In this document: piece after piece, positions 1 through 64,000 of the stretch | Numbering within the stretch: the stretch's first letter is position 1 | Layout: every line of letters starts with the position of its first letter | DNA from: a bacterium | Lineage (GTDB): Bacteria > Patescibacteriota > Minisyncoccia > 1-14-0-10-42-19 | Reading direction: 5' to 3' | Assembly (NCBI GenBank): GCA_030690215.1 | Contig: JAUYHD010000016.1 | Span: 17,681 to 81,680 of the forward strand | Length of the DNA stretch: 64,000 nucleotides | The notes under the pieces: generated by a model | The model's database searches: none | What the model was told of the DNA's origin: nothing | Seen by the model: the letters and a program-made list of their open reading frames with translations, nothing else | Position numbers and translations under genes: made by a program

Positions 1-226
1 TTGCTTTTTTCCTGATTTCTTTTTCCTGATCTGTAATAGTATTTCTAAAAGAACAAATATACAAAGAATAATAATCAACGCAATAATACCCTTCCCTACC
101 GTCATCAAAAATTCTATCCTCGTTATCTCCTCTAACGGAGAATACTATGTGGTAGCTATTTTTGCAATTCCATCTTTTTTCGGAGAAAAAATATTTTCTC
201 AAAAACGAATTTGAACTTCCTAAGAA

Positions 227-309
227 TGTGCAAGACCGGGTCTTGCACAGAAGGAACATGCTCTGGGAATTAACATATTTTTAGATTGTGCTAGGCCGGG
301 TCTTACACA
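227..309. promoter_or_regulatory. Two palindromic operator-like sites, 57 bp apart. TGTGCAAGACC-g-GGTCTTGCACA at 227-249 is perfect with 11-bp arms; 287-309 is a degenerate copy.
   Basis: Perfect 23-bp inverted repeat read directly; second copy shares 8 of 11 positions per arm; lies in an intergenic region with terminator-like hairpins. Confidence 0.4.
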
Positions 310-402
310 TTTACCATTAAAAATAAAAACAGGCGTAGGTTGTACGCCTGTGTAAAACGATTCCGATTTCCGGAGCACAGATACGCTTCATTTAAAAAAA
401 AT

Positions 403-445
403 AACGCACGCGTACAATTCGTACGCGTGCATCTTTTTTTAGTGC
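403..445. terminator. Bidirectional rho-independent terminator hairpin (ACGCACGCGTAC...GTACGCGTGC) flanked by A-run and T-run
   Basis: GC-rich palindrome with poly-A upstream and poly-T downstream. Confidence 0.5.
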
Positions 446-711
446 GTTGCATTTACCTCAACCGGGGGAAGTAGCCATCTCGGGATAGACATACAATTCA
501 TCCCATCGGTAAGCGTTTCGTAAGGACCTCGCTTACCGTGTTTATCCATACGCCTACCCTTAAAGTGCTTCGGAAATCTTACCTCCAGACAGCTACCCCC
601 GTCGCTAGTCCTTCCCGTAAGCTCGCCGACCTGTAAATCGGGGTATTCTTCCTCTCCCCCATGCTTCTTGCATAAACTAGGAAGACATACTTGAACTTTC
701 TGTCTAGCCAT
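439..711 (-). other. GC-rich structured region with its own sigma70-like promoter (TTGACA-17-TACAAT at about 745-773, minus strand) and AGGAGG+ATG. Encodes an atypical 90-aa ORF or a structured ncRNA.
   Basis: GC content well above the flanks; internal hairpins such as CGGTAAGCG...CGCTTACCG; ORF product rich in Cys/Arg/Gly with no recognisable family. Confidence 0.3.
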
Positions 712-843
712 TATAAAACCTCCTTGTAGAAAGATTATTTTCTTAATATACTGTTTGCTATTGTACTCCTATTTATCAATTTTGTCAACCCACACATAAG
801 AGGCCCTATGTGCTGGGTCAATACATTTAAAAAAATCGATGAC

Positions 844-1362
844 CTAATCATCGATTTTTTTAATCCTTCGCACATGCCTCTCTTCTCCTTTGAATTCGGT
901 CTCAAGCCATAGTTTTACAACGCTTTTTGCTTCTTCATCGGAAAGAAACCGCGCGCCGAGAGACAATATATTTGCGTCATTGTGCTCGCGCGAAAGAACT
1001 ATAATTTCTTTATCACCTCCATAATATACCGCCGCACGAACACCTCGAATCCGATTTGCAACCATTGCCTCTCCTTGCCCGGAACCGCCCAAAACAACCC
1101 CTCGACTCTCGCCTGCGGTGCCGCCGCCAAGCGGCGAGCCTCGCCCGTTAGGCGGGAGCGCAGTCGAACCGCTCGGGGCAAGCCCCTCATCATCACGGGC
1201 TACTGCCTCGGCAACCAGGCGAATAAAATCAGGGTAATCATCCTGATCATTGAGCGAATGCGCGCCCATGTCTTCTACCTCATGCCCCTCGTCTGCAAGA
1301 TATCTTTTGAGCTTTTCTTTGAGCGCGAACCCCGCGTGATCTGTACCTAGATATACCTTCAT
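844..1362 (-). CDS. rpiB: Ribose-5-phosphate isomerase B, Glu-type active site (GGSGxGE), carrying a 27-aa in-frame low-complexity insertion
   Basis: MKVYLGTDHAGF...REHNDANILSLGARF...ETEFKGEERHVRRI matches RpiB end to end; insertion DEGLAPSGSTALPPNGRGSPLGGGTAG is encoded by GC-rich nt 1111-1191. Confidence 0.85.
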   Translation of the reverse strand: MKVYLGTDHAGFALKEKLKRYLADEGHEVEDMGAHSLNDQDDYPDFIRLVAEAVARDDEGLAPSGSTALPPNGRGSPLGGGTAGESRGVVLGGSGQGEAMVANRIRGVRAAVYYGGDKEIIVLSREHNDANILSLGARFLSDEEAKSVVKLWLETEFKGEERHVRRIKKIDD

Positions 1363-1595
1363 AATTTTTAATTTCTAATTTTTATTGAATGCTAAAATGT
1401 CTTAATTTCTAAACGATTTGAAAATTTAGTTATTAAAAAATTGATTATTCTTCAATTCTGCTCAGAATCTTAACATCTTGAGCCCATCGAAAGAAAAATT
1501 TGAAATTTAAAATTGTAAATTAATGTATACTGCATTTTGATTTTTGGATTTTGCATTAAAACATCTCTCTATATATACAGTACAGTAACCGTCAA

Positions 1596-2600
1596 TTAAA
1601 GAAGGGGTTTTAGGCTTTCAATATGCTTCATTAACATAGCGCAATACCCCCATTCGTTGTCATACCATGACAAAATTTTTACTAAATCGCCGTCAACCAC
1701 GCGGGTAAATGCCACATCTATGATAGACCCAAATGGCTCGCCTAAAATGTCGGAAGACACAAGCGGTTCCTCTGTTACCTTCATAATCCCTCCCCATTCG
1801 GGACTTTCTGCGGCTTTGCGCAATATAGTATTCACTTCTTCAACAGTAGTTGGGCGCCCTGCAACAAATGTAAAATCAATAACGGAACCCGAAATAACAG
1901 GAACACGCAAAGAAATGCCGTCAAATTTTCCTTTTATGCCGGGGATCGCTTTTTCAACCGCGTCTGCGGCTCCCGTATGCGAAGGAACAATATTTACGGC
2001 CGCAGCCCGCCCCCGGCGATAATCTTTCGCGACAGGAGAATCCACGAGCGACTGCGTCGCGGTATATCCATGAACCGTATTCAAAAGGGCTTTTTTTACC
2101 CCAAGTGCCTGCATCATAATACTCATAACAGGTGTTGTCGCGTTTGTTGTACATGATGCGTTTGACGAGATTTTCCCTTCCTGCAAAAACTGAATACCTA
2201 CATTTGGAGTTGCGGTTTTTGTTTCTCCGTCATCTTTCGCGGGTGCTGTGATTACAACGCGCTTCGCTCCGCCCTTCAGATGCGCTTCTGCCATCTGATA
2301 CGAAACAAAAATGCCGGTTGACTCAACGACAACATCAATCCCGAGCTCTTTCCAAGGAAGATGCGCGGGATCTCTTTCCTGAAAAAATTGAACGGGCTTT
2401 CCATCAATTAAAAATTCCCCATCCCTGCGAGACATTGTTTTCTCAAACCTCCCGTATACGGAATCGTATTTTAGTAAATATAAAAGATTGTCCGCATCTC
2501 CCAAGTCATTGATAGCGACGATATCAAAATCGTCATGCCCGAATGCCTGGCGAAAAAATACACGGCCAATGCGGCCAAATCCATTGATTGCAATTTTCAT
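1596..2600 (-). CDS. gap: Glyceraldehyde-3-phosphate dehydrogenase
   Basis: MKIAINGFGRIGR N-terminus, SCTTN catalytic motif, WYDNEWGY C-terminal motif. Confidence 0.95.
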   Translation of the reverse strand: MKIAINGFGRIGRVFFRQAFGHDDFDIVAINDLGDADNLLYLLKYDSVYGRFEKTMSRRDGEFLIDGKPVQFFQERDPAHLPWKELGIDVVVESTGIFVSYQMAEAHLKGGAKRVVITAPAKDDGETKTATPNVGIQFLQEGKISSNASCTTNATTPVMSIMMQALGVKKALLNTVHGYTATQSLVDSPVAKDYRRGRAAAVNIVPSHTGAADAVEKAIPGIKGKFDGISLRVPVISGSVIDFTFVAGRPTTVEEVNTILRKAAESPEWGGIMKVTEEPLVSSDILGEPFGSIIDVAFTRVVDGDLVKILSWYDNEWGYCAMLMKHIESLKPLL

Positions 2601-2685
2601 AAAAAATACTGATTAACGATAATTGTATAATTGACAGAACAAGTACATTATCTATGATAATACAAGATTAACAAAGGAGAAAAAA

Positions 2686-3318
2686 GTGCTGTACCGTACA
2701 CTATGCTTTTTTGCAATCATACTTGTTTGTATAGCAATTCTTTCGGAAACAAAAAGTCACGCGGTCTCTGCTATGCCCGGTGTGCCTGCCCCCGCCGAAA
2801 TACCGCCGAAACATGAATCAACCGAAAAAAAACCTCTTACATGCGATACCTACCATCAACGAGTGTGGAAGGATATCCAAGAAATCAATAAGAGCATGGA
2901 GGGGGGGTTTATTCATCGTACGGATCTATGGGTATTAGCGCTTTCGCTTCGTATTATCGCACACGCAGAAGGATACCATGATGCCTCGTGCAAACCATTC
3001 AACTATTTTCCTGCCAAAGCATGCGAATCAACCAAACACGCGTTTGCAAGCCATCTTCAAACATCAGAAGACAAATCAAAAAAAGAAGTCACCCGAACGG
3101 CATATTCTACGCGAGCGCGGGCAAACGCAGCAGCACTCGCCTGTTTTTGTCCCGGCACGCTTACCCCCATACAAAACACATGTGATGACTGGAAAGAAAA
3201 ATCAGGAATCATCCTTACGGATTCAGGATATACCGAAGATCGCAATACTATTCTGCTTTTTTCCACACAGACAACCACCTACGGCTTTTTATACAGAACA
3301 TTTTGCAAACCCCGTTAG
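2686..3318 (+). CDS. Secreted hypothetical protein (signal peptide, Cys-containing)
   Basis: GTG start preceded by AAAGGAGA; hydrophobic N-terminus; no recognisable domain. Confidence 0.45.
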   Translation: MLYRTLCFFAIILVCIAILSETKSHAVSAMPGVPAPAEIPPKHESTEKKPLTCDTYHQRVWKDIQEINKSMEGGFIHRTDLWVLALSLRIIAHAEGYHDASCKPFNYFPAKACESTKHAFASHLQTSEDKSKKEVTRTAYSTRARANAAALACFCPGTLTPIQNTCDDWKEKSGIILTDSGYTEDRNTILLFSTQTTTYGFLYRTFCKPR

Positions 3319-3720
3319 GCAAAATCGGACCGTCTTCCTTGCCGCGTCTACTAGCGAATTTCGACGATTTGAACAACGGACCATTGTTTCTTTAACCATA
3401 TATAGCATCCGTCAGACGTAGATGCGGCTTCCGATTTAGCCAAACGGGGCAAACCCCGTAGTGAAAAATAGCATGGTTGTTCTTACGCCTCATCGCTAAC
3501 AATACAATGAACCGCAAACTGTGGCGTTGGTGTAAAACAGAGAAACCCACACATCGAACAACAAAGGCGTTATGCTATTTTCTACTAACGGGGCAAACCC
3601 AGCTCCACTTTTGTGATAAGAACGCATAGATAAAGCGTGATTTTTCCATAGTATGAGTTTTTGGGAGCGCAGGCTCAATACAAAAGTGGGGCTGGGCAAA
3701 CCCCATTGGGCACTACTGTC
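3300..3720. repeat. Composite MITE-like repeat region (CCCCGTTAGGC / GCCAAACGGGG termini). Homologous in reverse orientation to 46200-46545 and related to 41270-41330.
   Basis: The reverse complement of 3305-3420 aligns with 46255-46370 (CGTCTGACGGAT...GCTAGTAGACGCG...GATTTTGCCTAACGGGG). Confidence 0.6.
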
Positions 3721-3783
3721 TTACGAGAAAAACAACAAAATACCCTCGCGTTTGACGCGACGGTATTTTTTATATACTCGCCA

Positions 3784-4719
3784 CTATTCATTCGGGTGGG
3801 CTTTTTCTTTTTGTAAAAGATATTGATAGGCGGAGAGCGCCGCTTTTACCGCATCTCCAGCGGAAATATTGTTCTGCTTATACATTTCGTCGGTCACGTC
3901 TCCAGCCGCCCAGATTCCCTCCTTTGAAGTAGCCGCGGTTCTGTGATCAATAATAATCTCTCCGTATTTATTTTTTTCAACCAAGGTTCCCAAAAATTCC
4001 GAATTAGGAACGGCGCCGATTTCAACAAAAACCCCGGTCACATCAAGCGTACGTTCTTCCCCGCTTACCCTATCCTTATATGTAAGCCCTTTTACAAATT
4101 TATCTCCTAATACCTTAACGGTTTGCGCATTCATAATCGCGCCTTTAAACTTTTCTGATTTTTGAATATGTTCAAATGTCACCGGATCTCCTTTAATTGA
4201 GTCGGAATATTCGAGCAAATAAATTTCGGATGCGTACGGAATTAGATCCTGTACTGCTTCAAGCCCCGCGTTTCCTCCGCCGACTACCGCAACCTTCTGT
4301 CCGGCAAAAATAGGCGCATCACACGTGGAACAAAACGCAACTCCCTTACCGTTAAATTCTTCTTCGCCGGGGATTCCCATTTTTCTCCTTCGCGATCCGC
4401 TTGCTAAAATCAGCGTCCTGGCATCATAGGTACCCGTGCCCGTCGTTACCCGAAAACCACCTTCTATTTCTTCGGCTTTTTCTACCCGCTCCGAGAGAAT
4501 CTCAATGCCTTCTTGGGCGCGCGCGTGTTCTTCTAATTTTTGAGCGAGCTCGGATCCGGGAATGCTCACCATCCCAATCCAGTTAAAAATCTCCGCGGAT
4601 ACGGACGACTGCCCGCCGAATGACTCCGCAATCATAAGCGTTTTTATTTTTTTGCGCGCGGCATATACAGCTGCCGCCACCCCTCCCGGTCCTCCGCCGA
4701 TAATAATTGTGTCGTACAT
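3784..4719 (-). CDS. trxB: Thioredoxin-disulfide reductase
   Basis: MYDTIIIGGGPGG FAD motif, CSTCDA redox-active site, GGGNAG NADPH motif. Confidence 0.9.
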   Translation of the reverse strand: MYDTIIIGGGPGGVAAAVYAARKKIKTLMIAESFGGQSSVSAEIFNWIGMVSIPGSELAQKLEEHARAQEGIEILSERVEKAEEIEGGFRVTTGTGTYDARTLILASGSRRRKMGIPGEEEFNGKGVAFCSTCDAPIFAGQKVAVVGGGNAGLEAVQDLIPYASEIYLLEYSDSIKGDPVTFEHIQKSEKFKGAIMNAQTVKVLGDKFVKGLTYKDRVSGEERTLDVTGVFVEIGAVPNSEFLGTLVEKNKYGEIIIDHRTAATSKEGIWAAGDVTDEMYKQNNISAGDAVKAALSAYQYLLQKEKAHPNE

Positions 4720-4835
4720 AATTTAGTTATGAGTTAAGAGTAATAAGTTAGGAATAATAAGTTATGAGTAATGAGTTATGAGTTAAGAATAATAAGTTAA
4801 GAGTGATGAGTGATGAGTTATTTCACAGGCAAGCA
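4707..4835. repeat. Simple-sequence repeat array of GTTATGAGTTA / AGTAATGAGT units
   Basis: Tandem near-identical 10-12 nt units read directly; the same unit recurs at 55355-55375, 59843-59870 (inside miaA) and 62888-62915. Confidence 0.7.
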
Positions 4836-5026
4836 TCAAATATCAAAATTCAAATAATTTTTGCCATTAGAATTTTGGGCTTGATTTGATATTTGAGTTT
4901 TGGAATTTGGATTTTGTAGTTTGGTATTTCGCTCTAACATTCTATACGTTATAATTTTTGAATACATGGCGGAAAGATACAAGTTTTATTATACATGCTA
5001 TATGTTGCACGCTTCAAGTTACGTGT

Positions 5027-5788
5027 TTAAAGAAAATCTAAAAGGCTTTTTTCATAATTCAACGGTTCAAGCAATCGGAATCCCCACGAAATCAGCAATG
5101 GAAATTTATCAAACAGTAAAAACACTCCTATGAGAATAAGAAACGCGCCCGCTATCCACGAAATGATACGGAGTGTTTTCTGGGATTTTTCTATCCATCG
5201 GAGTGCCCGGCTATATAAAAGAGATACCGCTAAAAACGGAATCGCGAGCCCAAAAGAAAAAATGAGAAGCAACAGCCCTCCTTCAAACGCTGTTGTTTTT
5301 GCGCCCGCAAGAATAAGGACCGACCCCAATACGGGCCCTACGCAGGGAGTCCACCCAAATGCGAATGTAGCTCCAACCAAAAGAGAACTTAATGGATTCC
5401 CCGGCCGAAACCACCTGCCAAGTCCAAATGAATGTGCGCCGGCAAGCGAGGATGTTTTGATTACGCCCAGCAAAAAAAGTCCGAAAAAAATAACAAGCGC
5501 GCCCCCAATACGCGCAAGCCAAATGCGTGAAGACCCAAGAATAGTAGACCCCAAAAAACCCGCAAGAACCCCGAACAGAATAAAAATAATACTGAAACCA
5601 GCAATATACGCAATCCCATTTATAAGTATTTTTTTACGCCGGGCAAAAGAAGATAACTGTTCTCTCCCCGAAGCAACCCCGCTTATAAAACCGAGGTATG
5701 CGGGAACCAACGGCAAGGTGCAAGGCGCAAGGAATGTCACAAGGCCCGCTATGAACGCGGGTAGAAGTAATACTTGAAATTCGGGCAT
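5027..5788 (-). CDS. ccdA: Cytochrome c-type biogenesis / thiol-disulfide transporter CcdA (DsbD family)
   Basis: LAPCTLPLVPAYLGF motif with paired Cys in TM1, about six TM helices, CVGP in a later helix. Confidence 0.8.
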   Translation of the reverse strand: MPEFQVLLLPAFIAGLVTFLAPCTLPLVPAYLGFISGVASGREQLSSFARRKKILINGIAYIAGFSIIFILFGVLAGFLGSTILGSSRIWLARIGGALVIFFGLFLLGVIKTSSLAGAHSFGLGRWFRPGNPLSSLLVGATFAFGWTPCVGPVLGSVLILAGAKTTAFEGGLLLLIFSFGLAIPFLAVSLLYSRALRWIEKSQKTLRIISWIAGAFLILIGVFLLFDKFPLLISWGFRLLEPLNYEKSLLDFL

Positions 5789-5967
5789 ACCCCGTTAGGC
5801 TAAATCGAAAAACGTCTTATTTGCAAAACCGCAGAAGATATTTCGATGTTCGCCCTTAATTGTACTTTTTAACACCACCATTTTGTGTTTCCCCATAAGA
5901 CGCAAAGGTTTTGGTTTCGATTTTGCCATACGGGGCATATATGTATAATATCACGCCTGTCGAGATA

Positions 5968-6222
5968 CTATTTTTCTTTTTTGATTTCTTCAATAGAACA
6001 ACCGATATGGGGTTCTTTTTTGGGATCGTTTCCGACCGCTTCTATATACATCGCGTCGGCTTCCAAAATACCTTCTGCTTCGCACTTAAATACGACTACC
6101 CCGCCCCGAGAGTTGTCGCGATATATAAATTTTTTTATACCACGTTCTTTGTTTGATGCAGGATTTTCTATAGACATAAAAAACGAATGGCTTGCCACGA
6201 GCGAGTGAACCGCTTGTGGCAA
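5968..6222 (-). CDS. Small hypothetical protein downstream of ccdA
   Basis: 84-aa ORF; weak thioredoxin-like context but no CxxC motif. Confidence 0.3.
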   Translation of the reverse strand: MPQAVHSLVASHSFFMSIENPASNKERGIKKFIYRDNSRGGVVVFKCEAEGILEADAMYIEAVGNDPKKEPHIGCSIEEIKKEK

Positions 6223-6284
6223 ACGAGCCGAGTGGACTTCGTATGCGTGAGTTGGAACCAGATTATTAACGATTTAAAAGTGTT

Positions 6285-6779
6285 TCAAGAAATTAGAAGT
6301 AGTATAAGCGAACCGAAAATTGCAAGATAAGACCTTGGCAGATAATATCCGTTAACTACCTTTAGCCATCGCTTGTGCCACCAAATACTTCCCTGTGGCC
6401 CCTTCAATAATTCGCTCAGTGCTGGAAAATTCCAGTTTAGCACGAACCAAGAAAAATCCTCAATTACTGTTATGGCGATGTAAATCGCCATAATGAGCAA
6501 AAAGTTGTGGAGCAGAAGGAAGTGTTCTGCTAAAAGTATCAATGGAAGCAAAAATAAATACATCAATACGGCGTAACCGAAAAAATAAGGCACCCCGAGA
6601 ACACGAGCCATTACTTTCGTTACAAAATTGTTTTCCCCGATTATCCTGCCATACCATTTATTTTTAGGCAGACCAGCGCCCCACCCCTTATCTTTTTCAA
6701 TTAAAATTTCCAAAATAGCTATTGGGATAGCAAAGACAAGTATATTGACTGCGAAAATGATAAATTTGGACTCTAACAT
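6285..6779 (-). CDS. Integral membrane protein, hypothetical
   Basis: Start placed at the internal MLESKFIIF methionine; the longer ORF-track N-terminus overlaps tRNA-derived GC-rich sequence. Confidence 0.45.
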   Translation of the reverse strand: MLESKFIIFAVNILVFAIPIAILEILIEKDKGWGAGLPKNKWYGRIIGENNFVTKVMARVLGVPYFFGYAVLMYLFLLPLILLAEHFLLLHNFLLIMAIYIAITVIEDFSWFVLNWNFPALSELLKGPQGSIWWHKRWLKVVNGYYLPRSYLAIFGSLILLLIS

Positions 6780-6833
6780 AGATATACGTAGACACAAGTG
6801 GATTGGGTAATGTGCCTGCCTAAAACAATGATG

Positions 6834-6920
6834 TGGACCCGCGGAGAATCGCCGCCCAGCATAGGGCGAGCCTCGCCCGCTCGCTACGCGAGCGAGGCGG
6901 GAACTCCGGCCTACCGGATG
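6834..6920 (-). pseudogene. Partial duplicate of the tRNA-Ala 3' half (T-arm plus acceptor 3' strand) interrupted in the T-loop by a 50-nt GC-rich palindromic insertion
   Basis: TGGACCCGCGGAGAATCG...AACTCCGGCCTACCGGATG repeats tRNA-Ala positions; insert GCCGCCCAGCATAGGGCGAGCCTCGCCCGCTCGCTACGCGAGCGAGGCGGG. Confidence 0.6.
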
Positions 6921-6935
6921 TCCCGACAGCAAAGG

Positions 6936-7006
6936 TGGACCCGCGGAGAATCGAACTCCGGCCTACCGGATGCAAACCGGTCGTTTTACCACTGAACTAC
7001 GGGCCC
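6936..7006 (-). tRNA. tRNA-Ala (anticodon TGC)
   Basis: Reverse complement GGGCCCGTAGTTCAGTGGTAAAACGACCGGTTTGCATCCGGTAGGCCGGAGTTCGATTCTCCGCGGGTCCA; G3:U70 Ala identity pair; cloverleaf folds; no encoded CCA. Confidence 0.9.
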
Positions 7007-7176
7007 CCAACTTCGCTCCGATATTCATCGGAGCTTCGATGGGCAAGCAAAATTTTTTACCTCTGCTTGTCCGTCCGAAGCCCTGAAGCATAGAGAGGCG
7101 AAGGCGGAAACTACGGACCTTTCGTTTAAACTCATTAGCAAAATATTATTCATTGTGCGTGTTTTCATATCTTCGG

Positions 7177-7225
7177 TCAACCCCGTTAGATGAGCAGAGT
7201 TTGGAACGCTCTACCTAATGGGGCA
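7177..7225. repeat. Palindromic REP-like element CCCCGTTAGATGAGC...GCTCTACCTAATGGGG
   Basis: One of at least six copies in the window (7177, 26752, 33549, 36513, 45838, 50455). Confidence 0.7.
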
Positions 7226-7249
7226 AAAATAAAATCCCGTAAACGGGAT

Positions 7250-7543
7250 TTATTCTATTATTTTCAATTTGAACCGCATGTCTATTTTGTTCATGAATTC
7301 GTCGAATGCTTTTGGTATCGATACATGAAAAGATTTGAATTTCTCATTGATGAGATCACGCGGTTTTCTTTTTTTAAAATACAAAAGAAGATTTGCCATT
7401 TCTTTTTCTTCTACAAAAACGTTTGCTTCGTTGTCTGGCCCGCGAATTGAACATTCATAAGAAATGCTTTCCGGTTTTCGTATGGAATCCTTTTGGATAT
7501 CTGTAAATACAAACTCGGGCATGTCAGATACTATCCTTCGCAA
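7250..7543 (-). CDS. Hypothetical protein
   Basis: 97-aa ORF with protein-like composition. Confidence 0.3.
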   Translation of the reverse strand: MRRIVSDMPEFVFTDIQKDSIRKPESISYECSIRGPDNEANVFVEEKEMANLLLYFKKRKPRDLINEKFKSFHVSIPKAFDEFMNKIDMRFKLKIIE

Positions 7544-7553
7544 CTATACGCCG

Positions 7554-7760
7554 TTACGCCAAGCGTTCCGCGCTGGAATTATTCCATTCTTCCTCGTCTT
7601 CGTCCTCGTCCCATTCTTCATCGTCTTCAAATTCTTCTTCGTCTTCATCCCACTCTTCTTCATCGTCGCCCGTTTCGTCTTCCTTGTCGTCGGGCGAGTT
7701 GGAATCCGGCCCTTCATCAAATGAGGGCCTACATACAATCAGATCAACAACTGATATCAT
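7554..7760 (-). CDS. Small highly acidic (Asp/Glu/Trp-rich) hypothetical protein
   Basis: 68-aa ORF; DEDEEEWDEDEEEFEDDEEW low-complexity tail. Confidence 0.25.
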   Translation of the reverse strand: MISVVDLIVCRPSFDEGPDSNSPDDKEDETGDDEEEWDEDEEEFEDDEEWDEDEDEEEWNNSSAERLA

Positions 7761-7841
7761 GTACTTTCTCCTTCCTGTACTGCTATTTTCGATAGTATAT
7801 CAAAGAATAATCAAAAAAGCAAGTCCGCCTAAAACAGCCTT

Positions 7842-8123
7842 CTATTTAAACGGAATAAAAATGATTCGTCCCATACCCACCAATACGCCATCCTCAAACA
7901 CTTCAATGTATGGCGTCGGTCCGCCTTCCTGCTCTTCGTGACAGAGATACAAGTGGCCCTCTTCCAGCTCTCCCCGCGAAATAGGGATATTGCTTATCCG
8001 CATTCCGGGAATTGTTTTTCCTTTCATGGCTTCCTCCAAATATATTTTTTGCGTCCATAACAAGGATAGCATTTTTCTCTGTAACAAAAAAGCGGAGCAC
8101 AAGCTACGCTTTCTGATTACCAA
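7842..8123 (-). CDS. Hypothetical small protein
   Basis: ORF only. Confidence 0.25.
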   Translation of the reverse strand: MVIRKRSLCSAFLLQRKMLSLLWTQKIYLEEAMKGKTIPGMRISNIPISRGELEEGHLYLCHEEQEGGPTPYIEVFEDGVLVGMGRIIFIPFK

Positions 8124-8204
8124 ATTATCAAAATAAAAATTTAATCTTCACTGCTCTCCAAAGGAACAGAAGTGCTATCCTCGGAAGCCCCAATAACCGC
8201 TGTG

Positions 8205-9521
8205 TCATTTTTTTATTTTAGGATTCCAAAAAATAAGGTTACCCAAATTCGGAATTTCTATGGATGTCGCGAGATCTAAGTCGCCGTCGCTGTCAAAATC
8301 GCGCAACGTAATATTGTCCCCCTTCGCGCCGATGGGATTAATCTGATGAAATTCCCATTCGCTCGTGTAAATATCCGGATCTTTCTGACTCAAATAATAT
8401 ATTCCTTTGCCCTTATCTTGCAGATCAACCGTTGTAACAACAATATCTATTCTGCCATCTTTATCTAAATCTACAGCATCAACATCTTTTGGATACCCTC
8501 CATATTTTCCCACTGGAATTTTAACTGCCTTCCAAGAATTGCCTTTGTTGTCCTGACGTAAGAGGATAATCGCTTCCGCAGGGCTCGTTGCCGCAACAAG
8601 AATATCCTGTTTGCCGTCCCGATTGACATCACGGAGACTTATCATGCGGACTTCTTTTCTGCGTAAAATATCGTGCCTCTGCCAATACCCCCTCTGTTTG
8701 CCCCCGACTCCTGGATTTTCAAACCACGATACGCCGGCATATGTATGACTTCCCCTATCAGATACAACAAAATCTATGTCGCCATCTCCGTCCATATCAC
8801 GACGATGAATGCCCATTTCCCAACGCATATTATTTTTATTAACCATGGGATAAAAAACCCACGCATTAACATTCAGGGGATTTTTTGGCGACTTAAACCA
8901 GCCAAAAATACCCTTGTCCCCCCCCGCGATAATATCGGGATGCCCGTCCTTATCAACATCAAACCATACCGTATCGTTCCACTCTTGCACCATATCCTTC
9001 GCAACCGACACAGAAATAGTATACGTTTTCCACAGAGATGGATTTAAATAATCTTCTTTCTTTTGTATAACATGCATCTTAATACCCCCTTTTCCTCCCG
9101 AAATAACTCCAAATGTCCCGTTTCCTAAAATCTGCGCGAGCAAAGCGAATTCCGCGCTTGAATTTTTCCCCACAGTAACGCATGACCAATTATCATACAC
9201 GCGTTTCCCTGGTGTAAGCATGCAAAGCCGTATCGTTCCCCCGCTATCTTGCCATGATGTTGCGGTGTACATCGTCCCATCTCCACCAACACGCAAACTT
9301 ATTCCGTCAGCGCCTTTTACCTTACTTGATGCGGAATCTTCAATATATGTATATGGCCACTGTTCACCTGGTTTAATCGCTTCTCCGGAACCGCCGGTAC
9401 CCGGCGAAGGGATGGGAATATTAAATCCGACACTATTTTGATCCCCCCAAAAAACCAAAAACAAAACGAATGCTATCGTAAAAAAAATACCCAACGAATG
9501 TTCATGTTTTATAAAATGCAT
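8205..9521 (-). CDS. Secreted FG-GAP / beta-propeller repeat protein (paralog 1)
   Basis: N-terminal TM/signal; repeated Dx(D/N)xDGxxD(I/L)(V/I) motifs (DVDKDGHPDII, DMDGDGDIDFVV, DVNRDGKQDILV, DLDKDGRIDIVV, DFDSDGDLDLA). Confidence 0.65.
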   Translation of the reverse strand: MHFIKHEHSLGIFFTIAFVLFLVFWGDQNSVGFNIPIPSPGTGGSGEAIKPGEQWPYTYIEDSASSKVKGADGISLRVGGDGTMYTATSWQDSGGTIRLCMLTPGKRVYDNWSCVTVGKNSSAEFALLAQILGNGTFGVISGGKGGIKMHVIQKKEDYLNPSLWKTYTISVSVAKDMVQEWNDTVWFDVDKDGHPDIIAGGDKGIFGWFKSPKNPLNVNAWVFYPMVNKNNMRWEMGIHRRDMDGDGDIDFVVSDRGSHTYAGVSWFENPGVGGKQRGYWQRHDILRRKEVRMISLRDVNRDGKQDILVAATSPAEAIILLRQDNKGNSWKAVKIPVGKYGGYPKDVDAVDLDKDGRIDIVVTTVDLQDKGKGIYYLSQKDPDIYTSEWEFHQINPIGAKGDNITLRDFDSDGDLDLATSIEIPNLGNLIFWNPKIKK

Positions 9522-9645
9522 ATAATTATATTAAAAAAATCCATATATTTATAGTACCATATAGTCTTCTAATTCTTATACACACAGAAATAGCAATAAA
9601 AAGAGCGGAACTTATAAAAAGCCCCGCTCTATTTTTTTTAATTGC

Positions 9646-11109
9646 CTAATCTTCCGGATTATCGCTTGAAAGAGCATCCGATATGTCGGTCTCTTCTTCT
9701 CCTTTCGGTTCCGCAACAAACCGGGCGTTAGGTATATTATTTTCTATGGTCGGATTCCAGTATATGATAACTCCCATGTTTGGTATCTCAACGGTGGTGA
9801 TGATATCCATATCTCCATCGCCATCAAGATCGCGCATAGTAATATTGTCGTACTTGGCTCCATTGGTATGAATGGAATGAAACTCCCATTCGCCGTGTAG
9901 ATCCGATTTCTGGGTCAGATAATAAATACCCTCGCCCTTATTCTGGAGATCTACCGTAGTAACAACGATATCCTTTCGGCCATCGTTATCCACATCGGCA
10001 AGTGCGGCATCTTTCGGAAAACCGCCGTACTGACCCACAGGAATCGTAACTATATCCCAATGAAGAGTTGGTTTGTTTATTCGTAAAGCAATAATAACTT
10101 CGGCGGGTTTTTTCCCGGCAATAACGATATCTTGCGTTCTGTCGCCGTTCGCGTCTCCGAAACCTATCATGCGAACTTCTTTGCGCCCTACGATGTAATG
10201 GCGTGGCCAGTATCCGGTATTATTTCCTGCTCCAAGATTTTCAAACCATACGACTCCGGCTTCTGCGTGCACTCCGCGATCAGGAACAATGATATCTATA
10301 TCACCATCCCAATCCATATCACGAGGATGAACGCCCATTTCCCATCCGGTTTCCTCTTTTGGAGAAATCATATGGAATACCCAGGCGTCACCGTCCAAAG
10401 GATCTCCGGTTGATTCAAACCAACCGAATATCCCTTTTCCGGGATCTCCGCTGTCCTTATCACCGCCCGCCACTATATCCCGGTCCCCGTCTCCATCAAG
10501 ATCGACAAATGCAGCGTCGTTCCATTCCTGTTTCATGCCGTCTGCGACCGAAGCGTATATGGTGTATGCTTCCCATCTATTTGGGTTAAGATAATCTTCC
10601 GTGCTCCATACGACATGAAAAATAATGCCGTCGCGCCCGGAGGAGATAACTCCGAAAATATCATCGCTTACGATTTTCGCAAGAAGTGCAAATTCAGCAT
10701 TCTTGTTTTGACCAACGGTAACGCATGGCCAAAAATCATACACGTATTCGCTCTGGCTCAAATCAAGCCTGCAAAAACGTATAACACCCCCGCTATCTTG
10801 CCATGAGGTCGCCGAATAATACGCGGCAACATTTCCCTCCTCGTCTTTCTCTTTTCGGAAACTTACGCCATCGGCGCCCTTCGCTTTGTCGGCCGAAGCA
10901 GAATCTTCTATGTAGGTGTATTGCCAAAATTCGGATTCGTCCGCTTTGCCATTGTTTCCTTTGTTTCCATTGTTCCCGGTGGCCTGTTCTATAAGCGCAT
11001 CAATGTTGCTATTAAAGCCCTGCGCCTTGTAGCTAAAAAATGACAATAGTACAAAAAGTACTATATAAACTAACAGCCAAAATACGCTTTGATTTGTTCT
11101 TGATCTCAT
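9646..11109 (-). CDS. Secreted FG-GAP / beta-propeller repeat protein (paralog 2)
   Basis: Same architecture and shared blocks (YTYIEDSAS, ATSWQDSGG(T/V)IR, GIFGWF, GVxWFEN) as 8205-9521. Confidence 0.65.
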   Translation of the reverse strand: MRSRTNQSVFWLLVYIVLFVLLSFFSYKAQGFNSNIDALIEQATGNNGNKGNNGKADESEFWQYTYIEDSASADKAKGADGVSFRKEKDEEGNVAAYYSATSWQDSGGVIRFCRLDLSQSEYVYDFWPCVTVGQNKNAEFALLAKIVSDDIFGVISSGRDGIIFHVVWSTEDYLNPNRWEAYTIYASVADGMKQEWNDAAFVDLDGDGDRDIVAGGDKDSGDPGKGIFGWFESTGDPLDGDAWVFHMISPKEETGWEMGVHPRDMDWDGDIDIIVPDRGVHAEAGVVWFENLGAGNNTGYWPRHYIVGRKEVRMIGFGDANGDRTQDIVIAGKKPAEVIIALRINKPTLHWDIVTIPVGQYGGFPKDAALADVDNDGRKDIVVTTVDLQNKGEGIYYLTQKSDLHGEWEFHSIHTNGAKYDNITMRDLDGDGDMDIITTVEIPNMGVIIYWNPTIENNIPNARFVAEPKGEEETDISDALSSDNPED

Positions 11110-11279
11110 GTAAACCCCCCGTTTTTGAATGTTTTTTTTAATGTAAACCTGGGCTCATTCTACTATAAAATTAATAAAATGTCAATACATACATTGACAA
11201 CTATAAATAAATATAGTATAGTTACTTAAATCAATTTAAACGTAGTACAATAAAAACATACCATTAAGGAGGTATCAGT

Positions 11280-11744
11280 ATGAACAAAGAATCGCCCGAT
11301 ATTAAAAACGATGCGGAAAAAATTCCAAACTATACAATGGAATTTTCTCAAACCAATTTTGAAACGGGCCCAAATGAATGTATCCTAAAAATCGTGATCA
11401 ACGAAAACGGGGAAGAAAAAACATTGGAAGCCCACTGGCCAAAGGAAGGAATCCAACTTTTTGATCCTCAAACAAAACGAGAATTGGAATTTGTATCACC
11501 CAAGACCATGAAAAAAATGTACGACCAGTTTATGTCGCTTAACCCTTCTTATCATGCTCTTATGGAGATGCGAGAAACTCGTTCCCTCCTAAAGTTTTTT
11601 TGGCTATCTCCGAAGAAACAAAAAGATCTTGTTGATCTTCTGAACATGGGGTCAACTAAGAAAGAAGCAGAACGCATCATGAAGATGCCCGAAGAAGAAC
11701 AAAAAAATATCTCTAAGGAGAACCCAGTGCATCGTCCAACATAA
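11280..11744 (+). CDS. Hypothetical protein
   Basis: AAGGAGG RBS 7 nt upstream of ATG; 154 aa; no recognised domain. Confidence 0.5.
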   Translation: MNKESPDIKNDAEKIPNYTMEFSQTNFETGPNECILKIVINENGEEKTLEAHWPKEGIQLFDPQTKRELEFVSPKTMKKMYDQFMSLNPSYHALMEMRETRSLLKFFWLSPKKQKDLVDLLNMGSTKKEAERIMKMPEEEQKNISKENPVHRPT

Positions 11745-11790
11745 AAGAGTTCCGAAAAAATCGGAACTCTTTTGCTTTTTACCTGAATTG

Positions 11791-12084
11791 TTAAAATTTT
11801 TTTATTTCTACGTGCCCGCACTTATAGCAATCCCCTCGCCATCGCCTAACGCCCCCAAGAACCAAAAATGGCGACCGTGTGTATTCTAACGTGCAGAGCA
11901 GACAATTCGGACATTGGTACGGCGTTCTCCAAATACCCAATTCTTTGCACACCCACCTATGCATGCGTAACGGCATAAAAAAAAGAAAGCCAATCAGTAT
12001 AAAAACGAGAAATAAAATTACAAAAAAAACAAACGCTACTACATTAAATCCCTCTTCGCCAAACCGCATTATTCTCTGATACAT
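11791..12084 (-). CDS. Small membrane-anchored zinc-ribbon protein, hypothetical
   Basis: Internal ATG preceded by AAAGGGGGGGAG; one TM helix; C-terminal CPNC...CYKCGH. Confidence 0.4.
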   Translation of the reverse strand: MYQRIMRFGEEGFNVVAFVFFVILFLVFILIGFLFFMPLRMHRWVCKELGIWRTPYQCPNCLLCTLEYTRSPFLVLGGVRRWRGDCYKCGHVEIKKF

Positions 12085-12147
12085 ACTCCCCCCCCCTTTA
12101 TTTAGTATTGTTTTTTTAAAATCCGATAATATGCTACCATAAAAAAT

Positions 12148-13095
12148 ATGATCGGTACATCCTTCGACAAAGCTCAGGACAGGCCCCACACGTCCCCAAA
12201 AGATGTTTTTCTCCATCTCTTAATGGTAGGGACGCTCTATGCGAGCGTCATCAGTTTTATTACGCTTCTCTTTCAATATATACAGTATTACTTTCCCGAT
12301 GTTCTTGATTATTCTGCCCCATCCCTTTCGTTTACAGCGCAAAGCTCAATGGCAACGCTTATTATTGTGTTCCCTGTTTTTTTGTTTCTTTCGCATCTCC
12401 TGCAAAAAGAATTCAAAGCGCATGAAGAAAAATCAAAATCGCGTCTCCGAAAATGGCTGCTTTCTTTCACGTTATTCGTTGCCGCGATTGTTATTATTGT
12501 TGACCTTGTAACCCTCATACAAAGTTTTCTTGGCGGAGAACTTACTGTCCGTTTTTTGCTAAAAAACGCAACTGTTCTTTTTGTCATAAGCGCTGTGTTC
12601 GGCTACTATCTCCACCAGCTCAAAAAAACAAAACCGGAAGCAACCCGCAACGAGCGGATATTTGTTTGGGCTGTATCATTCGTGGCCGTTCTTTCAATCG
12701 TGCTTGGTTTTATCCTTACCGGCTCACCCGCAACACAGCGCCTCATGCAATTTGACCAAGAACGCATCTGGAACCTCCAAACTATCCAGTCTCAACTTGT
12801 GTTTCATTTTCAGCAAAAAGGCGCTCTCCCCGAAACGCTTACGAACATATCGGATGACATTTCCGGATTTGCATTACCGCGCGATCCTGAAACCGGCAAG
12901 GAATATGAATACCAAAAAAGCGGCGAGTTTTCGTTCACGCTATGCGCCGACTTTAAAACAGAATATATAATCTCAGGAAAAATTCCTTCGCGCCCCATAC
13001 ACTCATTTGAAACGTGGGACCATGGAATCGGACACGCTTGTTTTGCCCGCACCATTGATCCGGATTTCTATCCTGTGCGAGAAAAAATATTGTAA
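12148..13095 (+). CDS. Membrane protein, hypothetical; the N-terminus contains repeat-derived sequence TSFDKAQDRP
   Basis: 4-5 TM helices then a soluble C-terminal domain; nt 12161-12183 CCTTCGACAAAGCTCAGGACAGG is identical to a 23-mer inside thrS. Confidence 0.5.
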   Translation: MIGTSFDKAQDRPHTSPKDVFLHLLMVGTLYASVISFITLLFQYIQYYFPDVLDYSAPSLSFTAQSSMATLIIVFPVFLFLSHLLQKEFKAHEEKSKSRLRKWLLSFTLFVAAIVIIVDLVTLIQSFLGGELTVRFLLKNATVLFVISAVFGYYLHQLKKTKPEATRNERIFVWAVSFVAVLSIVLGFILTGSPATQRLMQFDQERIWNLQTIQSQLVFHFQQKGALPETLTNISDDISGFALPRDPETGKEYEYQKSGEFSFTLCADFKTEYIISGKIPSRPIHSFETWDHGIGHACFARTIDPDFYPVREKIL

Positions 13096-13127
13096 AAAAG
13101 ATCTTTTACATCGGGGGAAAGATAGCC

Positions 13128-13592
13128 ATGGAAGAAAACCTCTATATTGTAAGCATCCTTGCAGTCCCCAGAAACAAAGATGACGAATCGCGAGATATCA
13201 CGATACACATTCTCTCATTCATCTCCTGCTCGGAAGAAGAAGCAGATACGATAGCGAATGAACACATTGGCGTTTCGTTTTCAGCCGTATCATGGAAAGT
13301 GGAGTATGACCTGCTAGAAATTTCTCTTGACGATATATTGGAAGATATCCAATCATATGAAGACTCCGTACAGGCGTTCGCGATAGGACTGGTGCTTTTA
13401 AATCCCGACGGAGCGGGAATGCGATACCACGTTTCTTCTCATCTTATATGCGCATATTCAAAAGAAAGCGCGGAAAAACTTGCGCTCGCCTACGCGCATG
13501 AACACTTCCCTTTCTTTAAAGACCACATCGCGAAAGTAGAAGAAATACCTCCGAATATTCGTTTTTGTACGACAACATCAAAAATTCATTAA
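13128..13592 (+). CDS. Hypothetical protein
   Basis: 154-aa ORF. Confidence 0.4.
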   Translation: MEENLYIVSILAVPRNKDDESRDITIHILSFISCSEEEADTIANEHIGVSFSAVSWKVEYDLLEISLDDILEDIQSYEDSVQAFAIGLVLLNPDGAGMRYHVSSHLICAYSKESAEKLALAYAHEHFPFFKDHIAKVEEIPPNIRFCTTTSKIH

Positions 13593-13625
13593 CCATCCCG
13601 CAGTACTGCACTGCGGGATGTTATA

Positions 13626-14753
13626 TTATTGGGAAAATATTCTGTCCATCTCTGATCGCACCTGCGTAGAAAATAAATCCCGTTTCGCAGAAATCTGCGC
13701 GCGGTATTTTTCTTGCAGGCGCTCTAATTCGTCTGCCACCGTAATGCCTTCTTCCCTATCAAGCATAAAACGACCGGTACGATTTGAAACTTCTTCGGCA
13801 AAAAGCGCGTATGTTTCATACTCGCGCAACAGAAGGATGAGAACGGTTTCTTTCGCGCCTGACGCCCGGTCAAACGCTGACACCCTGCTCTGCGCGCCTT
13901 CCTGTATAATCCTCACAACGAACTGGGGGTCAACGGGTATCATACCTCGCGACACGCTGATTTGCAGGTCAATAAAACCCGCCTTCAAAGCGCTTATTGT
14001 CTCCCCCGTCTCACCCGACGGATATTTTGGAGAACGTTCTATTTCATCAAATGATTCAAGAGTCCGCGTAATATCATTTGAAAGCAAAAAGAGAAATTCT
14101 GTTGAAGGCGCTTCTTCCCGAAGTACGGCGGAAGCAACCACATCAAATATATCTTTTATATGCGATGTAATAATGCTTGTCTCGTATTGCCGGCCGCGAT
14201 CTACTTCAATTTTTAATTTTGCAAGCCGTTCGCGAAGCGATAAAAATCCCAACTCGGATGCGTGAAGCGGACGATCGCCTGCAACCTCAAACAATAATCG
14301 CTTTTGAAGATTTCTGTCTTCTTCAAACGCGCTCTCAATGCCAACGCGCATCTGTTCGGACACTCCGTCAAGAATTTCTTCAAATACCGCAAAATGTTTC
14401 GCAAGCGATCGGAGCACCGTGCTTGCGAGCTCTGGATTATTACTGCGGTCAACCTGCTCTGCCGCTTTCTCCATGTGCGCTCCAAACCTCACTATCGTTT
14501 CATTTGTTTTGGGGTGTTTTTCATATGAAAGCACCACTGCTTCGCTCAAACGTTCTTCGGCAAGCATAATAAGCCGTTCTATTTTGCTTTCTCTCCCAAA
14601 TGTAAAAAGCGTTCCAATTGACTCAAAGGCGCGCTCAAATATATACAGCGGATTTTTTGCGGTCATCCCCGCCGGCGGCAAGAGCGCAAATTGCGCGTAC
14701 GCACTGCTTGCGATAAACAGAAACCCTATAAAAAAGAAATACGCATAACGCAT
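13626..14753 (-). CDS. Secreted hypothetical protein (signal peptide ...SSAYAQ)
   Basis: 375-aa ORF with cleavable signal-like N-terminus; helical composition. Confidence 0.5.
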   Translation of the reverse strand: MRYAYFFFIGFLFIASSAYAQFALLPPAGMTAKNPLYIFERAFESIGTLFTFGRESKIERLIMLAEERLSEAVVLSYEKHPKTNETIVRFGAHMEKAAEQVDRSNNPELASTVLRSLAKHFAVFEEILDGVSEQMRVGIESAFEEDRNLQKRLLFEVAGDRPLHASELGFLSLRERLAKLKIEVDRGRQYETSIITSHIKDIFDVVASAVLREEAPSTEFLFLLSNDITRTLESFDEIERSPKYPSGETGETISALKAGFIDLQISVSRGMIPVDPQFVVRIIQEGAQSRVSAFDRASGAKETVLILLLREYETYALFAEEVSNRTGRFMLDREEGITVADELERLQEKYRAQISAKRDLFSTQVRSEMDRIFSQ

Positions 14754-14866
14754 ACTTCTAGTATAGAAAAAAATAACCTTCCCGATAAGAGAAGGTTATG
14801 AAAAACAAAATGCTATTGCCACCTCGCAGCACGCTGCGGGGTATTGTATTTGTATTACCCGCACAC

Positions 14867-15319
14867 TCAAAAGACCACAATATCCTTATAGTATATGATG
14901 CGTATCCCTAAATGTTTCGCCTGCGCATGCTCCCATGACGCGCCGTTGGACGTTTCCCAATTCGGCAAAAAATAAAATGAATGAATAAGGCGCGATTCAA
15001 ACATGGGCAGGTACAGTTCTTTCAAAAGATGGCTATCCCCCTTGTACATGGGCCACGTTTTCATCTCAAATATTTTATTTTCAAATGGCAGCTGGCTGAA
15101 CACCGTAACCCCCTGATAGCGTAAAAACCGTATTGCTCTATGGAAGCGTTCAAGATTTTTTTCAACCGATCCCGTACCACCCGTTGATATCGGACCGCAC
15201 ACCATACCTACCGGCTGCACCATCCGTTTGAGCACTCGGATTGCGATATCGGCAAACTCTCCGAACGTAGTTGCTTTTTCTATTTCCAATATTTCATCCG
15301 CATAGCCATATCTATCCAT
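14867..15319 (-). CDS. Hypothetical protein (150 aa)
   Basis: Start chosen at MDRYGYA so it does not overlap serS; conserved-looking GMVCGPISTGG block. Confidence 0.4.
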   Translation of the reverse strand: MDRYGYADEILEIEKATTFGEFADIAIRVLKRMVQPVGMVCGPISTGGTGSVEKNLERFHRAIRFLRYQGVTVFSQLPFENKIFEMKTWPMYKGDSHLLKELYLPMFESRLIHSFYFLPNWETSNGASWEHAQAKHLGIRIIYYKDIVVF

Positions 15320-15371
15320 TGACGGCCTCCTCTGCGTAGAATCTTTGCCTTTGATAGTATATACTGAACCT

Positions 15372-16646
15372 ATGTTGGACATCAAATTCATACGAGAAAA
15401 CCCCGATTTGATTAAAGAAGCCGCGCGCAAAAAACGGGTAGATTTTAATGTCCTCAAACTCATTGACGTGGATAAAAAACGGCGGGAAGGGCTTGCCGAA
15501 ATTGAAAAACTCCGCGCGTTCCAAAACAAAGCATCAGATACTATCGCGACTATCAAAGACGAAACAAAGAAAAAAGCAGCCATTGAAGATTTGCGCGATA
15601 TAAAAGACAATCTTTCTAAAAAAGAATCCGAACTCAAAAAAATAGTGCCCGAATGGGAAAAACTCATGCATGATGTTCCGAACATCCCCGATCTCTCCGT
15701 ACCCGAAGGAACAACCGATGAAGAAAATACGGAAGTGCGCCAAAGTTCTAAGCCAAAACCATTCGGCTTCCCGGCGAAAGACCATGTTGAATTGCTGGAG
15801 TCCTTGGGTCTTGCCGACCTTGAGCGCGGGACGAAAGTTTCCGGATTTCGCGGATATTTTCTCAAACAAGAAGCGACCCTTCTCTCCATGGCGCTCTGGC
15901 AATTTACCATGGATACCGTAACAAAAAAGGGATATGAACCGGTTCTCGCTCCCGCGTTAGTGCGTGAAGAAAATCTTTTTGGAACGGGGCATTTTCCCCA
16001 AGCGCGCGAGGATGTATACAAGCTTGAACATGACGAATTATATCTTTCTGCAACTGCAGAAATCCCACTCATGGGATATTATCGCGATGAAATATTGGAA
16101 GAAGATATACTCCCTAAAAAATTTGTTGCGTTTTCTCCATGCTTCCGCAGAGAGGCGGGATCGCACGGCAAAGACACAAAAGGCATTTATCGCTTGCATG
16201 AATTTTTTAAAGTAGAACAATTGATTTTTGCGCCAAACGATCATGAGCTGTCTGTCCAACTGCATGAGGAATTAACCGCAAACTCGGAAAGCATTCTTCA
16301 GGCATTAGAATTGCCGTACCGGGTAGTGACGGTAGCCGCAGGACAGCTTGGGCGGGCACACGTAAAAACATACGATCTTGAGGTCTGGATTCCGTCAGAA
16401 AAACGTTATCGCGAATCCCATTCGTCTTCGTATTACCATGATTTTCAAACACGCCGGCTCAACATCCGCTACCGCGCCAAAGATGGCGAGATGCGTTTTT
16501 GCCATTCCCTTAACAACACGGCAATTGCAACCCCCCGCATTCTTATTTCTATCCTTGAAAATTATCAGCAAAAAGACGGGAGCGTGCGCATCCCGGCCGT
16601 ACTCCAAACATATCTCGGGAAAACAGCAATCAAACCAAAAAATTAA
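15372..16646 (+). CDS. serS: Seryl-tRNA synthetase
   Basis: MLDIKFIRENPD N-terminal coiled-coil arm; class II motifs (FRRE, GxGxGxxR-like) in the C-terminal half. Confidence 0.9.
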   Translation: MLDIKFIRENPDLIKEAARKKRVDFNVLKLIDVDKKRREGLAEIEKLRAFQNKASDTIATIKDETKKKAAIEDLRDIKDNLSKKESELKKIVPEWEKLMHDVPNIPDLSVPEGTTDEENTEVRQSSKPKPFGFPAKDHVELLESLGLADLERGTKVSGFRGYFLKQEATLLSMALWQFTMDTVTKKGYEPVLAPALVREENLFGTGHFPQAREDVYKLEHDELYLSATAEIPLMGYYRDEILEEDILPKKFVAFSPCFRREAGSHGKDTKGIYRLHEFFKVEQLIFAPNDHELSVQLHEELTANSESILQALELPYRVVTVAAGQLGRAHVKTYDLEVWIPSEKRYRESHSSSYYHDFQTRRLNIRYRAKDGEMRFCHSLNNTAIATPRILISILENYQQKDGSVRIPAVLQTYLGKTAIKPKN

Positions 16647-16730
16647 ATTTTTAATTTATAATTTCTAATTAATTTTTAATGATTCAATTTTGAAAACAGT
16701 TTAAAAATTTAAAATTGAAAATTAAAAATT

Positions 16731-17540
16731 ATGACTAAAGACCCCCTTCGCCGATCGCGGCGCTTTAAACGAAACAGACTTTTTAAGCGTTTTGCCCTGT
16801 TTGGAGGAGGGATTTTGGTTTGCTCAGCACTCGGCGTAGGATTTTTTTATATTCCCTATTTTTCCATTACCGCGGTCTCCCTTGAAGATCTCCGAACCCT
16901 TCCGGAAAAAGATATTACCGTGGAAATAAGCGCTCATCTGGATAGAAAAACGTGGGGGTTGCTTCCTCAAAATAATTTTTTTGTTTTTCTTTTTACCGCA
17001 TCCCGTCTGGAACAAACACTCAAACAAAAATTCCCTAAAATAAAATCAATAACAATCAAAAAACGCCCCCCCCATGCCATTGCCGTGCTGTTTGAGGAAC
17101 GGAAAATTTGGGCAACAATCTGCAAAGACGCATCTTGCTTTTACGCTGATGAGGAGGGTTTTCTTTTTGGAAAGTCATCGCGTATTTCAGGGTCGCTCTT
17201 TTTTAGCATTGAAGACAGGCGGAACGTCACCCATGCGATAGGAACGACCATCGCGAGCCCCGAAGAATTTAAAAATATAAAAACGCTCCTCCAGCGAATA
17301 GAAACCGTTACCGGCGCTTCTTTTTCAGCCCTCATGCTTTCTGGGTCAGAAGACCTTATCTCAAAATATGAAATAAAAACAAAAGATGGATGGCGCATTA
17401 TTCTTGATTCAAAAACAAACGGCGAGCTTGCCGCCGCAAACTTCATTTCCGCATTTGAGGGCATTCTCCAAAAAAATATGGAAGGTATTGATTATATTGA
17501 TGTGCGTCTAGAAAATAAAATTTTCTATAAATATAAATAA
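16731..17540 (+). CDS. FtsQ/DivIB-like cell division protein (basic N-terminus, one TM, POTRA-like)
   Basis: RRSRRFKRNR then a TM helix then a periplasmic domain; call based on topology only. Confidence 0.35.
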   Translation: MTKDPLRRSRRFKRNRLFKRFALFGGGILVCSALGVGFFYIPYFSITAVSLEDLRTLPEKDITVEISAHLDRKTWGLLPQNNFFVFLFTASRLEQTLKQKFPKIKSITIKKRPPHAIAVLFEERKIWATICKDASCFYADEEGFLFGKSSRISGSLFFSIEDRRNVTHAIGTTIASPEEFKNIKTLLQRIETVTGASFSALMLSGSEDLISKYEIKTKDGWRIILDSKTNGELAAANFISAFEGILQKNMEGIDYIDVRLENKIFYKYK

Positions 17541-17848
17541 ACGAAGCCTCCATACCTGTGAAACCCCTTAAGCGTACGCTTAAGGTTTTTCAAAAGTTTT
17601 TCGTTTGGAATATAAACACTTTAATACTTTAAAGTATTAAAGTGATGCTCCATAGGCTTATTCGGCCTTCATAGCCGAATCTGCTTTGGTCTTCTACCCT
17701 CCGTATCCTCAGCGACCGAGTACGAAGTAGACGGGCAGTAGTCTTCTGCGAAAGTGTAGGTGCCATGGAATCTTGACAACGTGTACAATTCCACATACCC
17801 TTTGTGTAGTAAATACATCCTGAAAGGAGATTCGGAATGGAATTTGGA

Positions 17849-18520
17849 ATGGAACGGACATTGGTTTTGATAAAGCCTGACGCGCTTGAAAAGAATTGCG
17901 CGGATGAAATTCTTAACCGCTTTTTAACAAACACATTTGAAATCGCTGCAGTCAAAAAAATTACGGCTACTCCGCTATTGATTGATCGGCATTATCAGAA
18001 AAAGTTCTTAGAAGCCCCCGATGTACGCAATGATGTTGTTGCGTACATAACGTCGGGCCCGATTGTTGCGCTTATTCTTAAACGCCCTGACGCGATTGCC
18101 GGCGCGCGGCTCATCATCGGCCCCCTTCATAAAGCGCCCAAGGGAACAATTCGGGGAGATTTTCCGACAGATGTATTGCGTAATTTGGCGCATGGATCAG
18201 ATTCTCCGGAAGCCGCAGAACACGAAATAGCAGTTTGGTTTGGCGATACTGAAAAGCAAGAAAAATTTTCACAATTGAACCCCGCCGAACGACTATTTAT
18301 CTTAACGGAGATATTCCAAAAAGAAGGCCTTTGTGAAAGCGCGGTTACCGTAGCGGCTCATTGCCTGCGAGAGCTCAAAGAAGTTAATTCATACGAAGAG
18401 ACTGCATCCGGACATGTAGTCAAATACACCGGGCATATCATATGCCTCCCCGACTTCCTGCATAGTGAGACCGCACAGAAACGCTTTGCTGAAATGGGAA
18501 TCCAATCCCCGATACATTAA
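17849..18520 (+). CDS. ndk: Nucleoside diphosphate kinase with a roughly 85-aa C-terminal extension
   Basis: ERTLVLIKPDA, GDFxxDxxRNxxHGSDSPEAAxxEIAxWF motifs. Confidence 0.85.
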   Translation: MERTLVLIKPDALEKNCADEILNRFLTNTFEIAAVKKITATPLLIDRHYQKKFLEAPDVRNDVVAYITSGPIVALILKRPDAIAGARLIIGPLHKAPKGTIRGDFPTDVLRNLAHGSDSPEAAEHEIAVWFGDTEKQEKFSQLNPAERLFILTEIFQKEGLCESAVTVAAHCLRELKEVNSYEETASGHVVKYTGHIICLPDFLHSETAQKRFAEMGIQSPIH

Positions 18521-18529
18521 AAAGGGGGC

Positions 18530-19252
18530 GTGCCGATCATGAAATTTTCTGAACTGTATGAACATTTTTTTGGATTGTACGGAGAACGCAATAGGTACTT
18601 TATGCCCGACTTGGGTGATCGAATAGACTTTCTAGCAATCGCCATTGGTGACCTGCAAGATGCGATTCGCAAAAACGCGCATACGGATTTAATCGGACTG
18701 GCGCTTGCGCGGGTTGTATCAAGAATTTTTTGCATAGCTGAGTATTTTAATTTTTACACAATTCATAGGCTTAATTTTGCAAACGCTCTTGCAAGCAAAT
18801 ATCCGCACGTATGCGCGTATTGCAAAACCAAGCCATGCAATTGCCCGGGTGGAGTGCGGCCGGCATATGACCTCAACCTAAGTCATGGCAACCAAGATGA
18901 GTGGGCATTGCGCGATTGGTGCAATCATTTAAACGAATTGTACGGTGCAAACAACAAACAAAAAGGGATTGAAAACCTCATAAACCGGCTTTCAAAAGAA
19001 GTGCTTGAGATGGTCATTCTTCGGTTCAATATGGAACGCAGAAAGATTGACCGGATCGAAATGATTAAAGAAGTCGGACTAGAGCTTGCAGATGCGCTGG
19101 CATGGACGATCGCTGTAGCTAATTATTTGGAAATAAACCTAGAACATTGTGTGCTGTCCCGCTACGGCTCCGGTTGCTGGAATTGCAAAGCAAAACCTTG
19201 TGTCTGCGATGATTTTGTAATCCGCCAAATTGATTGGGTGCAGTTTAAATAA
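18530..19252 (+). CDS. Tandem MazG-like NTP pyrophosphohydrolase domains, each ending in a CxxCKxKPCxC motif
   Basis: EVGLELADALAWTIAVANYL resembles the MazG EExGD helix; CAYCKTKPCNCPG and CWNCKAKPCVCDD follow the first and second halves. Confidence 0.4.
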   Translation: MPIMKFSELYEHFFGLYGERNRYFMPDLGDRIDFLAIAIGDLQDAIRKNAHTDLIGLALARVVSRIFCIAEYFNFYTIHRLNFANALASKYPHVCAYCKTKPCNCPGGVRPAYDLNLSHGNQDEWALRDWCNHLNELYGANNKQKGIENLINRLSKEVLEMVILRFNMERRKIDRIEMIKEVGLELADALAWTIAVANYLEINLEHCVLSRYGSGCWNCKAKPCVCDDFVIRQIDWVQFK

Positions 19253-19368
19253 TAGAAAAGACCTAAAACACGCTTGTGCGTTTTAGGTCTTTATTTTTTT
19301 AGAAACCTGGGACTTCACAAAATTGTTTATATACGGTATAAAAATTACATACGCATTAAAGAATTTGC

Positions 19369-19388
19369 GAGTGTAGTTCAGTGGTACC
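19369..19388 (+). pseudogene. tRNA 5' fragment (acceptor strand plus D-arm, GCGAGTGTAGTTCAGTGGTA) immediately upstream of tRNA-Ile
   Basis: D-arm identical to the downstream tRNA-Ile; no matching 3' half found. Confidence 0.4.
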
Positions 19389-19403
19389 CCGCACTAAAAA
19401 TTT

Positions 19404-19475
19404 GGGCACATAGTTCAGTGGTAGAACGCTGTCCTGATAAGACAGAGGTGCTAGGTTCGATTCCTAGTGTGCCCA
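19404..19475 (+). tRNA. tRNA-Ile (anticodon GAT)
   Basis: GGGCACATAGTTCAGTGGTAGAACGCTGTCCTGATAAGACAGAGGTGCTAGGTTCGATTCCTAGTGTGCCCA; cloverleaf folds; no encoded CCA. Confidence 0.9.
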
Positions 19476-19489
19476 TAAATTTTCCCAAA

Positions 19490-19640
19490 TTTTAGTACGG
19501 GGCAGGAAACGCTGCCCGCCCCGCATCAAGCTTTGTTTTGATGCGGGGTCCTGATAAGACAGAGGCCGAAGGTTCGCCCGATTATCCAATCGGGCGACCG
19601 GTCGAATGACCGGTCGATTCCTTCCGCGCTAAAAAGGAGG
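19490..19640 (+). pseudogene. Structured remnant carrying an exact 18-nt copy of the tRNA-Ile anticodon arm (GTCCTGATAAGACAGAGG) and a T-arm-like GGTTCG; degenerate tRNA-Ile duplicate
   Basis: Hairpins CCCCGCATCAA...TTGATGCGGGG and GCCCGATTATCCAATCGGGC; internal duplication GACCGGTCGA x2. Confidence 0.4.
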
Positions 19641-19700
19641 AGCCAAAGAGTTTTGGACCAGTAATTCTTTACCTGATAATGCGCTCTAAGTGGGGTCTGC

Positions 19701-20351
19701 TTGAATAATTTTTTACACCTCCGTGAGAAGTATTTTAGGAAAAGAAAATTTTTTAATCATATGAACCTAGAGAGACAAAATTTTAATACAGAACCTCTTT
19801 CACAAGAACAAGGAGAGCAAATTAAATCGGAACAAAAAATTGCGTGGGAGAAAAAACGCAAAGAAGTAGATACCATTACTGACCGTCTCGGTCTTGGTAT
19901 TGATGAAAAAATTAAGGAGTCGGTTACAGCTTTTCAAGTTCACGAATTTACTACCAGCCAATCTTGCGAAGGTCATACTGGGGAGGAAGAAAAACATGGA
20001 GCTTCTTTTCCTTGGGTAGAAGTTTATGCTCCTGGACCGAAAGGGTGGATAGACGCAAAGGGTGAAAAGAAAAAAGAATTGGATCGTGAATGGACAATTA
20101 AAAATTTGGAACAGCAACAAAAGATGATGGGCTATTTCACGGAATTTTACCAAGACAGGGAAACGCCATTTGATGCAAGATTGGCGTTTGACCGCATTGG
20201 GGCCTTCGGTGGCTTCCGAGTCCAAAGTTTTGGAGCAGAAATAATGAGACTGTTGTCGCCCAAAGAACAAATCAAAAAACTTGAGCTTTATAGAAAAGAG
20301 ATGGACGATTTTACTGAATTTTTGAAAAGTAAGCATTTCGCAAAAGAATAA
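19701..20351 (+). CDS. Hypothetical protein
   Basis: 216-aa ORF; charged, no motif recognised. Confidence 0.4.
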   Translation: MNNFLHLREKYFRKRKFFNHMNLERQNFNTEPLSQEQGEQIKSEQKIAWEKKRKEVDTITDRLGLGIDEKIKESVTAFQVHEFTTSQSCEGHTGEEEKHGASFPWVEVYAPGPKGWIDAKGEKKKELDREWTIKNLEQQQKMMGYFTEFYQDRETPFDARLAFDRIGAFGGFRVQSFGAEIMRLLSPKEQIKKLELYRKEMDDFTEFLKSKHFAKE

Positions 20352-20386
20352 TTTAATCCCCTCCTTCTAGAAAGAGGGGATTTTAT

Positions 20387-21337
20387 TCAATCATTCATTA
20401 GTTCGCCAAGCCGCGGAAGATGCTTTTGAAACGCATCAAAGAGCTTTTTTGAATCCTTATCATAATGTATCCACGCTTCGTACATCCGCGGAAAATGACG
20501 GGTGTAGGTAATATCAAGCGCCAGCCCCGCATTGTTTAATACAGCAGGACACGCATTAAATGTTTTAGGCTGAGGAGTGATAGTACCGCACTCTCTTTGT
20601 AATTCGTTGAATAATTCTCTTTTTCTGTTCAGCGTATCGGCTTCCGATATTTGGAATCTATAGAAATCCGCATATAACGATTTCAGCTGTACGTAATATT
20701 TGTTTACGATAACTGCTTTTTGCATGAAAAACGCAGGCTCTAAAAAAAGATTTTTATATATCTCCGAATCTTCTCCATATTTCTCTCGTGCAAAATCAAT
20801 TGCCCCGGCAAGTCCCATCATGGTTGCCGCGGCTTCGTCTATATCCGAAGAAAGCTGGACTTCAGGAGAGACCTCTTCATGGTAATCCTCGTGAACTATG
20901 ACTGTTATAAAACGTTCGAGAGAAGCATCCGTAAGAAAACGTGTGGTGGAGGCGTTATTCCGCCCTATTCCCTCTACCTTGGAAACAAAAACATCTTTCC
21001 CTAGCGGATTGATATTACATCCCCCCTTTTTTCCTTGGGTTACACTCATACCAAAATACGTATACGGCAAAAAGAATCGTCCCGTAGAATAACAAATATA
21101 ATATGCGTCCTGCAAGAAGCTCTCCGGATGAAAGTTTTCATCTTTCCGATACCCCATGCGCTTTTCAAACTTTTTGATCTCCGCTATTACATCCTTGCGC
21201 GGAAAATCTTCTACTCCACGCGCCTTATGAACTCTGCAAGAACCGAATAAAGTATACGCAAGAATGCCAAAAAATAAAGCAATTATAATTATCCTACGCG
21301 CTATCGTTCTCAATGTATGCTCCTTTTTGCCACCCAT
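20387..21337 (-). CDS. Membrane-anchored putative zinc metallopeptidase (HEDYH, HExxH-type)
   Basis: N-terminal TM; IVHEDYHE motif. Confidence 0.45.
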   Translation of the reverse strand: MGGKKEHTLRTIARRIIIIALFFGILAYTLFGSCRVHKARGVEDFPRKDVIAEIKKFEKRMGYRKDENFHPESFLQDAYYICYSTGRFFLPYTYFGMSVTQGKKGGCNINPLGKDVFVSKVEGIGRNNASTTRFLTDASLERFITVIVHEDYHEEVSPEVQLSSDIDEAAATMMGLAGAIDFAREKYGEDSEIYKNLFLEPAFFMQKAVIVNKYYVQLKSLYADFYRFQISEADTLNRKRELFNELQRECGTITPQPKTFNACPAVLNNAGLALDITYTRHFPRMYEAWIHYDKDSKKLFDAFQKHLPRLGELMND

Positions 21338-21508
21338 GTCTCACATTTTTGAATGTGCTTTTCTTTAGAATACACCACACACACGCTAGCCACAAAACCC
21401 CACGCGCTTGACTCAAAAGACATATTTTGCTATAATGGCGGTCAATAGTAGTAGAGTCGAACTACTGCAATGAATGAAAATTCCAAATTAGAGTTAACTT
21501 AGGCACAT

Positions 21509-21841
21509 ATGGCTACTAAGAACTTAGACCAGGAGTTCCTTGAGTTTGTCGTAAAATCGCTCGTTGACAACCCGTCAGACGTAAAAGTTGAGCGGAAAGT
21601 TGACGAAATGGGAGTACTTTTGACTCTCAACATCCATGCCGAAGATATGGGTAAAATCCTTGGGCGCCAAGGAAACACGGCAAAGTCAATCCGGACACTC
21701 TTGCGAATCGTTGGCTTGAAAAACAATGCCCGCGTAAATCTCAAGATTGCGGAACCGGAAGGCGGAAAAGGACCCCGCGGAGGCCGAGATGAAAATCGAG
21801 GCGCATCTATGGACCAAGTCATGGACGATTTAAAGCTCTAA
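21509..21841 (+). CDS. KH-domain RNA-binding protein (YlqC/UPF0109-like) with a basic C-terminal tail
   Basis: EFVVKSLVDNPSDVKVE...EDMGKILGRQGNTAKSIRTLL matches the KH_4 family. Confidence 0.75.
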   Translation: MATKNLDQEFLEFVVKSLVDNPSDVKVERKVDEMGVLLTLNIHAEDMGKILGRQGNTAKSIRTLLRIVGLKNNARVNLKIAEPEGGKGPRGGRDENRGASMDQVMDDLKL

Positions 21842-22055
21842 CCTTGTCCGATACTTTCAAAAGAAAGTATGTAGGAACGACCTATTACTTTTCTAAAGTA
21901 ATACAACGCAAAAATCCCGAACGCGCGCGACGCGACGGGATTTTTGTTTATAAATACAATATATGAAACACTCGGTGTTTAATAAAATTCCACGTCCGCA
22001 CTTTTTATAAAAATAAAAAAGCGCTATATCTTTGCCGATACAACGCTTTCAAAAT

Positions 22056-22448
22056 TTATTTATTAAAATCAGACACTGAAACAAAATCAATATCTTCTTG
22101 TCCTAATTCATGTACCCGAATTTCTGCGATATCCTCGGCTTCTGAATCTATCTTATACTCGGCTACTTTTTCTGAATCTATCATATATCCGGCTACTTTC
22201 TGATCTTCACCGGGCCACAACAATGGCTCATAGACATAAGAATACTTCTTCAAAATATGTCTTCTTAAAACCTGGCTAGCAGTAACCTCGCTACTGTCCT
22301 CTTTAAGAATGACTAAGCTGTGACGAATTTCTTCATCTTCTTCAAGAAATTCTATTATTAAAAATATCCTCATTTTAATTCCTCCTTTCAAACAACTTGA
22401 ATTTTCCCAAAAGATAGCGTACGTTTTTCCCCCTGTTTTAATTTCCAA
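22056..22448 (-). CDS. Hypothetical protein
   Basis: 130-aa ORF. Confidence 0.35.
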   Translation of the reverse strand: MEIKTGGKTYAIFWENSSCLKGGIKMRIFLIIEFLEEDEEIRHSLVILKEDSSEVTASQVLRRHILKKYSYVYEPLLWPGEDQKVAGYMIDSEKVAEYKIDSEAEDIAEIRVHELGQEDIDFVSVSDFNK

Positions 22449-22646
22449 AAATTTCTTTCACTTCATCAACAACTTCGGAAGGGTTTTCACCGCCCTCTAT
22501 TCTGCGCAAAACATCCTCATAAATATTAATCCTTTTTTCAAGGTCCTTCGTGGTTGGGGGTCCCCAAATCACCGGATCACACGATATGTGCAACATATAT
22601 TGCCTCCATCTTGAAGTTTTTCTTAAACTAGCATATATTTCATACT

Positions 22647-23405
22647 ATGTCAATAAGATTCGACATCATCACAATATTTCCCGGATTATTCGCCCCGTAC
22701 TTAAACGAGTCCATATTAAAACGCGCCCAAAAGAACAAATTAATAGATATTCGCGTCCACAATCTACGTGATTTTACGAAAGCAAAACACAAAAAAGTGG
22801 ACGATAAAGCATACGGCGGAGGACCCGGCATGGTGCTCCAGGCAGAACCAATCATAAAAGCAATACGCTCAATCTTAAATTCCAAATTCCAAAATCCAAA
22901 ATCCAAACAAATTCCAAAACTAAAAATTAAAAAAACGAAAATAATTTTGTTCACTCCTGCCGGGAAACAATTTGATGCTAAAATAGCGCAAAATTTTGCA
23001 TCACGCTATGATCATATCATTATGATCGCCGGCCGTTACGAAGGTGTTGACCATAGAATTTATAAAGTGCTTAAAAATATGCTTATTACTCATAACTCAT
23101 CACTTACAACTCTTTCCATAGGACCGTATGTCCTCACAGGAGGCGAACTCCCCGCCCTCATTATGATTGATGCCATAAGCCGTCATATTCCCGGCGTACT
23201 CGGTAAAAACGAATCGCTCGAAGAAAAACGCGGGGGCGCAGGCATTCCCGCGTATACTCGGCCGGAAAAAATCACTTGGAACAAGAAAACATATGCTGTC
23301 CCAAAAATACTCCTTTCGGGCAATCATAAAAAAATTGCCGCTTGGCTTGCCGCCAAGCGAGCCTCGCCAAAAATGCCAAGGAATATGAGAAGAAAAGGAG
23401 CGTAA
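22647..23405 (+). CDS. trmD: tRNA (guanine37-N1)-methyltransferase with an in-frame AT-rich simple-repeat insertion (nt about 22876-22920)
   Basis: MSIRFDIITIFP...YGGGPGMVL; insert encodes NSKFQNPKSKQIPKLKIKK from AAATTCCAAATTCCAAAATCCAAAATCCAAA. Confidence 0.9.
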   Translation: MSIRFDIITIFPGLFAPYLNESILKRAQKNKLIDIRVHNLRDFTKAKHKKVDDKAYGGGPGMVLQAEPIIKAIRSILNSKFQNPKSKQIPKLKIKKTKIILFTPAGKQFDAKIAQNFASRYDHIIMIAGRYEGVDHRIYKVLKNMLITHNSSLTTLSIGPYVLTGGELPALIMIDAISRHIPGVLGKNESLEEKRGGAGIPAYTRPEKITWNKKTYAVPKILLSGNHKKIAAWLAAKRASPKMPRNMRRKGA

Positions 23406-23432
23406 ACAAAAATAAAATGAGGTGGTATACTG

Positions 23433-24356
23433 TTGTATATGCTCTGGATACCCATTACGGTGAGTGCGTATTTTTTTCTGGCACTTGTCGCGCTCGTGGA
23501 TAAAAAGCTTCTTACCCATCGTGTGCCGGAACCAATCGCATATGCTTTTTACGTAGGACTTTTAAATATAGTAACTTTTGTCCTTATCCCATTCGGGTTT
23601 AACATGCTGGCTGCCCCGCTTGCCCTCTTTGCATTAAGCGCGGGTATAGCTTTTGTTGTCGGTATTTATTTTTTATATTCCACATTGCGCCGATCCGAAG
23701 CATCGCGCGCAATCCCCCTTATTGGCGCTACGACCCCGCTCTTTATCATTTTTTTTACAACCGTCATTTCGAAAACCCCGATTACAACGCATGAACTTTT
23801 TGCTATCGGGTTTTTTATTTTGGGAGGACTGCTTCTTTCTTCCCGACAATCAGACGGAGATCCGCTATTCCGCATAAACGGCAATACCATAAATGTAAAA
23901 ATTGTAGTCCCCGGCATTCTTGCCGCGTTTTTTTTCGCGTGCTCTTTTTTTCTCACCGAAGAGGTATTCAACCAAACCGAGTTTATCCCGGGGTTTATAT
24001 GGATGCGAGCAGGTAACGTGCTCGCCGCGCTCTTTATTTTACTTTTGCCGACCGCCCGAAAGATAATTTTCCAAACATCAAAACATCTTGCCCCATCTTC
24101 TAAAAAAATATTTCTCGCAAATCAATTTATGGGGGGCAGTGGTAATCTTCTTTTAAATATCGCAATTTTTCTTGGTCCTGTAACTGTTATTAATGCCATG
24201 CAGGGAGTCCAATATTTTTTCATATTTCTTTTGGCGCTCTTTTTTACGGCATTTTATCCGCGCGTTATTCGCGAATCGTTTACTCCGCGTGTTCTTTTTA
24301 GCAAACTCGCTGGTATCTTCCTCATTATTGCCGGATTTGCGGTTCTTTTTCTATAA
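23433..24356 (+). CDS. Polytopic membrane protein (about 10 TM; EamA/DMT-like, uncertain)
   Basis: Hydrophobicity pattern only. Confidence 0.4.
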   Translation: MYMLWIPITVSAYFFLALVALVDKKLLTHRVPEPIAYAFYVGLLNIVTFVLIPFGFNMLAAPLALFALSAGIAFVVGIYFLYSTLRRSEASRAIPLIGATTPLFIIFFTTVISKTPITTHELFAIGFFILGGLLLSSRQSDGDPLFRINGNTINVKIVVPGILAAFFFACSFFLTEEVFNQTEFIPGFIWMRAGNVLAALFILLLPTARKIIFQTSKHLAPSSKKIFLANQFMGGSGNLLLNIAIFLGPVTVINAMQGVQYFFIFLLALFFTAFYPRVIRESFTPRVLFSKLAGIFLIIAGFAVLFL

Positions 24357-24358
24357 CC

Positions 24359-25378
24359 ATGGCAGTCATTAAAAAACATCCGATTCTTGCCGGCATAGGA
24401 ATAGGAGCGCTTCTCCTAGTAACTATCTTTCTGGTACTTATCTCGCTTACCCCCGCAAAAACCCCAAAAACATACGGTGTCACCTTCTCCCCCTTTTACG
24501 CGGAACGTTTCAATGTTCATTGGAAAGATGCGTATATTGCAATTCTTGACGATCTTGGCGTAAAGCACATTCGCCTTTCTGCGTATTGGAACGAGGTAGA
24601 AAAAACAGAACGTGTTTTTAATTTTTCCGATCTTGACTGGCAAATTCAAGAGGCGGAAAAACGGAATGTGGATATTGTGCTCGCCATCGGCAAAAAACTC
24701 CCTCGCTGGCCGGAGTGCCACATCCCCGAGTGGATAGAGGGCCTTACGCCCGAAGAACAACATGAAAAACTGCTTCGTTATATTTCAGAAACCATTCTTC
24801 GCTATAGGGACTCTCCGGCAATCACTCTATGGCAAATTGAAAATGAACCATTACTGCCATTCGGCGAATGTGTCCATATTTCTGAACAAGAGCTGGAAAA
24901 TGAACTGGCATTCGTGCGCGCGCTTGATTCGCGCCCCATACTTATCACCGCGTCAGGAGAACTCTCATTCTGGACAAAGGAAATAAAATACGCCGATGTA
25001 TTCGGCTCTACTCTCTATCGCATTGTATGGAACGATTCTCTCAAAAGACATATCACCTACCCCCTCCCCTCGTCCTTTTATCGCGCAAAACAAACTATCG
25101 CGCGCCTATTTGGAGGCAATAAACCGATGCTCGTTATAGAACTTCAGGGAGAATCTTGGAACAAAAAAATGACATACGAACTCCCCATAGAAGAACAGTA
25201 TATATCCATGAATCCCGAACGATTCCAGGGTGTTCTTTCGTATGCCTCGCGCACCGGCTTTGACACATTTTATCTATGGGGTGTTGAGTGGTGGTATTGG
25301 TTAAAAGTTACGCAAGATAAACCCGAAATGTGGGATATAGCGAAAGAAGCGATATATAATGCGAATATAGAAAAATAA
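24359..25378 (+). CDS. Membrane-anchored GH-A clan glycoside hydrolase (GH5-like, IENEP acid/base motif)
   Basis: N-terminal TM; WQIENEP; TIM-barrel-like length. Confidence 0.5.
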   Translation: MAVIKKHPILAGIGIGALLLVTIFLVLISLTPAKTPKTYGVTFSPFYAERFNVHWKDAYIAILDDLGVKHIRLSAYWNEVEKTERVFNFSDLDWQIQEAEKRNVDIVLAIGKKLPRWPECHIPEWIEGLTPEEQHEKLLRYISETILRYRDSPAITLWQIENEPLLPFGECVHISEQELENELAFVRALDSRPILITASGELSFWTKEIKYADVFGSTLYRIVWNDSLKRHITYPLPSSFYRAKQTIARLFGGNKPMLVIELQGESWNKKMTYELPIEEQYISMNPERFQGVLSYASRTGFDTFYLWGVEWWYWLKVTQDKPEMWDIAKEAIYNANIEK

Positions 25379-25393
25379 TATGGCCATAACGCA

Positions 25394-25490
25394 AAGCGTA
25401 AAACGAAAAGTTCAAAACTAATGTGAAATAATTTCAACAAAGTTGAAATTATTATTCCTAAGTTTTACGTTTTTATTTTTGAGCTTTTAG
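25394..25490. repeat. 95-bp AT-rich hairpin element (GTAAAACGAAAAGTTCAAAAC...GTTTTACGTTTTTATTTTTGAGC); near-identical copy inside 16S rRNA V1 at 34063-34170
   Basis: About 95% identity over about 95 nt read directly. Confidence 0.8.
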
Positions 25491-25537
25491 CTATACTGTG
25501 TGTTATTCACTTACTTAATAATTAAGTTTAACATTTT

Positions 25538-26740
25538 ATGAAATACGCTTTCCCTGATGGTTTTCTATGGGGTGCTTCTACCTCCTCTCATCAAGTAGAA
25601 GGCGGGAACACAAACCAATGGTCTGAATGGGAGAAAAAAAATGCAACGCGGCTCGCATCTGAAGCAACCAAAAAACATGGCACATTACCATCGTGGAACG
25701 ATATCCGAAAAGAAGCCAAAAATCCGCAAAATTATATTTCAGGAATTGCCTGCGACCACTATAACCGTTTTGAAGAAGATTTTGATATCGCAAAATCTCT
25801 AGGACATACGGCGCATCGCCTTTCTATAGAATGGTCGCGCGTTGAACCTCGCGAGGGATTTTTTGACGAAAAAGAAATCGCCCACTATCAACGCGTGATA
25901 CAAGCGCTTCGCGCGCGGAACATTGAGCCGTTTGTCACTCTTTGGCACTGGACGCTTCCATTCTGGGTTTCAAAACAGGGCAGTTGGGAAAACAAAAAAA
26001 CAATTTCGGATTTTGTCCGATACGCAAAAAAACTTGCGGAATCGCTACCGGAGGTACGGTTCTGGGTGACGCTCAACGAACCGCTCATTTATACCGGCAT
26101 GTCGTACATGGTTGGGACGTGGCCTCCACAAAAAAAATCGGTTATCGCTTACATTCGGGTAATACATAACCTCATAACGGCGCATAAGGACGCCTACCGT
26201 GTCATGCGCACCTCCGATAACCATATTGGCATCGCAAAACACAATATTGCATTTACCGGAATCGGTGCGATGTCTGCGCGCTGGTGGTTTAACCGATATT
26301 TTTTGGAAAAAATTAAAAATCATCAAGATTTTATCGGGTTAAATTATTACCAGCACAAAAACATGTTGTTTGGGAAAAATAATAAAAAAAACCCCACCGA
26401 TGTCGGCTGGGAAATATACCCCGAAGGAATATATCGAGTTCTTAAAGAACTCGCGCCCTACAAAAAACCAGTCTATATTACTGAAAACGGAATCGCAGAC
26501 GCGCACGATACAAAAAGGACGCAATTCATAAAAGACCATCTTATATGGATACACAAAGCAATCGCAGAGGGAGTTGGTGTGCGGGGGTATCTGTATTGGT
26601 CGCTCTTGGACAATTTTGAATGGAGTGATGGATTCTGGCCGCGATTCGGACTCGTAGAAGTTGACCGCCAAACCCTTGAACGGCGCATCCGTCCAAGCGC
26701 TCATGAGTACGCAAAAATTATAAAAAATAATGGTTTTTAA
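25538..26740 (+). CDS. Glycoside hydrolase family 1 beta-glucosidase
   Basis: FLWGASTSSHQVEGG N-terminus, TLNEP acid/base, ITENG nucleophile. Confidence 0.85.
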   Translation: MKYAFPDGFLWGASTSSHQVEGGNTNQWSEWEKKNATRLASEATKKHGTLPSWNDIRKEAKNPQNYISGIACDHYNRFEEDFDIAKSLGHTAHRLSIEWSRVEPREGFFDEKEIAHYQRVIQALRARNIEPFVTLWHWTLPFWVSKQGSWENKKTISDFVRYAKKLAESLPEVRFWVTLNEPLIYTGMSYMVGTWPPQKKSVIAYIRVIHNLITAHKDAYRVMRTSDNHIGIAKHNIAFTGIGAMSARWWFNRYFLEKIKNHQDFIGLNYYQHKNMLFGKNNKKNPTDVGWEIYPEGIYRVLKELAPYKKPVYITENGIADAHDTKRTQFIKDHLIWIHKAIAEGVGVRGYLYWSLLDNFEWSDGFWPRFGLVEVDRQTLERRIRPSAHEYAKIIKNNGF

Positions 26741-26744
26741 ATTT

Positions 26745-26960
26745 AGAGCATTGCCCCCGTTAGATAGGGCGTTGCGAAGCCCGCTCATCTAACGGGGTTG
26801 ACCCCGTAGAGCAATATCGTATGATGCATTCTTATACGTCATTTTATCAAACAACATTTATGAAAAAGCAAGAAAACAAACTAATGCATGTGTCGCTGGC
26901 GGCGAACGCATGACGTATTATGCGATATTGTCTAACGGGGCTGGGTTGACATAAATAAAA
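26745..26960. repeat. Composite palindromic repeat (CCCCGTTAGAT...CTAACGGGG plus GACCCCGTAGAGCAATATCG...), homologous to 46360-46545
   Basis: Shared blocks CCCCGTAGAGCAATATCG(T/C)ATGAT and TTATGCGAT...CTAACGGGG. Confidence 0.6.
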
Positions 26961-27012
26961 AAATAGTGTAGCATAACCCCAGTTTTTAAAAAGTGAAAGG
27001 GGGAATAGTACG

Positions 27013-27558
27013 TTGAAAAAAATACTACCCGGGATTATTTTACTTGTACTTTTTTTAGGATGTAGCGGAGCGGGAAATAATTTTCCCATACATGACAACT
27101 CGCACATAACAGACTATGGAATTGAATTTTTCCATAATGAATTCTACACAACCGACGAATTAAACGAGGCAGCACATACAGTGGACGTATATTTTGAAAT
27201 GGCTCAAGAGTGCGCAAAATCTATATATCCTGATATGACCGACGCGATTTACAGCTTGCCCGCTGAAGATATGCAAATTGTTGTACAGTTTCCTGACAAA
27301 TATAATCCGCAAACGGGACAAGAGGCTTTTTCATGTAAGTTTTCTAAAAAAGGATGCGCGGGAATATACTATATAGGCGGCACAATTGATATAACCCCGT
27401 CCCTTGACGCGCTCGGCCATGAAATGTCCCATTGGATAAATTTTATGCTCTTCGGAGAAACGAGTGACGATAACCCAAGTGACTTATCACAGGTATGCAA
27501 ATTTTCTTCAATCTGCCATCTCTATTCGCAAAACCGAAACCTCATAGCATGCCGATGA
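27013..27558 (+). CDS. Lipoprotein, putative zinc metalloprotease (HEMSH)
   Basis: Lipobox LFLGCSG; LGHEMSHW HExxH motif. Confidence 0.45.
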   Translation: MKKILPGIILLVLFLGCSGAGNNFPIHDNSHITDYGIEFFHNEFYTTDELNEAAHTVDVYFEMAQECAKSIYPDMTDAIYSLPAEDMQIVVQFPDKYNPQTGQEAFSCKFSKKGCAGIYYIGGTIDITPSLDALGHEMSHWINFMLFGETSDDNPSDLSQVCKFSSICHLYSQNRNLIACR

Positions 27559-27852
27559 TCTAAAATAAACACTCTATTTTTTGGGAAATAGGGTGTTTTT
27601 AATTACCCAGAAGTTATCAACAGTTAGTAAGTGCTGGGGGGGGGTAAAACATTATACTTATATAAAGGTCATTTTTCGTAATTGTATCTTCGTTCGCATA
27701 TTTTTATACTTTCGTAGCCTCGTTTCTATTTTCATAATTTTATTATCATTAACTGTCAAAACCATTTAATTTGGTAAAATCGTATATTTTTTAAAACAAA
27801 TACTGTGTATTGTTTTTTATAATTTTTATTTCAGTAATCTACTAATAATTGC

Positions 27853-30800
27853 ATGAAAAAAAATCTGTTCGGGGTTCTGACACTTGGAATCCTGGTTATT
27901 GTATCAAGTTTCGTTTCTACATCCGATGTTGCCGTAGCAGCACCTGTCCCTGGCAGCATAACCGTGTTTGCTTCTGATACTGGTGTTAACGACGCAACCG
28001 TGGGTACGCGAATTTGGGGCAATCCTCAAAATGTTTCAAGCAGTGATGACGTGTCCGCCCAGGCAAACTTCATAGAGGACCAGGATTTGATTACGCGGTA
28101 TCTCCGCGTTGCTCCTCAATCACTATCTGCAATCCCCGCAGGAAGCACTATTACCGGCATACAAGTTAGCGTTGAAAAGAAAAGGGGGGCAGCGGTTACT
28201 GTTAGGGATTATTCTATACGCCTTTATAAATCGGCGGGTTTTATAGGAAACAACAAAGCCGATACTGGCACTAACTGGCCCGCGTCAGACCAAACCTTCA
28301 CGTATGGGGGGTCGGGAGACTTATGGGGCGCCACATGGACAAGAGACGAAGTAGTAAATAATTTGCAGGTTGGGATTTCCGCCCAAAATACTTTTAACGG
28401 AGGGGCAGGGGCCGTCATTGATTCTATTCAATTCACTATTTGGTATGAATACACTCCGCCCGCCCCAACCGTAATTGAAGCAGACAACACCGTGTTTGCT
28501 GCAACTACCGGCGTCAACGACACAACCGTGGGTACAAAAATTTGGGGTACTACCAATAATATCGCGGCAAGCGATGATGCGTACTCACAAGTAAACCTTT
28601 TGACAGGCGGAGATATATCAAGGTATCTCCGTGTTGCTCCGCAGTCACTTTCTTCAATTCCTGAAGGGAGCACAATTAAAGGCATACAAGTCAGCATTGA
28701 GAAAAGTAGAGGTACGCAATTTGTTAAAGATTATTCTATACGCCTCTACAAATCCGGAACGGGCTACATAGGCAGCGACAAAGCTAACACAAGCGTTAAC
28801 TGGCCTGCTTTAGATGAAATAGTTACCCATGGAGGTAATGGTGATTTGTGGGGGACCACATGGACCAGAGATGAAGTGGTTAATAATTTGGAAGTGGGAA
28901 TTTCCGCCCAAAACCAAACTACCACTTCAGCAGGAGCAAAGATCGATTCCATACAGTTTACTATTTGGTATGAATACACTCCGCCCGCCCCAACCGTTGA
29001 CCTAAAAGCAAACAGCGCCAACGGACCAATATCAATTGACTACAACACAGGTGCAACACTTTCGTGGGCTTCGACAAACGCAACATCGTGTGCCGCATCA
29101 AACGCATGGTCCGGAACAAAAGGCACATCAGGGTCAGAATCAACCGGAAATCTTACAGCATCAAAAACATACACGATAACGTGTACAGGGACAGGGGGAA
29201 GCGCAAATGATAGCGTTACAATAAATGTCCTCGCACCACCGCCCCCACCTCCTCCGCCACCGCCTCCTCCGCCTCCTCCGGCAACAACTGTATGCCAAGG
29301 CTCTGTAACTCTCTATCAACACATCAACTATATCGGTTATTCAGCGGGTTTTGATGTTGGCACCTACACCCTTGCACAACTTCAAGCATGCGGAGTTATT
29401 AACAACGACATATCTTCAATGAAGGTACCGAATGGCTACCAGGCAACGTTATATGATGGAGACAACTATTCAGGAATAAGTCTTACGCGAACTACTGACG
29501 ACAGCACATTGGTAGATGACGGGTTTAATGATTTAACTACATCGCTACGCGTAACAACCATTTCAACAACACCCACTCCTCCACCTCCGCCACCTCCATC
29601 GCCGGAACCTTCTCCAACTCCCCCACCGCCACCTCCTCCAACAAGCAACCTTGCTTTCCAAATTAATGACAAAATCCAAGTAACATCAGGACCTCTCAAT
29701 GTAAGAAGTTGCGCAAGCTTATCTTGCAACTCTCTTGGTATACAACCAACAGGTTCTTTGGGGTCAATTATCGGAGGCCCAACATTTGCAGATGGATTTT
29801 TCTGGTGGAATATCAATTACGATAACGCTCCGGATGGTTGGTCGGTTGAAAATTTCTTAACTCTCGTAACCTCAACTCCTCTACCACCTCCTCCACCGCC
29901 ACCGCCTCCAGCACCAGAACCTTCTCCAGCTCCACCGCCGCCACCTCCTCCAACAAGCAACCTTGCTTTCCAAATTAATGACCGTATTCAAGTAAACACA
30001 GGGAGCTCGGAATTTAATCTTAATGTCCGATCAACAGCAAATGGCACGATCGTTGGACAGCAATCAAACGGTGCGTTGGGAACTATTATCGGTGGGCCTC
30101 AAAGTGCTGGCAGCCACACATGGTGGAATGTTAATTTTGATGTAGCGCCTGATGGATGGGTTGCTGGAGATTTTCTTGTCACCAGTTCATCTCCTTCTCC
30201 AACACCTCCACCTCCGCCACCTCCTCCAGCACCGGAACCTTCTCCAACTCCCCCACCGCCACCTCCTCCAACAACAACCCTACTTTCTATTCCCGGAACC
30301 ATACAAGCAGAAAGCTATAAAGTAGGGGGCGAGGGTATTGGGTATCATGACACTACCCCAACAAACGATGGGGGCGCCGGGACTCGCAATGATGGAGTGG
30401 ATATAAAAGATGTCCCGGGTGAAGGTTTGACTATCGGATTTACAAATATCGGCGAATGGCTTGCATACGATGTAAGTGTCTCCCAAGGAGGGACATACTC
30501 TATTGATCTCCGCATCGCAAACGGAGAAACAACAAATCGTTCTCTCCACCTGGAAATAGACGGAACAAATAAAACCGGTTCGGTTACCGTGCCATCTACC
30601 GGATCATGGAACACACAAACAACTATTACAGTGCCCAATGTTTCCCTTACCCAAGGAACTCATGTATTGCGCGTTGTGTTTGACAATACCCCGCTTGATC
30701 TCAATTGGATGTTGTTTAATTTTGTTTCTTCCGGAAGTCCGTCTGCGCCTTCTGTGTCCACAAAATTCCAGATAAACGACCGCGTGCAAACAACAGACAA

Positions 30801-32835
30801 TCTTAATGTCCGCTCAATACCTTCAACTGTAACTGGGGTGGTGCTCGGCACGCACCAAACGGGATCACTCGGGACAATTATTGGCGGACCCGTTTTTGCA
30901 AACAATATTTGGTGGTGGCAAGTAAATTACGATAACAATCCTGACGGCTGGTCTGCTGAAAACTTTTTAACAAAATCAACAACGTCAGCACCACCGCCGC
31001 CGCCTCCTCCGACAACCATAGACATCAAAGCAAATAGCTCCGATGGACCAATATCCATTGCGTATAATTCAAGCGCAACACTTAGTTGGACTTCCTCAAA
31101 CACAACATCTTGCACCGCATCAAACGCATGGTCCGGAACAAAAAGCACATCGGGATCAGAATCAACCGGAAATCTTACGGAATCAAAAACATACACAATG
31201 ACCTGCACAGGAACTGGAGGAAGCGCAAATGACAGTGTCACGGTTAATGTAAATCCTCTGTCGACTCCTCCGCCTCCTCCCCCACCACCTCCATCTTCTA
31301 GCAATGAAGCACTCATATATGTAGATAATCAAAATTCCTCTGCTTCAGATTCTAACCCAGGAACAGTAACAAGCCCGCTAAGAACTATCGGCAAAGCCGC
31401 TCAACTAGCAAACTCAAAAAATAAGAGCGGAATTCCGGTACGAATTATTGTAAAAGCAGGCACATATCGAGAGTCGGTTGCATTCAATGATGAAACCGGC
31501 ATCACAACATCACCTATTACTATTGAGGGATCCCCCATCGGACAAGCAATTATTTCAGGATCAGATGTATGGACAGGATGGACTTCTACATCAGGTCTCT
31601 GGGTTCATGACTGGCCTTATGACTGGGGCGCGGTTTCCTGGCTTGGCGTACCCTCCGGAGAACTCGCAAGACGCCGCGAAATGGTATTCGTAAACGGTGA
31701 ACACTACATGCAAGCTCTTTCAACGGGAGAACTGACGGACAAAACCTTTTATGTAGATGAGGTCAACAATAAAATCTATGTAAAATCTTCCACCAATCTG
31801 AACACCTCAAAAGTAGAAGTCGGCACCCGGAAAGGAATATTCTATGCAAAGAATAGGCAAAACTTTACAATACGGGGCATGATATTCCAACACGATACCA
31901 CTGCCGGTGATTTATCTGGTGTTAATTTCGTCCTCATGAAAAACCTTGTCATAGAAGACAGTAAATTTTTGTGGAATAACTGGGGTGGGATGCAAATTAC
32001 AAGAGGTGAGGGAATTACCGTACGCAGACTCGTTGGTAATTATAATGGCGGGAAAGGAACAGAAATGGTGTTTAGCAAAAATGCCTTATGGGAAGATATA
32101 GAAAGTTCATATAACAACTGGCGCGGAGATTCGGGAGGGTTCAACCAATGGAGTGTCGCAGGTTCAAAGCACTTAAGGAACCGAGATGTTACATATCGTA
32201 ATTTTGTCGTCGCCAACAACAAAGCGAGAGGATTTTGGCTCGATTATGATAACTCTGGCATTGTTTTTGACGGTCTTATTTCTATTAATAATTATGAGAG
32301 CGGTATCTCTCTTGAAGCCAACCAGGGTCCGATACTTGTAAAAAATAGCGCAATCTGTGGGAACGGCGACTATGACGGAGTAAGAACCTCAACTTCATGG
32401 GGCGGACTTATTTCTGCAAACTCCATGAACATTACTATCCAGGATAGTGTTTTCTATCGGAACGTTGTTACTAATATTCGGACTCACGGAGCAAACATCC
32501 GACCGATCAACGATTTCGTAACAGGAGGGGTGCATGACGGAATATCGAAAAATTGGACATGGACGGGCATCGTTGATGTGGGCCAAGGCACAAATGAGTT
32601 GCTTGTGTATAGAGTAGATGACGCTACTGAATTTTTGGATACCCTTACGGTAAACAACAATATTTATTGGAACCCTACTGACCCAAATACATTCAATGCT
32701 AATGGGAGAACAGATTTTGCCGGATGGAAAACTAAAACCGGTCAAGAGCAAAACTCGGTATTTGCCGATCCAAATACTCTTTCTTTGACCAGCCAACAAA
32801 GAGCACTGCTAGACAGATGCATTGCTAGCTACTAA
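27853..32835 (+). CDS. Giant secreted multidomain surface protein (1660 aa). Signal peptide; 2x about 175-aa repeat; 2x Ig-like; poly-Pro linkers; beta/gamma-crystallin; 3x SH3b-like; CBM6-like; C-terminal right-handed beta-helix.
   Basis: Duplicated NxNGPISIxYNxxATLSWxSxNxTSCxASNAWSGTK Ig-like units (29000-29235, 31017-31255); Greek-key CQGSVTLYQHINYIGY...; CBM6-like LSIPGTIQAESYKVGGEGIGYHD...GEWLAYDV...LNWMLF; beta-helix NFTIRGMIFQHD... Confidence 0.7.
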   Translation: MKKNLFGVLTLGILVIVSSFVSTSDVAVAAPVPGSITVFASDTGVNDATVGTRIWGNPQNVSSSDDVSAQANFIEDQDLITRYLRVAPQSLSAIPAGSTITGIQVSVEKKRGAAVTVRDYSIRLYKSAGFIGNNKADTGTNWPASDQTFTYGGSGDLWGATWTRDEVVNNLQVGISAQNTFNGGAGAVIDSIQFTIWYEYTPPAPTVIEADNTVFAATTGVNDTTVGTKIWGTTNNIAASDDAYSQVNLLTGGDISRYLRVAPQSLSSIPEGSTIKGIQVSIEKSRGTQFVKDYSIRLYKSGTGYIGSDKANTSVNWPALDEIVTHGGNGDLWGTTWTRDEVVNNLEVGISAQNQTTTSAGAKIDSIQFTIWYEYTPPAPTVDLKANSANGPISIDYNTGATLSWASTNATSCAASNAWSGTKGTSGSESTGNLTASKTYTITCTGTGGSANDSVTINVLAPPPPPPPPPPPPPPPATTVCQGSVTLYQHINYIGYSAGFDVGTYTLAQLQACGVINNDISSMKVPNGYQATLYDGDNYSGISLTRTTDDSTLVDDGFNDLTTSLRVTTISTTPTPPPPPPPSPEPSPTPPPPPPPTSNLAFQINDKIQVTSGPLNVRSCASLSCNSLGIQPTGSLGSIIGGPTFADGFFWWNINYDNAPDGWSVENFLTLVTSTPLPPPPPPPPPAPEPSPAPPPPPPPTSNLAFQINDRIQVNTGSSEFNLNVRSTANGTIVGQQSNGALGTIIGGPQSAGSHTWWNVNFDVAPDGWVAGDFLVTSSSPSPTPPPPPPPPAPEPSPTPPPPPPPTTTLLSIPGTIQAESYKVGGEGIGYHDTTPTNDGGAGTRNDGVDIKDVPGEGLTIGFTNIGEWLAYDVSVSQGGTYSIDLRIANGETTNRSLHLEIDGTNKTGSVTVPSTGSWNTQTTITVPNVSLTQGTHVLRVVFDNTPLDLNWMLFNFVSSGSPSAPSVSTKFQINDRVQTTDNLNVRSIPSTVTGVVLGTHQTGSLGTIIGGPVFANNIWWWQVNYDNNPDGWSAENFLTKSTTSAPPPPPPPTTIDIKANSSDGPISIAYNSSATLSWTSSNTTSCTASNAWSGTKSTSGSESTGNLTESKTYTMTCTGTGGSANDSVTVNVNPLSTPPPPPPPPPSSSNEALIYVDNQNSSASDSNPGTVTSPLRTIGKAAQLANSKNKSGIPVRIIVKAGTYRESVAFNDETGITTSPITIEGSPIGQAIISGSDVWTGWTSTSGLWVHDWPYDWGAVSWLGVPSGELARRREMVFVNGEHYMQALSTGELTDKTFYVDEVNNKIYVKSSTNLNTSKVEVGTRKGIFYAKNRQNFTIRGMIFQHDTTAGDLSGVNFVLMKNLVIEDSKFLWNNWGGMQITRGEGITVRRLVGNYNGGKGTEMVFSKNALWEDIESSYNNWRGDSGGFNQWSVAGSKHLRNRDVTYRNFVVANNKARGFWLDYDNSGIVFDGLISINNYESGISLEANQGPILVKNSAICGNGDYDGVRTSTSWGGLISANSMNITIQDSVFYRNVVTNIRTHGANIRPINDFVTGGVHDGISKNWTWTGIVDVGQGTNELLVYRVDDATEFLDTLTVNNNIYWNPTDPNTFNANGRTDFAGWKTKTGQEQNSVFADPNTLSLTSQQRALLDRCIASY

Positions 32836-32881
32836 TCTTTATTCTCCGCAACGATCTCTGGGTTGTCAGAGTGATTAGGAA

Positions 32882-32925
32882 AAATACCCTGCATTTTATG
32901 CGGGGTATTTTTTGATTCCTCCGTA
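32882..32925 (+). terminator. Rho-independent terminator after the giant gene (ATACCCTGCATTTTATGCGGGGTATTTTTTG)
   Basis: GC stem followed by T-run. Confidence 0.6.
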
Positions 32926-32960
32926 GACAAATACTCGGCAGAACTATATAATAAAATTGT

Positions 32961-33071
32961 ATGAAAAAAGTCATAACAGGAAAGCCCGAGGATGACACGA
33001 AACCTCACAGATTGCCTCCAGTCCCATTTGCGCCAGTCAATTGGAACCCGCCCATCAAACCGGAATTCTAA
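32961..33071 (+). CDS. Small ORF A (36 aa): MKKVITGKPEDDTKPHRLPPVPFAPVNWNPPIKPEF
   Basis: One of three tandem related Pro/Gly/Trp-rich small ORFs; below the ORF-track cutoff; translated by hand. Confidence 0.35.
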   Translation: MKKVITGKPEDDTKPHRLPPVPFAPVNWNPPIKPEF

Positions 33072-33246
33072 TTTTATCGCAACATTCGGAAGTCCGACTT
33101 CCGAATTTGGACTAATGCGCAAAACCCGACCTAGCACATTTTTATTAACACGAGCGGTGTTTCGGTGTAGACACATATCTTTTAAAAAGCTATAATGAGG
33201 GTGTAATAAAAGTCGATTATTTAAATATTTAATTATTGAAAAATAT

Positions 33247-33336
33247 ATGAAAGCAAAAACTGGAAACGACCCATTTTGGCCTGGTGGTCATGGAGGACAC
33301 AAATTACCCCCAGTTGGGTGGGGTCCATTAATGTAA
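33247..33336 (+). CDS. Small ORF B (29 aa): MKAKTGNDPFWPGGHGGHKLPPVGWGPLM
   Basis: Shares LPPV and W/G/P composition with ORFs A and C. Confidence 0.35.
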   Translation: MKAKTGNDPFWPGGHGGHKLPPVGWGPLM

Positions 33337-33361
33337 GAATTAACTTTTATTTATATTTATT

Positions 33362-33541
33362 ATGAAACCTGAATTTGATATTATCTTGTTTGGACATCCA
33401 AAAAGAGACCCGGTGGATTATTTTGGCCTTGGCCGTACTGGCGGTGGAGGTCCGTCAGGACCTTGGCAGCAAGCGCCAGGCCCAGGACCCTTAGGTCCAT
33501 TGAATGGCCCGGTAGTCCCTGGGATAAAACCGGAGGATTAA
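33362..33541 (+). CDS. Small ORF C (59 aa): MKPEFDIILFGHPKRDPVDYFGLGRTGGGGPSGPWQQAPGPGPLGPLNGPVVPGIKPED
   Basis: Begins MKPEF and ends IKPED, mirroring ORF A's C-terminal IKPEF; partially collagen-like G-P-X triplets. Confidence 0.4.
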   Translation: MKPEFDIILFGHPKRDPVDYFGLGRTGGGGPSGPWQQAPGPGPLGPLNGPVVPGIKPED

Positions 33542-33548
33542 TCACCTC

Positions 33549-33598
33549 TTGACCCCGTTAGATGAGCGAGCTTTGAGAAGCTCTATCTAATGGGGCTT
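33549..33598. repeat. Palindromic REP-like element followed by a promoter-like TTGACC-17-TATACT
   Basis: CCCCGTTAGATGAGCGAGCTTTGAGAAGCTCTATCTAATGGGG then GCTTGACCTCAATAATAAAAGGATTATACT. Confidence 0.6.
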
Positions 33599-33960
33599 GA
33601 CCTCAATAATAAAAGGATTATACTGATACTTGGTATGAAAGACCCAATAATTGTTTAGCTTAATACGTTTTGTTTTTAACAAGTAAACCCACTGCTGTCT
33701 TTGGAGACAGTTTTTGTTTTCCAAAATAGCAGCGGGAGTACTTGGACCAGCAATTTTACAAAAGAGATTAATAAAGTAAGAATCTTTTAAAAACAAAAGA
33801 AAAAGAAATATGCGTTTTCTTTTGTTCCGTTCACATATTTCGCTTGCGCTGCGCGCAATCGCGAAATAAAGTGCCCCGTCGAATGACGGGGCGCGAGAGT
33901 GCGAGAAACTTTGAACGTCCGGTCATCCGACCGGACTCAAAAAGACTCGCTCACTCTCGT

Positions 33961-36192
33961 CTTTTTGAGAGTTTGATCCTAGCTCAGGATGAACGCTGGC
34001 GGCGTGGATAAGGCATGCAAGTCGTACGGTCGTGCCTCTCTATCGCTCAGCACTCCCTAAGCTCAAAGTGTAAAACGAAAAGTTCAAAACTAATGTGAAA
34101 TAATTTCAACAAAGTTGAAATTATTATTCCTCAGTTTTACGTTTTTATTTTTGAGTTTTTAGTTTGAGTGCCGAACGGCAGTGAGGCACGACAGTGGCAG
34201 ACGGGGTAGTAACACGTAGGTACATACCACTGAGACAAGAATAACCCAGAGAAATCTGGGATAATACTTGATAGTCTAGTGATCGATTTTCCCTCACAAG
34301 ATGTTTTAATTTTTAATTCTCAATTATCAATTTTCAATAAAAATTTGGAAATTGAAACTTTCTCGCCTCGCCGTAGCTTTAGCGAAGCGGAAACATTGTC
34401 CGCCAGAGGCGGATCCTCCTCCGGAGGAAAAATTCAAAACAGTCCTTGCGGGTAAAAATCGGTTACTAGTAAAGGTTCGTAAGAACCGCTCGGTGAATGG
34501 CCTGCGGGCTATCAGCTTGTTGGTGAGGTAACGGCTCACCAAGGCTATGACGGCTAGGGGGTGTGAGAGCATGGCCCCCACCAATGGAACTGAGACACGG
34601 TCCATACATCTACGGATGGCTGCAGTCGAGAATATTGGGCAATGGGCGAAAGCCTGACCCAGCGACGCCGCGTGCAGGATGAAGGCCTTCGGGCTGTAAA
34701 CTGCTTTTATGGGGGAGGAATCCCCTCCTTGAGGTTGAGTGTGGTACAATCACGCTATGTATTATGTATATATCCTGAAATTAAATAATGAAAAATTATA
34801 CATCGGATACACTGTGGATTTAAAAAGGCGTATTGTTGAACACGAAACAGGAATGAGTATGCATACTAAAAAATTTTTACCTTGCATGCTTGTTTATTAT
34901 GAAGCATACAAATCACGAAAAGATGCGATGAAGCGTGAGAAAAATCTAAAAAAATTCAAAAGTTCATACAGACAATTAAAAATACGTATTGCTTCAAGTA
35001 TATTCGACACCAAGGAGGGGATGACGTTACCCCATGAATAAGGGCTTGCTAACCTCGTGCCAGCAGCCGCGGTAATACGAGGGGCCCAAGCGTTATCCGG
35101 AATCACTGGGCGTAAAGGGTTCGTAGGGGGTTGTATTAGTCCTATGTTAAAGCCTTCGGCTTAACCGAAGAAATGCATAGGAAACGGTATAACTGGAGGG
35201 TGTGAGAGGCTGATGGAACTCACGGTGTAGGGGTGAAATCCGTTGATATCGTGGGGAACACCAAATGCGAAGGCAATCAGCTGGCGCATTCCTGACCCTG
35301 AAGAACGAAAGCGTGGGGATCGAAAAGGATTAGATACCCTTGTAGTCCACGCCCTAAACGTTGATGACTAGCTATTGGAAGTATCGACCCTTCCAGTGGC
35401 GTAGCTAACGCGTTAAGTCATCCGCCTGGGAATTACGATCGCAAGATTAAAACTCAAAGGAATAGACGGGGACTCGCACAAGCGGTGGAGCATGTGGTTC
35501 AATTCGATGATAAGCGAAAAACCTTACCAGGGCTAGAAATTCTAGTGAAGTCGACCCGAAAGGGACGATGTCTCACAAGGACACTAGGACAGGTGCTGCA
35601 TGGTTGTCGTCAGTTCGTGGTTTGAACTGTTCCCTTAAGTGGGTCAACGAACGCAACCCCCGTTGCCTGTTATACATGTCAGGCAAGACTGCCCCTCACT
35701 TTGCGCACAAGCGCAAAGTGAGTTTACTAGTTACGCCTTGCTCTAGTTTGCTAGTTTAAATTTTACAACTAGAAAACTAAAGTGAGCAGAGCGAACGTAA
35801 CTAGAAAACTCACTTTGTTCGTTTGCGAACAAAGTGAGGGGAGGAAGGTGGGGATGACGCCAAATCAGCATGGCCCTCGACGTCCTGGGCTACACACATG
35901 CTACAATGGCACGTACAAAGGGCCGCAAAAGAGCAATCTGGAGCAAATCCCATCAAAACGTGCCCTAGTTCGGATTGAGGTCTGCAACTTGACCTCATGA
36001 AGCTGGAATCGCTAGTAATCGCAGATCAGCACGCTGCGGTGAATACGTTCTCGAGTCTTGTACTCACCGCCCGTCAAGTCAGGGAAGTCGGGAGTACCCG
36101 AAGTGCCAGGTATCTGGCCCGAAGGTAAGCTCGATAACAAGGACTAAGTCGTAACAAGGCACGGCTAGCGGAAGCTGGTCGTGGATCATTAT
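33961..36192 (+). rRNA. 16S rRNA gene, about 2.23 kb, with four insertions. (a) 34063-34170 hairpin element; (b) about 34275-34480 V2 expansion; (c) about 34720-35020 GIY-YIG ORF; (d) about 35694-35848 palindromic insertion. The 3' end is ...GGATCATTATCT and lacks CCUCC.
   Basis: Conserved blocks AGAGTTTGATCCTAGCTCAG, GTGCCAGCAGCCGCGGTAATAC, GGATTAGATACCCTTGTAGTCC, GCATGTGGTTCAATTCGATG, TACACACCGCCCGTCA, AAGTCGTAACAAGG read in order. Confidence 0.9.
34757..35041 (+). CDS. GIY-YIG nuclease-family ORF embedded in the 16S rRNA V3 insertion (possible intron-encoded homing endonuclease)
   Basis: MYYVYILKLNNEKLYIGYTVDLKRRIVEHETG is a canonical GIY-YIG motif; the ORF 3' end runs into the conserved TGACGTTACC rRNA sequence. 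Confidence 0.7.
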   Translation: MYYVYILKLNNEKLYIGYTVDLKRRIVEHETGMSMHTKKFLPCMLVYYEAYKSRKDAMKREKNLKKFKSSYRQLKIRIASSIFDTKEGMTLPHE

Positions 36193-36338
36193 CTAAACTA
36201 TTTCCGATATTCATTTGATTTTTATCAAAAGAAGAAGCGGAACAGTTAGGCGATACTCCCACTGGGAGTAATAGGTGTTAGTCGCGGAGCCTTTAAATCG
36301 CGACTTGAACGGAGCAAAAGAAAACGCACATACACAAA

Positions 36339-36376
36339 GACCCCGAATCGCGTTTGACGCGACGGGGTTTTTGTTT
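36339..36376 (+). terminator. Rho-independent terminator downstream of 16S (GACCCCGAATCGCGTTTGACGCGACGGGGTTTTTG)
   Basis: The same CGCGTTTGACGCGACGG hairpin recurs at 3742-3770 and 21905-21945. Confidence 0.55.
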
Positions 36377-36378
36377 GC

Positions 36379-36507
36379 TTGACAAATAAAATAATCTTTG
36401 CTATCATGCGAGCACCTCACGTTTGAGGCCTATTTGATCGGATGACCTGTAGACCCAGGTCACACGGGGCGAGTTGCTGTAAAAAGCAAGCGCCCCTATT
36501 TTTTTTA
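36379..36507 (+). ncRNA. Candidate about 90-nt small RNA: sigma70-like promoter (TTGACA 36379-36384, 17-bp spacer, TATCAT 36402-36407) then internal hairpin then GGGGCGAGTTGCTGTAAAAAGCAAGCGCCCC + T8 terminator
   Basis: Promoter and terminator read directly; no family assignment possible. Confidence 0.3.
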
Positions 36508-36512
36508 CTTTT

Positions 36513-36590
36513 CATTGACCCAGTTAGATGAGCAAGCTTTGCGAAGCTCTATCTAACGGGGTTGACAATACTCCCCCATTCTGTAGAATA
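36513..36590 (+). promoter_or_regulatory. REP-like palindrome whose 3' arm supplies a -35 (CTAACGGGGTTGACA) for a TTGACA-17-TAGAAT promoter; about 200-nt structured leader upstream of the MoxR-vWA gene
   Basis: Sequence read directly; leader contains hairpin TGCCTTTTTCTATGCATAAAAGGCA. Confidence 0.45.
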
Positions 36591-36798
36591 AACTCCGAAC
36601 TGAATAATTCCCTATCAGAAAGGAAAGGGCAAGTTAGGTTACCAACCTGACCCATTCTATCCCTAGGTAGACCGGAAAAGAGCAGCGTTCTTTTCCCTAC
36701 TTTGAGGACAAAGAATATGTCAGAACCTACCTTGCCTTTTTCTATGCATAAAAGGCAAAGAACATTAAAAATAAAAATAGAACCACACGGAGGATATC

Positions 36799-39363
36799 AT
36801 GGAAGTAACCGCAATAGGAAAGTTTCTCTATGAAGCTCTTGATAAATTTATTGAAGGGCAGGAAGGATTAAAAAAATTCCTCCCCATAAGCTTCCTCGCA
36901 AAAGAAAGCATGCTTATTATCGGTCCCACGGGAACCGCTAAAACCCTCTCGAGCGAATTGATAGCTCACGCAACAGACTTACACCTTCATCATGTACAGG
37001 GCACAAATGAGATGACCATAAATCAGATCATTGGGCCTGCGGTACTCATCCGTGAAAAAACCGATCTCGGCCACGGAAAGGAAGAAGAAAAAATATTTGA
37101 GGGATTTGAGCCAGGCTGTTTTCTTCGGTGTGATACCGGATTTTTTGACGAAATCACGCGAGCGCCTGACGAGATAATGAATGTTCTTCTCCCTATCCTG
37201 AATGAAGGAAGATATGAATATTTCAATCCATCAACCAAAAAGGAAGAATGGACACATTCTTCTATGCGCCAGCTTATTGCCGCGGCAAACCCGAAAAGCA
37301 GGTCTTCAAAACTCTTGGAAGAACAGGTTGTAGACCGGTTCTCCTTGGGAGTTATCTGCAGAAACCTCATATTCAAAAAGAGGTTTAAAAATTTGCGTGA
37401 AGCAATGAGACGGTCGCGTACATGGCCCGAAAATCTTCTTGAAGCCCCGATAAGCAAGGAAATGAAAGGAAGGGTAAGCAAAAGCGATCTGGACAAAGCG
37501 TATGAATGCGTCGGCGGGAGCGATCCTCGGATAAAAATACCTCTTATCGTAACATGGGCTCTTGTGTCTCTCCTCGATATCATCATAGAGACGCGTAATC
37601 TCCAGGAAGACGACGCGGTGTTCACCGACCGAGCCGCTATCGCAAAACTTCATAAGCTTTTGCGGGCGCACGCGCTTTTTGAAGGACGCCTGAAAGTTTC
37701 ATGGGATGACTTCCGCGTATTTTATGGCTACATCACTCACCGAGTGGAAAAAATCCACAGGAAACCGATAAATCATCTGGTTGAGCTGTTTATAGACACG
37801 CTGAAACATCATGTCTATACAAAAGAAATAGCGCAAACTCTTGATGAGCTGGACAAATTAAAAGAAACTATTGACCACAGCTTAGCTGAAGAGAAACAGC
37901 GGGAAGAAAATCTAACGCACGCTCAAGCGCTTGAAACAAAAGCGGAGGCATTTTTCGAAGAGATAAAATCTTTTTTTATAACGGCAAAGGACGCGCTCGC
38001 ACAGATCAACACCTATGAAGAATTGCGCGACGCAACATCCGAAAAGCCCTTTGAAGGAAGTTTTAAGGATGTCCCTTCGCCTGATAAAAAAGAGAGCGCT
38101 CCCCCCGCAGACCAACTCAAAAATCAGGAGCCAAAGAAAGAAGACCAAAACCCTGCGCCGAAAGACAAAGAACCGCAGGGGCACCGAGAACAGGGAGCAA
38201 AAGACAAAAAAATGACGTTTAATGATTTTTTTCTTGATCAGCAAGAACCAACCATTGAGCTCTCCACCTCTCAAACGCATGAAGCGGGCCCTGAAACCGA
38301 TATAGATCTGCGCGGTATAAAAAACTTTGAGACTGCCGAAAGTGTGAATATCTTCCTTGTAGAGATAGGACGCCTTAAAGAAAGTTTTCGGGTGCAGAGA
38401 AAGAAAGAGCACCCTCGCCGGGGCGAAATATCCCACAGAAAACCAATAAAAAATCTTGAGGATATAAAAAAAGCGGAACCTTCGCGGATTCCCGAATATA
38501 TTGATTCGGGCGCGCCAAAACCACTGATAAAAATACGAACGGTCCCCGACATATGCCTATTTACCGCGCGGGATGTTTCGTATTCTATGGCAGGTGAAGT
38601 GGCGGGCAAAGGAACGCTTGCGACAAAAGGGAATCTGGCACGCTGGGCATCCCAGATTGATATTGCAATCTGCCATGAAGGACAGCAAAGAGATTTCTCC
38701 TATGCTCATATGGACTTCAGCGAGCGGCAGTATTTCTCAACAGAACAGAGGATTGCTCTTGCCGAACAGATGAGACTCATCTCCCCTGATATTTCAAAAA
38801 TAGAAAAGCTCATACACTCTACCGATTGCAAAGGAGCTACCGACATTGAATTCATGATAGAGACGGCACTATCCCATATTGAGGAACGCACCAAACGGTA
38901 TGGAGAAATGCTTACCTTTCTTGTCCCTATAACTGACGGGATAGAAACTATCCGCCACGGAAAACTTGATGCACTGCTTGCGGCATGCGTCAAAAAATCT
39001 ATCGTTATTACGCCGGTATTCATTTTTGACCCATTGGGTATAAAGGGTCAGGAATATATCGTCTATAAAAACGGACGGATGACAGATCTGAAAGCTCCGA
39101 GCACCATCAGCCATATGGCTGAGGAAACGGAAGGTATGATCTTTTGGGGAATACAGGACAGCGAGCACGACAGAGTCGCATTCGCGACAAAGGATACTGC
39201 GCTTAGAATAATACGGGCGCTCGCGCATACCAGCAAGATAGAAGCTCCCCGATTTTCCTCCACGGGAAAGAACTATCGGTCTTTCGGAAACAATATGAGT
39301 ACTGACGGAGAAAAACAAAAAACTCCGTTCAATACTGAAAATCTTTATAAGACAGGTACATAA
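36799..39363 (+). CDS. Fused MoxR-like AAA+ ATPase (N-terminus) and von Willebrand factor A domain with MIDAS (C-terminus), 854 aa
   Basis: Walker A GPTGTAKT; Walker B and sensor FFDEITRAPDEIMNVLLPILNEGRY; C-terminal ARDVSYSMAG (DxSxS MIDAS) and ITDGIE; long charged linker. Confidence 0.65.
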   Translation: MEVTAIGKFLYEALDKFIEGQEGLKKFLPISFLAKESMLIIGPTGTAKTLSSELIAHATDLHLHHVQGTNEMTINQIIGPAVLIREKTDLGHGKEEEKIFEGFEPGCFLRCDTGFFDEITRAPDEIMNVLLPILNEGRYEYFNPSTKKEEWTHSSMRQLIAAANPKSRSSKLLEEQVVDRFSLGVICRNLIFKKRFKNLREAMRRSRTWPENLLEAPISKEMKGRVSKSDLDKAYECVGGSDPRIKIPLIVTWALVSLLDIIIETRNLQEDDAVFTDRAAIAKLHKLLRAHALFEGRLKVSWDDFRVFYGYITHRVEKIHRKPINHLVELFIDTLKHHVYTKEIAQTLDELDKLKETIDHSLAEEKQREENLTHAQALETKAEAFFEEIKSFFITAKDALAQINTYEELRDATSEKPFEGSFKDVPSPDKKESAPPADQLKNQEPKKEDQNPAPKDKEPQGHREQGAKDKKMTFNDFFLDQQEPTIELSTSQTHEAGPETDIDLRGIKNFETAESVNIFLVEIGRLKESFRVQRKKEHPRRGEISHRKPIKNLEDIKKAEPSRIPEYIDSGAPKPLIKIRTVPDICLFTARDVSYSMAGEVAGKGTLATKGNLARWASQIDIAICHEGQQRDFSYAHMDFSERQYFSTEQRIALAEQMRLISPDISKIEKLIHSTDCKGATDIEFMIETALSHIEERTKRYGEMLTFLVPITDGIETIRHGKLDALLAACVKKSIVITPVFIFDPLGIKGQEYIVYKNGRMTDLKAPSTISHMAEETEGMIFWGIQDSEHDRVAFATKDTALRIIRALAHTSKIEAPRFSSTGKNYRSFGNNMSTDGEKQKTPFNTENLYKTGT

Positions 39364-39438
39364 AATCAATAAGCCCAGACATCTTGTCTGGGCTCTTTTC
39401 TTGCCTTTTTTTGTATTTTTGGTATCATAGTACCTATC

Positions 39439-39831
39439 ATGTTAATGATCAGACTACAGCGAGTAGGACGTAAAAATGACCCAAGTTTTCGGGTTGTTAT
39501 TACCGAAAAGGCAAATGCGGCAAAATCAGGCGCCTTTCTTGAAATTGTCGGGTCATATGATGCCCGCAAAGACCGTGTCCAACTCAAACAAGATCGCATC
39601 CAGCATTGGCTTTCGCATGGGGCAAAAACATCAGCCACGGTCCACAATATGCTGGTAAATGCAAAAATAATCAACGCGCCAAAAGTAAACGCATTACCCT
39701 CAAAAAAAATCAAACCGGAAGAAGCAAAAACAGAAGCCCCGGCACCAGCACAAAAAGCTGAAGAAATGGCGCCAACAGCAACAGCCGAAGCACCCGCGGA
39801 AGCAAAAGCGGAGGAGGATCCAACAGCATAA
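39439..39831 (+). CDS. rpsP: 30S ribosomal protein S16 with an Ala/Lys/Glu-rich C-terminal extension
   Basis: MLMIRLQRVGRKNDPSFRVVITE... Confidence 0.9.
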   Translation: MLMIRLQRVGRKNDPSFRVVITEKANAAKSGAFLEIVGSYDARKDRVQLKQDRIQHWLSHGAKTSATVHNMLVNAKIINAPKVNALPSKKIKPEEAKTEAPAPAQKAEEMAPTATAEAPAEAKAEEDPTA

Positions 39832-39900
39832 TATATATCTTATAAAAAAATCGCCACACTCTTTGGGAGTGTGGCGATTGGTTTTAGTCGTTTTGCCCTA

Positions 39901-40245
39901 TTATTTTTGTTCAATCCGTGTCCCGTTTTTATCATAATGCTGGATAAAAACATCTTCACTTATAAGATAATACATAATTGCCTCTTGTTTATAATGCTGT
40001 GCTGTAATATCTGCGATCATTTCAATTTGCGAACATGTGCACATAATACGCACCGGAATCATTTCTTCGGTAAACAGCTTGTTATCAGGACTCACCCACT
40101 GCCCTTTCGCGGTCCGGAATATTGTCAAACCAGAGGATATGCCTCGTACCATCTCATCCCATTTATTATGGTACGAAATCTCAATCTTGCTTCCATCCGA
40201 AAAAATTTTGGGTACAAGAATCTCCCACAGTGCGATCTTTTCCAT
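39901..40245 (-). CDS. Hypothetical protein
   Basis: 114-aa ORF. Confidence 0.35.
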   Translation of the reverse strand: MEKIALWEILVPKIFSDGSKIEISYHNKWDEMVRGISSGLTIFRTAKGQWVSPDNKLFTEEMIPVRIMCTCSQIEMIADITAQHYKQEAIMYYLISEDVFIQHYDKNGTRIEQK

Positions 40246-40252
40246 TTTTTAT

Positions 40253-40747
40253 CTACGCCTTTAATCCATCCAAAGGAAGAATAACGGGATCGGGATTCCC
40301 GCATAAAAAAATCTTTCCGTCCTGCCTTTCTCGGACCTGAAGCATATTGAGATAATTCATAATCCCCTGGATAAAAGTCTCCAAAATTATTTCCTTTGTT
40401 TTGGTGAGCTCTTTTTTCTTGGCAAAATCTTCAAAATCATCCATTAAATCAGATACAAGTACGGAAAGGAATGCCTGAATTTGATTTGAATTTTGTTCAT
40501 AGCGGAAAACACTATTAAAAACCTCAAGCGTCCTTGAAAGGACGTCTCGAATACTGACACTTTTTTCGGGGATATTACAAATTTTTGCGATTATAGTACG
40601 AAGATCGCTAACCGTATCTTCCCTTTTATAATGTCCCTTCGCATAGAGTATAAAGTGCCTTATAAATTCATCTTTAAATTCTACCGTTTCCTCAATTGCC
40701 GGACTAATAAGCTCCATTGTACTTCCTCCTTTTTTATCAAAAATCAA
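40253..40747 (-). CDS. Hypothetical protein
   Basis: 164-aa ORF; helical composition. Confidence 0.35.
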   Translation of the reverse strand: MIFDKKGGSTMELISPAIEETVEFKDEFIRHFILYAKGHYKREDTVSDLRTIIAKICNIPEKSVSIRDVLSRTLEVFNSVFRYEQNSNQIQAFLSVLVSDLMDDFEDFAKKKELTKTKEIILETFIQGIMNYLNMLQVRERQDGKIFLCGNPDPVILPLDGLKA

Positions 40748-40845
40748 TTTTGCAAATTATACTTTAAAAAAATATGAATGTCAATAGATTGCAAAAAGCA
40801 GAAAAATAAAAAGAAGGAGGGTGATTTCCTTCTTTGGGCCAAACT

Positions 40846-41223
40846 TTATAGAGTATGTATGAATTGATTCGCTAAATTTTTAAAAAAACTTTCGTATTTA
40901 GGCAAAACTCCTCTTTCGGTAAGTTCTTTTGAAATCGAGGCTGGAATCTGTTTATGTACTAAGTACATATCGCCCCAACTTTCAAAAAATTGTCCCATTT
41001 CAAAAAAAGTTAAAGAATCCCGAATAGCTTCGCTATAAAAATCCCCGTTTGATCTCTTTTTAATCCCGTAGCGAATGCGATCGTCAGTCATGGCAAAAAA
41101 ATTATATAAAGCCTGTTCGTCAAAACTATAACCGCCCAAATTCATCAGAAGTCCCATCAAAATTTCTGAAATAGATAATTCTTCAACTAAAATTTTTTGC
41201 ATACATCTATCTCCCTCTGACAA
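40846..41223 (-). CDS. Hypothetical protein
   Basis: 125-aa ORF. Confidence 0.35.
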   Translation of the reverse strand: MSEGDRCMQKILVEELSISEILMGLLMNLGGYSFDEQALYNFFAMTDDRIRYGIKKRSNGDFYSEAIRDSLTFFEMGQFFESWGDMYLVHKQIPASISKELTERGVLPKYESFFKNLANQFIHTL

Positions 41224-41589
41224 AGTCCTATTCTAAAAAATCAAAACTTATAATATAAAAATAAATCCCTCGTGTCAACCCAGCCCCACTTTCACATAAA
41301 AAGGTGGGGCTGGGCCAACCCCATACTTGCAAAAATCTTAGCTTTCTGCTAAAGTTTCGAATAGTGAGTACAAATCGCTCCATAAGCTGAGAGGGCGAAA
41401 ATGAGTCATCTTGATCCCCCATTCCTAATCGCTTGCGCGAGGGAATGGGGTGTTTTTTTTGTTTACGAAAAATAAAAAATGGGCCACCCGAAGGCGACCC
41501 TGTACTTGTTGTTTAAAACGGCTCTTGTACCCTAGCCGAGTTTGTAATATGGGCCTATTATAGTGCTCTCGCCTACTGCTGTAAAGAGC

Positions 41590-41690
41590 AAACACAGATT
41601 AAAACTAATTACAGCTTTTTGCTTTACGTTGTAGTTTTGCGCTTTGAACTTTGCGTTTTTAGCCTTACTTGTCTTTATATTATTTAAAAT
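41590..41690. repeat. Intergenic repeat (GCTTTACGTTGTAGTTTTGCGCTTTGAACTTTGCGTTTT) present in inverted orientation at 44795-44890
   Basis: Reverse complement aligns with CTCAAAACGCAAAGTTTAAAGCGTAAAACTACAACGTAAAGC at 44800-44842. Confidence 0.6.
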
Positions 41691-41705
41691 TTGTATATTC
41701 GTTCC

Positions 41706-43955
41706 TTACTTGCTGTATTGAACTGCTTCCTCAAGCTTCAACGACAATATTTTTGAGACACCTTCGCTCCCCATCGTGACACCATACAAAATACCCGCGT
41801 GTCTCATGGATTCGCGATTGTGAGTGATGATAACCAATTGGGTCCCCTTAGAAAGAAGCCCAAGCATCTGCCCATATTTCCGGGAATTGTTTTCGTCCAA
41901 TGCCGCATCCATTTCATCCAACACCAAAAATGGAGGCGGGTTAACACTTGAAAGAGCAAACAAAAGCGCGATAGACGTAAGAGCGCGCTCTCCGCCCGAA
42001 AGCATATCAAGCCCGCGTATGCGTTTTTTAGGCAAATTCACATATACATCAAGACCTGTCATATAATGCGCATGCCTACCCGATGCCCCGTCTTCTTCGA
42101 GCATATCTTCCCCGACAGAAACATCCTGTTCGGCGCCTTCCCCAGAGTCAATTAACTCCGTCGGAACTTTAATTTTTAAAAGTTTCAGTTCTGCTTTTCC
42201 TCCCCCAAAAATAGTTTCAAAATGCTTTTGGAATTCGTGATTTATCTTAGAAATGCCTTTTTCAAATTCGCTTTCTAATTTCCCGGAAAGCTCTTCAGAC
42301 AAATGCTTCAGACCAGAAGATGCTTTCTTTAAATCGCCGAGTTCCTTTTCAAAAAAAGCGTCGCGCTCCCCCACCTCATCAAGTTCCTTTAATATCGTCT
42401 CGTCCACCCCGCCCGCGTCTTCCAGCTTAAACTTGAGCCGAGCAATATCCCGCAATATTTTTTCGCGGTCTTGTCCCCGCAACTGTTCGCTCGCGGGAGT
42501 AAGCGAATCAACAGAAATATAATGAGATGCTTCCTGTTTTTCTCTGACATATTCTTCACGGCGCAAGCGTAAACGCTCTTCTTCAATGGATACGCTGCGG
42601 AGAGCATCTTTCATCCGGTTCCCTTGCCCGTCAAGCTCGTAGAGCGCGCGTTCAAGTTCCCGTAATTTTTTTTCATAGCCATGCAGACTGCCTCCCATTT
42701 CTTTTTCTTGCCGTACAAGCGCTCCTTCCTTTTTTTCTATCTCCTGTATTCCGTCTTCAACATGCTTTTTCTCCTGCAGTAGTTTCTGCGTATCCATTCC
42801 GGTTTTTTTTGGTCTTTCTTTTGCATCCGACGAATCAACGCGCGAAAAAAATGACGTAATACGCTCAAGCGCTTCGTGAATAAATGACTGTATCTGGTCT
42901 ATCGCGTCCTCTTCTATCGCGGATGCAAGAATCCCTTCCACCTCGGCAAACAATTCCTCTACATCCTCGCGAGGCACCACCTCATCCATTGACACCCCCT
43001 GTGTTGGGGATTTTGCGGCTTCTATCATTCCTTCAAGCCGCCCCAGATCGTGCGACAAGCGAGATTTTTTATCCCGCAATTCAACAAGTTCGCGGGTAAT
43101 GTTCTGAAACGCGCTCTCATCTGATGCGCTGGCGCTCTTTCGTTCCTTGGCTATAGCGCTTTCAATATCTTTTCTCTTTTTTTCTATCTGCCCCAGCTCT
43201 TTTTGGGGCTCTCCTTTTTTGTCGGCAATATCTTTCTCTAACGCGGCAAGAGATGCTTCTTCCCGCATCAAATAATCCTTATATGCCGCTTCAAGCTCTG
43301 ATCTAAGCTCTTCCGTTTTTTGGAACTTCACCGCTTGTGTCTTCAAGAACTTCAAATGCGGCTGGATTTCTTTGCGCAACGCCTCAACTTGCTTCATATT
43401 TTCAGCGGTGCGTTCAAGCTTCCTATCCGCCTCCGCACGCTTAATTTGGTATATCTTGAGGCCTAACGCGTCTTCAACCATCTCTTTGCGCTCTTTGGAA
43501 GACGCGTACAAAATTCTGTCCGCCTCTCCCTGCCCGATAATATGGTGTTGCGAAGATCCAAGGCCAACATGCGCTAAAAGCTCCATAATATCTTTGAGAC
43601 GCACAATAGAACCGTTAATCATATATTCGTTTACGCCGTCGCGATACACATTGCGCGAAAGTATCACTTCATTAAATTCAACAGGAAATTGGTTTTTTGT
43701 ATTATCAAATACCAGTGTTGCTGACGCCTTGGACATGCGCGGTATTGAATGCGAACCGCTAAATATCAAATCCTCTCCCTTCTTTCCGCGAAGGGACTTC
43801 ATTGATTGCTCGCCAAGCACCCACCTAATTGCTTCGGCGCAATTACTTTTCCCCGAACCATTCGGGCCTACGATTGCGGTAACGGGTGACGGCAATTCAA
43901 ATACCGTGTTCTTCGCGAATGATTTAAAACCGTTTAGTTCTAATCTCTTTAAATA
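41706..43955 (-). CDS. smc: SMC-family chromosome segregation ATPase, unusually short (about 750 aa, no recognisable hinge)
   Basis: N-terminal LKRLELNGFKSF...IVGPNGSGKSN; C-terminal LSGGERALTSIALLFAL...LVLDEMDAALD signature and D-loop. Confidence 0.75.
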   Translation of the reverse strand, partial: YLKRLELNGFKSFAKNTVFELPSPVTAIVGPNGSGKSNCAEAIRWVLGEQSMKSLRGKKGEDLIFSGSHSIPRMSKASATLVFDNTKNQFPVEFNEVILSRNVYRDGVNEYMINGSIVRLKDIMELLAHVGLGSSQHHIIGQGEADRILYASSKERKEMVEDALGLKIYQIKRAEADRKLERTAENMKQVEALRKEIQPHLKFLKTQAVKFQKTEELRSELEAAYKDYLMREEASLAALEKDIADKKGEPQKELGQIEKKRKDIESAIAKERKSASASDESAFQNITRELVELRDKKSRLSHDLGRLEGMIEAAKSPTQGVSMDEVVPREDVEELFAEVEGILASAIEEDAIDQIQSFIHEALERITSFFSRVDSSDAKERPKKTGMDTQKLLQEKKHVEDGIQEIEKKEGALVRQEKEMGGSLHGYEKKLRELERALYELDGQGNRMKDALRSVSIEEERLRLRREEYVREKQEASHYISVDSLTPASEQLRGQDREKILRDIARLKFKLEDAGGVDETILKELDEVGERDAFFEKELGDLKKASSGLKHLSEELSGKLESEFEKGISKINHEFQKHFETIFGGGKAELKLLKIKVPTELIDSGEGAEQDVSVGEDMLEEDGASGRHAHYMTGLDVYVNLPKKRIRGLDMLSGGERALTSIALLFALSSVNPPPFLVLDEMDAALDENNSRKYGQMLGLLSKGTQLVIITHNRESMRHAGILYGVTMGSEGVSKILSLKLEEAVQYSK

Positions 43956-43959
43956 CATA

Positions 43960-44095
43960 ACATTAAAAACCAAATTCCAAATAACAAATATCAAACAATA
44001 TCCAATTTTCAATAGGCAAGCCCCAAACCGTGTTTTAAATTTGTAATTTTGAATTTGTTTGAGATTTGGATTTTGGTATTTGTCATTTTATCAAA
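43960..44095. repeat. AT-rich simple-sequence region of CAAAT/ATTCCAAA-type units (family shared with 4845-4930, the trmD insert, the 16S V2 insert and 62200-62260)
   Basis: Read directly. Confidence 0.55.
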
Positions 44096-44783
44096 TCCAC
44101 CCTTTTACCTCCAGCGCTTTCCGTGCCGCCTCTTCCTGCGCTATCTGCTTTGACGGGCCTTCGCCCTCCGCGACTTTCTCCTCATCCAAAAAAATACCGA
44201 TAACAAAATGCTTATCGTGGTCAGGCCCCCACTCTTTGATAACGCTGTATGTCGGCGTAACACCGTGTCTATCCTGCGCTTCTTCCTGAAACATGCTCTT
44301 TGGGTCTTTGTATAATTTTTTCTCAATAATTTCGTCTAACTGCGGCATGAGTACGCGCTCCAAAAAATCCTTTACTTCACCATATCCCCGGTCCAGATAC
44401 AAAGCGCCCGAAAGCGCCTCAAACGTATTTGCAAGAATATATTGGCGCGCGCGTCCCATATCCTTTGACTCTCCGCGTGAAAGGAGAAGGTGGTCGCCTA
44501 CATGCAGAATGCCTGCGACTTCCGCGAGCATCTTGGTATTCACAAGAGCAGCCCGAAAGCTCGTGAGTTCCCCTTCGGGCTTTTCAGGAAAACGCAAAAA
44601 CAAAGCTTCGGTAATAACAAGCTCAATGACCGCATCGCCCAAAAATTCAAGGCGTTCATTATGCGGGTATTTCCAATCGGTGTTCTCGTTTAAATACGAA
44701 CGATGCGTAAGGGCTTCATATAACAGACTCTTGTTTATAAAGCTGACGCCGAGACTCTGCTCAAGACCGGATAAATCTTTCAT
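44091..44783 (-). CDS. rnc: Ribonuclease III
   Basis: ERLEFLGDAV signature; C-terminal dsRBD. Confidence 0.9.
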   Translation of the reverse strand: MKDLSGLEQSLGVSFINKSLLYEALTHRSYLNENTDWKYPHNERLEFLGDAVIELVITEALFLRFPEKPEGELTSFRAALVNTKMLAEVAGILHVGDHLLLSRGESKDMGRARQYILANTFEALSGALYLDRGYGEVKDFLERVLMPQLDEIIEKKLYKDPKSMFQEEAQDRHGVTPTYSVIKEWGPDHDKHFVIGIFLDEEKVAEGEGPSKQIAQEEAARKALEVKGWI

Positions 44784-44897
44784 CGTTGAAACTCAAAACG
44801 CAAAGTTTAAAGCGTAAAACTACAACGTAAAGCTAAAAGGTTTTTTGTTTTAAGCTGTAGTTTTGACTTTTGAGCTCTAAACTTTGAGCTTTTTAAA

Positions 44898-45794
44898 TTA
44901 CTTTAATAATATCTTTAATGCTTTTTCTAATAATGGCTTAATATCAGGGTAGGTTTTTACGCCAACAACCTCATCCTGCCCGAACCAGCGCACATCATCA
45001 AGCCCCCCCGATTCTTTAAGGTGCAATTCTTTCTCTTTCGTCTCTATCAAAAAATATGTCACCCGCTTTCTGATTTTTCCTTTTTCGGGGTCGGAGGCGA
45101 CATATTCGTTCGTGCCCATCTCTTCTCCCATGCGCACATCCGCAATACCAAGCTCCTCCCGAATTTTACGCGCCGTTCCTTTTTCCACATCAACCTTGCC
45201 CGTGCCCAACTTTCCCTTGGAAAGCGTCCAGTACCCGAACACGTCATGCACAAGGGCAAACAAAAGCACATCACCCTCTCTGCGGTACACCACGCCCCCG
45301 CCAAGATGCTCTACCGGAAGTTTTGACATATCTCCCTCAAACAGCTTTTTACCGGTGTCATCTTTGCCCGGCTCGCCTATCTCTTTATATACAGTCCCCA
45401 AAACGCCATTTACAAAACGGCCGGACGATTCTCCGCCAAAGTTCTTTGCAAGCTCAATTGCTTCGTTAATCGCGACTTTCGGAGGCACCTCGTCGCGCTT
45501 GCCGAACAAAAGCTCCCATAAACCAAGGCGCAATACGTTGCGGTCCACTCGCGCGACCTGTTCAATGGGCCACTCGGGTGCCGCCTTTTCAATAATAGAA
45601 TCTATTTTTTTTCTTTTCTTGAGAACACCGTACACAAGCACCTCTGCAAAATCATCGTCATCTTCAACACCGGGCGCGAATTCCCTTGTATTACGCAGAA
45701 GCATTTCTTTTATCTGGGCGTCGTCATACCCAGTAAAATCCCATTCAAAAAGGGTTTGCATCGCGATTGATCGTGAAAGATGTCGGTTGGCCAT
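44898..45794 (-). CDS. NusB-like antitermination domain fused to a C-terminal NUDIX hydrolase domain
   Basis: N-terminus MANRHLSRSIAMQTLFEWDF...NFGGESSGRFVNGVLG (NusB); C-terminus GGGVVYRR...GKLGTGKVDVEKGTARKIREELGI (Nudix box-like). Confidence 0.65.
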   Translation of the reverse strand: MANRHLSRSIAMQTLFEWDFTGYDDAQIKEMLLRNTREFAPGVEDDDDFAEVLVYGVLKKRKKIDSIIEKAAPEWPIEQVARVDRNVLRLGLWELLFGKRDEVPPKVAINEAIELAKNFGGESSGRFVNGVLGTVYKEIGEPGKDDTGKKLFEGDMSKLPVEHLGGGVVYRREGDVLLFALVHDVFGYWTLSKGKLGTGKVDVEKGTARKIREELGIADVRMGEEMGTNEYVASDPEKGKIRKRVTYFLIETKEKELHLKESGGLDDVRWFGQDEVVGVKTYPDIKPLLEKALKILLK

Positions 45795-45912
45795 AGTTGA
45801 TTTTGTTAAATGAACGAAGAGAGTTTTTCAAAATCCTTACCCCGTTAGATGAAAATTGTTGCAATAATTTTCTATCTAATGGGGTTCCCAAAAAATATAG
45901 TTGCTTCGCTCC

Positions 45913-46194
45913 TTATTTTTTGGAAAGCTCCGCCGCCTCCATCGGCTTATCTCCTGCTTCCTGCTCTTCTTGAGCCCGTAATTCCTTCTCTTTGTGTTTT
46001 TTCTCTTTTTTATTGAGTTTCGCGAGCACGTCTATTACTTCGCGCTTGTTGTATGTTCCGCAGTTTTCGCAAATCCGATGCGGAAGTTTTGCCTGATTGC
46101 ATTTTGCGCACACCGAAAGCGCCCCCGGCTTTAGCGCATGATGCGACCGGCGGTTATTTGTGTGTGACTTGGTGTGCCTCATTCGTACTACCAT
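45913..46194 (-). CDS. rpmF: 50S ribosomal protein L32 with a charged C-terminal extension
   Basis: [21 protein letters not shown]...C..C...H..C..CG. Confidence 0.8.
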
Positions 46195-46199
46195 ATTGT

Positions 46200-46545
46200 T
46201 CTATAGTAACGAAAAAGGGGCGGTATGTAAAGCCCCGTTTGGCTAAATCGAAAGCCGCGTCTACGTCTGACGGATACTATACCCGATTAAAGAAACAGCA
46301 GTCCATTGTCTGGGCTATCGAGGTTCGCTAGTAGACGCGACAAGGAAGACGATTCGATTTTGCCTAACGGGGTAAAGCCCCGTAGAGCAATATCGCATGA
46401 TATGTCATGCGTTCGCCTTTGGGGAGAAAAGACCACCGCGCTCGCTTATTTTTCTTGCATTAGGCATTTCCGCACAATGACCCATAAGAATGCATTATGC
46501 GATTTTGCCTAACGGGGTAAAGCCCCGTTTGGCTAAATCGTCATG
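46200..46545. repeat. Composite MITE-like repeat cluster (two nested element families) homologous to 3300-3720 and 26745-26960
   Basis: See 3300-3720 and 26745-26960. Confidence 0.6.
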
Positions 46546-46583
46546 CCAAAGGCAGATCTGCCTCCGGCAGAGAAGCAAAGCAT

Positions 46584-47930
46584 CTACAATGTACACTTCG
46601 GCATCTTCCATTCTTTGACCATGGCATCAACCGCCGCTTGCCCCATCGCTGTTTTTACCCCTTTTTCAAAATTGCACAATGCTATGCGGGGCCCCTTCAC
46701 AAGCCCGGGAATACTTAATGCCGAAAAGAGATTTTTCATTTTAGCTGTCCCGTATTTATTGTGGAGCCCATCAAGCACCACCGCCATAATGTCCCATGGG
46801 ATTATTTCCGTATCATTCCTTTTCACCGTCTTGCCCGCATTCGTATCAATATACACATCAAGCAATGTCAAAGAGAAATCGCTCTTGAACGCCGCGACCT
46901 CTTTTGAAAATCCGGGAAAGTTATTATTAGTCGCGAATACATTAACGCCTACCGCGCGCCCGCACCGAAGAGCCGTATAATGAGGAGTAAACGCTCCCGG
47001 ATAAAGCACGTCCATATGATCATAAAATGGGAATTTCGTTCCTCTGCCCATCTCGTAATACGCTATCCAATGATCCCCCGGATTTGTAATATCAAATTGA
47101 TTCCATACGCTCTGGAGAATCTCTGCTTTCATACCCGCACCGCACCCTGCACCGCACGTGGTCGGCGCAACCCCAACTATCGCCGTCTTTACCCCGCGAT
47201 GATCGTCAAAATAAGGGCCCGCAACCGAACCATAGAGCGTGGTATATGTTTGCCTACATACCGCATACCACTTCATAAACCTAGTAACATCTCCCAGTGA
47301 ATATTTGCTTGTGGGTGGCGCGTAGAATGAGACAAGCGGCAACGAATAACCATGTCGGGTAAATGTCCCTTTGTGCCCATCATATGTGACTATTCCATGG
47401 TCTTTAGCAAGCCCCGCTGTCGTATTTGAAGGTGGAGGCGGGGTCACGGTAGAAGAAAACGATTCTACTTTCATAGAAGACATCTTGTCGTTCCATCCAT
47501 CGTCTACCAATGTTGAATCACCTACGGTCCGCTTGATTGAAGCTCCGCCAAAATTATCAAGATTATACAAAATAACACGATACCCCGACGGAACCCGAAA
47601 GGAAGAAATTGTATTATTTGAAATCCCACACGCTTTGAGTTTTGCGAGCGTGTATTCTCCTGGGCCGAATCCTGCCGAAGCCCCCTTAAAATTGATATCT
47701 ACATACACTCGTACTGGGCCGTTACATACCTTCAATGAGGGTTGCTCTATAGCTGACGGGAATGAAAATCTAAGGAACCAAGGTACGGCCGAGTAATTAA
47801 ATGGACCATTAAAATTCATCTGAATAAAAATGCTGATCCCTATCAAGACAGAAAATGCAAAAAAAACAAGCGTGTGTTTCCCCGTATTTTTAATATTTTT
47901 ATCCAAAAATTTTTTTAGCGCCTTGAACAT
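46584..47930 (-). CDS. Secreted/membrane-anchored protein with a beta/gamma-crystallin domain paralogous to that of the giant protein, plus a 290-aa C-terminal domain of unknown function
   Basis: VCNGPVRVYVDINFKGASAGFGPGEYTLAKLKACGISNNTISSFRVPSGYRVILYNLDNFGGASIKRTVGDSTLVDDGWND against giant-protein ...DDSTLVDDGFND. Confidence 0.55.
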   Translation of the reverse strand: MFKALKKFLDKNIKNTGKHTLVFFAFSVLIGISIFIQMNFNGPFNYSAVPWFLRFSFPSAIEQPSLKVCNGPVRVYVDINFKGASAGFGPGEYTLAKLKACGISNNTISSFRVPSGYRVILYNLDNFGGASIKRTVGDSTLVDDGWNDKMSSMKVESFSSTVTPPPPSNTTAGLAKDHGIVTYDGHKGTFTRHGYSLPLVSFYAPPTSKYSLGDVTRFMKWYAVCRQTYTTLYGSVAGPYFDDHRGVKTAIVGVAPTTCGAGCGAGMKAEILQSVWNQFDITNPGDHWIAYYEMGRGTKFPFYDHMDVLYPGAFTPHYTALRCGRAVGVNVFATNNNFPGFSKEVAAFKSDFSLTLLDVYIDTNAGKTVKRNDTEIIPWDIMAVVLDGLHNKYGTAKMKNLFSALSIPGLVKGPRIALCNFEKGVKTAMGQAAVDAMVKEWKMPKCTL

Positions 47931-47951
47931 GTCCCTTTTACTAAGTATATC

Positions 47952-48575
47952 CTATATAAACTTACCGCAAAATGAGCGCCTATGGATGTCGCATAATCCG
48001 TACTTTCTTAGGGCTTTTTCATGTGCTCGTGTGCCGTACCCTTTATGAATATCAAAACCGTATTTGGGGTAAACTTTTGCAAGACGCACCATTCTCCTAT
48101 CGCGCGTTACTTTTGCCATGATTGAAGCGGCGGCAATAATAGGCATCCGCCTATCTCCTCCTATAATAGTCTGCTGATTTTTGTATTCTTGAGGCGCTCG
48201 TAACCCTCCGTCTAATAAAATACGGGAATTATGAATCAAGAATCTAGAATCAAGAAGCGCTATTTTTCTTAACGAACGACGAATCGCAAGATGAGTTGCT
48301 CTCGCAATGCCAATCTTATCAATCACCGAATGGCTTACCGAAGAAGTAGCATAAAACAATCTATTCTCACGCGAATGCCTGCGCAAAACCTTAAACCATT
48401 CTTCCCGCTTCTTAACCGAAAGCGCCTTGGAATCTTTAATTCCCCTAAACAGTTTCGAATTTCGTGCTTCATATTTCGAATTTACCATTGTCGCTACTGC
48501 GCAAATGGTTATCGGTCCCGCGAGCGGTCCTCTCCCCACTTCGTCTATACCGAGAATAAATCTATGCTTTGCCAT
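47952..48575 (-). CDS. rnhB: Ribonuclease HII
   Basis: ILGIDEVGRGPLAGP motif; start set at MAKHRF. Confidence 0.85.
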   Translation of the reverse strand: MAKHRFILGIDEVGRGPLAGPITICAVATMVNSKYEARNSKLFRGIKDSKALSVKKREEWFKVLRRHSRENRLFYATSSVSHSVIDKIGIARATHLAIRRSLRKIALLDSRFLIHNSRILLDGGLRAPQEYKNQQTIIGGDRRMPIIAAASIMAKVTRDRRMVRLAKVYPKYGFDIHKGYGTRAHEKALRKYGLCDIHRRSFCGKFI

Positions 48576-48638
48576 TGTTTTTATTATACCACCCATGCTA
48601 TTCTCAAGAATGAAATTGAAAATACAGAAGGAGGAAAA

Positions 48639-49019
48639 GTGCAGAAATTTTCGAAAGAATCCATTGAAAAAATGGTGAAGACAAAATCCCAAGAGATACA
48701 AAAGAAATGGGAACAGCCGGCAAAACCCCCAAAGCTATGGGGAACCATAATGCTTCAGATGTTCCATAGAGCGCATATCATTGTTAATAATCTTGGCCTT
48801 TGTAAAAATCCGGTTTCTCTCACGGCGAATGTCGCACTAATTATTACCGACCTGCACATGGAATTTTCGGGGAAGGTCCCGTCAGACGAAGATGAATTTA
48901 AAAAGGCTATCAAAAAAACCACAAGAAAATGGGCAAAACAGGGCAGTAAAAAGAGATTCTGCCATGGAACTACTACTGGCCTTGTCTGTTATTGTGACGA
49001 AAAGGAGACGAATAGATGA
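48639..49019 (+). CDS. Small Cys/His-motif protein, paralog 1 (126 aa; C-terminal KKRFCHGTTTGLVCYCDE)
   Basis: GTG start with AGGAGG 5 nt upstream; shares the MxKF N-terminus and C-H-x7-C-x-C-D-E tail with 49016-49396 and 50037-50414. Confidence 0.5.
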   Translation: MQKFSKESIEKMVKTKSQEIQKKWEQPAKPPKLWGTIMLQMFHRAHIIVNNLGLCKNPVSLTANVALIITDLHMEFSGKVPSDEDEFKKAIKKTTRKWAKQGSKKRFCHGTTTGLVCYCDEKETNR

Positions 49020-49396
49020 AAAAATTTACAACCTCATGGCTTAATCAGGAAGCAAAAAAGCTCCCTCAAGAAACGCAAGATGGGTGGAAAGCAGAATGGC
49101 CGCCCGAATCATTTGATGCACTGTTAGAAGAAACAAAGAAACGGATAGAGATTGTTGCTGATCTTACAGGGTGCGCTTCCCGGGACATAATGATACAAGA
49201 AGCAACAGAGGTAATAGAAACGCTACGACAGCAATACAACGATCAAATACCCGTAGACGGCATCGAAACATTTGATGTTGTGGCAAGCGGGATATCCCGA
49301 AAAATCGCCAAGGAATACGAAGACAAAAAGCTCTGCCATGGCGCCCCCGAATATATGCTGTGTTTCTGTGACGAAAAACAAGGAGACGCAATTTGA
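49016..49396 (+). CDS. Small Cys/His-motif protein, paralog 2 (126 aa; KKLCHGAPEYMLCFCDE)
   Basis: ATGA overlap with the upstream gene; clear homology to paralog 3 (KLPQ, WPPESFD(A/T)LL, RIVA.L.GC, AKEYxxK(K/R)LCH...CFCDE). Confidence 0.55.
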   Translation: MKKFTTSWLNQEAKKLPQETQDGWKAEWPPESFDALLEETKKRIEIVADLTGCASRDIMIQEATEVIETLRQQYNDQIPVDGIETFDVVASGISRKIAKEYEDKKLCHGAPEYMLCFCDEKQGDAI

Positions 49397-50025
49397 AAAT
49401 TAAATTATCGCCCGAAGAAGAAACAACGCTCAAGACGTATGCAAAAATGGCAAAAAACAGAAATAAGCAAATCGGCGGTCAGCCATTTGACCCCGATTTT
49501 TGGGCCGACCAATTTGAAGAATTCAAACGGCTTTTACCCGCAGGAAATATTCTTGAAATCGGTTGTGGAAACGGCAGGGATGCGCGATTTTTCTGCAAAG
49601 ACACCGAATATAATTATTTTGGGATTGATGCCTGCCAGGGACTGCTTGATGAAGCAAAAATATGGGCGCCAAACGCAAACACGCATCAAATGAACCTCTA
49701 TTCGCTTTTCTTTCCGGATCATTCCTTTGACGGCTTTTGGGCGGCATCGGTATATGTCCACATCCCCCGAACGACTATCATGCGGGCGCTTGCTGAATTA
49801 AAACGCGTAATAAAGCCCGAAGGCATAGGATTTGTCGTTATGCGCGAAGGCAAAGGAGAAACAACGCCCCAAGACAAAAAAACGGGACTTAAGCGTTTTT
49901 ACGCCCTTTATCCGGACGATGAATTCAGCGATATTCTTTTATGGTCCGGATTTGAAATAATATCAAAATCAAAAGACACAAGAAACAAGCCCGAACTTAT
50001 ATATTTTGTGCGGACATGGATGTGA
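49393..50025 (+). CDS. Class I SAM-dependent methyltransferase
   Basis: Motif I ILEIGCGNGRDARFF; post-I acidic residue; overlaps the stop of paralog 2 (TTGA) and the start region of paralog 3. Confidence 0.65.
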   Translation: MKIKLSPEEETTLKTYAKMAKNRNKQIGGQPFDPDFWADQFEEFKRLLPAGNILEIGCGNGRDARFFCKDTEYNYFGIDACQGLLDEAKIWAPNANTHQMNLYSLFFPDHSFDGFWAASVYVHIPRTTIMRALAELKRVIKPEGIGFVVMREGKGETTPQDKKTGLKRFYALYPDDEFSDILLWSGFEIISKSKDTRNKPELIYFVRTWM

Positions 50026-50036
50026 GGGAAAAACAG

Positions 50037-50414
50037 ATGAAAGAATACACAAACGGGTGGTTTGACCAGCAGGTAGAAAAACTTCCCCAGCATATACAAG
50101 ACATCTGGAACAAATGGACCTGGCCACCCGAATCGTTTGATACGCTTTTGAAAGACGCCCAGGAACGCGCACGCATTGTCGCCTACCTTGTAGGATGCAA
50201 CAGCCTAGACACATTACTACAAAACATGCTGGACATAACCGAAAGTCTGCGGAATCTATACAAAAACAAGATACCGCAAACGACTGAGGAGTTGCTCGTA
50301 TTCCGACAAATGATAATGGACGTAGTGGACATGTTCGCAAAAGAGTACCAAGAAAAACGCCTATGCCACGACGGATTCGGATATGCGGTGTGTTTCTGCG
50401 ACGAAATACAATAA
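50037..50414 (+). CDS. Small Cys/His-motif protein, paralog 3 (125 aa; KRLCHDGFGYAVCFCDE)
   Basis: Start at MKEYTNGW, which aligns with paralog 2's MKKFTTSW; GAGGG SD upstream. Confidence 0.55.
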   Translation: MKEYTNGWFDQQVEKLPQHIQDIWNKWTWPPESFDTLLKDAQERARIVAYLVGCNSLDTLLQNMLDITESLRNLYKNKIPQTTEELLVFRQMIMDVVDMFAKEYQEKRLCHDGFGYAVCFCDEIQ

Positions 50415-50587
50415 CCAAAAGAGCCCCACGGGCTCTTTTTTGTGCCTGCTTGCAGGACACACCCCATTAGATAGAGCCCAAAAAAATCGCTCATCTAACG
50501 GGGTGAGGGTACTCATTCCGCCATTATTTTCCGCATACTAAAAGTGCCCCAGATTATCAAAAAATGATACAATAAAAAAATATCATC

Positions 50588-51556
50588 ATGTCTATGGAAC
50601 AGAACAAAGAAAAAGAGGAATTTTCTCCTCCGCGCTCTGCTGAACTTCTGCAGAGATTTGAAGAAAAAGAAGCTCCCCCCATCGGGGAGAAGTTGCGGTT
50701 TTCAGGCGTCGGCGAAAAAGATGTATATAATATCTCGCCACCTTTCCGGATTGGGAACGCAACCGTTATCGCCGGGCGCGTTGAGGCACGAAAGGCATGG
50801 GCGGATTCCCAGGTTCTCTTTTTTGAAGAAAAGAAAGACGTATGGGTTCCGGCCAACGGCGCGCCAACCTTACAATTGGAAGACGGTTTCGCAACACGCT
50901 TCAAAGACGAAACGATTATCGGCGGTGTTGAGGTGTACCCCCATCCCTTTGTGTCCGGTGGCGTTGGCTACCGAACAGTTTTTTATCGCGGACACGATTT
51001 TTCATCACTTAAAAAATTCGCTGCCGGTCCGGACATGATGAAAGATATCCGGCTTACCCCTCTTGCAAACGAGCAAATAGGCGTCTTCACGCGCCCTCAA
51101 GGCGGGAGTAATGGGAAAGGCACGATAGGATATACGGAGCTACAGCACCTGGAGGATCTAAACGCAGAGAATATCCTTAATGCGAAAATAATTGAGAATC
51201 AATTCGCTCCTGAAGAATGGGGCGGCGCAAATGAATTGCATCCGTTACAAAATGGCAAAATCGGCGTCATTGGACACATTGCCTATCAAGAAGCAGAAAA
51301 CAATAAGCATTACTACGCAATGTCATTCGTGTATGACCCTCATACGCATCACGCTTCCCCAATTGAGATTATCGCAACGAGAAAAAACTTCCCCGCAGGT
51401 GACGCAAAAAAATCAGAGCTTGAAGATGTTATTTTCCCCGGCGGTTTGATCCGCCACGGCGACGGTACTGCAACACTCTATGCGGGTTTGAGTGATGCAG
51501 AAACCGGAAAACTCACCCTGCCAGATCCCTTTGCCGCAGAAGAAAAACATAGTTAA
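50588..51556 (+). CDS. Conserved hypothetical protein (possibly beta-propeller glycosidase/phosphorylase-like; uncertain)
   Basis: 322-aa ORF; Gly/aromatic-rich repeats. Confidence 0.35.
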   Translation: MSMEQNKEKEEFSPPRSAELLQRFEEKEAPPIGEKLRFSGVGEKDVYNISPPFRIGNATVIAGRVEARKAWADSQVLFFEEKKDVWVPANGAPTLQLEDGFATRFKDETIIGGVEVYPHPFVSGGVGYRTVFYRGHDFSSLKKFAAGPDMMKDIRLTPLANEQIGVFTRPQGGSNGKGTIGYTELQHLEDLNAENILNAKIIENQFAPEEWGGANELHPLQNGKIGVIGHIAYQEAENNKHYYAMSFVYDPHTHHASPIEIIATRKNFPAGDAKKSELEDVIFPGGLIRHGDGTATLYAGLSDAETGKLTLPDPFAAEEKHS

Positions 51557-51605
51557 CCCCATTGAATTACTAAAATAGAAAAAATGATATGATGGAAGTC
51601 ATTAA

Positions 51606-52145
51606 ATGAAAAATCTTTTAAAAAAATACGAAGCTGGAAAAACCAACAAACAAATTTTGGCGAACAGAGCAATTGCGCGTGCCGAATCTTGCCTTAATTT
51701 TTTAGACGAATGTCTCCAGCTGGTTCATAGGGGCAGCGGAACCGACCCTGCCTATTCTCGATCAATATATATTTTATTTTCTTATAGTTTTGAGCTAATC
51801 TTAAAATCCCGCTTATTACTAGCAAGCAAACAGGTGGAAAGAGACGATTTAATAAAAGAAATTAAATCTCACGACCTTGAAAAATTATCAAAAAAACTTT
51901 CAAAAACTGAATTAAATAACATTAGTATAAAAAATATCAAAAAACAAAAAACTTTAAATTTTGAAGAATATAAAATAGAAATGACCGGAGGGGGCGATTT
52001 TATTATCCAAGATCTAACTGATGTTCGGTATGATTTTGCAAAAGATAACCTCCGTAATAATAATCTGGATGAGTGGAACCAATTGCAAGAAATGAAAGAG
52101 GTTATGTTTTACATGATAAAATTCATTAGAGAAATGATAAAATAA
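51606..52145 (+). CDS. Hypothetical protein, markedly AT-rich gene abutting dnaE
   Basis: 179-aa ORF; Lys/Asn/Ile-rich; GC clearly below neighbours. Confidence 0.35.
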   Translation: MKNLLKKYEAGKTNKQILANRAIARAESCLNFLDECLQLVHRGSGTDPAYSRSIYILFSYSFELILKSRLLLASKQVERDDLIKEIKSHDLEKLSKKLSKTELNNISIKNIKKQKTLNFEEYKIEMTGGGDFIIQDLTDVRYDFAKDNLRNNNLDEWNQLQEMKEVMFYMIKFIREMIK

Positions 52146-52149
52146 CTCC

Positions 52150-55100
52150 ATGTCCTTCGTCCACCTCCATGTTCATAGCCACTATAGTTTGCTGGACGGA
52201 CTCGCAAAAATTGACGAGCTTGTTCGCGAGGCAAAAGAACTTGGCATGCCCGCAATCGCCCTTACCGATCACGGCAATATGTACGGCGCGATAGAATTCT
52301 ATAAAAAAGCAAAAAAGGCAGGCATCAAACCCATCATCGGCATAGAGGCATACATCGCAGCGCGAAACGCTTCCGACAGAGTGCACGGGGTGGACGACAA
52401 GCGCTATCACCTCATTTTGCTCGCCAAGAACAACACGGGCTACGAAAATCTGCTCAAGCTTGTAACACTCTCAAATCTTGAAGGGTTTTACTACAAACCC
52501 CGCATTGATAAAGAAATGCTCCGCAAACACTCCGAAGGATTGATCGCCCTTTCTGCCTGTTTGACTGGTGAAATATCCCGCGCGCTCCTTGCAAAAAATT
52601 GGGACAATGCAAAAGCGTTGGCACTCGAGTACCAGGATATTTTCGGCAAAGACAATTTTTATATTGAACTTTCGCACCATCCGAATATTCCAAACCATGT
52701 TGAAGTCCAAGAGGGATTAAAAAAACTCGCGCGAGAATTAAAAATTCCCATGGTCGCAACGCAAGATGTCCATTACTTAAAAAAAGAAGACCAGCAAGCC
52801 CAAGACATTTTGGTCGCGGTACAGACAAACACAAAAGTGGATGACGAAGACCGCATGACAATGAAAGCGGATGATTTTTCGCTTACTTCGCCCGACGAAA
52901 TGAAAGAAGCGTTCAACGATGTTCCCGAAGCAATAGCAAACACGCTCAAAATTGCAAACCAAATTGATCTGCAAATCCATTTGGGCGAAATTAAACTCCC
53001 CCACTTTGAAGTCCCCTCGGGTCACACACCCGATACATATCTAAAAGAACTCGCCGAAGCGGGCCTCATGCGCCGTTTTAACAACAAACCGTCGCGTGAA
53101 GCGCGCGACCGCCTCGCCTACGAACTTGATGTTATAGAAAAAACAAAATTTTCGTCATACTTTTTGATTGTGCAGGACTTTGTAAACTGGGCAAAAAACA
53201 ACGGCATTGTCGTGGGGCCGGGTAGAGGTTCGGCTGCGGGCTCGCTTATCGCATACTCCCTCAACATCACAAACGTTGACCCGCTCCAATACGGATTGCT
53301 CTTTGAGCGGTTTATGAACCCCGAGCGTATCAGCCCTCCCGATATTGATATAGACTTTGCCGACACCAGGCGCGACGAAGTTATTGAATACGCGCGCAAA
53401 AAATACGGAGACGACCATGTAGCCCAAATCATCACGTTCGGAACGATGGCGGCGCGCGCTGCAATCCGCGATACAGGCCGCGCGTTGGGAATGGAATATG
53501 GTTTTTGCGACAAGGTTGCAAAAATGATTCCGTTTAGCGTAGGAATGACGCTCGCAAAAGCCCTCAAAGCAAATCCCGAATTCGCCGAAGAATACAGAGA
53601 CAACGAACAGGCGCGCCGACTCGTTGATTCCGCGCGAAAACTTGAGGGAGTCGTACGCCATGCTTCCGTACACGCCTGCGGAGTGGTGATCACCAAAGAC
53701 CCTCTCACCGATACCGTACCGCTTCAATACGCGGTATCACGCGACGCGTCAGGCGAAAAACAAATAATCGTAACACAATACTCAATGAATGTGATTGAAG
53801 ATTTAGGACTTTTAAAAATGGACTTTTTGGGACTCAAAAACTTAAGCATTATTGAAGAAGCAATTAATCTGGTGGAAACTCGCACGGGAAAACGCATTGA
53901 TATTGATGCCATCCCGATCGACGACGCAAAAGTATACAAAGGACTCGCTGACGGAAACACCGTAGGCGTATTCCAGCTTGAATCGGGCGGAATGACGCGC
54001 TACTTAAAAGATTTAAAACCAACAACCATTGAAGACATTATCGCAATGGTCGCATTATACCGCCCGGGCCCCATGGAACTTATCCCGTCATTCATCAAGC
54101 GAAAACAAGGCGAGGAAAAAATAACCTACCTCCATCCAAAGCTCGCGCCTATTTTAGAAAACACATATGGCATCGGCGTTTATCAAGAACAAATGATGCG
54201 TATTGCCCGCGACCTTGCGGGATACACCCTGCCCGAAGCAGATACGTTGAGAAAAGCAATCGGAAAGAAAATAAAATCTCTTTTGGACGAACAGCAAGAA
54301 AAATTAATAGACGGAATGATAAAAAATAAAATTGATAAGCATACGGCAAATCAAATCTGGGAACTTTTTCCGCCATTTGCGCGTTACGGATTTAACCGGT
54401 GCCATGCCGCCCCCTACGCCATTATCGCCTACCAGACAGCCTGGCTCAAAACACACTATCCGCTGGAATTTATGACGGCATTTATGAACGCGGACGAAAA
54501 AGATGTAGACCGCATCGCCTATCTCGTAAAAGAATGCCAAAACCTCGGCATTAAAGTCCTCCCGCCTGATCTTAACCGAAGCAACGCGGGATTTACTCCA
54601 CAGCGCGAAAAAGACGAACTCGCTATCCGGTTTGGCCTGCGCACTATTAAAAATGTTGGCTCAAATGTCGTGGACATGATTATGCAGGAACGCGACCGAA
54701 ATGGGCCCTACCAGACGCTTGCAGGGCTTTTGGAGCGCATCCCAACAAAAGACATCAACAAAAAATCAATGGAATCGCTCGTAAAATCGGGCGCTATGGA
54801 TTCGCTCGGTGAACGAAACCAGATGCTAGAGAATATGGATACCATTCTTGCTTTCCACAAAGAATCAAGCAAAGGCAAACAAACGGGACAAAATTCTCTT
54901 TTCGGAATGCAGGGCGGGCCGTCATACACTCCGACACTTCAATTAAAAGAAGTAAAAGCCGCGGCTTCCGAAGACCGCCTCAAATGGGAAAAGGAATTAC
55001 TGGGATTATATATTTCGGGGCACCCGCTTGATAAGTTCCGCGGGCTTTTAGAAACAAAAAAAATAAACACCGAATTCGCGAAAGCGCTCAAAGAAGAGAC

Positions 55101-55365
55101 GCCTATCATTATTGGGGGCATTATTGAAAGCGTTAAAAAGATAACAACAAAAAAGGGGGAACCAATGGTATTTTTATCGCTTCTTGACCTTGCGGGCTCA
55201 ATTGAAGTTGTTGTATTCCCGCGCGTTCTAAAATCATGCGGGCAGTTTATAGAAGCGGACAAGGGAATCGCGCTCAAAGGCAAGATATCGCACCGAAACG
55301 GCAATGTGAGCATTATTGCCGACGGAATCAAATCTATTGAACCACCAGAAACGAGTAATGAGTAA
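52150..55365 (+). CDS. dnaE: DNA polymerase III alpha subunit
   Basis: PHP N-terminus FVHLHVHSHYSLLDG, polymerase core, OB-fold C-terminus; 1071 aa. Confidence 0.95.
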   Translation: MSFVHLHVHSHYSLLDGLAKIDELVREAKELGMPAIALTDHGNMYGAIEFYKKAKKAGIKPIIGIEAYIAARNASDRVHGVDDKRYHLILLAKNNTGYENLLKLVTLSNLEGFYYKPRIDKEMLRKHSEGLIALSACLTGEISRALLAKNWDNAKALALEYQDIFGKDNFYIELSHHPNIPNHVEVQEGLKKLARELKIPMVATQDVHYLKKEDQQAQDILVAVQTNTKVDDEDRMTMKADDFSLTSPDEMKEAFNDVPEAIANTLKIANQIDLQIHLGEIKLPHFEVPSGHTPDTYLKELAEAGLMRRFNNKPSREARDRLAYELDVIEKTKFSSYFLIVQDFVNWAKNNGIVVGPGRGSAAGSLIAYSLNITNVDPLQYGLLFERFMNPERISPPDIDIDFADTRRDEVIEYARKKYGDDHVAQIITFGTMAARAAIRDTGRALGMEYGFCDKVAKMIPFSVGMTLAKALKANPEFAEEYRDNEQARRLVDSARKLEGVVRHASVHACGVVITKDPLTDTVPLQYAVSRDASGEKQIIVTQYSMNVIEDLGLLKMDFLGLKNLSIIEEAINLVETRTGKRIDIDAIPIDDAKVYKGLADGNTVGVFQLESGGMTRYLKDLKPTTIEDIIAMVALYRPGPMELIPSFIKRKQGEEKITYLHPKLAPILENTYGIGVYQEQMMRIARDLAGYTLPEADTLRKAIGKKIKSLLDEQQEKLIDGMIKNKIDKHTANQIWELFPPFARYGFNRCHAAPYAIIAYQTAWLKTHYPLEFMTAFMNADEKDVDRIAYLVKECQNLGIKVLPPDLNRSNAGFTPQREKDELAIRFGLRTIKNVGSNVVDMIMQERDRNGPYQTLAGLLERIPTKDINKKSMESLVKSGAMDSLGERNQMLENMDTILAFHKESSKGKQTGQNSLFGMQGGPSYTPTLQLKEVKAAASEDRLKWEKELLGLYISGHPLDKFRGLLETKKINTEFAKALKEETPIIIGGIIESVKKITTKKGEPMVFLSLLDLAGSIEVVVFPRVLKSCGQFIEADKGIALKGKISHRNGNVSIIADGIKSIEPPETSNE

Positions 55366-55653
55366 TAAGTTATGTCCCGCTATTTACTTTAAATATTTTT
55401 AAATTATTGTATAGCGGGATCCCGCCATTCTATACGTTATAATCTTTGAATAAATGGCGGGAAGTTATGGGTTATTTAAAAATATAAAAAACCGAGCGCA
55501 GTGCTCGGTTTTTTTGTTTAAAAAGAACCATTAGCATAAAAGTATACGACTGCCCCGATAGCAGCGATCAGAACTATAGAAACAAAAAAAACGATAAGCG
55601 CTACTCTTGTCTGCCTATTAAGTTCCGAGTCTTCGTCTTCATCGCCCCACATT

Positions 55654-55872
55654 TTATTTCTCCTTTTTAGAATATCTTTTGATTATTTTCCGCATCTTTC
55701 CCATCCCCTCGTCCCACCTGTGAAAATCTAGATCGTCCAAAAGTTTTTGGATTAATTCAAACTCTTCTACCGTAAAATTCGAAATGGACATCGCACATAC
55801 CGTTTTTCTCATTCTGCGAGACTCCTTTTCCCCAACATAATCCCGACCCCTTGAACCATCATTGCAACCCAT
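55654..55872 (-). CDS. Small hypothetical protein
   Basis: 72-aa ORF in an AT-rich intergenic cassette. Confidence 0.25.
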   Translation of the reverse strand: MGCNDGSRGRDYVGEKESRRMRKTVCAMSISNFTVEEFELIQKLLDDLDFHRWDEGMGKMRKIIKRYSKKEK

Positions 55873-55887
55873 AGTATTGCCCCCCCC

Positions 55888-56268
55888 CTAGAGCTCAATT
55901 TTCTTGATATTTTCAAAAAACGAACCATTTGCTATTTCTTTCCAACGATTCCTTACATCTGAATGAACATGGCCAGAAGAATGACTCTCTAATGACAGGT
56001 GCGCTAATTCTTGTAACCAATCTCGATTCTTAATTATAAAATCTATGAACTGCCCATCATACTGAGGAAATAAAAAATCGCCGCAATCAAAAATAAGGAT
56101 TGGCGATCCCTCCTCCTGTAAGAAATAATCTACACGAGCACAATCATTATTGTTAAGAATTCCTTTTATGCTCTCCTTGCGTTTTTCTAAACTTTCCTGA
56201 AGCTTAATTATCTCTTCCAGCCTTCTTCCTAACTCCTTGCGTTCTTCTTTTGTGAATCTTGTTCTCAA
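55888..56268 (-). CDS. Hypothetical protein
   Basis: 126-aa ORF. Confidence 0.3.
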   Translation of the reverse strand: MRTRFTKEERKELGRRLEEIIKLQESLEKRKESIKGILNNNDCARVDYFLQEEGSPILIFDCGDFLFPQYDGQFIDFIIKNRDWLQELAHLSLESHSSGHVHSDVRNRWKEIANGSFFENIKKIEL

Positions 56269-56328
56269 GATAAACCTCCTTTATTACATTATTTTTAACG
56301 TACTTATTCGATTTCTAAAAAAATTATT

Positions 56329-56761
56329 TTAATATAATACAAGAAGGCTATTTTTAATATCATATTGATTTAGGCTTTTGAAAGAAAAATAATCATACCC
56401 CTGAGCCGAAACTATGTCCATCTTCCATCCAGCCTTGCGAAATTCTTCCATTACAAATTCTTTGATCTTTTTTATCTTGAAATAACGAATTATTTTTGGG
56501 TGAATTTTTCCCAAAGGAAACATGCAAGAAAGCGATCTCGGCCCCGACTCATGCGGGCCCCTTTTTTCTATGCCCAAAAGCTAATCTTCGAATACAAGAC
56601 TCTTTGGGCCGCCCAAATAATCAGCAAAATAGGAAATAATAGCTTTTGCTTTCAACAAGCTCTTGTTATCCAGTTTCTTGCTTGTTGGTAATGCGCCCAA
56701 AGACAGCTTCTTATTCCTGCTTAAAAGCTCTTCCGGAGTAATGATTTGATATACACACATG
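56329..56761 (-). pseudogene. Possible frameshifted gene: 59-aa ORF (56582-56761, MCVYQIITPEELL...) followed 4 nt later by an 82-aa ORF (56329-56577) in another frame
   Basis: Two adjacent same-strand ORFs separated by a stop and a frame change; no family recognised. Confidence 0.2.
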
Positions 56762-56809
56762 ACTTGCCTCCTTTATTAAATTTCATTCCGCTGATACTAT
56801 AGTATTTAT

Positions 56810-58624
56810 ATGCCAAAAAATCAAGCAGACATTGACCATATCCGCCATTCCCTTTCGCACCTATTGGCGATGGCGGTACTCAAAAAATTCCCTAAGGCAA
56901 AACTCGGTATCGGCCCCACAATAGAACATGGGTTTTATTATGATTTCTTGTTTCAGAATCATGAATCTGCCCTTCGACAAAGCTCAGGACAGGGAATCAA
57001 GAATCAAGACCTCAAAGACATAGAAAAGGAAATGAAAGAACTCATAAAAAGAAACCTCTTATTTTCAGGAAAAAAGATAACAGCAAAAGACGCTGAAAGT
57101 ATCTTTAAAAACCAGCCATTTAAAAAAGAATTGGCAAAGGATTTTAAAAAAGAAAAGAGGACGCTTACCGCATACGCAACATGCCCCCCTAATTCTAAAT
57201 TCATAATTCATAATTCCACAAATCAACAAAATGACTGTTTTGTTGATTTGTGCAAGGGCGGACATGTTACAAACACCAACGAAATAAATCCCGATGGATT
57301 TACGCTCACCAAAATTGCTGGTGCCTATTGGAAGGGAGACGAAAAAAAACCCCAGCTTACGCGCATCTATGGTGTCGCGTTCGCATCCAAAAAAGAATTG
57401 GATGATTATCTTGCGATGCAAGCGGAAGCGGAACGCCACGACCATAAAAAACTTGGACCCGAACTTGATTTGTTTACATTCTCCGAGCTTGTAGGGCCCG
57501 GATTGCCTCTCTGGACTCCAAAGGGAACGCTCCTGCGAAACATTCTTGATGATTTTGTATGGGAACTCCGCAAAAAAGCGGGATACGCTCAAGTAGACAT
57601 CCCCCATATCACCAAAAAAGCGCTGTACGAAAAAAGCGGTCACTGGGAAAAATTCCAAAACGAACTATTTAAAATAGAAACCCGCGAAGGGCATATTTTT
57701 GCGATGAAACCGATGAACTGCCCGCACCACACCCAGATTTACGCGCGAAAGCTTTGGAGCTGGCGCGAACTCCCCCAACGATACGCATCCACCACAAAAG
57801 TCTACCGCGACGAGCAATCGGGCGAACTTGCGGGGCTCTCCCGCGTACGCGCGATTACACAGGACGATGCGCATGTTTTTTGCCGCGCAGATCAGGCAAT
57901 TGGAGAAATGGAAAAAATTTGGGATATCATAACCGAATTTTATAAAAAATGCGGATTTTCCGATTTCACCATACGGCTTTCAACACATGATCCCAAACAC
58001 CCAAAAAACTATCTCGGCAAGCCTAACGTATGGAAAAAGACCGAAGCGCAATTAAAAGAGCTTATTGCAAAAAAACACGGCAAAGATTTTGTCTCTCTCC
58101 CCGAAGCCGCTTTTTACGGCCCTAAAATAGATTTTATGTTCCGCGACTCGCTCGGACGGCGTTGGCAATTAGCAACAATACAGCTTGATATGAATCTGCC
58201 CGAACGCTTTGATTTGTATTGCATTGACGAAGCAGGCAAAAAAGAACGGATTGTAATGATTCATGCCGCCATCATGGGTTCTATTGAGCGCTTCCTTGCG
58301 ATTTTAATTGAGCATACCGCAGGCGTATTTCCTTTTTGGCTCGCGCCAACGCAAATCCAAATCCTCACCGTCAACGACAAAGTATCGGCATACGCGGAGT
58401 CTGTTAAAAAAGAATTGGAAGCTCGTAATATCCGCGTAACGCTTGACGACAGAAACGAATCCATCGGGAAAAAAATCCGCGAAGCGGAAATGCAAAAAAT
58501 TCCTTATAGTTTTATCCTCGGCGAAAAAGAAAAAGACGCCGGCACCATCTCGGTTCGTGCACACGGCAAAAAAGATATGGGCGTAATGACTCTCCCGGCG
58601 TTTCTCAAACAGGCAGAAAAATAA
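56810..58624 (+). CDS. thrS: Threonyl-tRNA synthetase (lacks the N-terminal TGS domain) with a short in-frame repeat-derived insertion (NHESALRQSSGQG)
   Basis: HSLSHLLAMAV...GPTIEHGFYYDF; class II catalytic core; anticodon-binding C-terminus; nt 56971-56993 identical to 12161-12183. Confidence 0.9.
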   Translation: MPKNQADIDHIRHSLSHLLAMAVLKKFPKAKLGIGPTIEHGFYYDFLFQNHESALRQSSGQGIKNQDLKDIEKEMKELIKRNLLFSGKKITAKDAESIFKNQPFKKELAKDFKKEKRTLTAYATCPPNSKFIIHNSTNQQNDCFVDLCKGGHVTNTNEINPDGFTLTKIAGAYWKGDEKKPQLTRIYGVAFASKKELDDYLAMQAEAERHDHKKLGPELDLFTFSELVGPGLPLWTPKGTLLRNILDDFVWELRKKAGYAQVDIPHITKKALYEKSGHWEKFQNELFKIETREGHIFAMKPMNCPHHTQIYARKLWSWRELPQRYASTTKVYRDEQSGELAGLSRVRAITQDDAHVFCRADQAIGEMEKIWDIITEFYKKCGFSDFTIRLSTHDPKHPKNYLGKPNVWKKTEAQLKELIAKKHGKDFVSLPEAAFYGPKIDFMFRDSLGRRWQLATIQLDMNLPERFDLYCIDEAGKKERIVMIHAAIMGSIERFLAILIEHTAGVFPFWLAPTQIQILTVNDKVSAYAESVKKELEARNIRVTLDDRNESIGKKIREAEMQKIPYSFILGEKEKDAGTISVRAHGKKDMGVMTLPAFLKQAEK

Positions 58625-58682
58625 AAAAACCGACATAGAAGCCTGTGCCGGTTTAAGAAACTACTCTGGATTACTCAAAACT

Positions 58683-58910
58683 TTATACGTATCCTTGTTC
58701 CCCTTTTTTATAAATGAATGCTGCCCAATAAACGAGATACGATCCTACAAAAAAACCAAGACTAATGAACGACCAAATAACTCCTCCTGGCAACCTCCCT
58801 AAATAAAAGCTGCCCATTCCTATCAAACCGAAAAAAATAGTAAGAGCAAGAAACGTGCTCATGACAAGCACCGCATAAACACGTTCCCCCAAATCATCTT
58901 TTAATAGCAT
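58683..58910 (-). CDS. Small membrane protein (2 TM)
   Basis: 75-aa ORF, hydrophobic. Confidence 0.3.
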   Translation of the reverse strand: MLLKDDLGERVYAVLVMSTFLALTIFFGLIGMGSFYLGRLPGGVIWSFISLGFFVGSYLVYWAAFIYKKGEQGYV

Positions 58911-58931
58911 TTCTGATCCTCCTCCATTTTC

Positions 58932-59249
58932 TTAAACAAATGCAAATTGAGCTGCGTGCATGCCGTTTTCTTCGGTTATAATTCGTATTTCATGCACCTC
59001 ATGACTTGGTATAATGCGCATTTCGCCTTTTCTTTGAACAAAAAGGTTCCAGCGAGGGTAATGCGTTGCTAAATTGTACCTAAAATCTGCTATGTGCTGC
59101 ACTATGTCTTCTATCGTTTTTACACCAATCCATGAAGAAAATTCAAAATAAGAAACTTCAGAAAGGTCAATAGAGTCATTATTCGATAAACATATGAGAA
59201 CGCGCACTTTTTGTGCATGCTCTTGGTTGTTTCTACCCGATATGTCCAT
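58932..59249 (-). CDS. Hypothetical protein
   Basis: 105-aa ORF. Confidence 0.3.
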   Translation of the reverse strand: MDISGRNNQEHAQKVRVLICLSNNDSIDLSEVSYFEFSSWIGVKTIEDIVQHIADFRYNLATHYPRWNLFVQRKGEMRIIPSHEVHEIRIITEENGMHAAQFAFV

Positions 59250-59305
59250 ATCAACAATCCCCCTGACATGTTTTTAATTATCTTCCGAAAGAGTATCATA
59301 CATTC

Positions 59306-60238
59306 ATGAACAAGTCAAGAAACCAAAAACTTATTGTCCTCCTCGGCCCCACCTCATCCGGTAAATCCGCGTTGGGGATAAAACTTGCGCGCAGATTCAA
59401 CGGCGAGATTGTTTCGGCCGATTCGCGTCAGGTCTACAAAGGGTTGAATATATCTTCGGGTAAAATCACAAAAAAAGAAATGGGGGGTATTTCGCATTAC
59501 TGCCTTGACCTCGTCTCCCCAAAAACACACTACACGGTAATCCAATTTAAAAAAGAAGCGGAGAAAACCATTAAAAAAATAGAAAAAAGAGGTAAGATTC
59601 CTTTTGTTGTGGGGGGTAGCGCGTTTTATATCAAAGCGCTCGCCGATAATCCTGCCGTTCCCGAAGTGCCGGCAAACTGGAAATTGCGCCGAACGCTTGA
59701 AAAAAAATCAGCAGACGTGCTTTTTGCCATGCTCAAAAAATTGGACCCCCGCCGTGCGCGTACTATTGAAGCAAAAAATAAACGCCGTCTCATCCGCGCA
59801 ATAGAAATTGTGAAGACTACGGGCAAGCCCGTGCCTCCAAAAGTTATGAGTTATGAGTTAAGAGTTAAAAACAATGACTTGTTATTTCTTGGGATAAAGA
59901 TAGACGACAAAATACTTAAGAAAAAAATAGAGAAACGGCTGGATGAGCGCCTGCGCAAAGGAATGATACAAGAAATCAAAAAACTCCACGCTAGTCCGCC
60001 GGCTGGCGGAGGCGTGAGCTGGAAACGGCTTGATGAATTAGGGCTTGAACCTCGCTGGATAAGCAAATTTTTACAGAAAGAAATCACAAAAAAAGAAATG
60101 CGCGATAAACTCCTCCGCGATATATTCCGCTTTGTAAAACACCAGTACACCTGGTGGAAAAAAGAAAAGCGCATCCACTGGATACGCTCGCAAAGAGAGG
60201 CCGAGAAGCTGATACAAAAATTTCTAATTATCCGATGA
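59306..60238 (+). CDS. miaA: tRNA dimethylallyltransferase with an in-frame GTTATGAGTTA repeat insertion (VMSYELRV, nt 59843-59870)
   Basis: LIVLLGPTSSGKSALGIKLA P-loop; SADSRQVYKGLNI. Confidence 0.85.
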   Translation: MNKSRNQKLIVLLGPTSSGKSALGIKLARRFNGEIVSADSRQVYKGLNISSGKITKKEMGGISHYCLDLVSPKTHYTVIQFKKEAEKTIKKIEKRGKIPFVVGGSAFYIKALADNPAVPEVPANWKLRRTLEKKSADVLFAMLKKLDPRRARTIEAKNKRRLIRAIEIVKTTGKPVPPKVMSYELRVKNNDLLFLGIKIDDKILKKKIEKRLDERLRKGMIQEIKKLHASPPAGGGVSWKRLDELGLEPRWISKFLQKEITKKEMRDKLLRDIFRFVKHQYTWWKKEKRIHWIRSQREAEKLIQKFLIIR

Positions 60239-60430
60239 AAACGGATCAGACCCTTGGCGTTCGTGCGCTTTTTTAAGGGCTTCATCTAGCTTTTGGGGCG
60301 TCAATTCCCGTCCAAGCTCCTCTTCCAGCGCTTTTTTCATTTCATCTTGTTTATCAAGTTCTTTTTCTATTGCCCGCTCATCGGGTGTAGAAGCGTCTTT
60401 TTTCTGGGGAACGGGTTGTCCTTGATCCAT
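60224..60430 (-). CDS. Small charged coiled-coil protein
   Basis: 68-aa ORF. Confidence 0.3.
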   Translation of the reverse strand: MDQGQPVPQKKDASTPDERAIEKELDKQDEMKKALEEELGRELTPQKLDEALKKAHERQGSDPFSSDN

Positions 60431-60463
60431 GATAAAAAATAAATTTAATAGTAATGCCGACCC

Positions 60464-60670
60464 CTATTCCCCGTACGGGGGGCGAGTGTCTTTGGCTTTT
60501 CTTGCGACCTCTTTTGCAAGTTCTGCTTCGTCTTCCGTGAGCTCCCCGATCACTTTCTGAAGTTCTGCGTCTGCTTCTTCGGTCTTTTGCATTTTTTTCT
60601 CAAACGCTTTGCGTTTTTCTTTTTTGACCCCTTCTATGCGCTTTTCAAACGGATCTGATATTCGTTCCAT
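60464..60670 (-). CDS. Small charged coiled-coil protein
   Basis: 68-aa ORF; same size and composition as its neighbour. Confidence 0.3.
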   Translation of the reverse strand: MERISDPFEKRIEGVKKEKRKAFEKKMQKTEEADAELQKVIGELTEDEAELAKEVARKAKDTRPPYGE

Positions 60671-60694
60671 ATGTATTTTTATACTTAATGGTAA

Positions 60695-62179
60695 TTATGA
60701 TAACATCTTTTTCAATAATTCCTGAAGCATCGCGGGGTTGGCTGATCCTTTTGTCGCCCTCATCGTCTGCCCCACCAAAAACTTAAACGCATTTTCTTTG
60801 CCTTTTTTAATATCGGCGACAGCGTCGGGGTTTTCTTCAATAATTTTCTTAATTATTTTTTCTAGCTCGCCCGTGTCGCTCACCTGGCGCAATCCTTTTT
60901 CATCAACAATTTGCGATGGATCACCTCCTTTTTCAACCATCTCTAACAACACGTCTTTTGCAACACGGGAAGATACTTCGTTCGCGTGTATCATCTTTAT
61001 TAGTTCTGCAAAATTTTCGGGGGTTACCAAAAGCTCTCCCCACGGGATTTCTTTTTCTTTTACAATCCCCCGCAGGTCAGAGGTTAAATAATTCAGCGCG
61101 GTTTTCTTTATTTTTTCCTTATTTCCGCCCGTCACCCATTCAGATAATTCAGAAAGGCCTGCCTCTAAAAACGCGAGGAACGCCGTATCGTCAAGCGCCA
61201 TGATAAGCGCGTCATCCGAAAGCCCGTATTCGGCAGTAAGGCGCGCGCGCCTCTGGTATGGAAGCTCCGGCAATTCCGCTTTGAGTATTTCTATATCAAA
61301 TTCTTTGTGCGGATACACGGGAGGCAGGTCGGGTTCGGGAAAATACCGATAATCATGCGCTTCTTCTTTTGAGCGCTGGGAAAATGTTTTTTGTTTTTCT
61401 TCATCCCATCCGCGCGTCTCTTGTGTTACTTTTTCTCCTTTCTCCAACAATTCCCCTTGGCGCTTAATTTCGTAGGTGATTGCGCGTTCCACCGCACGAA
61501 ATGAATTTAAATTTTTTACCTCCACCTTCGTTCCAAGTTTTATTTTTGAAGTTTGATCATTAGCATTTGTTTGAAAATTGTCTGCCGGAAGCAGACTGAT
61601 ATTCGCTTCAATCCGGAGTTGCCCTTTTTCCATATCGGCATCAGACGCACCCAAATACCGCAACAACCGTTGGAACTCTTCGGAAAATTCGCGGACTTCA
61701 GAAGCGCTCGTAAAGTCGGGCTCCGTTACCATTTCCATCAACGGAACGCCTGCGCGATTAAAATCAACGAGAGTCGCCTGTTTTTCGTGCACAAGTTTGC
61801 CCGCGTCTTCTTCCAGGTGCACTCGCGTAATGCGGATTTCTTTTTGGACTTTCGAAAGATAAAGTTTGCCGTGCTCTACGAACGGATGCTTATACTGCGA
61901 AATTTGGTATCCTTTCGGCAAATCGGGATAAAAATAATTTTTACGATCAAACTGGGAATATTCGGATATCGTGCCATCAAGCGCAAGACCGATTCGCAAC
62001 ACATGGCGGATTGCTTCTTTATTTGCGACAGGCAATATACCCGGATGACCCATACACACAGGACAGACATTGATATTAGGATGCGCCTCATTCGGATCAT
62101 TTAAAGAATCGCAAAACATCTTTGTTTTGGTCTTGAGTTCCGCATGTATTTCTAGTCCAATTGTGGGTTGATATCCCAT
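60695..62179 (-). CDS. gatB: Asp-tRNA(Asn)/Glu-tRNA(Gln) amidotransferase subunit B
   Basis: MGYQPTIGLEIHAEL...CPVCMGHPG zinc site; C-terminal YqeY-like domain. Confidence 0.9.
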   Translation of the reverse strand: MGYQPTIGLEIHAELKTKTKMFCDSLNDPNEAHPNINVCPVCMGHPGILPVANKEAIRHVLRIGLALDGTISEYSQFDRKNYFYPDLPKGYQISQYKHPFVEHGKLYLSKVQKEIRITRVHLEEDAGKLVHEKQATLVDFNRAGVPLMEMVTEPDFTSASEVREFSEEFQRLLRYLGASDADMEKGQLRIEANISLLPADNFQTNANDQTSKIKLGTKVEVKNLNSFRAVERAITYEIKRQGELLEKGEKVTQETRGWDEEKQKTFSQRSKEEAHDYRYFPEPDLPPVYPHKEFDIEILKAELPELPYQRRARLTAEYGLSDDALIMALDDTAFLAFLEAGLSELSEWVTGGNKEKIKKTALNYLTSDLRGIVKEKEIPWGELLVTPENFAELIKMIHANEVSSRVAKDVLLEMVEKGGDPSQIVDEKGLRQVSDTGELEKIIKKIIEENPDAVADIKKGKENAFKFLVGQTMRATKGSANPAMLQELLKKMLS

Positions 62180-62323
62180 ATAATCTTTAGTATACTAGGA
62201 AAATATTCAATTATCAATTTACAATTTTCAATCAATTTTCGATGTTTAAAAATTAAAAATTGTCCCTCGATTCTGCTCTGGACCCTGAGCTTATCGAAGG
62301 GGAAATTAAAAATTCTTAATTTT

Positions 62324-62893
62324 ATGTTAAGCTACACCGACCTCACCAAAGGAACCGTTTTTGTAATGAACGGCGAACCATACGAAATCCTTGAAACAAA
62401 TTTTGTTCGCATGCAGCAACGAAAGCCGGTTGTTCAGGGAAAAATAAAAAATCTTCTCACGGGGAAGGTTGTTTCGCGCACATTCCACCAAAGCGAAACA
62501 TTTGAAGAAGCCGAGATAGAAAAAAAGGAAGCGGTCTTTGTCTACGAGCATCGGGGAAAGTTTATATTCACCGAACCGGATAGTCCGAGCGCGCGATTTG
62601 AATTAGACGAAGGTGCCATCGGAGAGCAAAAAAAGTTTCTAAAACCGAACCTCATCGTTACCCGCTATATTTTTAACGATACAGTCATCAATATCGCGCT
62701 CCCAATCAAAATAGACTATCTCGTAAAAGAAGCCCCGCCGAATGTTAAAGGAGATACCGCAACAGGCGGAAATAAAATCGTAACGCTCGAAAATGGACTT
62801 GAAATGGCGGTTCCTATGTTTATCAACCAGGGGGATGTGATACGAGTGAATACTGTAACAGGAGAATACACCGAACGCGTGGAAAAAAAATAA
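62324..62893 (+). CDS. efp: Elongation factor P
   Basis: MLSYTDLTKGTVFVMNGEPYEILE...NLLTGKV; three OB/KOW-like domains. Confidence 0.85.
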   Translation: MLSYTDLTKGTVFVMNGEPYEILETNFVRMQQRKPVVQGKIKNLLTGKVVSRTFHQSETFEEAEIEKKEAVFVYEHRGKFIFTEPDSPSARFELDEGAIGEQKKFLKPNLIVTRYIFNDTVINIALPIKIDYLVKEAPPNVKGDTATGGNKIVTLENGLEMAVPMFINQGDVIRVNTVTGEYTERVEKK

Positions 62894-63063
62894 TGAGTTG
62901 TGGGTTATGGGTTATCGGCCCACAAACAAAAAACAAAAACTCTCGGCGCACTGCCCGGGGGTTTTTTATTTCCAAAAACACCCCATAATTCTCTCTTTGT
63001 CTACATATCATGTGGGTTTTTCGCGTGATATAATAAAAAAAGTTCATTTACAAGGAGACAGAC

Positions 63064-63576
63064 ATGCAAGAAAGAGCCCTCTTTTTACGCTGGCTTCTAT
63101 TTGCGACTCTGCTTTGTTTAGGGGCGATCATCGCTACCAAAAAAGGCTTACTCGCTTTTATCGCGTCGGCAGACCCCACAAAAATAAGCTTTGGTATATT
63201 TCTTATTTTTACGTGCGCTATTCTCTTTTGCGGCCTCCTAGCATGGCGCATGAAAAATGATAAAGAGCGCTACATTAAAAACGATGCCAAGCACGAAGCA
63301 GAAGAGACTGAATTAAAAATAGACGACATGTGGTTCGTCGCTGACATTTGTGAATACCTCGGACTTGGAGGAACTATCCTTGGATTTATACTTTTGTTTG
63401 TCGGGGTAGATCTCCAAAACATAAGCGTCGACAAGCTCAAACCGTTGTTTAGCGCTTTTTGGAGGGGCGCCGGGACCGCGTTCCTCACAACCATTGTCGG
63501 CATCTTCTGCATGCTATTAATCAAAATAAAAGCACGGGGTCTCGAAAAAGCCCTGATACGGAAACGACGCCAATGA
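63064..63576 (+). CDS. MotA/TolQ/ExbB-family proton-channel-like membrane protein (short, 170 aa)
   Basis: 3 TM helices; LGLGGTILGF resembles the TolQ/ExbB GLxGT motif. Confidence 0.4.
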   Translation: MQERALFLRWLLFATLLCLGAIIATKKGLLAFIASADPTKISFGIFLIFTCAILFCGLLAWRMKNDKERYIKNDAKHEAEETELKIDDMWFVADICEYLGLGGTILGFILLFVGVDLQNISVDKLKPLFSAFWRGAGTAFLTTIVGIFCMLLIKIKARGLEKALIRKRRQ

Positions 63577-64000
63577 AAAAACGGGCATATTTTACCCGAA
63601 CGGCATTCTTTGACGTTTTCCTGAATATGCTCCTTATATTTATTTTTCTTTTCCTCCTGGCAATACTCCAGGTAAACCCGGAGAAAAAGAAAGACGAGGG
63701 CATCAAGCTCAACGAAAAATTTTTTATTGTCATGACCTGGAATAATGACCTGCATGACGACATAGATCTCTATGTAAAAGACCCCGAAGACCACCTTGTT
63801 TATTTTAACCGACGCGAAGATGGCCTCATGCATTTGGATCGGGATGATCTTGGGCAGTTGAATGATACTGTAATCACAAAAGACGGAAGGAAAATAGTTG
63901 TAGAAAAAAATGAAGAAAAAGTCGCGCTTCGCGACACCATCCCGGGAGAATATATTGTCAATGTTCATCTGTTCCGCAAAACAAGCAACGAATCGGTTGC
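63573..64000 (+). CDS. ExbD/TolR-like protein (partial, runs off the window)
   Basis: ATGA overlap with the upstream gene; N-terminal cytoplasmic stretch then single TM FFDVFLNMLLIFIFLFLL, as in ExbD/TolR. Confidence 0.4.
   Translation, partial: MKKRAYFTRTAFFDVFLNMLLIFIFLFLLAILQVNPEKKKDEGIKLNEKFFIVMTWNNDLHDDIDLYVKDPEDHLVYFNRREDGLMHLDRDDLGQLNDTVITKDGRKIVVEKNEEKVALRDTIPGEYIVNVHLFRKTSNESV

Follow-up and report, generated by a model that had tools for sequence, protein, structure and literature searches.

An uncatalogued structured leader RNA precedes a one-chain AAA+-vWA protein in ultrasmall (CPR) bacteria

In the window, by which we mean the whole 64,000-nt stretch of DNA analysed here, a gene encoding a fused AAA+-vWA protein (36799..39363, + strand, ATG start, 854 aa) is preceded by a leader of ~200 nt that is a conserved structured RNA. 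We lean towards the reading that this leader is a new cis-regulatory RNA placed in front of a fused MIDAS-dependent protein remodeller. The locus is best read as a single monocistronic unit, made up of a promoter, the RNA leader, the fused gene and a terminator. The open reading frame agrees exactly with that proposed in the initial annotation. The sigma-70-type promoter of leader and gene (36562-36589, + strand; TTGACA-16-TAGAAT) is a strong one, matching 11 of 12 consensus positions. TTGACA and a TAnAAT-type -10 box are common to all five AAA+-vWA-class loci, and no second promoter-like site was found between this promoter and the ATG in the window. Past the stop codon, an intrinsic terminator hairpin (39372..39405, + strand) with a T-run after it was read directly from the sequence (AGCCCAGAC..GTCTGGGCT, then CTTTTCTTGCCTTTTTTT); a terminator is likewise present at this place in L009, one of the related loci. 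The neighbours of the fused gene are 16S rRNA, rpsP, SMC and RNase III, rpsP (S16; 39439-39831, + strand) being the gene immediately downstream, and the order 16S-leader-gene-rpsP is common to the window, L001, L005 and L008.

The leader folds with -58.7 kcal/mol (z=-5.06 against dinucleotide shuffles), in keeping with the structured leader that had been proposed. Its conserved core (36610..36746, + strand; covariance-model match of 148 bits) spans ~135 nt in the window and consists, in order, of block A, hairpin P2, block B, a variable rod and the pyrimidine strand Y. Compared with dinucleotide shuffles, each of the nine cores tested folds far more stably (z=-4.7 to -8.5), the window core reaching -8.5. 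Block A, AAAGGAAAGGGCAAG (36619..36633, + strand), present as a single copy in the window, is the 5' strand of the closing helix P1, whose 3' strand is Y, CTTGCCTTTTTCT (36731..36743, + strand), which ends in a U-run; together they form a helix of 13 bp, G-U pairs included, and all nine leaders folded have them paired in the minimum-free-energy structure. Block A shows 0-1 substitution in the 10 complete instances (L015 is without it because its sequence is cut 5' of block B), and block B, CCCATTCTATCCCTA (36651..36665, + strand; at most one substitution, K at position 5), is nearly invariant in 11 of 11 instances and, in each sequence, has its pairing partner in a variable strand downstream. 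These two blocks of 15 nt each are thus nearly invariant while protein identity is 29-46%. G-U pairs and the higher sense-strand model scores indicate a + strand RNA.

Between the two blocks, hairpin P2 (36633..36651, + strand) links the final G of block A to the initial C of block B. It forms in nine of nine sequences when folded alone, all 43 cells of its alignment are paired, and four of its eight pairs change on both sides. Its covariation score of 0.389, obtained on an alignment register set by hand, compares with 0.146+/-0.040 in shuffles, none of 500 shuffles reaching it, and slid registers score ~0. On this hand-fixed register, covariation is shown for P2 only; blocks A and B are invariant and hence uninformative on pairing. 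When RNAalifold was run on a plain MAFFT alignment of three leaders, the variable middle was misaligned, so pair counting was limited to P2 and the covariance model was given only P1 and P2. A conserved small ORF in the leader was considered and rejected, as the sole ATG-started frame (36717) is without counterpart in L001.

Compilation of all searches gave an RNA family of eleven instances in two contexts: (i) five AAA+-vWA loci (the window, L001, L005, L008 and L009) and (ii) six loci, in six other lineages, of a secreted S41-family Ctp protease (L010-L013, L015 and L016), where the RNA lies 25-35 nt ahead of the operon's ATG. In both contexts the RNA is co-oriented with the gene and 25-65 nt from the start codon. 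The covariance model, built from three AAA+-vWA-class leaders, recovers the protease class (L011, E=1.5e-5; L010, 2.3e-4; L013, 0.02). It missed L012 and L016, whose P2 holds a long insert (P2 is lengthened by ~100-130 nt in L005, L012 and L016), and both were found by exact-block searches. The RNA is absent at L014, the most distant peptidase orthologue (40% identity); none of the peptidase orthologues surveyed comes from an NCBI-annotated genome. A pattern scan of the L010 genome found one RNA copy, a scan of viral contigs found nothing, and a metagenome scan with an AAA+-vWA-class-specific pattern returned P0002-type contigs only.

The Rfam scan suggested by the initial annotation matched no family. 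Against the 4,227 families of Rfam 15, there was no real match at E<=10 in the window or L011 leaders, and none at the gathering score in those of the window, L001, L005 and L010; what permissive thresholds returned was at chance level. SRP RNA, RNase P RNA and 6S RNA were rejected as identities of the leader, their architecture being unfit and Rfam matching none of them. The leader is therefore a family uncatalogued in Rfam 15, and a literature search found no earlier description of the RNA motif, or of the fused protein family, in CPR bacteria. Being absent from Rfam 15 and standing also ahead of a protease operon, it is probably a new gene-control RNA. The suggestion that the leader could be a regulatory RNA element thus gains a conserved fold and, further, an eleven-instance family which also precedes another operon. 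Almost nothing is known of gene regulation in CPR/Patescibacteria, and a 2024 review of the group mentions riboswitches only as a possible engineering tool (PMC11665869). With a near-invariant RNA beside a protein drifting to 29% identity, these bacteria offer a concrete regulatory element that can be tested, and the two unrelated protein-handling genes behind it are a starting point for finding the signal.

Most likely, the leader acts in cis as a two-state switch, in which strand Y would pair either with block A, closing the folded domain through P1, or with a downstream purine tract. In silico, this tract coincides with the ribosome-binding site in L009 and the protease leaders, so that formation of P1 would expose it. 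When block A is held unpaired, computed accessibility of the ribosome-binding site drops in the four protease leaders L010-L013 (0.74-0.99 before, 0.01-0.26 after) and in L009 (0.36 before, 0.07 after). The same two-state calculation leaves it unchanged in the window, L001, L005 and L008, and the translational model therefore leaves the window locus unexplained. In the window leader the tract, A' (AAAAGGCAAAG; 36750..36760, + strand), does not coincide with the ribosome-binding site; as a purine copy of block A, it is able to form an alternative hairpin with Y. Strand Y switches to 36750-36760 as partner when the upstream half is deleted in folding, with local Y:A' hairpins of -9.8 (window) and -15.5 kcal/mol (L001). 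Control in the window leader may instead run through the terminator-like P1 and its U-run. A GGAGG (36789..36793, + strand; 3' end 5 nt from the ATG) stands shortly ahead of the start codon in all five AAA+-vWA lineages, an unusual feature for the window, where just 5 of the 39 long ORFs are preceded by GGAG or GAGG. The 16S 3' tail of the clade is without CCUCC, which makes the way in which a GGAGG site would be read a puzzle for the cis-regulatory model. Most window genes look leaderless, which makes the long leader exceptional.

Riboswitch-type and protein-responsive leaders share with this RNA a conserved 5'-UTR fold whose closing helix has a 3' strand able to pair with the ribosome-binding site, and in them the same domain likewise occurs ahead of unrelated genes. 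Unlike in riboswitch-type leaders, the closing helix here runs into a U-run, and the alternative partner of Y in the window's class is not the ribosome-binding site. It is conceivable, if doubtful, that the leader is a new ligand-sensing riboswitch class, so far only in environmental (CPR-type) metagenomic lineages, which would switch on the AAA+-vWA remodeller or the secreted Ctp protease operon by lineage. If true, there would be a small regulon for protein maturation or quality control, pointing to a signal monitored by ultrasmall bacteria. The regulon argument is weak, since there are two contexts only, perhaps in separate lineages with one copy per genome.

The protein behind the leader begins with a module (residues 1-316; 36799..37746, + strand) which, judged by domain identity and intact catalytic residues, is a MoxR-family AAA+ ATPase, with Walker A at G42-T49, Walker B at D117-E118 and a lid. 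In the window protein, Pfam AAA_5 matches residues 38-181 (E=4.6e-17; 62.8 bits against a cut-off of 22) and bpMoxR (PF20030) also scores above its cut-off (E=3.5e-9; 36.5 bits against 27), both families matching all five members of the protein family (best bpMoxR E=1.2e-15). AAA_3 matched the five members as well (best E=1.2e-7), the window protein lying below the cut-off (22.4 against 27), and a match to AAA_lid_8 supports the lid. A profile of the N-terminal 345 residues aligned to MoxR 2r44 (E=1.5e-13, positions 10-316) and to RavA (E=6e-13, positions 12-302). The Walker A (GxxGxGK[ST]) and Walker B (hhhhDE) motifs are intact, with G42, G45, K48, T49, D117 and E118 invariant in five of five members, and N164, R180, R289 and R297 are further invariant AAA+ residues. 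The full-length model, with a pLDDT of only 52.6, places beta-hairpins at 81-103 and 138-153, about where the helix-2 insert and the pre-sensor-1 beta-hairpin of such ATPases might be looked for.

The AAA+ module is joined to the C-terminal domain by a linker of ~268 residues (residues 317-584, from the AAA+ end at ~316 to the vWA start at ~585; 37747..38550, + strand), close to the charged linker of about 250 aa described by the initial annotation. According to the low-confidence full-length model and the C-terminal model, the linker would comprise helices at 318-412, a disordered stretch at ~414-509, seen directly from the sequence to be K/E/P/Q-rich, and a conserved motif with a helix at ~488-535; G497, P498, N509, F510 and A513 are invariant. 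There follows a vWA domain (residues 585-812; 38551..39234, + strand), divergent but with its MIDAS motif complete. In the pattern DxSxS...T...D, D592, S594, S596, T681 and D713 are invariant, and a weak alignment to TRAP coincides with the GxT and TDG motifs. We assign this domain as vWA by predicted fold and by motif, from a model of mean pLDDT 64.7 and five sequences, and the vWA (MIDAS) claim of the initial annotation thereby holds on a modelled structure. The identification came only through structure prediction and fold search, the full-length AlphaFold model (pLDDT 52.6) being of insufficient quality for such a search. Sequence comparison with Pfam, NCBIfam and the PDB gave no identification of the domain, vWA families of Pfam and NCBIfam at E<=0.01 matched none of the five members, and an exhaustive HMMER search recovered no vWA protein. 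The chain ends in a tail predicted to be disordered (residues 813-854, then the stop; 39235..39363, + strand), with an FSSTGKxY region in P0001-P0004 and an EKQKTPF-type motif in P0001, P0002 and P0004.

The fused architecture was found in five lineages, each with one uninterrupted chain of 789-858 aa and the same domain order, from independent assemblies (NCBI, JGI, ENA, Logan). An indexed protein search returned three of the proteins amid abundant AAA+ candidates and the exhaustive search added P0004 and P0005. The latter returned fused members only, with no stand-alone relative of the C-terminal domain among 1.84 billion representatives, and a protein scan of species-representative genomes found nothing. 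An artefact, by which a missed frameshift or assembly join of two genes would mimic a single ORF, is refuted by the recurrence of one chain with equal domain order in five independently assembled lineages and by the lack of any separate C-terminal relative among those representatives; nothing was found in its favour, and we regard it as next to impossible. The protein is therefore a genuine fusion of a MoxR-type AAA+ module with a MIDAS vWA domain, and a rare one-chain AAA+-vWA protein of ultrasmall (CPR) bacteria. The fusion described by the initial annotation is real without being unprecedented, AAA+ and vWA occurring in one chain already in ChlD/BchD, Rea1/midasin and VWA8 (PMC9976466, PMC6604950).

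By its domains, the protein would be a MoxR-family ATPase that carries its own vWA adaptor at the end of a long flexible linker. By analogy with NorQ/NorD, CbbQ/CbbO and ChlD, it would assemble as a hexameric ring on which the tethered vWA would dock, the divalent cation bound at the MIDAS would capture an acidic residue of the target, and ATP hydrolysis would remodel or release that target. In known MoxR/vWA pairs, the vWA docks on the hexamer and the MIDAS grips an acidic patch of the target (PMC9976466, PMC13036017), and the idea of a chaperone-like remodeller for a metal-dependent partner agrees with these pairs. NorQ/NorD, CbbQ/CbbO and RavA/ViaA have an AAA+ module of the same kind, the closest solved relatives being MoxR 2r44 and RavA. 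With ATPase and vWA in a single chain, a 6:6 stoichiometry would result, against 6:1 for NorQ:NorD. Unlike NorD and CbbO, the protein has no N-terminal target-specificity domain; unlike in the two-protein remodellers, its vWA is too divergent for Pfam models, and the modelled beta-hairpin 754-764 is no more than a candidate for their pore-inserting 'finger'. The gene neighbourhood offers no candidate target. The protein is a compact, self-contained MoxR/vWA machine, and as the MoxR/vWA mechanism was recently resolved structurally (NorQD, 2026), the one-chain version could be a convenient model for how an ATPase ring drives a vWA adaptor.

The same order of N-terminal AAA+, long low-complexity linker and C-terminal vWA is seen in ChlD/BchD and in the cobaltochelatase subunit. 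The linker is K/E/P-rich here, against an acidic polyproline in ChlD. Membership of ChlD was not indicated, Pfam Mg_chelatase scoring 15.4 bits against a cut-off of 20.3 and TIGR02442 12 against 779, and there are no ChlI- or ChlH-like genes near the fused gene. CPR bacteria are not known to make chlorophyll or cobalamin. For ChlD itself, the MIDAS of the vWA (integrin I) domain mediates Mg-dependent binding of the target subunit (PMC6604950); mutations in its AAA+ module are described as reducing, not abolishing, chelatase activity (PMC3789969), and ChlI as the motor of magnesium chelatase (PMC10653834).

Against a cis-regulatory leader stands a serious rival, which we hold to be rather unlikely all the same: the conserved RNA could be a stand-alone sRNA acting in trans, for instance a housekeeping or a regulatory one, ended by P1 and the U-run, with the gene expressed by read-through only, for which 6S RNA and ygfA in E. 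coli are a precedent. This would suit the strong promoter followed by a very stable rod ending in a U-run in all instances, the extreme sequence conservation, more typical of an RNA with a fixed partner, and the A:Y alternative that leaves the window's ribosome-binding site unaffected; the data fit a single copy per genome at two different positions, and the terminator-like P1 and U-run fit equally well. However, the RNA keeps its orientation and its 25-65 nt spacing from the start codon in both contexts, the window has no promoter-like site between RNA and ATG, the 25-35 nt available in the protease loci are too little room for a separate promoter, and five leaders have a strand Y complementary to the ribosome-binding site of their own gene. 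The 6S RNA is likewise rod-like, very stable, and transcribed from a strong promoter together with the protein gene behind it; the present RNA is shorter (110-130 nt in versions lacking the P2 insert), in place of a large central bubble it carries a branching hairpin and internal loops of small size, and Rfam 6S gives no match. That the leader works at the DNA level, as a binding site or repeat, or as an oversized terminator or insulator, with no role for RNA structure, is highly improbable. Conservation of blocks A and B as sequence and the REP-like palindrome adjoining the promoter would be compatible with it, but P2 stays paired through two-sided changes while its sequence varies, only a + strand transcript can form the U-G pairs of P2 and the G-U pairs of P1, insertions of ~100-130 nt are tolerated solely as P2 extensions, the promoter precedes the element at every locus, and the REP-like element is lineage-specific and apart from the RNA.

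For the protein, a bacterial counterpart of midasin/Rea1 in ribosome assembly, whose MIDAS would strip an assembly factor from pre-ribosomes, is improbable, even though at least four lineages have the gene placed between 16S rRNA and rpsP and the AAA+ profile reaches 3.7e-17 (sum over modules) against the AAA modules of midasin. These lineages are closely related (92% 16S identity between the window and L001; S16 cores ~80-93% identical, as read off printed alignments), so that synteny can be plain inheritance, and the fused gene has its own promoter and terminator. The matches are generic to AAA_5/vWA folds, 2r44, RavA and many unrelated vWA domains scoring alike, and a secreted protease, not a ribosome factor, also stands behind the same leader. 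Midasin is moreover eukaryotic, with six tandem AAA+ modules in a chain of ~4,700-4,900 residues (solved entries), whereas the single module here must oligomerise. A role in ribosome assembly is thus not supported beyond inherited synteny. The bpMoxR match in all five members (best E=1.2e-15) also recalls the MoxR-vWA conflict or defence systems of Kaur et al. 2020, and that the fused protein is the core of such a system is very improbable. Neither an effector gene nor a third component adjoins the gene, the surrounding genes are syntenic and of the housekeeping kind, and PADLOC assigned no defence system, giving only a weak match in the Walker A region (IetA, E=6.8e-4). The ternary systems described keep their vWA on a separate, effector-carrying protein (PMC7159879), in an operon with a VMAP, iSTAND or FtsH third component, while the gene here is monocistronic.

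Two features of the surroundings had also been pointed out in the initial annotation. The three small minus-strand ORFs downstream do exist, but rpsP, on the + strand and the nearest neighbour, had been overlooked; a Pfam search assigned these ORFs to no family, and the number and sizes of small minus-strand genes at this position vary among the relatives. They show no sign of a link to the system, and the fused gene has its own terminator. At the other end, a palindromic element of ~45 bp (36518..36562, no strand assigned), an inverted repeat with arms of 12 nt at 36518-36529 and 36551-36562 that are 92% complementary, abuts the -35 box. The L001 and L005 leaders have no such element upstream of them, and it is thus lineage-specific and outside the conserved RNA. 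Two related copies occur in the window, near 33554 and 26779, against a chance expectation of 0.07, which makes the label REP-like a fair one.

The open reading frame that the initial annotation had placed at 36799-39363 was recovered with exactly these coordinates on the forward strand, with an ATG start and 854 amino acids. The host of the window is a CPR/Patescibacteria genome. Among named organisms, the closest protein (77% identity) comes from Candidatus Niyogibacteria, and the 16S rRNA of that relative is 92.1% identical, over aligned columns, to the one encoded in the window (33961-36196). A profile of the C-terminal part was run on a library of 1.84 billion cluster representatives, which stand for approximately 15 billion proteins. 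Only the window's own protein (P0001), P0003 (45-46% identity), P0004 (31%) and P0005 (29%) were matched, apart from a spurious hit to a TPR protein; counting P0002 (77%), five lineages in all carry the gene. All five proteins measure 789-858 aa, share an identical domain order and stem from independent assemblies (NCBI, JGI, ENA and Logan). The fusion of a MoxR-type AAA+ ATPase with a vWA domain in one chain is therefore genuine, and a frameshift or assembly artefact is ruled out by the five single chains. Among the 1.84 billion representatives, no stand-alone protein related to the vWA part was present.

Novelty and testability are both greater for the RNA preceding the gene than for the protein. 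The predicted transcript extends about 200 nt ahead of the ATG, and this leader folds at -58.7 kcal/mol (z = -5.06). It is kept in all five AAA+-vWA lineages, where block A (36619-36633; AAAGGAAAGGGYAAG) and block B (36651-36665; CCCAKTCTATCCCTA) differ by at most one substitution each, though protein identity drops to 29%; the segments between the two blocks vary freely. A scan of 185,579 species-representative genomes for the two-block pattern returned one match, L010, in which 25-35 nt separate the RNA from the downstream gene of a secreted C-terminal processing protease of the S41/PDZ type (Pfam E = 1.4e-22; NCBIfam prc). This gene is followed by an overlapping one encoding a secreted 330-aa protein without known family and, at the orthologous loci L011, L013 and L016, by an MFS/BT1 transporter gene. 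The RNA was also found before the protease orthologues of L011 (77% identity), L012 (46%), L013 (43%), L015 (43%) and L016 (43%) and was not found at L014, whose protease orthologue is 40% identical, so that 6 of the 7 orthologous protease lineages checked carry it (L010, 4699-4817, minus strand; L011, 2661-2779; L012, 1269-1490; L013, 961-1077; L015, 1-80, on a contig cut inside block B; L016, 195-405). In total, eleven instances were identified. A covariance model built from three leaders of the AAA+-vWA class only recovered, at full length, L011 (E = 1.5e-5), L010 (2.3e-4) and L013 (0.02), as well as L005 and L009, two further leaders of that class; elsewhere in 136 kb it found nothing besides weaker antisense echoes of the same loci. 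Scanning the leader against Rfam 15, a check the initial annotation had proposed, gave no match at any threshold tried, and a literature search found no published description. The leader is thus a conserved structured RNA, as had been suspected, absent from Rfam 15 rather than one of its known elements, and it is shared with a protease operon.

In all nine leaders folded, block A lies in a long closing helix, P1, formed with a 3' pyrimidine strand, Y, whose sequence is CUUGCC(C)UUUU in the AAA+-vWA class; among the protease leaders, most have ..CUUUCCUUUUUU and L010 has CUGCCCCUUCCUUUUUU. The core is much more stable than its dinucleotide shuffles (z from -4.65 to -8.47). A second hairpin, P2, stretches from block A's final G to block B's initial C and likewise forms in 9/9, with stems that are unrelated in sequence (GUUAGGUU/AACCUGAC, GUUAG/CUAAC, GCUGA/UCAGC, GGUC/GACC). 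In a register-fixed alignment whose register was set by hand, 43/43 cells of P2 are paired, and both partners differ in 4 of its 8 pairs (10 cells). For covariation, this hand-set register scores 0.389 against 0.146 ± 0.040 in shuffles, none of 500 shuffles equals it, and slid registers score about 0. As blocks A and B are invariant, the covariation evidence is confined to P2 and does not extend to P1 or the block-B helix. P2 is extended by some 100-130 nt in L005 (518-646), L012 (1297-1406) and L016 (219-321), and the two extensions that were folded are stable (-52 and -58 kcal/mol). Since these expansions arose independently in three lineages and in both gene classes, P2 is a site at which insertions are tolerated. 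The U-G pairs in P2, the G-U pairs in P1 and the higher model scores of the sense strand point to the plus-strand transcript as the functional one.

When the upstream half of the leader was deleted in silico, Y in every case paired locally, as a hairpin, with a purine tract downstream of it. Ribosome-binding-site accessibility was then recomputed with block A forced unpaired. In the protease leaders L010-L013 it fell from 0.74-0.99 to 0.01-0.26, and in L009 from 0.36 to 0.07. These five have the layout of a translational switch in which the folded domain would hold the gene on. No meaningful change was obtained for the window (0.37 to 0.42), its close relative with the same locus, L001 (0.58 to 0.42), L005 (0.01 to 0.00) or L008 (0.04 to 0.04). 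In these four, the partner of Y is a distinct tract, A' (36750-36760 in the window); in the window and in L001, A' duplicates block A. A U-run follows P1 in every instance, and P1 may for this reason serve as a terminator, an arrangement which could fit an attenuator and a stand-alone small RNA alike. Taken together, we lean slightly towards a cis-regulatory leader; that it is, within this reading, a riboswitch for a small molecule or an ion is doubtful when taken overall. A stand-alone small RNA, to which the P1 terminator would be equally suited, is in our estimate unlikely, and other explanations take up the remainder. The main weakness is that the RNA is known from just two gene contexts, which may represent different lineages with one copy per genome. 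The observation made in the initial annotation, a fused gene behind a structured leader, stands, and its interpretation stands in part.

The N-terminal third of the protein is a MoxR-family AAA+ module (Pfam AAA_5, E = 4.6e-17; bpMoxR, 3.5e-9; weak lid match). A five-sequence profile aligned with the solved MoxR structure 2r44 over positions 10-316 (E = 1.5e-13) and with RavA (6e-13), and also matched midasin AAA modules. Because Walker A (G42, G45, K48, T49), Walker B (D117, E118), N164 and three arginines (R180, R289, R297) are all invariant, the predicted ATPase is probably active. The C-terminal 270 residues had no match in any sequence library, and an exhaustive HMMER search retrieved no ordinary vWA protein; the sole PDB sequence match of the C-terminal part was a weak one to the TRAP vWA domain, on the GxT and TDG motifs. 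The MIDAS residues (D592-x-S594-x-S596, G679-x-T681 and T712-D713-G714) are all invariant, and an AlphaFold model of residues 478-854 (mean pLDDT 64.7, pTM 0.66, core pLDDT 65-92) gave 91 Foldseek matches in the PDB at E ≤ 1e-3, with likeness, among the matches listed, to vWA domains only. From the motif and the fold matches to this model, we take this part of the protein to be a vWA domain, divergent but with a complete MIDAS motif, at the level of fold and motif rather than of curated models. The interdomain stretch of about 268 residues is helical at 318-412 and K/E/P/Q-rich and disordered at about 414-509 in a full-length model of low confidence (pLDDT 52.6). Further along (about 488-535; window 38260-38400) it holds a short conserved motif (LSTSQ..AGPETDI..NF..AE) and a helix, with G497, P498, N509, F510 and A513 invariant, and the disordered tail after the vWA domain conserves FSSTGKxY and EKQKTPF (about 817-848; window 39250-39345). 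By analogy with the NorD C-terminus, both regions are candidates for docking onto the AAA+ ring.

An AAA+-vWA chain of this kind is already precedented. ChlD/BchD joins an AAA+ module through a long linker to a C-terminal integrin-I/vWA domain whose MIDAS governs ChlH binding (PMC6604950), and Rea1, ChlD and VWA8 have been grouped as AAA+ proteins carrying a vWA/MIDAS domain (PMC9976466). Membership of the chelatase family was rejected (Mg_chelatase, 15.4 bits versus a cut-off of 20.3; TIGR02442, 12 versus 779) and neither ChlI nor ChlH is encoded next to the fused gene. None of the operon features of the MoxR-vWA conflict systems (PMC7159879) occur at this locus, and PADLOC assigned it to no defence system. 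The fused protein represents a rare new family of known architecture. Among MoxR/vWA pairs, NorD inserts a vWA finger into the NorQ hexamer's pore and touches the ring with its C-terminus (PMC9976466, PMC13036017); an earlier model has the MIDAS site bound to acidic target residues (PMC9976466). By analogy, the fused protein would form a hexamer with tethered vWA domains, which would grip an acidic residue of the target through the MIDAS-bound cation, and ATP hydrolysis would remodel it. The modelled beta-hairpin 754-764 could be the counterpart of the NorD finger, and the conserved tail that of its ring contact.

The 16S gene is about 600 bp upstream of the fused gene, which is followed by its own terminator hairpin (39372-39405). 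The immediate downstream neighbour of the fused gene, overlooked in the initial annotation, is rpsP (S16; 39439-39831) on the same strand; the three small minus-strand frames reported there do exist, beyond rpsP, belong to no Pfam family, and vary in number and size between relatives. The locus between 16S and rpsP is kept in four lineages, whose S16 cores are about 80-93% identical as read by eye from alignments. A midasin-like role at the ribosome would suit this setting and the midasin profile match; as the lineages are closely related, the synteny may be plain inheritance, and we consider such a role highly improbable.

The sole promoter-like sites ahead of the ATG are one farther upstream, which belongs to a separate small unit, and a strong one, TTGACA-16-TAGAAT (36562-36589; 11/12 matches). 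The latter adjoins a 45-bp palindrome (CCCNGTTAGATGAGCnnGC..GCnCTATCTAACGGGG; 36518-36562) with copies at 33552-33596 and, on the minus strand, at about 26755-26800. These two extra copies, against 0.07 expected, support the description "REP-like"; one copy has its inner stem altered on both sides, and two of the three directly adjoin TTGAC -35-like boxes, one of them some 400 bp upstream of 16S. The palindrome was not found in the relatives' leader regions; it could be REP-like or serve as an operator. GGAGG stands shortly before the ATG in 5/5 lineages, despite a 16S 3' tail (GGAUCAUUAUCUAA in the Rfam alignment; window 36183-36196, L005 28-45) without the canonical CCUCC anti-Shine-Dalgarno. 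As GGAG or GAGG precedes only 5 of the 39 long frames of the window, and many, with a -10-like box right in front of the ATG, look leaderless, a leader of about 200 nt is exceptional here.

The separate unit, of about 90 nt, has a second strong promoter (TTGACA-17-TATCAT with TG upstream, 36379-36407), ends at a terminator hairpin and T-run (about 36470-36508) and may be a small RNA; promoter-terminator units without sequence similarity obvious by eye occupy this position in L001 (two), L005 and L008. The 16S gene itself, which no 23S gene follows (tRNA-Ile is at 19403 and tRNA-Ala at 6934, both elsewhere in the window), seems to be an independent transcription unit with its own termination: its trailer block (GGAACAAAAGAAAA) is common to the window, with one substitution, L001, L005 and L008, and a terminator hairpin lies behind the trailer (36340-36375; ACCCCG..CGGGGTTTTT). 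The gene is 2,236 nt long, where the model has 1,533 positions, and, relative to the uninterrupted 16S of L001, has three insertion regions (about 34025-34182, 34275-34467 and 34721-35021), the third of which contains a GIY-YIG endonuclease frame (34739-35041; Pfam E = 9.7e-14).

Follow-up and report, generated by a model that had tools for sequence, protein, structure and literature searches.

A NusB protein fused to an Ap4A hydrolase-like Nudix domain with a degenerate Nudix box in a Parcubacteria-group CPR bacterium

This study revealed that the nusB gene of a Parcubacteria-group CPR bacterium encodes a NusB domain and a Nudix-fold domain in one polypeptide. The complete coding sequence was found at 44898..45794 on the minus strand of the window, as we call the whole 64,000-nucleotide stretch of DNA that was analyzed, and comprises an ATG start and 298 amino acids followed by a stop codon. 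The gene is best read as the organism's nusB, in the form that is typical of Parcubacteria-group CPR bacteria. Its product is identical to NCBI MDP2676392.1, whose record is annotated as NusB only, and public records generally label NusB-Nudix proteins as plain NusB, thereby omitting half of the protein. The AF2 model of the fusion protein, with a mean pLDDT of 88, shows two folded domains and a disordered linker: an all-helical NusB domain (aa 1-139; 45378..45794, minus strand), the linker (aa 140-160; 45315..45377, minus strand) and a Nudix-fold domain of the Ap4A-hydrolase/RppH-like branch (aa 161-298; 44901..45314, minus strand). An earlier note on this DNA had proposed that both domains occur in one chain, and the Pfam scores of both, which exceed their cutoffs, bear this out. 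From the sequence comparisons described below, we propose, with about even confidence, that the protein is a genuine NusB carrying a tethered Nudix module that would bind a nucleotide or an RNA 5' end and would be weakly catalytic or non-catalytic in this organism.

The identification of the N-terminal part as NusB, also proposed earlier, was confirmed at the level of both sequence and fold. It matches PF01029 over aa 7-137 (E 1.7e-35, 122.8 bits vs a Pfam cutoff of 23.1) and passes the cutoff of the nusB equivalog model TIGR01951 of NCBIfam, with 130.2 bits vs 88.35. In the AF2 model, it forms seven helices with pLDDT mostly >85, and Foldseek superimposed it on 3r2c, 3r2d and 1tzv with TM(target) values of 0.82-0.88, an rmsd of ~2 Å and 32-35% identity. 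The single-domain architecture of NusB is not found in the window protein; the NusB domain itself is intact. As weak matches to RsmB models were also obtained for this domain, and as rRNA-acting enzymes may employ a NusB-like domain for RNA binding, the domain might, by the logic of RsmB, be no antitermination factor at all and act only to target the Nudix module to RNA. We regard this as very improbable, given that the NusB equivalog cutoff is passed (130 vs 88 bits), whereas the score for RsmB (TIGR00563 / PRK14902) is far below its cutoff (58 bits vs 319), the match covering the NusB region only. Moreover, no SAM-dependent methyltransferase domain was found by Pfam in the fusion protein, no second NusB is encoded within the 64-kb window, and the lineage shows the fused form alone in the loci examined.

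The NusB-Nudix architecture is conserved across a whole lineage within CPR. The earlier note had suggested looking for the same fusion in the NusB orthologues of related genomes, and PF01029 was found together with PF00293 in 120/120 of the best homologues listed. Likewise, in 80/80 retained species-level genomes, which belong to Niyogi-, Giovannoni- and Nomurabacteria and other Parcubacteria, the match runs through the two domains and reaches at least query residue 289. It is therefore hardly conceivable that the fusion is an artefact, be it a chimera of the assembly, a frameshift introduced in sequencing or an overlooked stop codon that merged two genes: a single ORF with a conserved linker recurs in hundreds of independent assemblies from different projects, and no point in favor of an artefact was found. 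The linker core is predicted to be disordered (pLDDT <50 for aa 142-150 in the AF2 model) and the linker carries the motif G140-E141-P142-G143-K144, in which, across 83 homologues, the first three residues do not vary and the conservation of the last two reaches at least 90%. A Rosetta-stone test found no adjacent split nusB and nudix genes in other lineages, one contig being too short to judge. The nearest true stand-alone relatives show 31-36% identity and lie in unrelated contexts, which are phage-/integrase-like or defence-island-like. The one high-identity match that looked stand-alone, P0121, was rejected, its gene being cut by the contig end and followed by rnc. In the literature, we found neither a report of NusB fused to a Nudix domain nor an account of NusB from CPR.

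With regard to the C-terminal domain, Pfam matched PF00293 over aa 167-280 (E 1e-11, 45.4 bits vs a gathering score of 21.1), and Foldseek returned a probability of 1.00 for many structures with the alpha/beta/alpha fold of Nudix proteins, the top ones being Rv2985/MutT1, the Aquifex Ap4A hydrolase, CT771, NUDT2 and Ndx1. A search of the PDB with the family profile gave 3i7u (9e-19), CT771 (4ilq, 9e-16), Ndx1 (1vc8, 5e-14) and NUDT2 (3u53, 2e-13). By both profile and fold, the nearest relatives are thus Nudix proteins of the Ap4A hydrolase type, with an identity of just 21-27%. Weak matches to the RppH models PRK00714 were observed for 26/34 fused domains (best E 6.8e-10 among the 34 members), the window copy being absent among the matches listed, and Dcp2 chains appeared among the matches at E ~1e-9; because all of these matches are far below the curated cutoffs, the fused domain is not a member of RppH or Dcp2. 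No second related Nudix gene was found within the 64-kb window.

The Nudix box, by contrast with the fold, is degenerate in the window copy. The string that the earlier note had quoted as a Nudix box, GKLGTGKVDVEKGTARKIREELGI, was confirmed at aa 194-217 (45144..45215, minus strand), so that the claim stands as far as the string and the Nudix fold are concerned, but the box is not canonical. Alignments to 120 homologues, Ndx1, the Aquifex Ap4A hydrolase and NUDT2 show that it comprises 24 residues instead of 23 and reads GX5K-X8-RKIREELGI, vs the canonical GX5EX7REUXEEXGU. Two of the four conserved glutamates are replaced by lysines, K200 at box position 7 (45195..45197, minus strand) and K210 at box position 16 (45165..45167, minus strand), and V201 (45192..45194, minus strand) constitutes a one-residue insertion. 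In the alignment to solved Ap4A/Ap6A hydrolases, K200 corresponds to the glutamate of GX5E and K210 to E58 of NUDT2, the alanine mutant of which (E58A) is inactive (PMC8616924). The box retains E213 and E214 (E19 and E20), R209 (R15), G1 and G22. The consensus over the 120 homologues is canonical (GHLEEGE-DVEEGTxREVKEELGI), and an orthologue from Niyogibacteria CG10 (P0009) has the intact box GHLEGEEDVKEGTMRELKEELGI.

These differences bear on whether the domain is an active pyrophosphohydrolase of the RppH, Ap4A-hydrolase or decapping type, which NusB would bring to the nascent rRNA leader, thereby coupling antitermination to the hydrolysis of 5' ends or alarmones. Several observations would fit such an enzyme. 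The branch includes Ap4A/Ap6A hydrolases, the diadenosine polyphosphatase MutT1, RppH and Dcp2, and one of its members, NUDT2, dephosphorylates PPP-RNA (PMC8616924). The canonical family consensus, the residues E213, E214 and R209 of the window copy and the conserved synteny with rnc described below are also in line with it, and X8 spacing is found in NUDT16, an active enzyme with the variant box GX5DX8RE..EE. As E213, E214 and R209 are kept and some active Nudix enzymes have variant boxes, residual or altered activity may remain. Nevertheless, the lysine at the position essential in NUDT2, the lysine in place of the GX5E glutamate and the box insertion all argue against an active enzyme. The earlier claim of a pyrophosphatase is thus supported only in part: in the window copy, catalytic glutamates are missing on alignment, an outcome that the earlier note itself had named as telling against it, although many relatives keep the canonical box. 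As the catalytic residues are partly lost, binding of a nucleotide or an RNA 5' end is more likely for this domain than cleavage.

The same tendency was observed among the fused proteins in general. The box keeps its five key residues in 7/35 representatives of fused 50% clusters, 29/78 species genomes and 69/120 close homologues (20-57%), compared with 31/37 stand-alone relatives (84%); the Fisher p values for fused vs stand-alone proteins were 7e-8 and 3e-6. The glutamate at box position 16 is retained in just 45% of diverse fused proteins, its substitutes being K, V, I, A or S, and parsimony counts on a neighbour-joining tree of 230 fused proteins gave at least 38 state changes at this position, vs one to three each for D184, W189, K193, Y231, W270 and Y282. 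Taken with the retention of the box in stand-alone relatives, this pattern leads us to consider an active hydrolase in the window unlikely, though deserving of some weight. The presence of a fully canonical box in 37-57% of the closer fused relatives does argue that hydrolysis is important for some of the family at least.

What is retained resembles a ligand-binding pocket. In 113 diverse fused proteins, K193, Y231 and Y282 are conserved at 96-99%, and W189 and E214 are also among the most conserved residues of the fused Nudix domain. The first three align with K42, Y82 and F128 of NUDT2, which are involved in P1 phosphate binding and adenine stacking (PMC4734340). By these alignments, the adenine-nucleotide pocket of Ap4A hydrolases is kept in the window Nudix domain. 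The domain is also under strong purifying selection in the degenerate-box lineage, where dN/dS was ~0.09 for the Nudix domain vs 0.03-0.05 for NusB; these values are rough and informative qualitatively only, because dS is saturated (>1). Catalytic glutamates that erode while the base and phosphate pocket stays invariant and selection remains purifying form a recognisable pattern, typical of an enzyme that is becoming a binding module.

Alternatively, the Nudix fold could be a purely structural or protein-protein interaction module with neither a small-molecule nor a 5'-end ligand, which might dimerise or replace a component or contact of the antitermination complex that is missing in reduced genomes. 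In E. coli, the rRNA antitermination complex includes SuhB, a protein with an enzyme fold, as a structural component. The dispensability of the catalytic residues in many lineages and the acidic surface of the domain are compatible with such a role, as is the GEPGK linker motif, whose conservation despite predicted disorder hints at a role in interactions. The fused domains have a median pI of 5.1, which gives no support to a general RNA-binding surface. However, the most conserved residues, K193, Y231 and Y282, with W189 and E214, form the phosphate-binding and adenine-stacking set of Ap4A hydrolases, a pattern that is hard to explain without a nucleotide-like ligand, and we therefore judge a purely structural module improbable.

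The genomic context points to a link with rRNA biology. As stated in the earlier note, the gene adjoins rnc and rpmF: rpmF, encoding ribosomal protein L32 (45913..46194, minus strand; Pfam Ribosomal_L32p), lies directly upstream, and rnc, encoding RNase III (44091..44783, minus strand; Pfam Ribonucleas_3_3 and dsrm), directly downstream. They are followed by smc, the last gene of the conserved block (41706..44012, minus strand; Pfam SMC_N), and rnhB is a further neighbour (47952..48701, minus strand). The order rpmF-nusB::nudix-rnc-smc is almost invariant. In the 80 related genomes, rpmF is directly upstream of the fusion gene in 79, rnc is downstream on the same strand in 78, in 76 of them within 600 nt, and smc follows rnc in 67. 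The block is probably co-transcribed, and the conserved synteny with rnc supports a link of the fusion protein to rRNA biology. A SuhB-like gene was observed near the nusB locus of one relative (L082) and is absent at the corresponding place in the window.

The spacer between nusB and rnc is filled by a long imperfect RNA hairpin (44795..44892, minus strand) with an MFE of -33.1 kcal/mol and a z-score of -3.84, none of 200 shuffled sequences being equally stable. The closest relatives have hairpins of differing sequence in the same spacer, and z-scores of -3 or lower were obtained for 23/31 related loci with a nusB-rnc spacer of at least 45 nt. This hairpin is a candidate site for RNase III processing or autoregulation in the rnc leader. 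A BoxA-like motif, TTGTTTTTAACAAG, was found 278 nt upstream of the 16S gene (33670..33683); as the window contains three copies of its core 10-mer, the motif is not statistically distinctive and was not used as evidence.

We propose the following role for a NusB with a tethered, mainly binding Nudix module. Given its family membership, the NusB domain would do its canonical job, binding BoxA in the rRNA leader together with ribosomal protein S10 and thus nucleating the rRNA antitermination complex. The Nudix domain, whose pyrophosphatase activity would be weak or absent in this organism, may have as its ligand an adenine nucleotide or a dinucleoside polyphosphate, or else bind the nascent rRNA leader by its 5'-terminal (p)ppN or cap. 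It would thereby couple the action of NusB, or the fate of the RNase III-cleaved leader, to its ligand, and hydrolysis of this ligand by the domain may persist in those relatives whose box is canonical. A bolder proposal, which we consider speculative and rather unlikely, is that NusB in Parcubacteria-type CPR acquired a pseudo-enzyme sensor, in which catalysis was repeatedly lost and the adenine-polyphosphate pocket kept. Such a sensor might read Ap4A or ATP as an alarmone or energy signal, or might recognise the nascent rRNA leader by its 5'-(p)ppA or Np4A cap, and this signal would gate rRNA antitermination or pass the leader to the co-encoded RNase III. If this were true, rRNA synthesis would be subject to a further layer of control by a ligand, one not described before, in organisms without most of the known regulators.

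The wider significance lies in the nature of the two partners. NusB is a core, near-universal transcription factor, normally one small domain, which in a large uncultivated lineage always carries a second domain, from a family whose members act on dinucleoside polyphosphates and RNA 5' ends, and whose gene lies beside that of RNase III. Should this domain bind or cleave either a nucleotide signal or the rRNA leader at its 5' end, rRNA transcription, rRNA processing and nucleotide signalling would be directly and physically linked in organisms whose regulatory repertoire is minimal.

Compared with known systems, the N-terminal 139 residues share the fold of NusB from Aquifex aeolicus (3R2C, the NusB-NusE-BoxA complex) and Thermotoga maritima (1TZV). 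Canonical NusB is a single domain of ~140 aa, whereas the window protein adds a conserved linker and a 138-aa Nudix-fold domain, and its gene, unlike those of the canonical proteins compared, is placed between rpmF and rnc. RsmB/Sun, which combines a NusB-like N-terminal domain with a 16S rRNA m5C methyltransferase, provides a precedent for a NusB fold linked to an rRNA-acting enzyme fold. However, the N-terminal domain of RsmB is merely NusB-like, whereas that of the window protein is an equivalog-level NusB and its partner is a Nudix fold.

The Ap4A/Ap6A hydrolases (3I7U, 4ILQ, 1VC8, 3U53 and mycobacterial MutT1/Rv2985) share with the fused domain the D..G.WT.PKG motif, the P1-phosphate lysine and the two adenine-stacking aromatic residues. 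These enzymes are free-standing, whereas the window domain is attached to NusB, shows X8 spacing and is missing two box glutamates. RppH and Dcp2, whose targets are RNA 5' ends, fall within this branch in its broad sense; the catalytic glutamate that is usually mutated to inactivate them corresponds to a lysine in the window copy. Non-catalytic Nudix domains are known in RNA processing and regulation: the Nudix folds of NUDT21/CFIm25 (PMC5389931) and of the transcriptional regulator NrtR (PMC2330246), both of which have a degenerate box, act as RNA- or ligand-binding modules of an RNA-processing or transcription factor. The Nudix domain of NrtR (3GZ8) was among the Foldseek matches. Nevertheless, these proteins belong to other Nudix sub-branches and have other partner domains, a winged helix in the case of NrtR, so that their likeness to the window protein is a functional analogy only, and box erosion in the NusB fusions, unlike in NrtR and NUDT21, is partial and lineage-dependent.

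This analysis revealed that the NusB-Nudix fusion is real, widespread in one lineage and present in databases, yet undescribed and uncharacterised. The ORF claimed in the earlier note was found at 44898..45794 on the minus strand, with an ATG start and a length of 298 aa, and its N-terminal part proved to be the NusB proposed there. Pfam assigns aa 7-137 to NusB (E 1.7e-35), and the NCBIfam NusB equivalog TIGR01951 gives 130.2 bits against a cutoff of 88.35. RsmB membership was rejected, as RsmB models cover the NusB-like region only and remain far under their cutoffs. Compared with PDB sequences, the N-terminal half resembles the NusB of Thermotoga, Aquifex, E. coli and Mycobacterium, and the C-terminal half resembles CT771, Ndx1, the Aquifex Ap4A hydrolase and human NUDT2. 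The N-terminal domain is a true NusB domain and a member of NusB. Public records name the protein simply NusB, including the identical NCBI entry MDP2676392.1 ('MAG: transcription antitermination factor NusB [bacterium]'). A full-text literature search returned no published description of a NusB-Nudix fusion and no discussion of NusB in CPR bacteria, and a large review of the Nudix clan does not mention NusB (PMC5389931).

All of the 120 homologues listed (61-100% identity, about 297 aa), whose named sources include Niyogibacteria, Giovannonibacteria, Tagabacteria and 'Patescibacteria group', contain both Pfam domains. When one genome per GTDB species was searched, at least 595 stretches were found to encode relatives, and 80 loci were retained; some of the other roughly 515 may be plain NusB, as the search patterns were drawn from the NusB domain. 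The earlier note had asked whether NusB orthologs of related genomes share the fusion, and all 80 retained loci do, with matches that span both domains and extend at least as far as query residue 289. Their names belong to the Parcubacteria group: Niyogi-, Giovannoni-, Nomura-, Vogel-, Lloyd-, Ryan- and Zambryskibacteria, and Paceibacterota. The claimed neighbours rnc (44091..44783) and rpmF (45913..46194) are both present on the minus strand, like the fusion gene, and this order hardly varies: rpmF lies directly upstream in 79 of the 80 loci, rnc downstream on the same strand in 78, and smc (41706..44012, minus strand, in the window) next after rnc in 67. The fusion is the normal nusB of this lineage, with conserved synteny to rnc.

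The C-terminal domain alone was also searched against 1.84 billion cluster representatives, giving 138 matches at E <= 1e-10. Among the 150 matches listed were about 50 full-length fusions and many gene fragments, together with 37 Nudix proteins that stand alone (about 140-150 aa, identity roughly 30-36%). Where a stand-alone relative could be located on a contig, its context was unrelated: one was phage- or integrase-like and the other resembled a SIR2/PLD/helicase defence island (loci L085 and L086). No split nusB and nudix gene pair was found in these contexts. The sole 'stand-alone' match of high identity, P0121, was discarded: its gene is cut short by the edge of a contig and has rnc after it. 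Fusions of other kinds also contain this Nudix sub-branch (proteins P0148, 379 aa, P0237 and P0266), namely Sigma70_r4 with a DnaA_C HTH and Nudix, an EamA transporter with Nudix, and Nudix with PDZ; the first of these architectures carries 'RK' for 'RE', as the window protein does.

Several features of the surroundings were recorded. The 114 nt that separate the fusion gene from rnc (44784..44897) are occupied by a long imperfect RNA hairpin at 44795..44892 on the minus strand (MFE -33.1 kcal/mol, z -3.84), which none of 200 shuffles equalled in stability and which ends about 10 nt upstream of the rnc start codon. The nearest relatives have a hairpin of different sequence at the same place (L081:6858-6942 and L082:6891-7005), and z is <= -3 in 23 of the 31 related loci whose spacer has 45 nt or more. 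Long double-stranded RNA directly 5' of rnc resembles an RNase III processing or autoregulatory site, for which the E. coli rnc leader is a precedent, making the hairpin a candidate site of RNase III cleavage and processing or of autoregulation. As called mechanically, the smc ORF starts at TTG and has 768 aa, about 35 aa more than the smc genes called in relatives (732-733 aa). Its SMC_N match begins at residue 20 (MYLKRLELNGF), which makes an internal true start probable. Between rnhB (47952..48701, minus strand) and rpmF lies a 448-aa ORF (46584..47930, minus strand) with a weak beta/gamma-crystallin match. This slot is variable, as rnhB directly precedes rpmF in L082, from Niyogibacteria, and L081 has a 511-aa protein and a DUF1385 gene. 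An inositol-monophosphatase-family gene (SuhB-like, PF00459; 4224..4988, minus strand) adjoins rnhB-rpmF-nusB::nudix in L082; at the corresponding place the window has no counterpart, but DUF1861 and dnaE. SuhB is a component of the E. coli rRNA antitermination complex. The 16S rRNA gene of the window (33961..36196, plus strand) measures 2236 nt against a 1533-nt Rfam model, which implies about 700 nt of insertion(s), and ORFs lie within it at 34327..34749 (minus) and 34739..35041 (plus). No 23S or 5S gene adjoins it in the window, and tRNA-Ile(GAT) (19403..19476) and tRNA-Ala(TGC) (6934..7006) are unlinked to it. A BoxA-like TTGTTTTTAACAAG is located at 33670..33683 (plus), 278 nt ahead of the 5' end of the 16S gene, but this match alone is not significant, as its core TTTTTAACAA recurs at 17921 and 30964; E. 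coli boxA is TGCTCTTTAACAA.

An AlphaFold2 model of the window protein, built on 83 homologues (mean pLDDT 88.3, pTM 0.63), has a helical domain of seven helices at aa 2-139 and an alpha/beta domain at aa 161-297. Between them, pLDDT drops below 50 (aa 142-150), so that the domains are predicted to be independent and flexibly tethered. Although the linker (aa 140-160; 45315..45377, minus strand) is predicted to be disordered, it contains the motif G-E-P-G-K-D/E, whose invariance or near-invariance in the family suggests a short linear interaction motif. In Foldseek searches against the PDB, the helical domain resembled NusB structures 3r2c, 3r2d and 1tzv (TM by target 0.82-0.88, rmsd about 2 A). 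The alpha/beta domain resembled Rv2985/MutT1, the Aquifex Ap4A hydrolase, CT771, NUDT2, Ndx1 and the C. elegans Ap4A hydrolase, with the NrtR Nudix domain, BdRppH and Dcp2 lower in the list. When 34 diverse fused Nudix domains were combined in a sequence profile, the ranking agreed (3i7u 9e-19, CT771 9e-16, Ndx1 5e-14, NUDT2 2e-13, then Dcp2 at about 1e-9). NCBIfam MutT1 and RppH models match below threshold only, and by curated cutoffs the domain is not an RppH. The C-terminal domain is a Nudix-fold domain of the Ap4A-hydrolase/RppH branch, nearest to Ap4A-type hydrolases.

The Nudix box claimed in the earlier note stood only in part: the domain is there (Pfam, aa 167-280, E 1e-11, 45.4 bits against a gathering score of 21.1), but the box is not canonical. 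The consensus of the 120 close homologues, G-HLEEG-E-DVEEGTx-RE-V-K-EE-L-G-I, is the canonical GX5EX7REUXEEXGU, whereas the window protein reads G194-KLGTG-K200-V201-DVEKGTA-R209-K210-I-R-E213-E214-L-G-I. Lysine replaces both Glu7 (K200) and Glu16, the glutamate of 'RE' (K210), and V201 is an extra residue present in only 3 of the 120 homologues; R15, E19, E20 and both box glycines are retained. In HMMER alignments, K200 and K210 fall on the GX5E and 'RE' glutamates of Ndx1, the Aquifex Ap4A hydrolase and NUDT2, the latter being NUDT2 E58, whose mutation to alanine abolishes activity on PPP-RNA and PPP-dinucleotides (PMC8616924). K200, the insertion and K210 all recur in P0002, the closest relative (87% identity), which makes them a lineage trait and rules out sequencing error. 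Judged by its sequence, the C-terminal domain of the window protein lacks the defining Nudix box. Variant boxes can nevertheless be active, as in NUDT16 (GX5DX8RE..EE; PMC5389931), and some hydrolysis may persist here, where R209, E213 and E214 are still present. Many relatives have perfect boxes.

Across the fused family, the box, called intact when E7, R15, E16, E19 and E20 are all present, is intact in 7 of 35 representatives of fused clusters at 50% identity, 29 of 78 fused proteins taken from the species genomes and 69 of 120 close homologues. Among the relatives that stand alone it is intact in 31 of 37, and Fisher's exact test against this set gives p = 7e-8 for the representatives and 3e-6 for the species genomes. 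Over a set of 113 diverse fused proteins, the consensus residue has a frequency of 0.45 at E16, 0.70 at E19, 0.80 at R15, 0.82 at E7 and 0.89 at E20, and 0.96-0.99 at G166, D184, F186, W189, T190, K193, Y231, W270 and Y282. A neighbour-joining tree was computed for 230 fused proteins with the box columns left out; on it, Fitch parsimony, which counts minima, gave at least 38 changes at E16, 25 each at E7 and E19, 19 at R15 and 5 at E20, against 1-3 at each of the control positions D184, W189, K193, Y231, W270 and Y282. K193, Y231 and Y282 align with K42, Y82 and F128 of NUDT2. Work on the human and Plasmodium Ap4A hydrolases assigns the holding of the P1 phosphate to K42 and Y82 and the stacking of the adenine ring to Y82 and F128 (PMC4734340). 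The near-invariance of these residues beside a variable box indicates that the nucleotide pocket is far more constrained than the metal-binding glutamates. Box residues were lost repeatedly, and the base and phosphate pocket was kept. Between the window protein and its two nearest relatives, dN/dS is about 0.09 for the Nudix domain and 0.03-0.05 for the NusB domain, values that are only qualitative given saturated synonymous sites. The Nudix domain of this degenerate-box lineage is not decaying and is under purifying selection.

We infer from these residues that the Nudix domain of the window protein binds a ligand rather than hydrolysing it efficiently, whereas that of intact-box relatives may still hydrolyse. 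From what is known of its family, the NusB domain would bind S10 and BoxA in the rRNA leader. The ligand of the Nudix domain in the window organism would be a molecule resembling an adenine nucleotide, or else the nascent leader's 5' end, and the domain could possibly be a pseudo-enzyme ligand sensor on NusB. The fused Nudix domain is acidic (median pI 5.1; 7.0 in the window copy), which is no sign of a general surface for binding RNA. Precedents for such a binding module are NUDT21/CFIm25, a degenerate-box Nudix fold of an RNA-processing factor (GX5EX7RLX2EIXGR; PMC5389931), and the NrtR regulators, in which a degenerate-box Nudix fold serves as the binding module of a transcription factor (PMC2330246).

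What the first reader, a model, noticed from the sequence alone, without database searches (positions are those of the whole stretch)
48639..50414. Translationally coupled operon of three paralogous 125-aa proteins with a C-H-x7-C-x-C-D-E tail and an embedded SAM-dependent methyltransferase
Four genes are packed with overlapping stop and start codons (ATGA, TTGA) in the order paralog1, paralog2, methyltransferase, paralog3. Paralogs 2 and 3 align along their whole length (MKxxTxxW, KLPQ, WPPESFD, RIVAxLxGC, AKEYxxKxLCHxxxxYxxCFCDE). Paralog 1 keeps the N-terminus and the Cys/His tail. Four conserved Cys plus one His suggest a metal-binding module. The methyltransferase may methylate one of the small proteins or a shared substrate. 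No protein family I recognise matches. Conserved triplication plus tight coupling suggests a functional system rather than decay.
Basis: partly seen in the sequence, partly recalled or inferred. Interest (0 to 1): 0.7.

Follow-up and report, generated by a model that had tools for sequence, protein, structure and literature searches.

The report
Orphan cysteine-rich protein trio with methyltransferase
A groundwater candidate-phyla bacterium carries one operon with three old copies of a very rare, uncharacterised small protein that probably binds a metal through four cysteines, plus a methyltransferase that only some relatives have, so the family is real and new but its function is unknown.

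Summary
Four co-directional genes occupy 48639-50414: par1 (126 aa), par2 (126 aa), a class I SAM methyltransferase (210 aa) and par3 (125 aa). Two junctions are ATGA and TTGA overlaps. The third is an 11-nt gap. The paralogs are homologous along their whole length (E 1e-38 to 1e-16) and under purifying selection (dN/dS about 0.2).

The family is real and tiny: about 15 sequence clusters in billions of proteins, mostly from groundwater metagenomes, and one is annotated Candidatus Niyogibacteria. No Pfam, NCBIfam, PHROG, PADLOC or PDB sequence match was found, and no PDB or viral fold match (the AlphaFold database was not searchable). AlphaFold models are confident (pLDDT 93 and 91). They show a helical bundle capped by a small sheet, not a zinc ribbon. 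Invariant residues are C53, C107, H108, C116 and C118, which fits a metal site.

The triplication is not conserved. Three related loci each show one paralog type beside rnhB, behind the same conserved promoter core, which suggests differential loss from an older array. The methyltransferase link is facultative. The orthologous enzyme appears in only one other contig, a TrmO-type methyltransferase follows tandem paralogs in a third, and the best-sampled syntenic locus has none.

Best guess, at low confidence: a metal-binding accessory protein for methyltransferases.

The parts
48597..48605 (+). Extended -10 promoter-like element TGCTATTCT in the 63-nt rnhB/par1 divergent intergenic region
   Evidence: The TGCTAT core is invariant in the upstream regions of four loci that carry different paralog types. 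It lies about 35 nt before the start codon. Its function as a promoter is inferred.
48639..49019 (+). par1: 126 aa, GTG start, basic (pI 9.7), the most divergent paralog
   Evidence: ORF and sequence. BLASTP to par2 and par3 gives E 9e-16 and 2e-16. Its ortholog P0012 is 59% identical and starts at the same position. The AlphaFold model has pLDDT 91.1 and the same topology as par2.
49016..49396 (+). par2: 126 aa, acidic (pI 4.6). Its ATG overlaps the par1 stop codon (ATGA).
   Evidence: Its ortholog P0002 is 76% identical with dN/dS 0.18. The AlphaFold model has pLDDT 93.3 and pTM 0.85.
49393..50025 (+). Class I SAM-dependent methyltransferase, 210 aa. Its TTG start overlaps the par2 stop codon (TTGA).
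   Evidence: Methyltransf_25 E 1.3e-16 and Methyltransf_11 E 6.4e-16. Motif I is EIGCGNG (read). The ortholog in L002 is 59% identical and is again followed by a par3-type gene.
50037..50414 (+). par3: 125 aa, acidic (pI 4.7), 11 nt after the methyltransferase stop codon
   Evidence: It is 43% identical to par2. Orthologs are P0005 (62%) and P0006 (55%, Candidatus Niyogibacteria PIR69463.1).
50417..50439 (.). Intrinsic terminator hairpin (AAAAGAGCCCCACGGGCTCTTTT) right after par3, flanked by an A-run and a T-run
   Evidence: and direct reading. Near-identical hairpins follow the family genes in L001, and a different hairpin with a T-run follows the family gene in L002.
50442..50460 (+). Second conserved hairpin (GTGCCTGC-TT-GCAGGACAC) immediately after the terminator
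   Evidence: The pattern occurs once in the window, with 0 expected by chance. It is also present in L002 after the par3-type gene and in L001 upstream of the par2-type gene. Its role is unknown.

Best explanation
**Shown**
- The locus is one transcription unit with a conserved extended -10 promoter, four coupled genes and a terminator.
- It encodes three anciently diverged paralogs of a lineage-restricted orphan protein family, plus a class I SAM methyltransferase (MT) embedded between paralogs 2 and 3.

**Strongly inferred**
- Each paralog is a soluble cytoplasmic protein of about 125 aa.
- The predicted fold is an N-terminal strand, five to six helices and a C-terminal hairpin that pairs with the N-terminal strand.
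- A metal ion (Zn2+ or an Fe-S centre) is held by C53, C107, C116 and C118. C53 lies in the loop between helices 3 and 4. C107 lies just after the last long helix. C116 and C118 lie on the hairpin. H108 and D119 sit beside them.

**Inferred, low confidence**
- The proteins have no catalytic signature of their own.
- They act as metal-stabilised accessory subunits (adaptor, stabiliser or substrate-presenting partner) for SAM-dependent methyltransferases. This is functionally comparable to Trm112, although they are not related to it.
- In this genome the partner enzyme is encoded inside the array. In relatives with a single copy, the partner would be encoded elsewhere.
- The three paralogs are partly redundant. 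Related loci keep one type each beside rnhB, behind the same promoter core.
For: - **Operon anatomy:**
- **Homology and purifying selection:**
- **Invariant Cys4+His:** seen across 15 members, and every Cys in the window paralogs is an invariant one.
- **Confident models:** both have the same topology. C53 and C107 are placed at the same end of an up-down bundle next to the C116/C118 hairpin. The spatial proximity is inferred from topology, because no coordinates were available.
- **MT coupling in the window:** TTGA overlap on one side and an 11-nt gap on the other.
- **MT-par3 adjacency in L002:** kept at about 60% protein identity with saturated synonymous sites.
- **Independent case in L017:** a TrmO_N methyltransferase (E 2.3e-25) starts 19 nt after two tandem family genes.
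- **L018:** another class I MT lies in the divergent rnhB operon two genes away.
- **Rough enrichment estimate:** 2 of about 10 immediate same-strand non-paralog neighbours are methyltransferases. I assumed a background of about 2-3% of genes, which gives a binomial p of about 0.03. This is my own estimate, not a tool result.
- **Ancient paralogs with differential retention:** each type groups with orthologs from other samples at 100% bootstrap. The same upstream region precedes different paralog types in different genomes.
Against: - No MT lies within 10 kb on either side of the single-copy gene in the Niyogibacteria contigs.
- No MT ortholog is present in any other fetched locus.
- No recognisable MT lies beside P0007 in six contigs.
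- The par2-type gene in L001 stands alone, with a terminator-like hairpin on each side.
- The associated methyltransferases belong to two unrelated folds (class I and TrmO). One common binding mode is therefore not expected.
- The number of independent contexts is small (about 10), and most contigs are short.
- Metal binding is inferred from conservation only.
Confidence: 0.3

Rival explanations
1. A stand-alone small metalloprotein (structural zinc, Fe-S or thiol-redox) whose role has nothing to do with methylation. The methyltransferase would be a passenger gene that landed in a variable spot between rnhB and dnaE.
For: - Single-copy family genes occur without any MT in the syntenic Niyogibacteria locus and in the P0007 contigs.
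- The interval between rnhB and dnaE differs between genomes. DUF1861 and a GC-poor 179-aa ORF are present here and absent there.
- L001 shows a rearrangement at this locus.
- Neighbours elsewhere are heterogeneous: GIY-YIG, HTH and hypothetical proteins.
Against: - The MT sits inside the array with translational coupling on its upstream side.
- The adjacency to par3 has survived to about 60% identity in L002.
- A second, unrelated methyltransferase type follows tandem paralogs in L017.
Confidence: 0.3
2. The small proteins are the substrates, or methyl acceptors, of the adjacent methyltransferase. The enzyme would methylate a metal-activated cysteine thiolate, His108 or the Asp/Glu that follows the C-x-C.
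For: - Gene adjacency and coupling.
- Invariant nucleophilic residues cluster in the tail.
- From my own knowledge: zinc-thiolates are established methyl acceptors, for example the Ada N-terminal domain.
Against: - The same absence of an MT in most contexts.
- Glu120 is not conserved and Asp119 is Asn or Ala in some members.
- The MT resembles small-molecule and lipid methyltransferases in the PDB, such as phosphoethanolamine N-methyltransferase at E 2e-8, rather than protein methyltransferases.
Confidence: 0.12
3. A metal- or redox-sensing transcription regulator that controls the divergent rnhB/par promoter. It would be an all-helical sensor in the manner of CsoR, RcnR or FrmR.
For: - The divergent arrangement with rnhB is conserved in three lineages across a 63-69 nt intergenic region (window, L010 and L018). 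Part of that region is more conserved than the coding sequence, at about 90% between the window and L010.
- The predicted fold is an all-helical bundle with Cys/His.
Against: - There is no DNA-binding motif and no Pfam regulator hit.
- pI ranges from 4.6 to 9.7 within the family.
- Members outside this lineage are not next to rnhB.
- The whole neighbourhood from SMC to dnaE is syntenic, so the adjacency may simply be inherited.
Confidence: 0.1
4. Precursors of ribosomally synthesised peptides (a Cys-rich C-terminal core after a long leader), with the methyltransferase as tailoring enzyme. Alternatively, a toxin-antitoxin or defence module.
For: - Tandem paralogs with a Cys-rich C-terminus next to a methyltransferase.
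- The MT hits the PADLOC model mad2 at E 3e-17.
Against: - The whole chain, including the tail, is predicted as one compact fold at pLDDT above 90. The tail hairpin pairs with the N-terminal strand.
- One invariant Cys lies mid-protein.
- No protease, cyclase, transporter or immunity gene is nearby.
- No PADLOC or PHROG hit exists for the small proteins, and the mad2 hit covers only the generic MT domain.
- No relatives were found in viral contigs.
Confidence: 0.03

Closest known systems
Trm112 (COG2835, Pfam Trm112p): small zinc-knuckle activator of class I methyltransferases
   Same: Both are small non-catalytic proteins with four Cys. In both, N- and C-terminal strands come together around a helical insert, as in eukaryotic Trm112. 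Genes for both are sometimes found beside methyltransferase genes. The proposed role as accessory subunit is the same.
   Different: - No sequence match.
- No CxxC knuckles.
- The model has two short strands and five to six helices, not an N-terminal helix plus a four-stranded antiparallel sheet (the latter from PMC6144793).
- One associated enzyme is a TrmO-type MT, not class I.
- This is an analogy only, not membership.
C_GCAxxG_C_C family of putative redox-active small helical proteins (Pfam PF09719)
   Same: Both are small, helical and uncharacterised, and both are defined by a few invariant Cys that include a G-C motif. From memory and unverified: a member of that family lies next to the 'DVU_1556 family methyltransferase', which is the best, far sub-threshold, NCBIfam hit of the window MT.
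   Different: - No Pfam or NCBIfam hit for any of the 15 members.
- The order and spacing of the motifs differ: G-C ... C-H-x7-C-x-C here, against C ... GCAxxG ... C ... C there.
- A literature search for the DVU locus tags returned nothing.
Generic class I SAM methyltransferases of the Methyltransf_11/25 type (for the embedded enzyme only)
   Same: The domain matches above the gathering scores, and the G-x-G-x-G motif I is present. Length and layout resemble small-molecule or lipid methyltransferases and the uncharacterised RPA2492 (PDB 3e23).
   Different: No equivalog-level assignment. DVU_1556 scores 45 bits against a cut-off of 155, and UbiE, BioC, TehB and ArsM are all far below their cut-offs. 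Outside motif I, no Cys is conserved between the two orthologs, so it is not ArsM-like.

Membership tests
Trm112 / Trm112p (PF03966, COG2835) | Sequence match to the family profile | tested here: not met
   No Trm112p hit for the three window paralogs at E up to 1, or for the 15 members at E up to 10.
Trm112 / Trm112p (PF03966, COG2835) | Zinc-knuckle fold: a small N-terminal helix plus a four-stranded antiparallel beta-sheet (PMC6144793) | tested here: not met
Trm112 / Trm112p (PF03966, COG2835) | Physical complex with a class I methyltransferase through a beta-zipper to strand beta3 | not testable with these tools
C_GCAxxG_C_C (PF09719 / TIGR01909) | Profile match and the motif order C, G-C-A-x-x-G, C, C | tested here: not met
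   No Pfam or NCBIfam hit. The alignment shows G-C53, then C107-H108, then C116-x-C118, with no N-terminal Cys and no GCAxxG.
CDGSH iron-sulfur domain (PF09360) | C-X-C-X2-(S/T)-X3-P-X-C-D-G-(S/A/T)-H signature and a profile match | tested here: not met
   No Pfam hit. The order of motifs here is C-H-x7-C-x-C-D-E. The signature itself is recalled from my own knowledge.
Class I SAM-dependent methyltransferase (embedded gene) | Rossmann-like MT domain profile above the gathering score, with a G-x-G-x-G SAM-binding motif I | tested here: met
   Methyltransf_25 scores 61.4 bits (cut-off 27) and Methyltransf_11 scores 59.2 bits (cut-off 21.2). The motif is LEIGCGNG.
DVU_1556 family methyltransferase (NF045667) | Score at or above the curated equivalog cut-off | tested here: not met
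   45.3 bits against a cut-off of 155.
ArsM-type arsenite methyltransferase | Conserved As(III)-binding cysteines in the enzyme (own knowledge) and a profile score above the cut-off | tested here: not met
   The ArsM-related NCBIfam models score 14-26 bits against cut-offs of 240-575. Only the motif I Cys is conserved between the two MT orthologs.
RiPP precursor peptide | Disordered or separable leader plus core, with a dedicated maturation protease, cyclase or transporter nearby | tested here: not met
   The whole chain folds as a single domain with pLDDT above 90. The neighbours are rnhB, DUF1861, a hypothetical protein and dnaE.
The new family itself (working definition) | 115-140 aa; start M-[KR]-x-[FYI]; mid G/N-C(-x-C); C-terminal C-H-x7-11-C-[FY]-C | tested here: met
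   All three window paralogs and 12 proteins from other samples fit. A profile search of 1.84 billion cluster representatives returned only family members plus two repeat-protein artefacts.

The most novel reading that the evidence does not exclude
The family is a previously unseen class of small metal-thiolate adaptor proteins in candidate-phyla-radiation bacteria. They would pair with structurally unrelated SAM methyltransferases (class I and TrmO-type), either as activating or targeting subunits or as metal-centred methyl acceptors. That would make them a bacterial functional counterpart of Trm112 built on a different fold. The three-paralog array would give one enzyme three alternative partners or specificities.
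Probability: 0.2. Interest if true: 0.65.

Novelty: categorically new. Interest (0 to 1): 0.4.

Why it matters
If the proteins really are metal-dependent partners of methyltransferases, this would be a second, independently evolved solution to the Trm112 problem: a small hub protein that stabilises or directs methyltransferases. It would sit in organisms with minimal genomes, where every retained gene family is informative.

Even without that, the locus gives a clean, testable orphan family:
- The models are confident, and no solved relative exists by sequence or by fold.
- The residue signature is fully defined.
- Three paralogs have been retained differentially.

The caveat is that uncharacterised lineage-specific small proteins are very common in these bacteria. 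The family is extremely rare (about 15 sequence clusters), and nothing here shows a function. General interest is therefore moderate.

Tried and rejected
- **Known-family searches:** Pfam, NCBIfam, PHROGs and PADLOC on the paralogs, and on all 15 members except PADLOC, gave nothing consistent. The weak DUF496/TmaR hits (E 0.008-0.013, two members) are coiled-helix noise.
- **PDB sequence profile searches:** these returned only de novo helical bundles at E 0.035 or worse.
- **Two apparent large relatives:** P0008 (3842 aa) and P0010 (812 aa) from the representative search are repeat proteins (Ig-like and KH repeats) that match short stretches. I rejected both.
- **Collection scans:** the genome scan found only a partial, probably spurious Acidobacteriaceae match, and the metagenome scan found only loci already known. 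Two viral scans found nothing.
- **Literature:** searches for GCAxxG and the DVU_1555/1556 locus tags gave no usable link.
- **Horizontal transfer:** GC content of the cluster (0.41-0.45) matches its flanks, so I found no sign of recent transfer.
- **Extra copies:** a family HMM against six-frame ORFs found no further copies in the window.
- **Readings rejected:** RiPP precursor, toxin-antitoxin or defence module, ArsM-like enzyme, CDGSH domain and zinc ribbon (see the membership table).
Full report
**1. What is in the sequence**

Four co-directional ORFs fill 48639-50414:
- par1: 48639-49019, GTG start, 126 aa.
- par2: 49016-49396, ATG start, 126 aa.
- A methyltransferase (MT): 49393-50025, TTG start, 210 aa.
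- par3: 50037-50414, ATG start, 125 aa.

The MT/par3 junction is an 11-nt gap. It would be an overlap only if the in-frame ATG at 50016 were used, which is unlikely because all family members start M-[KR]-x-[FYI]-[ST]. Each start is preceded by a Shine-Dalgarno-like GGAG at 5-8 nt.

A hairpin followed by a T-run sits at 50417-50439, three bases after the par3 stop codon. No terminator-like hairpin lies at any gene junction; the scan flags one weak 6-bp hairpin inside the MT gene (49477-49492), which I take as chance because the total (7 sites) is close to the shuffled expectation of 4.8.

rnhB lies upstream on the other strand. Comparison with relatives suggests that its true start is 48575 (MAKHRF...). 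That leaves a 63-nt divergent intergenic region.

**2. More than chance, and real genes**

- par2 and par3 are 43% identical (E 1e-38). par1 matches both along its whole length (E 9e-16 and 2e-16).
- Against orthologs from other samples, dN/dS is 0.18 (par2/P0002), 0.21 (par3/P0005) and 0.26 (MT/L002 MT).
- The GC content of the cluster equals that of its flanks.
- The embedded enzyme is a class I SAM methyltransferase: Methyltransf_25 and Methyltransf_11, E about 1e-16, above the gathering scores. It reaches no equivalog-level assignment. Its nearest solved relatives are small-molecule and lipid methyltransferases and the uncharacterised RPA2492.

**3. The family**

- A word-indexed search of 5.8 billion protein clusters with par2 found only itself and one relative.
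- Profile searches of the same collection and of 1.84 billion cluster representatives brought the total to about 15 clusters. Two large 'hits' are repeat-protein artefacts.
- Most come from groundwater metagenomes. One (PIR69463.1) is annotated Candidatus Niyogibacteria, which belongs to the candidate phyla radiation.
- In the 15-member alignment the invariant residues are M1, C53, C107, H108, C116 and C118. P30 and D119 are nearly invariant. E120 is not conserved. The core signature is therefore G-C ... C-H-x7-11-C-[FY]-C.
- Each window paralog has exactly four Cys, and these are the invariant ones.
- No Pfam, NCBIfam, PHROG, PADLOC or PDB-sequence match exists.

**4. Structure**

- AlphaFold2 with the 15-sequence alignment gives pLDDT 93.3 and pTM 0.85 for par2, and pLDDT 91.1 and pTM 0.81 for par1. 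Both have the same topology: strand 2-5, helices 6-13, 18-24, 33-51, 56-73 and 80-103, strand 113-116, and a short C-terminal helix.
- C53 lies in the loop after helix 3. C107-H108 lie just after the last long helix. C116 and C118 lie on the C-terminal hairpin, which presumably pairs with the N-terminal strand.
- In an up-down bundle these positions fall at the same end. One Cys4 (possibly plus His) metal site is therefore the natural reading. This is inferred, because no coordinates were available.
- It is not a zinc ribbon or treble clef.

**5. Context in relatives**

- **Niyogibacteria contigs.** These are syntenic with the window: SMC, RNase III, NusB-NUDIX, L32..., rnhB, X..., dnaE. They carry a single par3-type gene at X and no methyltransferase within 10 kb on either side.
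- **L018.** It has a single par1-type gene beside rnhB. A non-orthologous class I MT lies behind rnhB.
- **L001.** It has a single par2-type gene with a terminator-like hairpin on each side.
- **L002.** It has the orthologous MT (59% identical) followed by a par3-type gene and a terminator.
- **L017.** It has a truncated paralog, then P0011, then a TrmO-type methyltransferase 19 nt downstream.
- **Other members.** They sit next to GIY-YIG, HTH or hypothetical genes.

A neighbour-joining tree groups par1, par2 and par3 each with orthologs from other samples at 100% bootstrap. The duplications therefore predate the divergence of these genomes.

The upstream region carries an invariant TGCTAT, which reads as an extended -10 element, about 35 nt before the start in all four rnhB-linked loci. 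The window and L010 share a near-identical 55-nt stretch even though par1 follows in one and a par3-type gene in the other. L018 and L001 share another version, followed by par1-type and par2-type genes respectively.

The simplest reading is an ancestral array that lost different members in different lineages. The window keeps the full set.

**6. Mechanism**

- **Shown:** the operon, the paralogy, purifying selection, the invariant Cys4+His, a confident helical fold, and the absence of any known relative.
- **Inferred strongly:** a metal site that staples the C-terminal hairpin and the helix 3-4 loop to the bundle.
- **Inferred weakly (about 0.3):** the proteins are accessory partners of SAM methyltransferases.
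  - *For:* the MT is embedded and coupled, its adjacency to par3 survives at about 60% identity, and an unrelated methyltransferase type follows tandem paralogs elsewhere.
  - *Against:* most contexts lack a methyltransferase, the two enzyme folds differ, and the sample is small.
- **About equally likely (0.3):** a metalloprotein that does not depend on any methyltransferase, with the enzyme as a passenger in a variable locus.
- **Less likely:** substrate or methyl acceptor (0.12), and a metal- or redox-sensing regulator of the divergent promoter (0.1).
- **Disfavoured:** RiPP precursor or defence module (0.03).

**7. Comparison with known systems**

Trm112 is the closest functional analogue. 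It is a small Zn-Cys4 protein that activates class I methyltransferases. Every defining feature I could test fails: profile match, CxxC knuckles and the four-stranded zinc-knuckle fold. The comparison is an analogy, not membership.

C_GCAxxG_C_C proteins share the idea of a small helical protein with a few invariant Cys. They share neither the motifs nor a profile match. The MT itself is an ordinary member of the class I superfamily.

**8. Verdict**

The small proteins form a new orphan family by sequence and by comparison with solved structures. The 'three paralogs plus methyltransferase system' is specific to this lineage and is not a conserved module.

Interest is moderate (0.4). The family is well defined and testable, but orphan small proteins are common in candidate-phyla genomes and no function is demonstrated.

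Noticed in passing
window 33961-36196 (+): The bacterial 16S rRNA match spans 2236 nt for a 1533-position model, which implies about 700 nt of insertion inside the gene. An ORF of 140 aa lies at 34327-34749 on the minus strand within that span. From my own knowledge, such insertions are typical of candidate-phyla-radiation rRNA genes.
   Followed up: no
window 50438-50464; L002 982-1008; L001 421-447: A conserved element, TTTTGTGCCTGC..GCAGGACACACCC (a second hairpin), follows the terminator after the par3-type genes. In L001 it lies upstream of the par2-type gene, together with a copy of the terminator. It occurs once in the window, with 0 expected by chance. Its role is unknown.
   Followed up: partly
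L001 100-577: About 400 nt separate rnhB from the par2-type gene. This stretch holds a terminator copy and, at about 480-510, what looks like a remnant of an rnhB 5' end (MKKSKFT...) plus the conserved promoter region. That points to a duplication or rearrangement at this locus.
   Followed up: partly
window 48575-48701 (-): The start of rnhB is ambiguous. The longest ORF starts with TTG at 48701 and a gene caller chose 48596. The alignment with L010 supports ATG at 48575 (MAKHRFILGIDEVGRG), because L010 lacks the upstream ATG.
   Followed up: partly
window 50588-52145 (+): A DUF1861 protein (322 aa, E 3e-113) and a GC-poor (0.33) 179-aa hypothetical ORF lie between the cluster and dnaE. The syntenic Niyogibacteria locus has only an 83-aa minus-strand ORF there. 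The rnhB-dnaE interval is therefore a hotspot of gene gain and loss.
   Followed up: partly
L020 3780-4049; L021 2981-3100: Small GIY-YIG nuclease genes lie next to family members of the P0011 subgroup in two different samples. The one in L020 is intact and the one in L021 is a fragment. An HNH gene lies two genes upstream of P0007 in L005.
   Followed up: partly
window 46584-47930 (-): A 448-aa protein with an N-terminal hydrophobic segment and a beta/gamma-crystallin domain (E 4e-8) lies downstream of rnhB. A 511-aa protein with no Pfam hit occupies the same position in the Niyogibacteria locus.
   Followed up: no
window 27853-32835 (+): A very large ORF of 1660 aa lies just upstream of the 16S rRNA gene. 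It was not examined.
   Followed up: no
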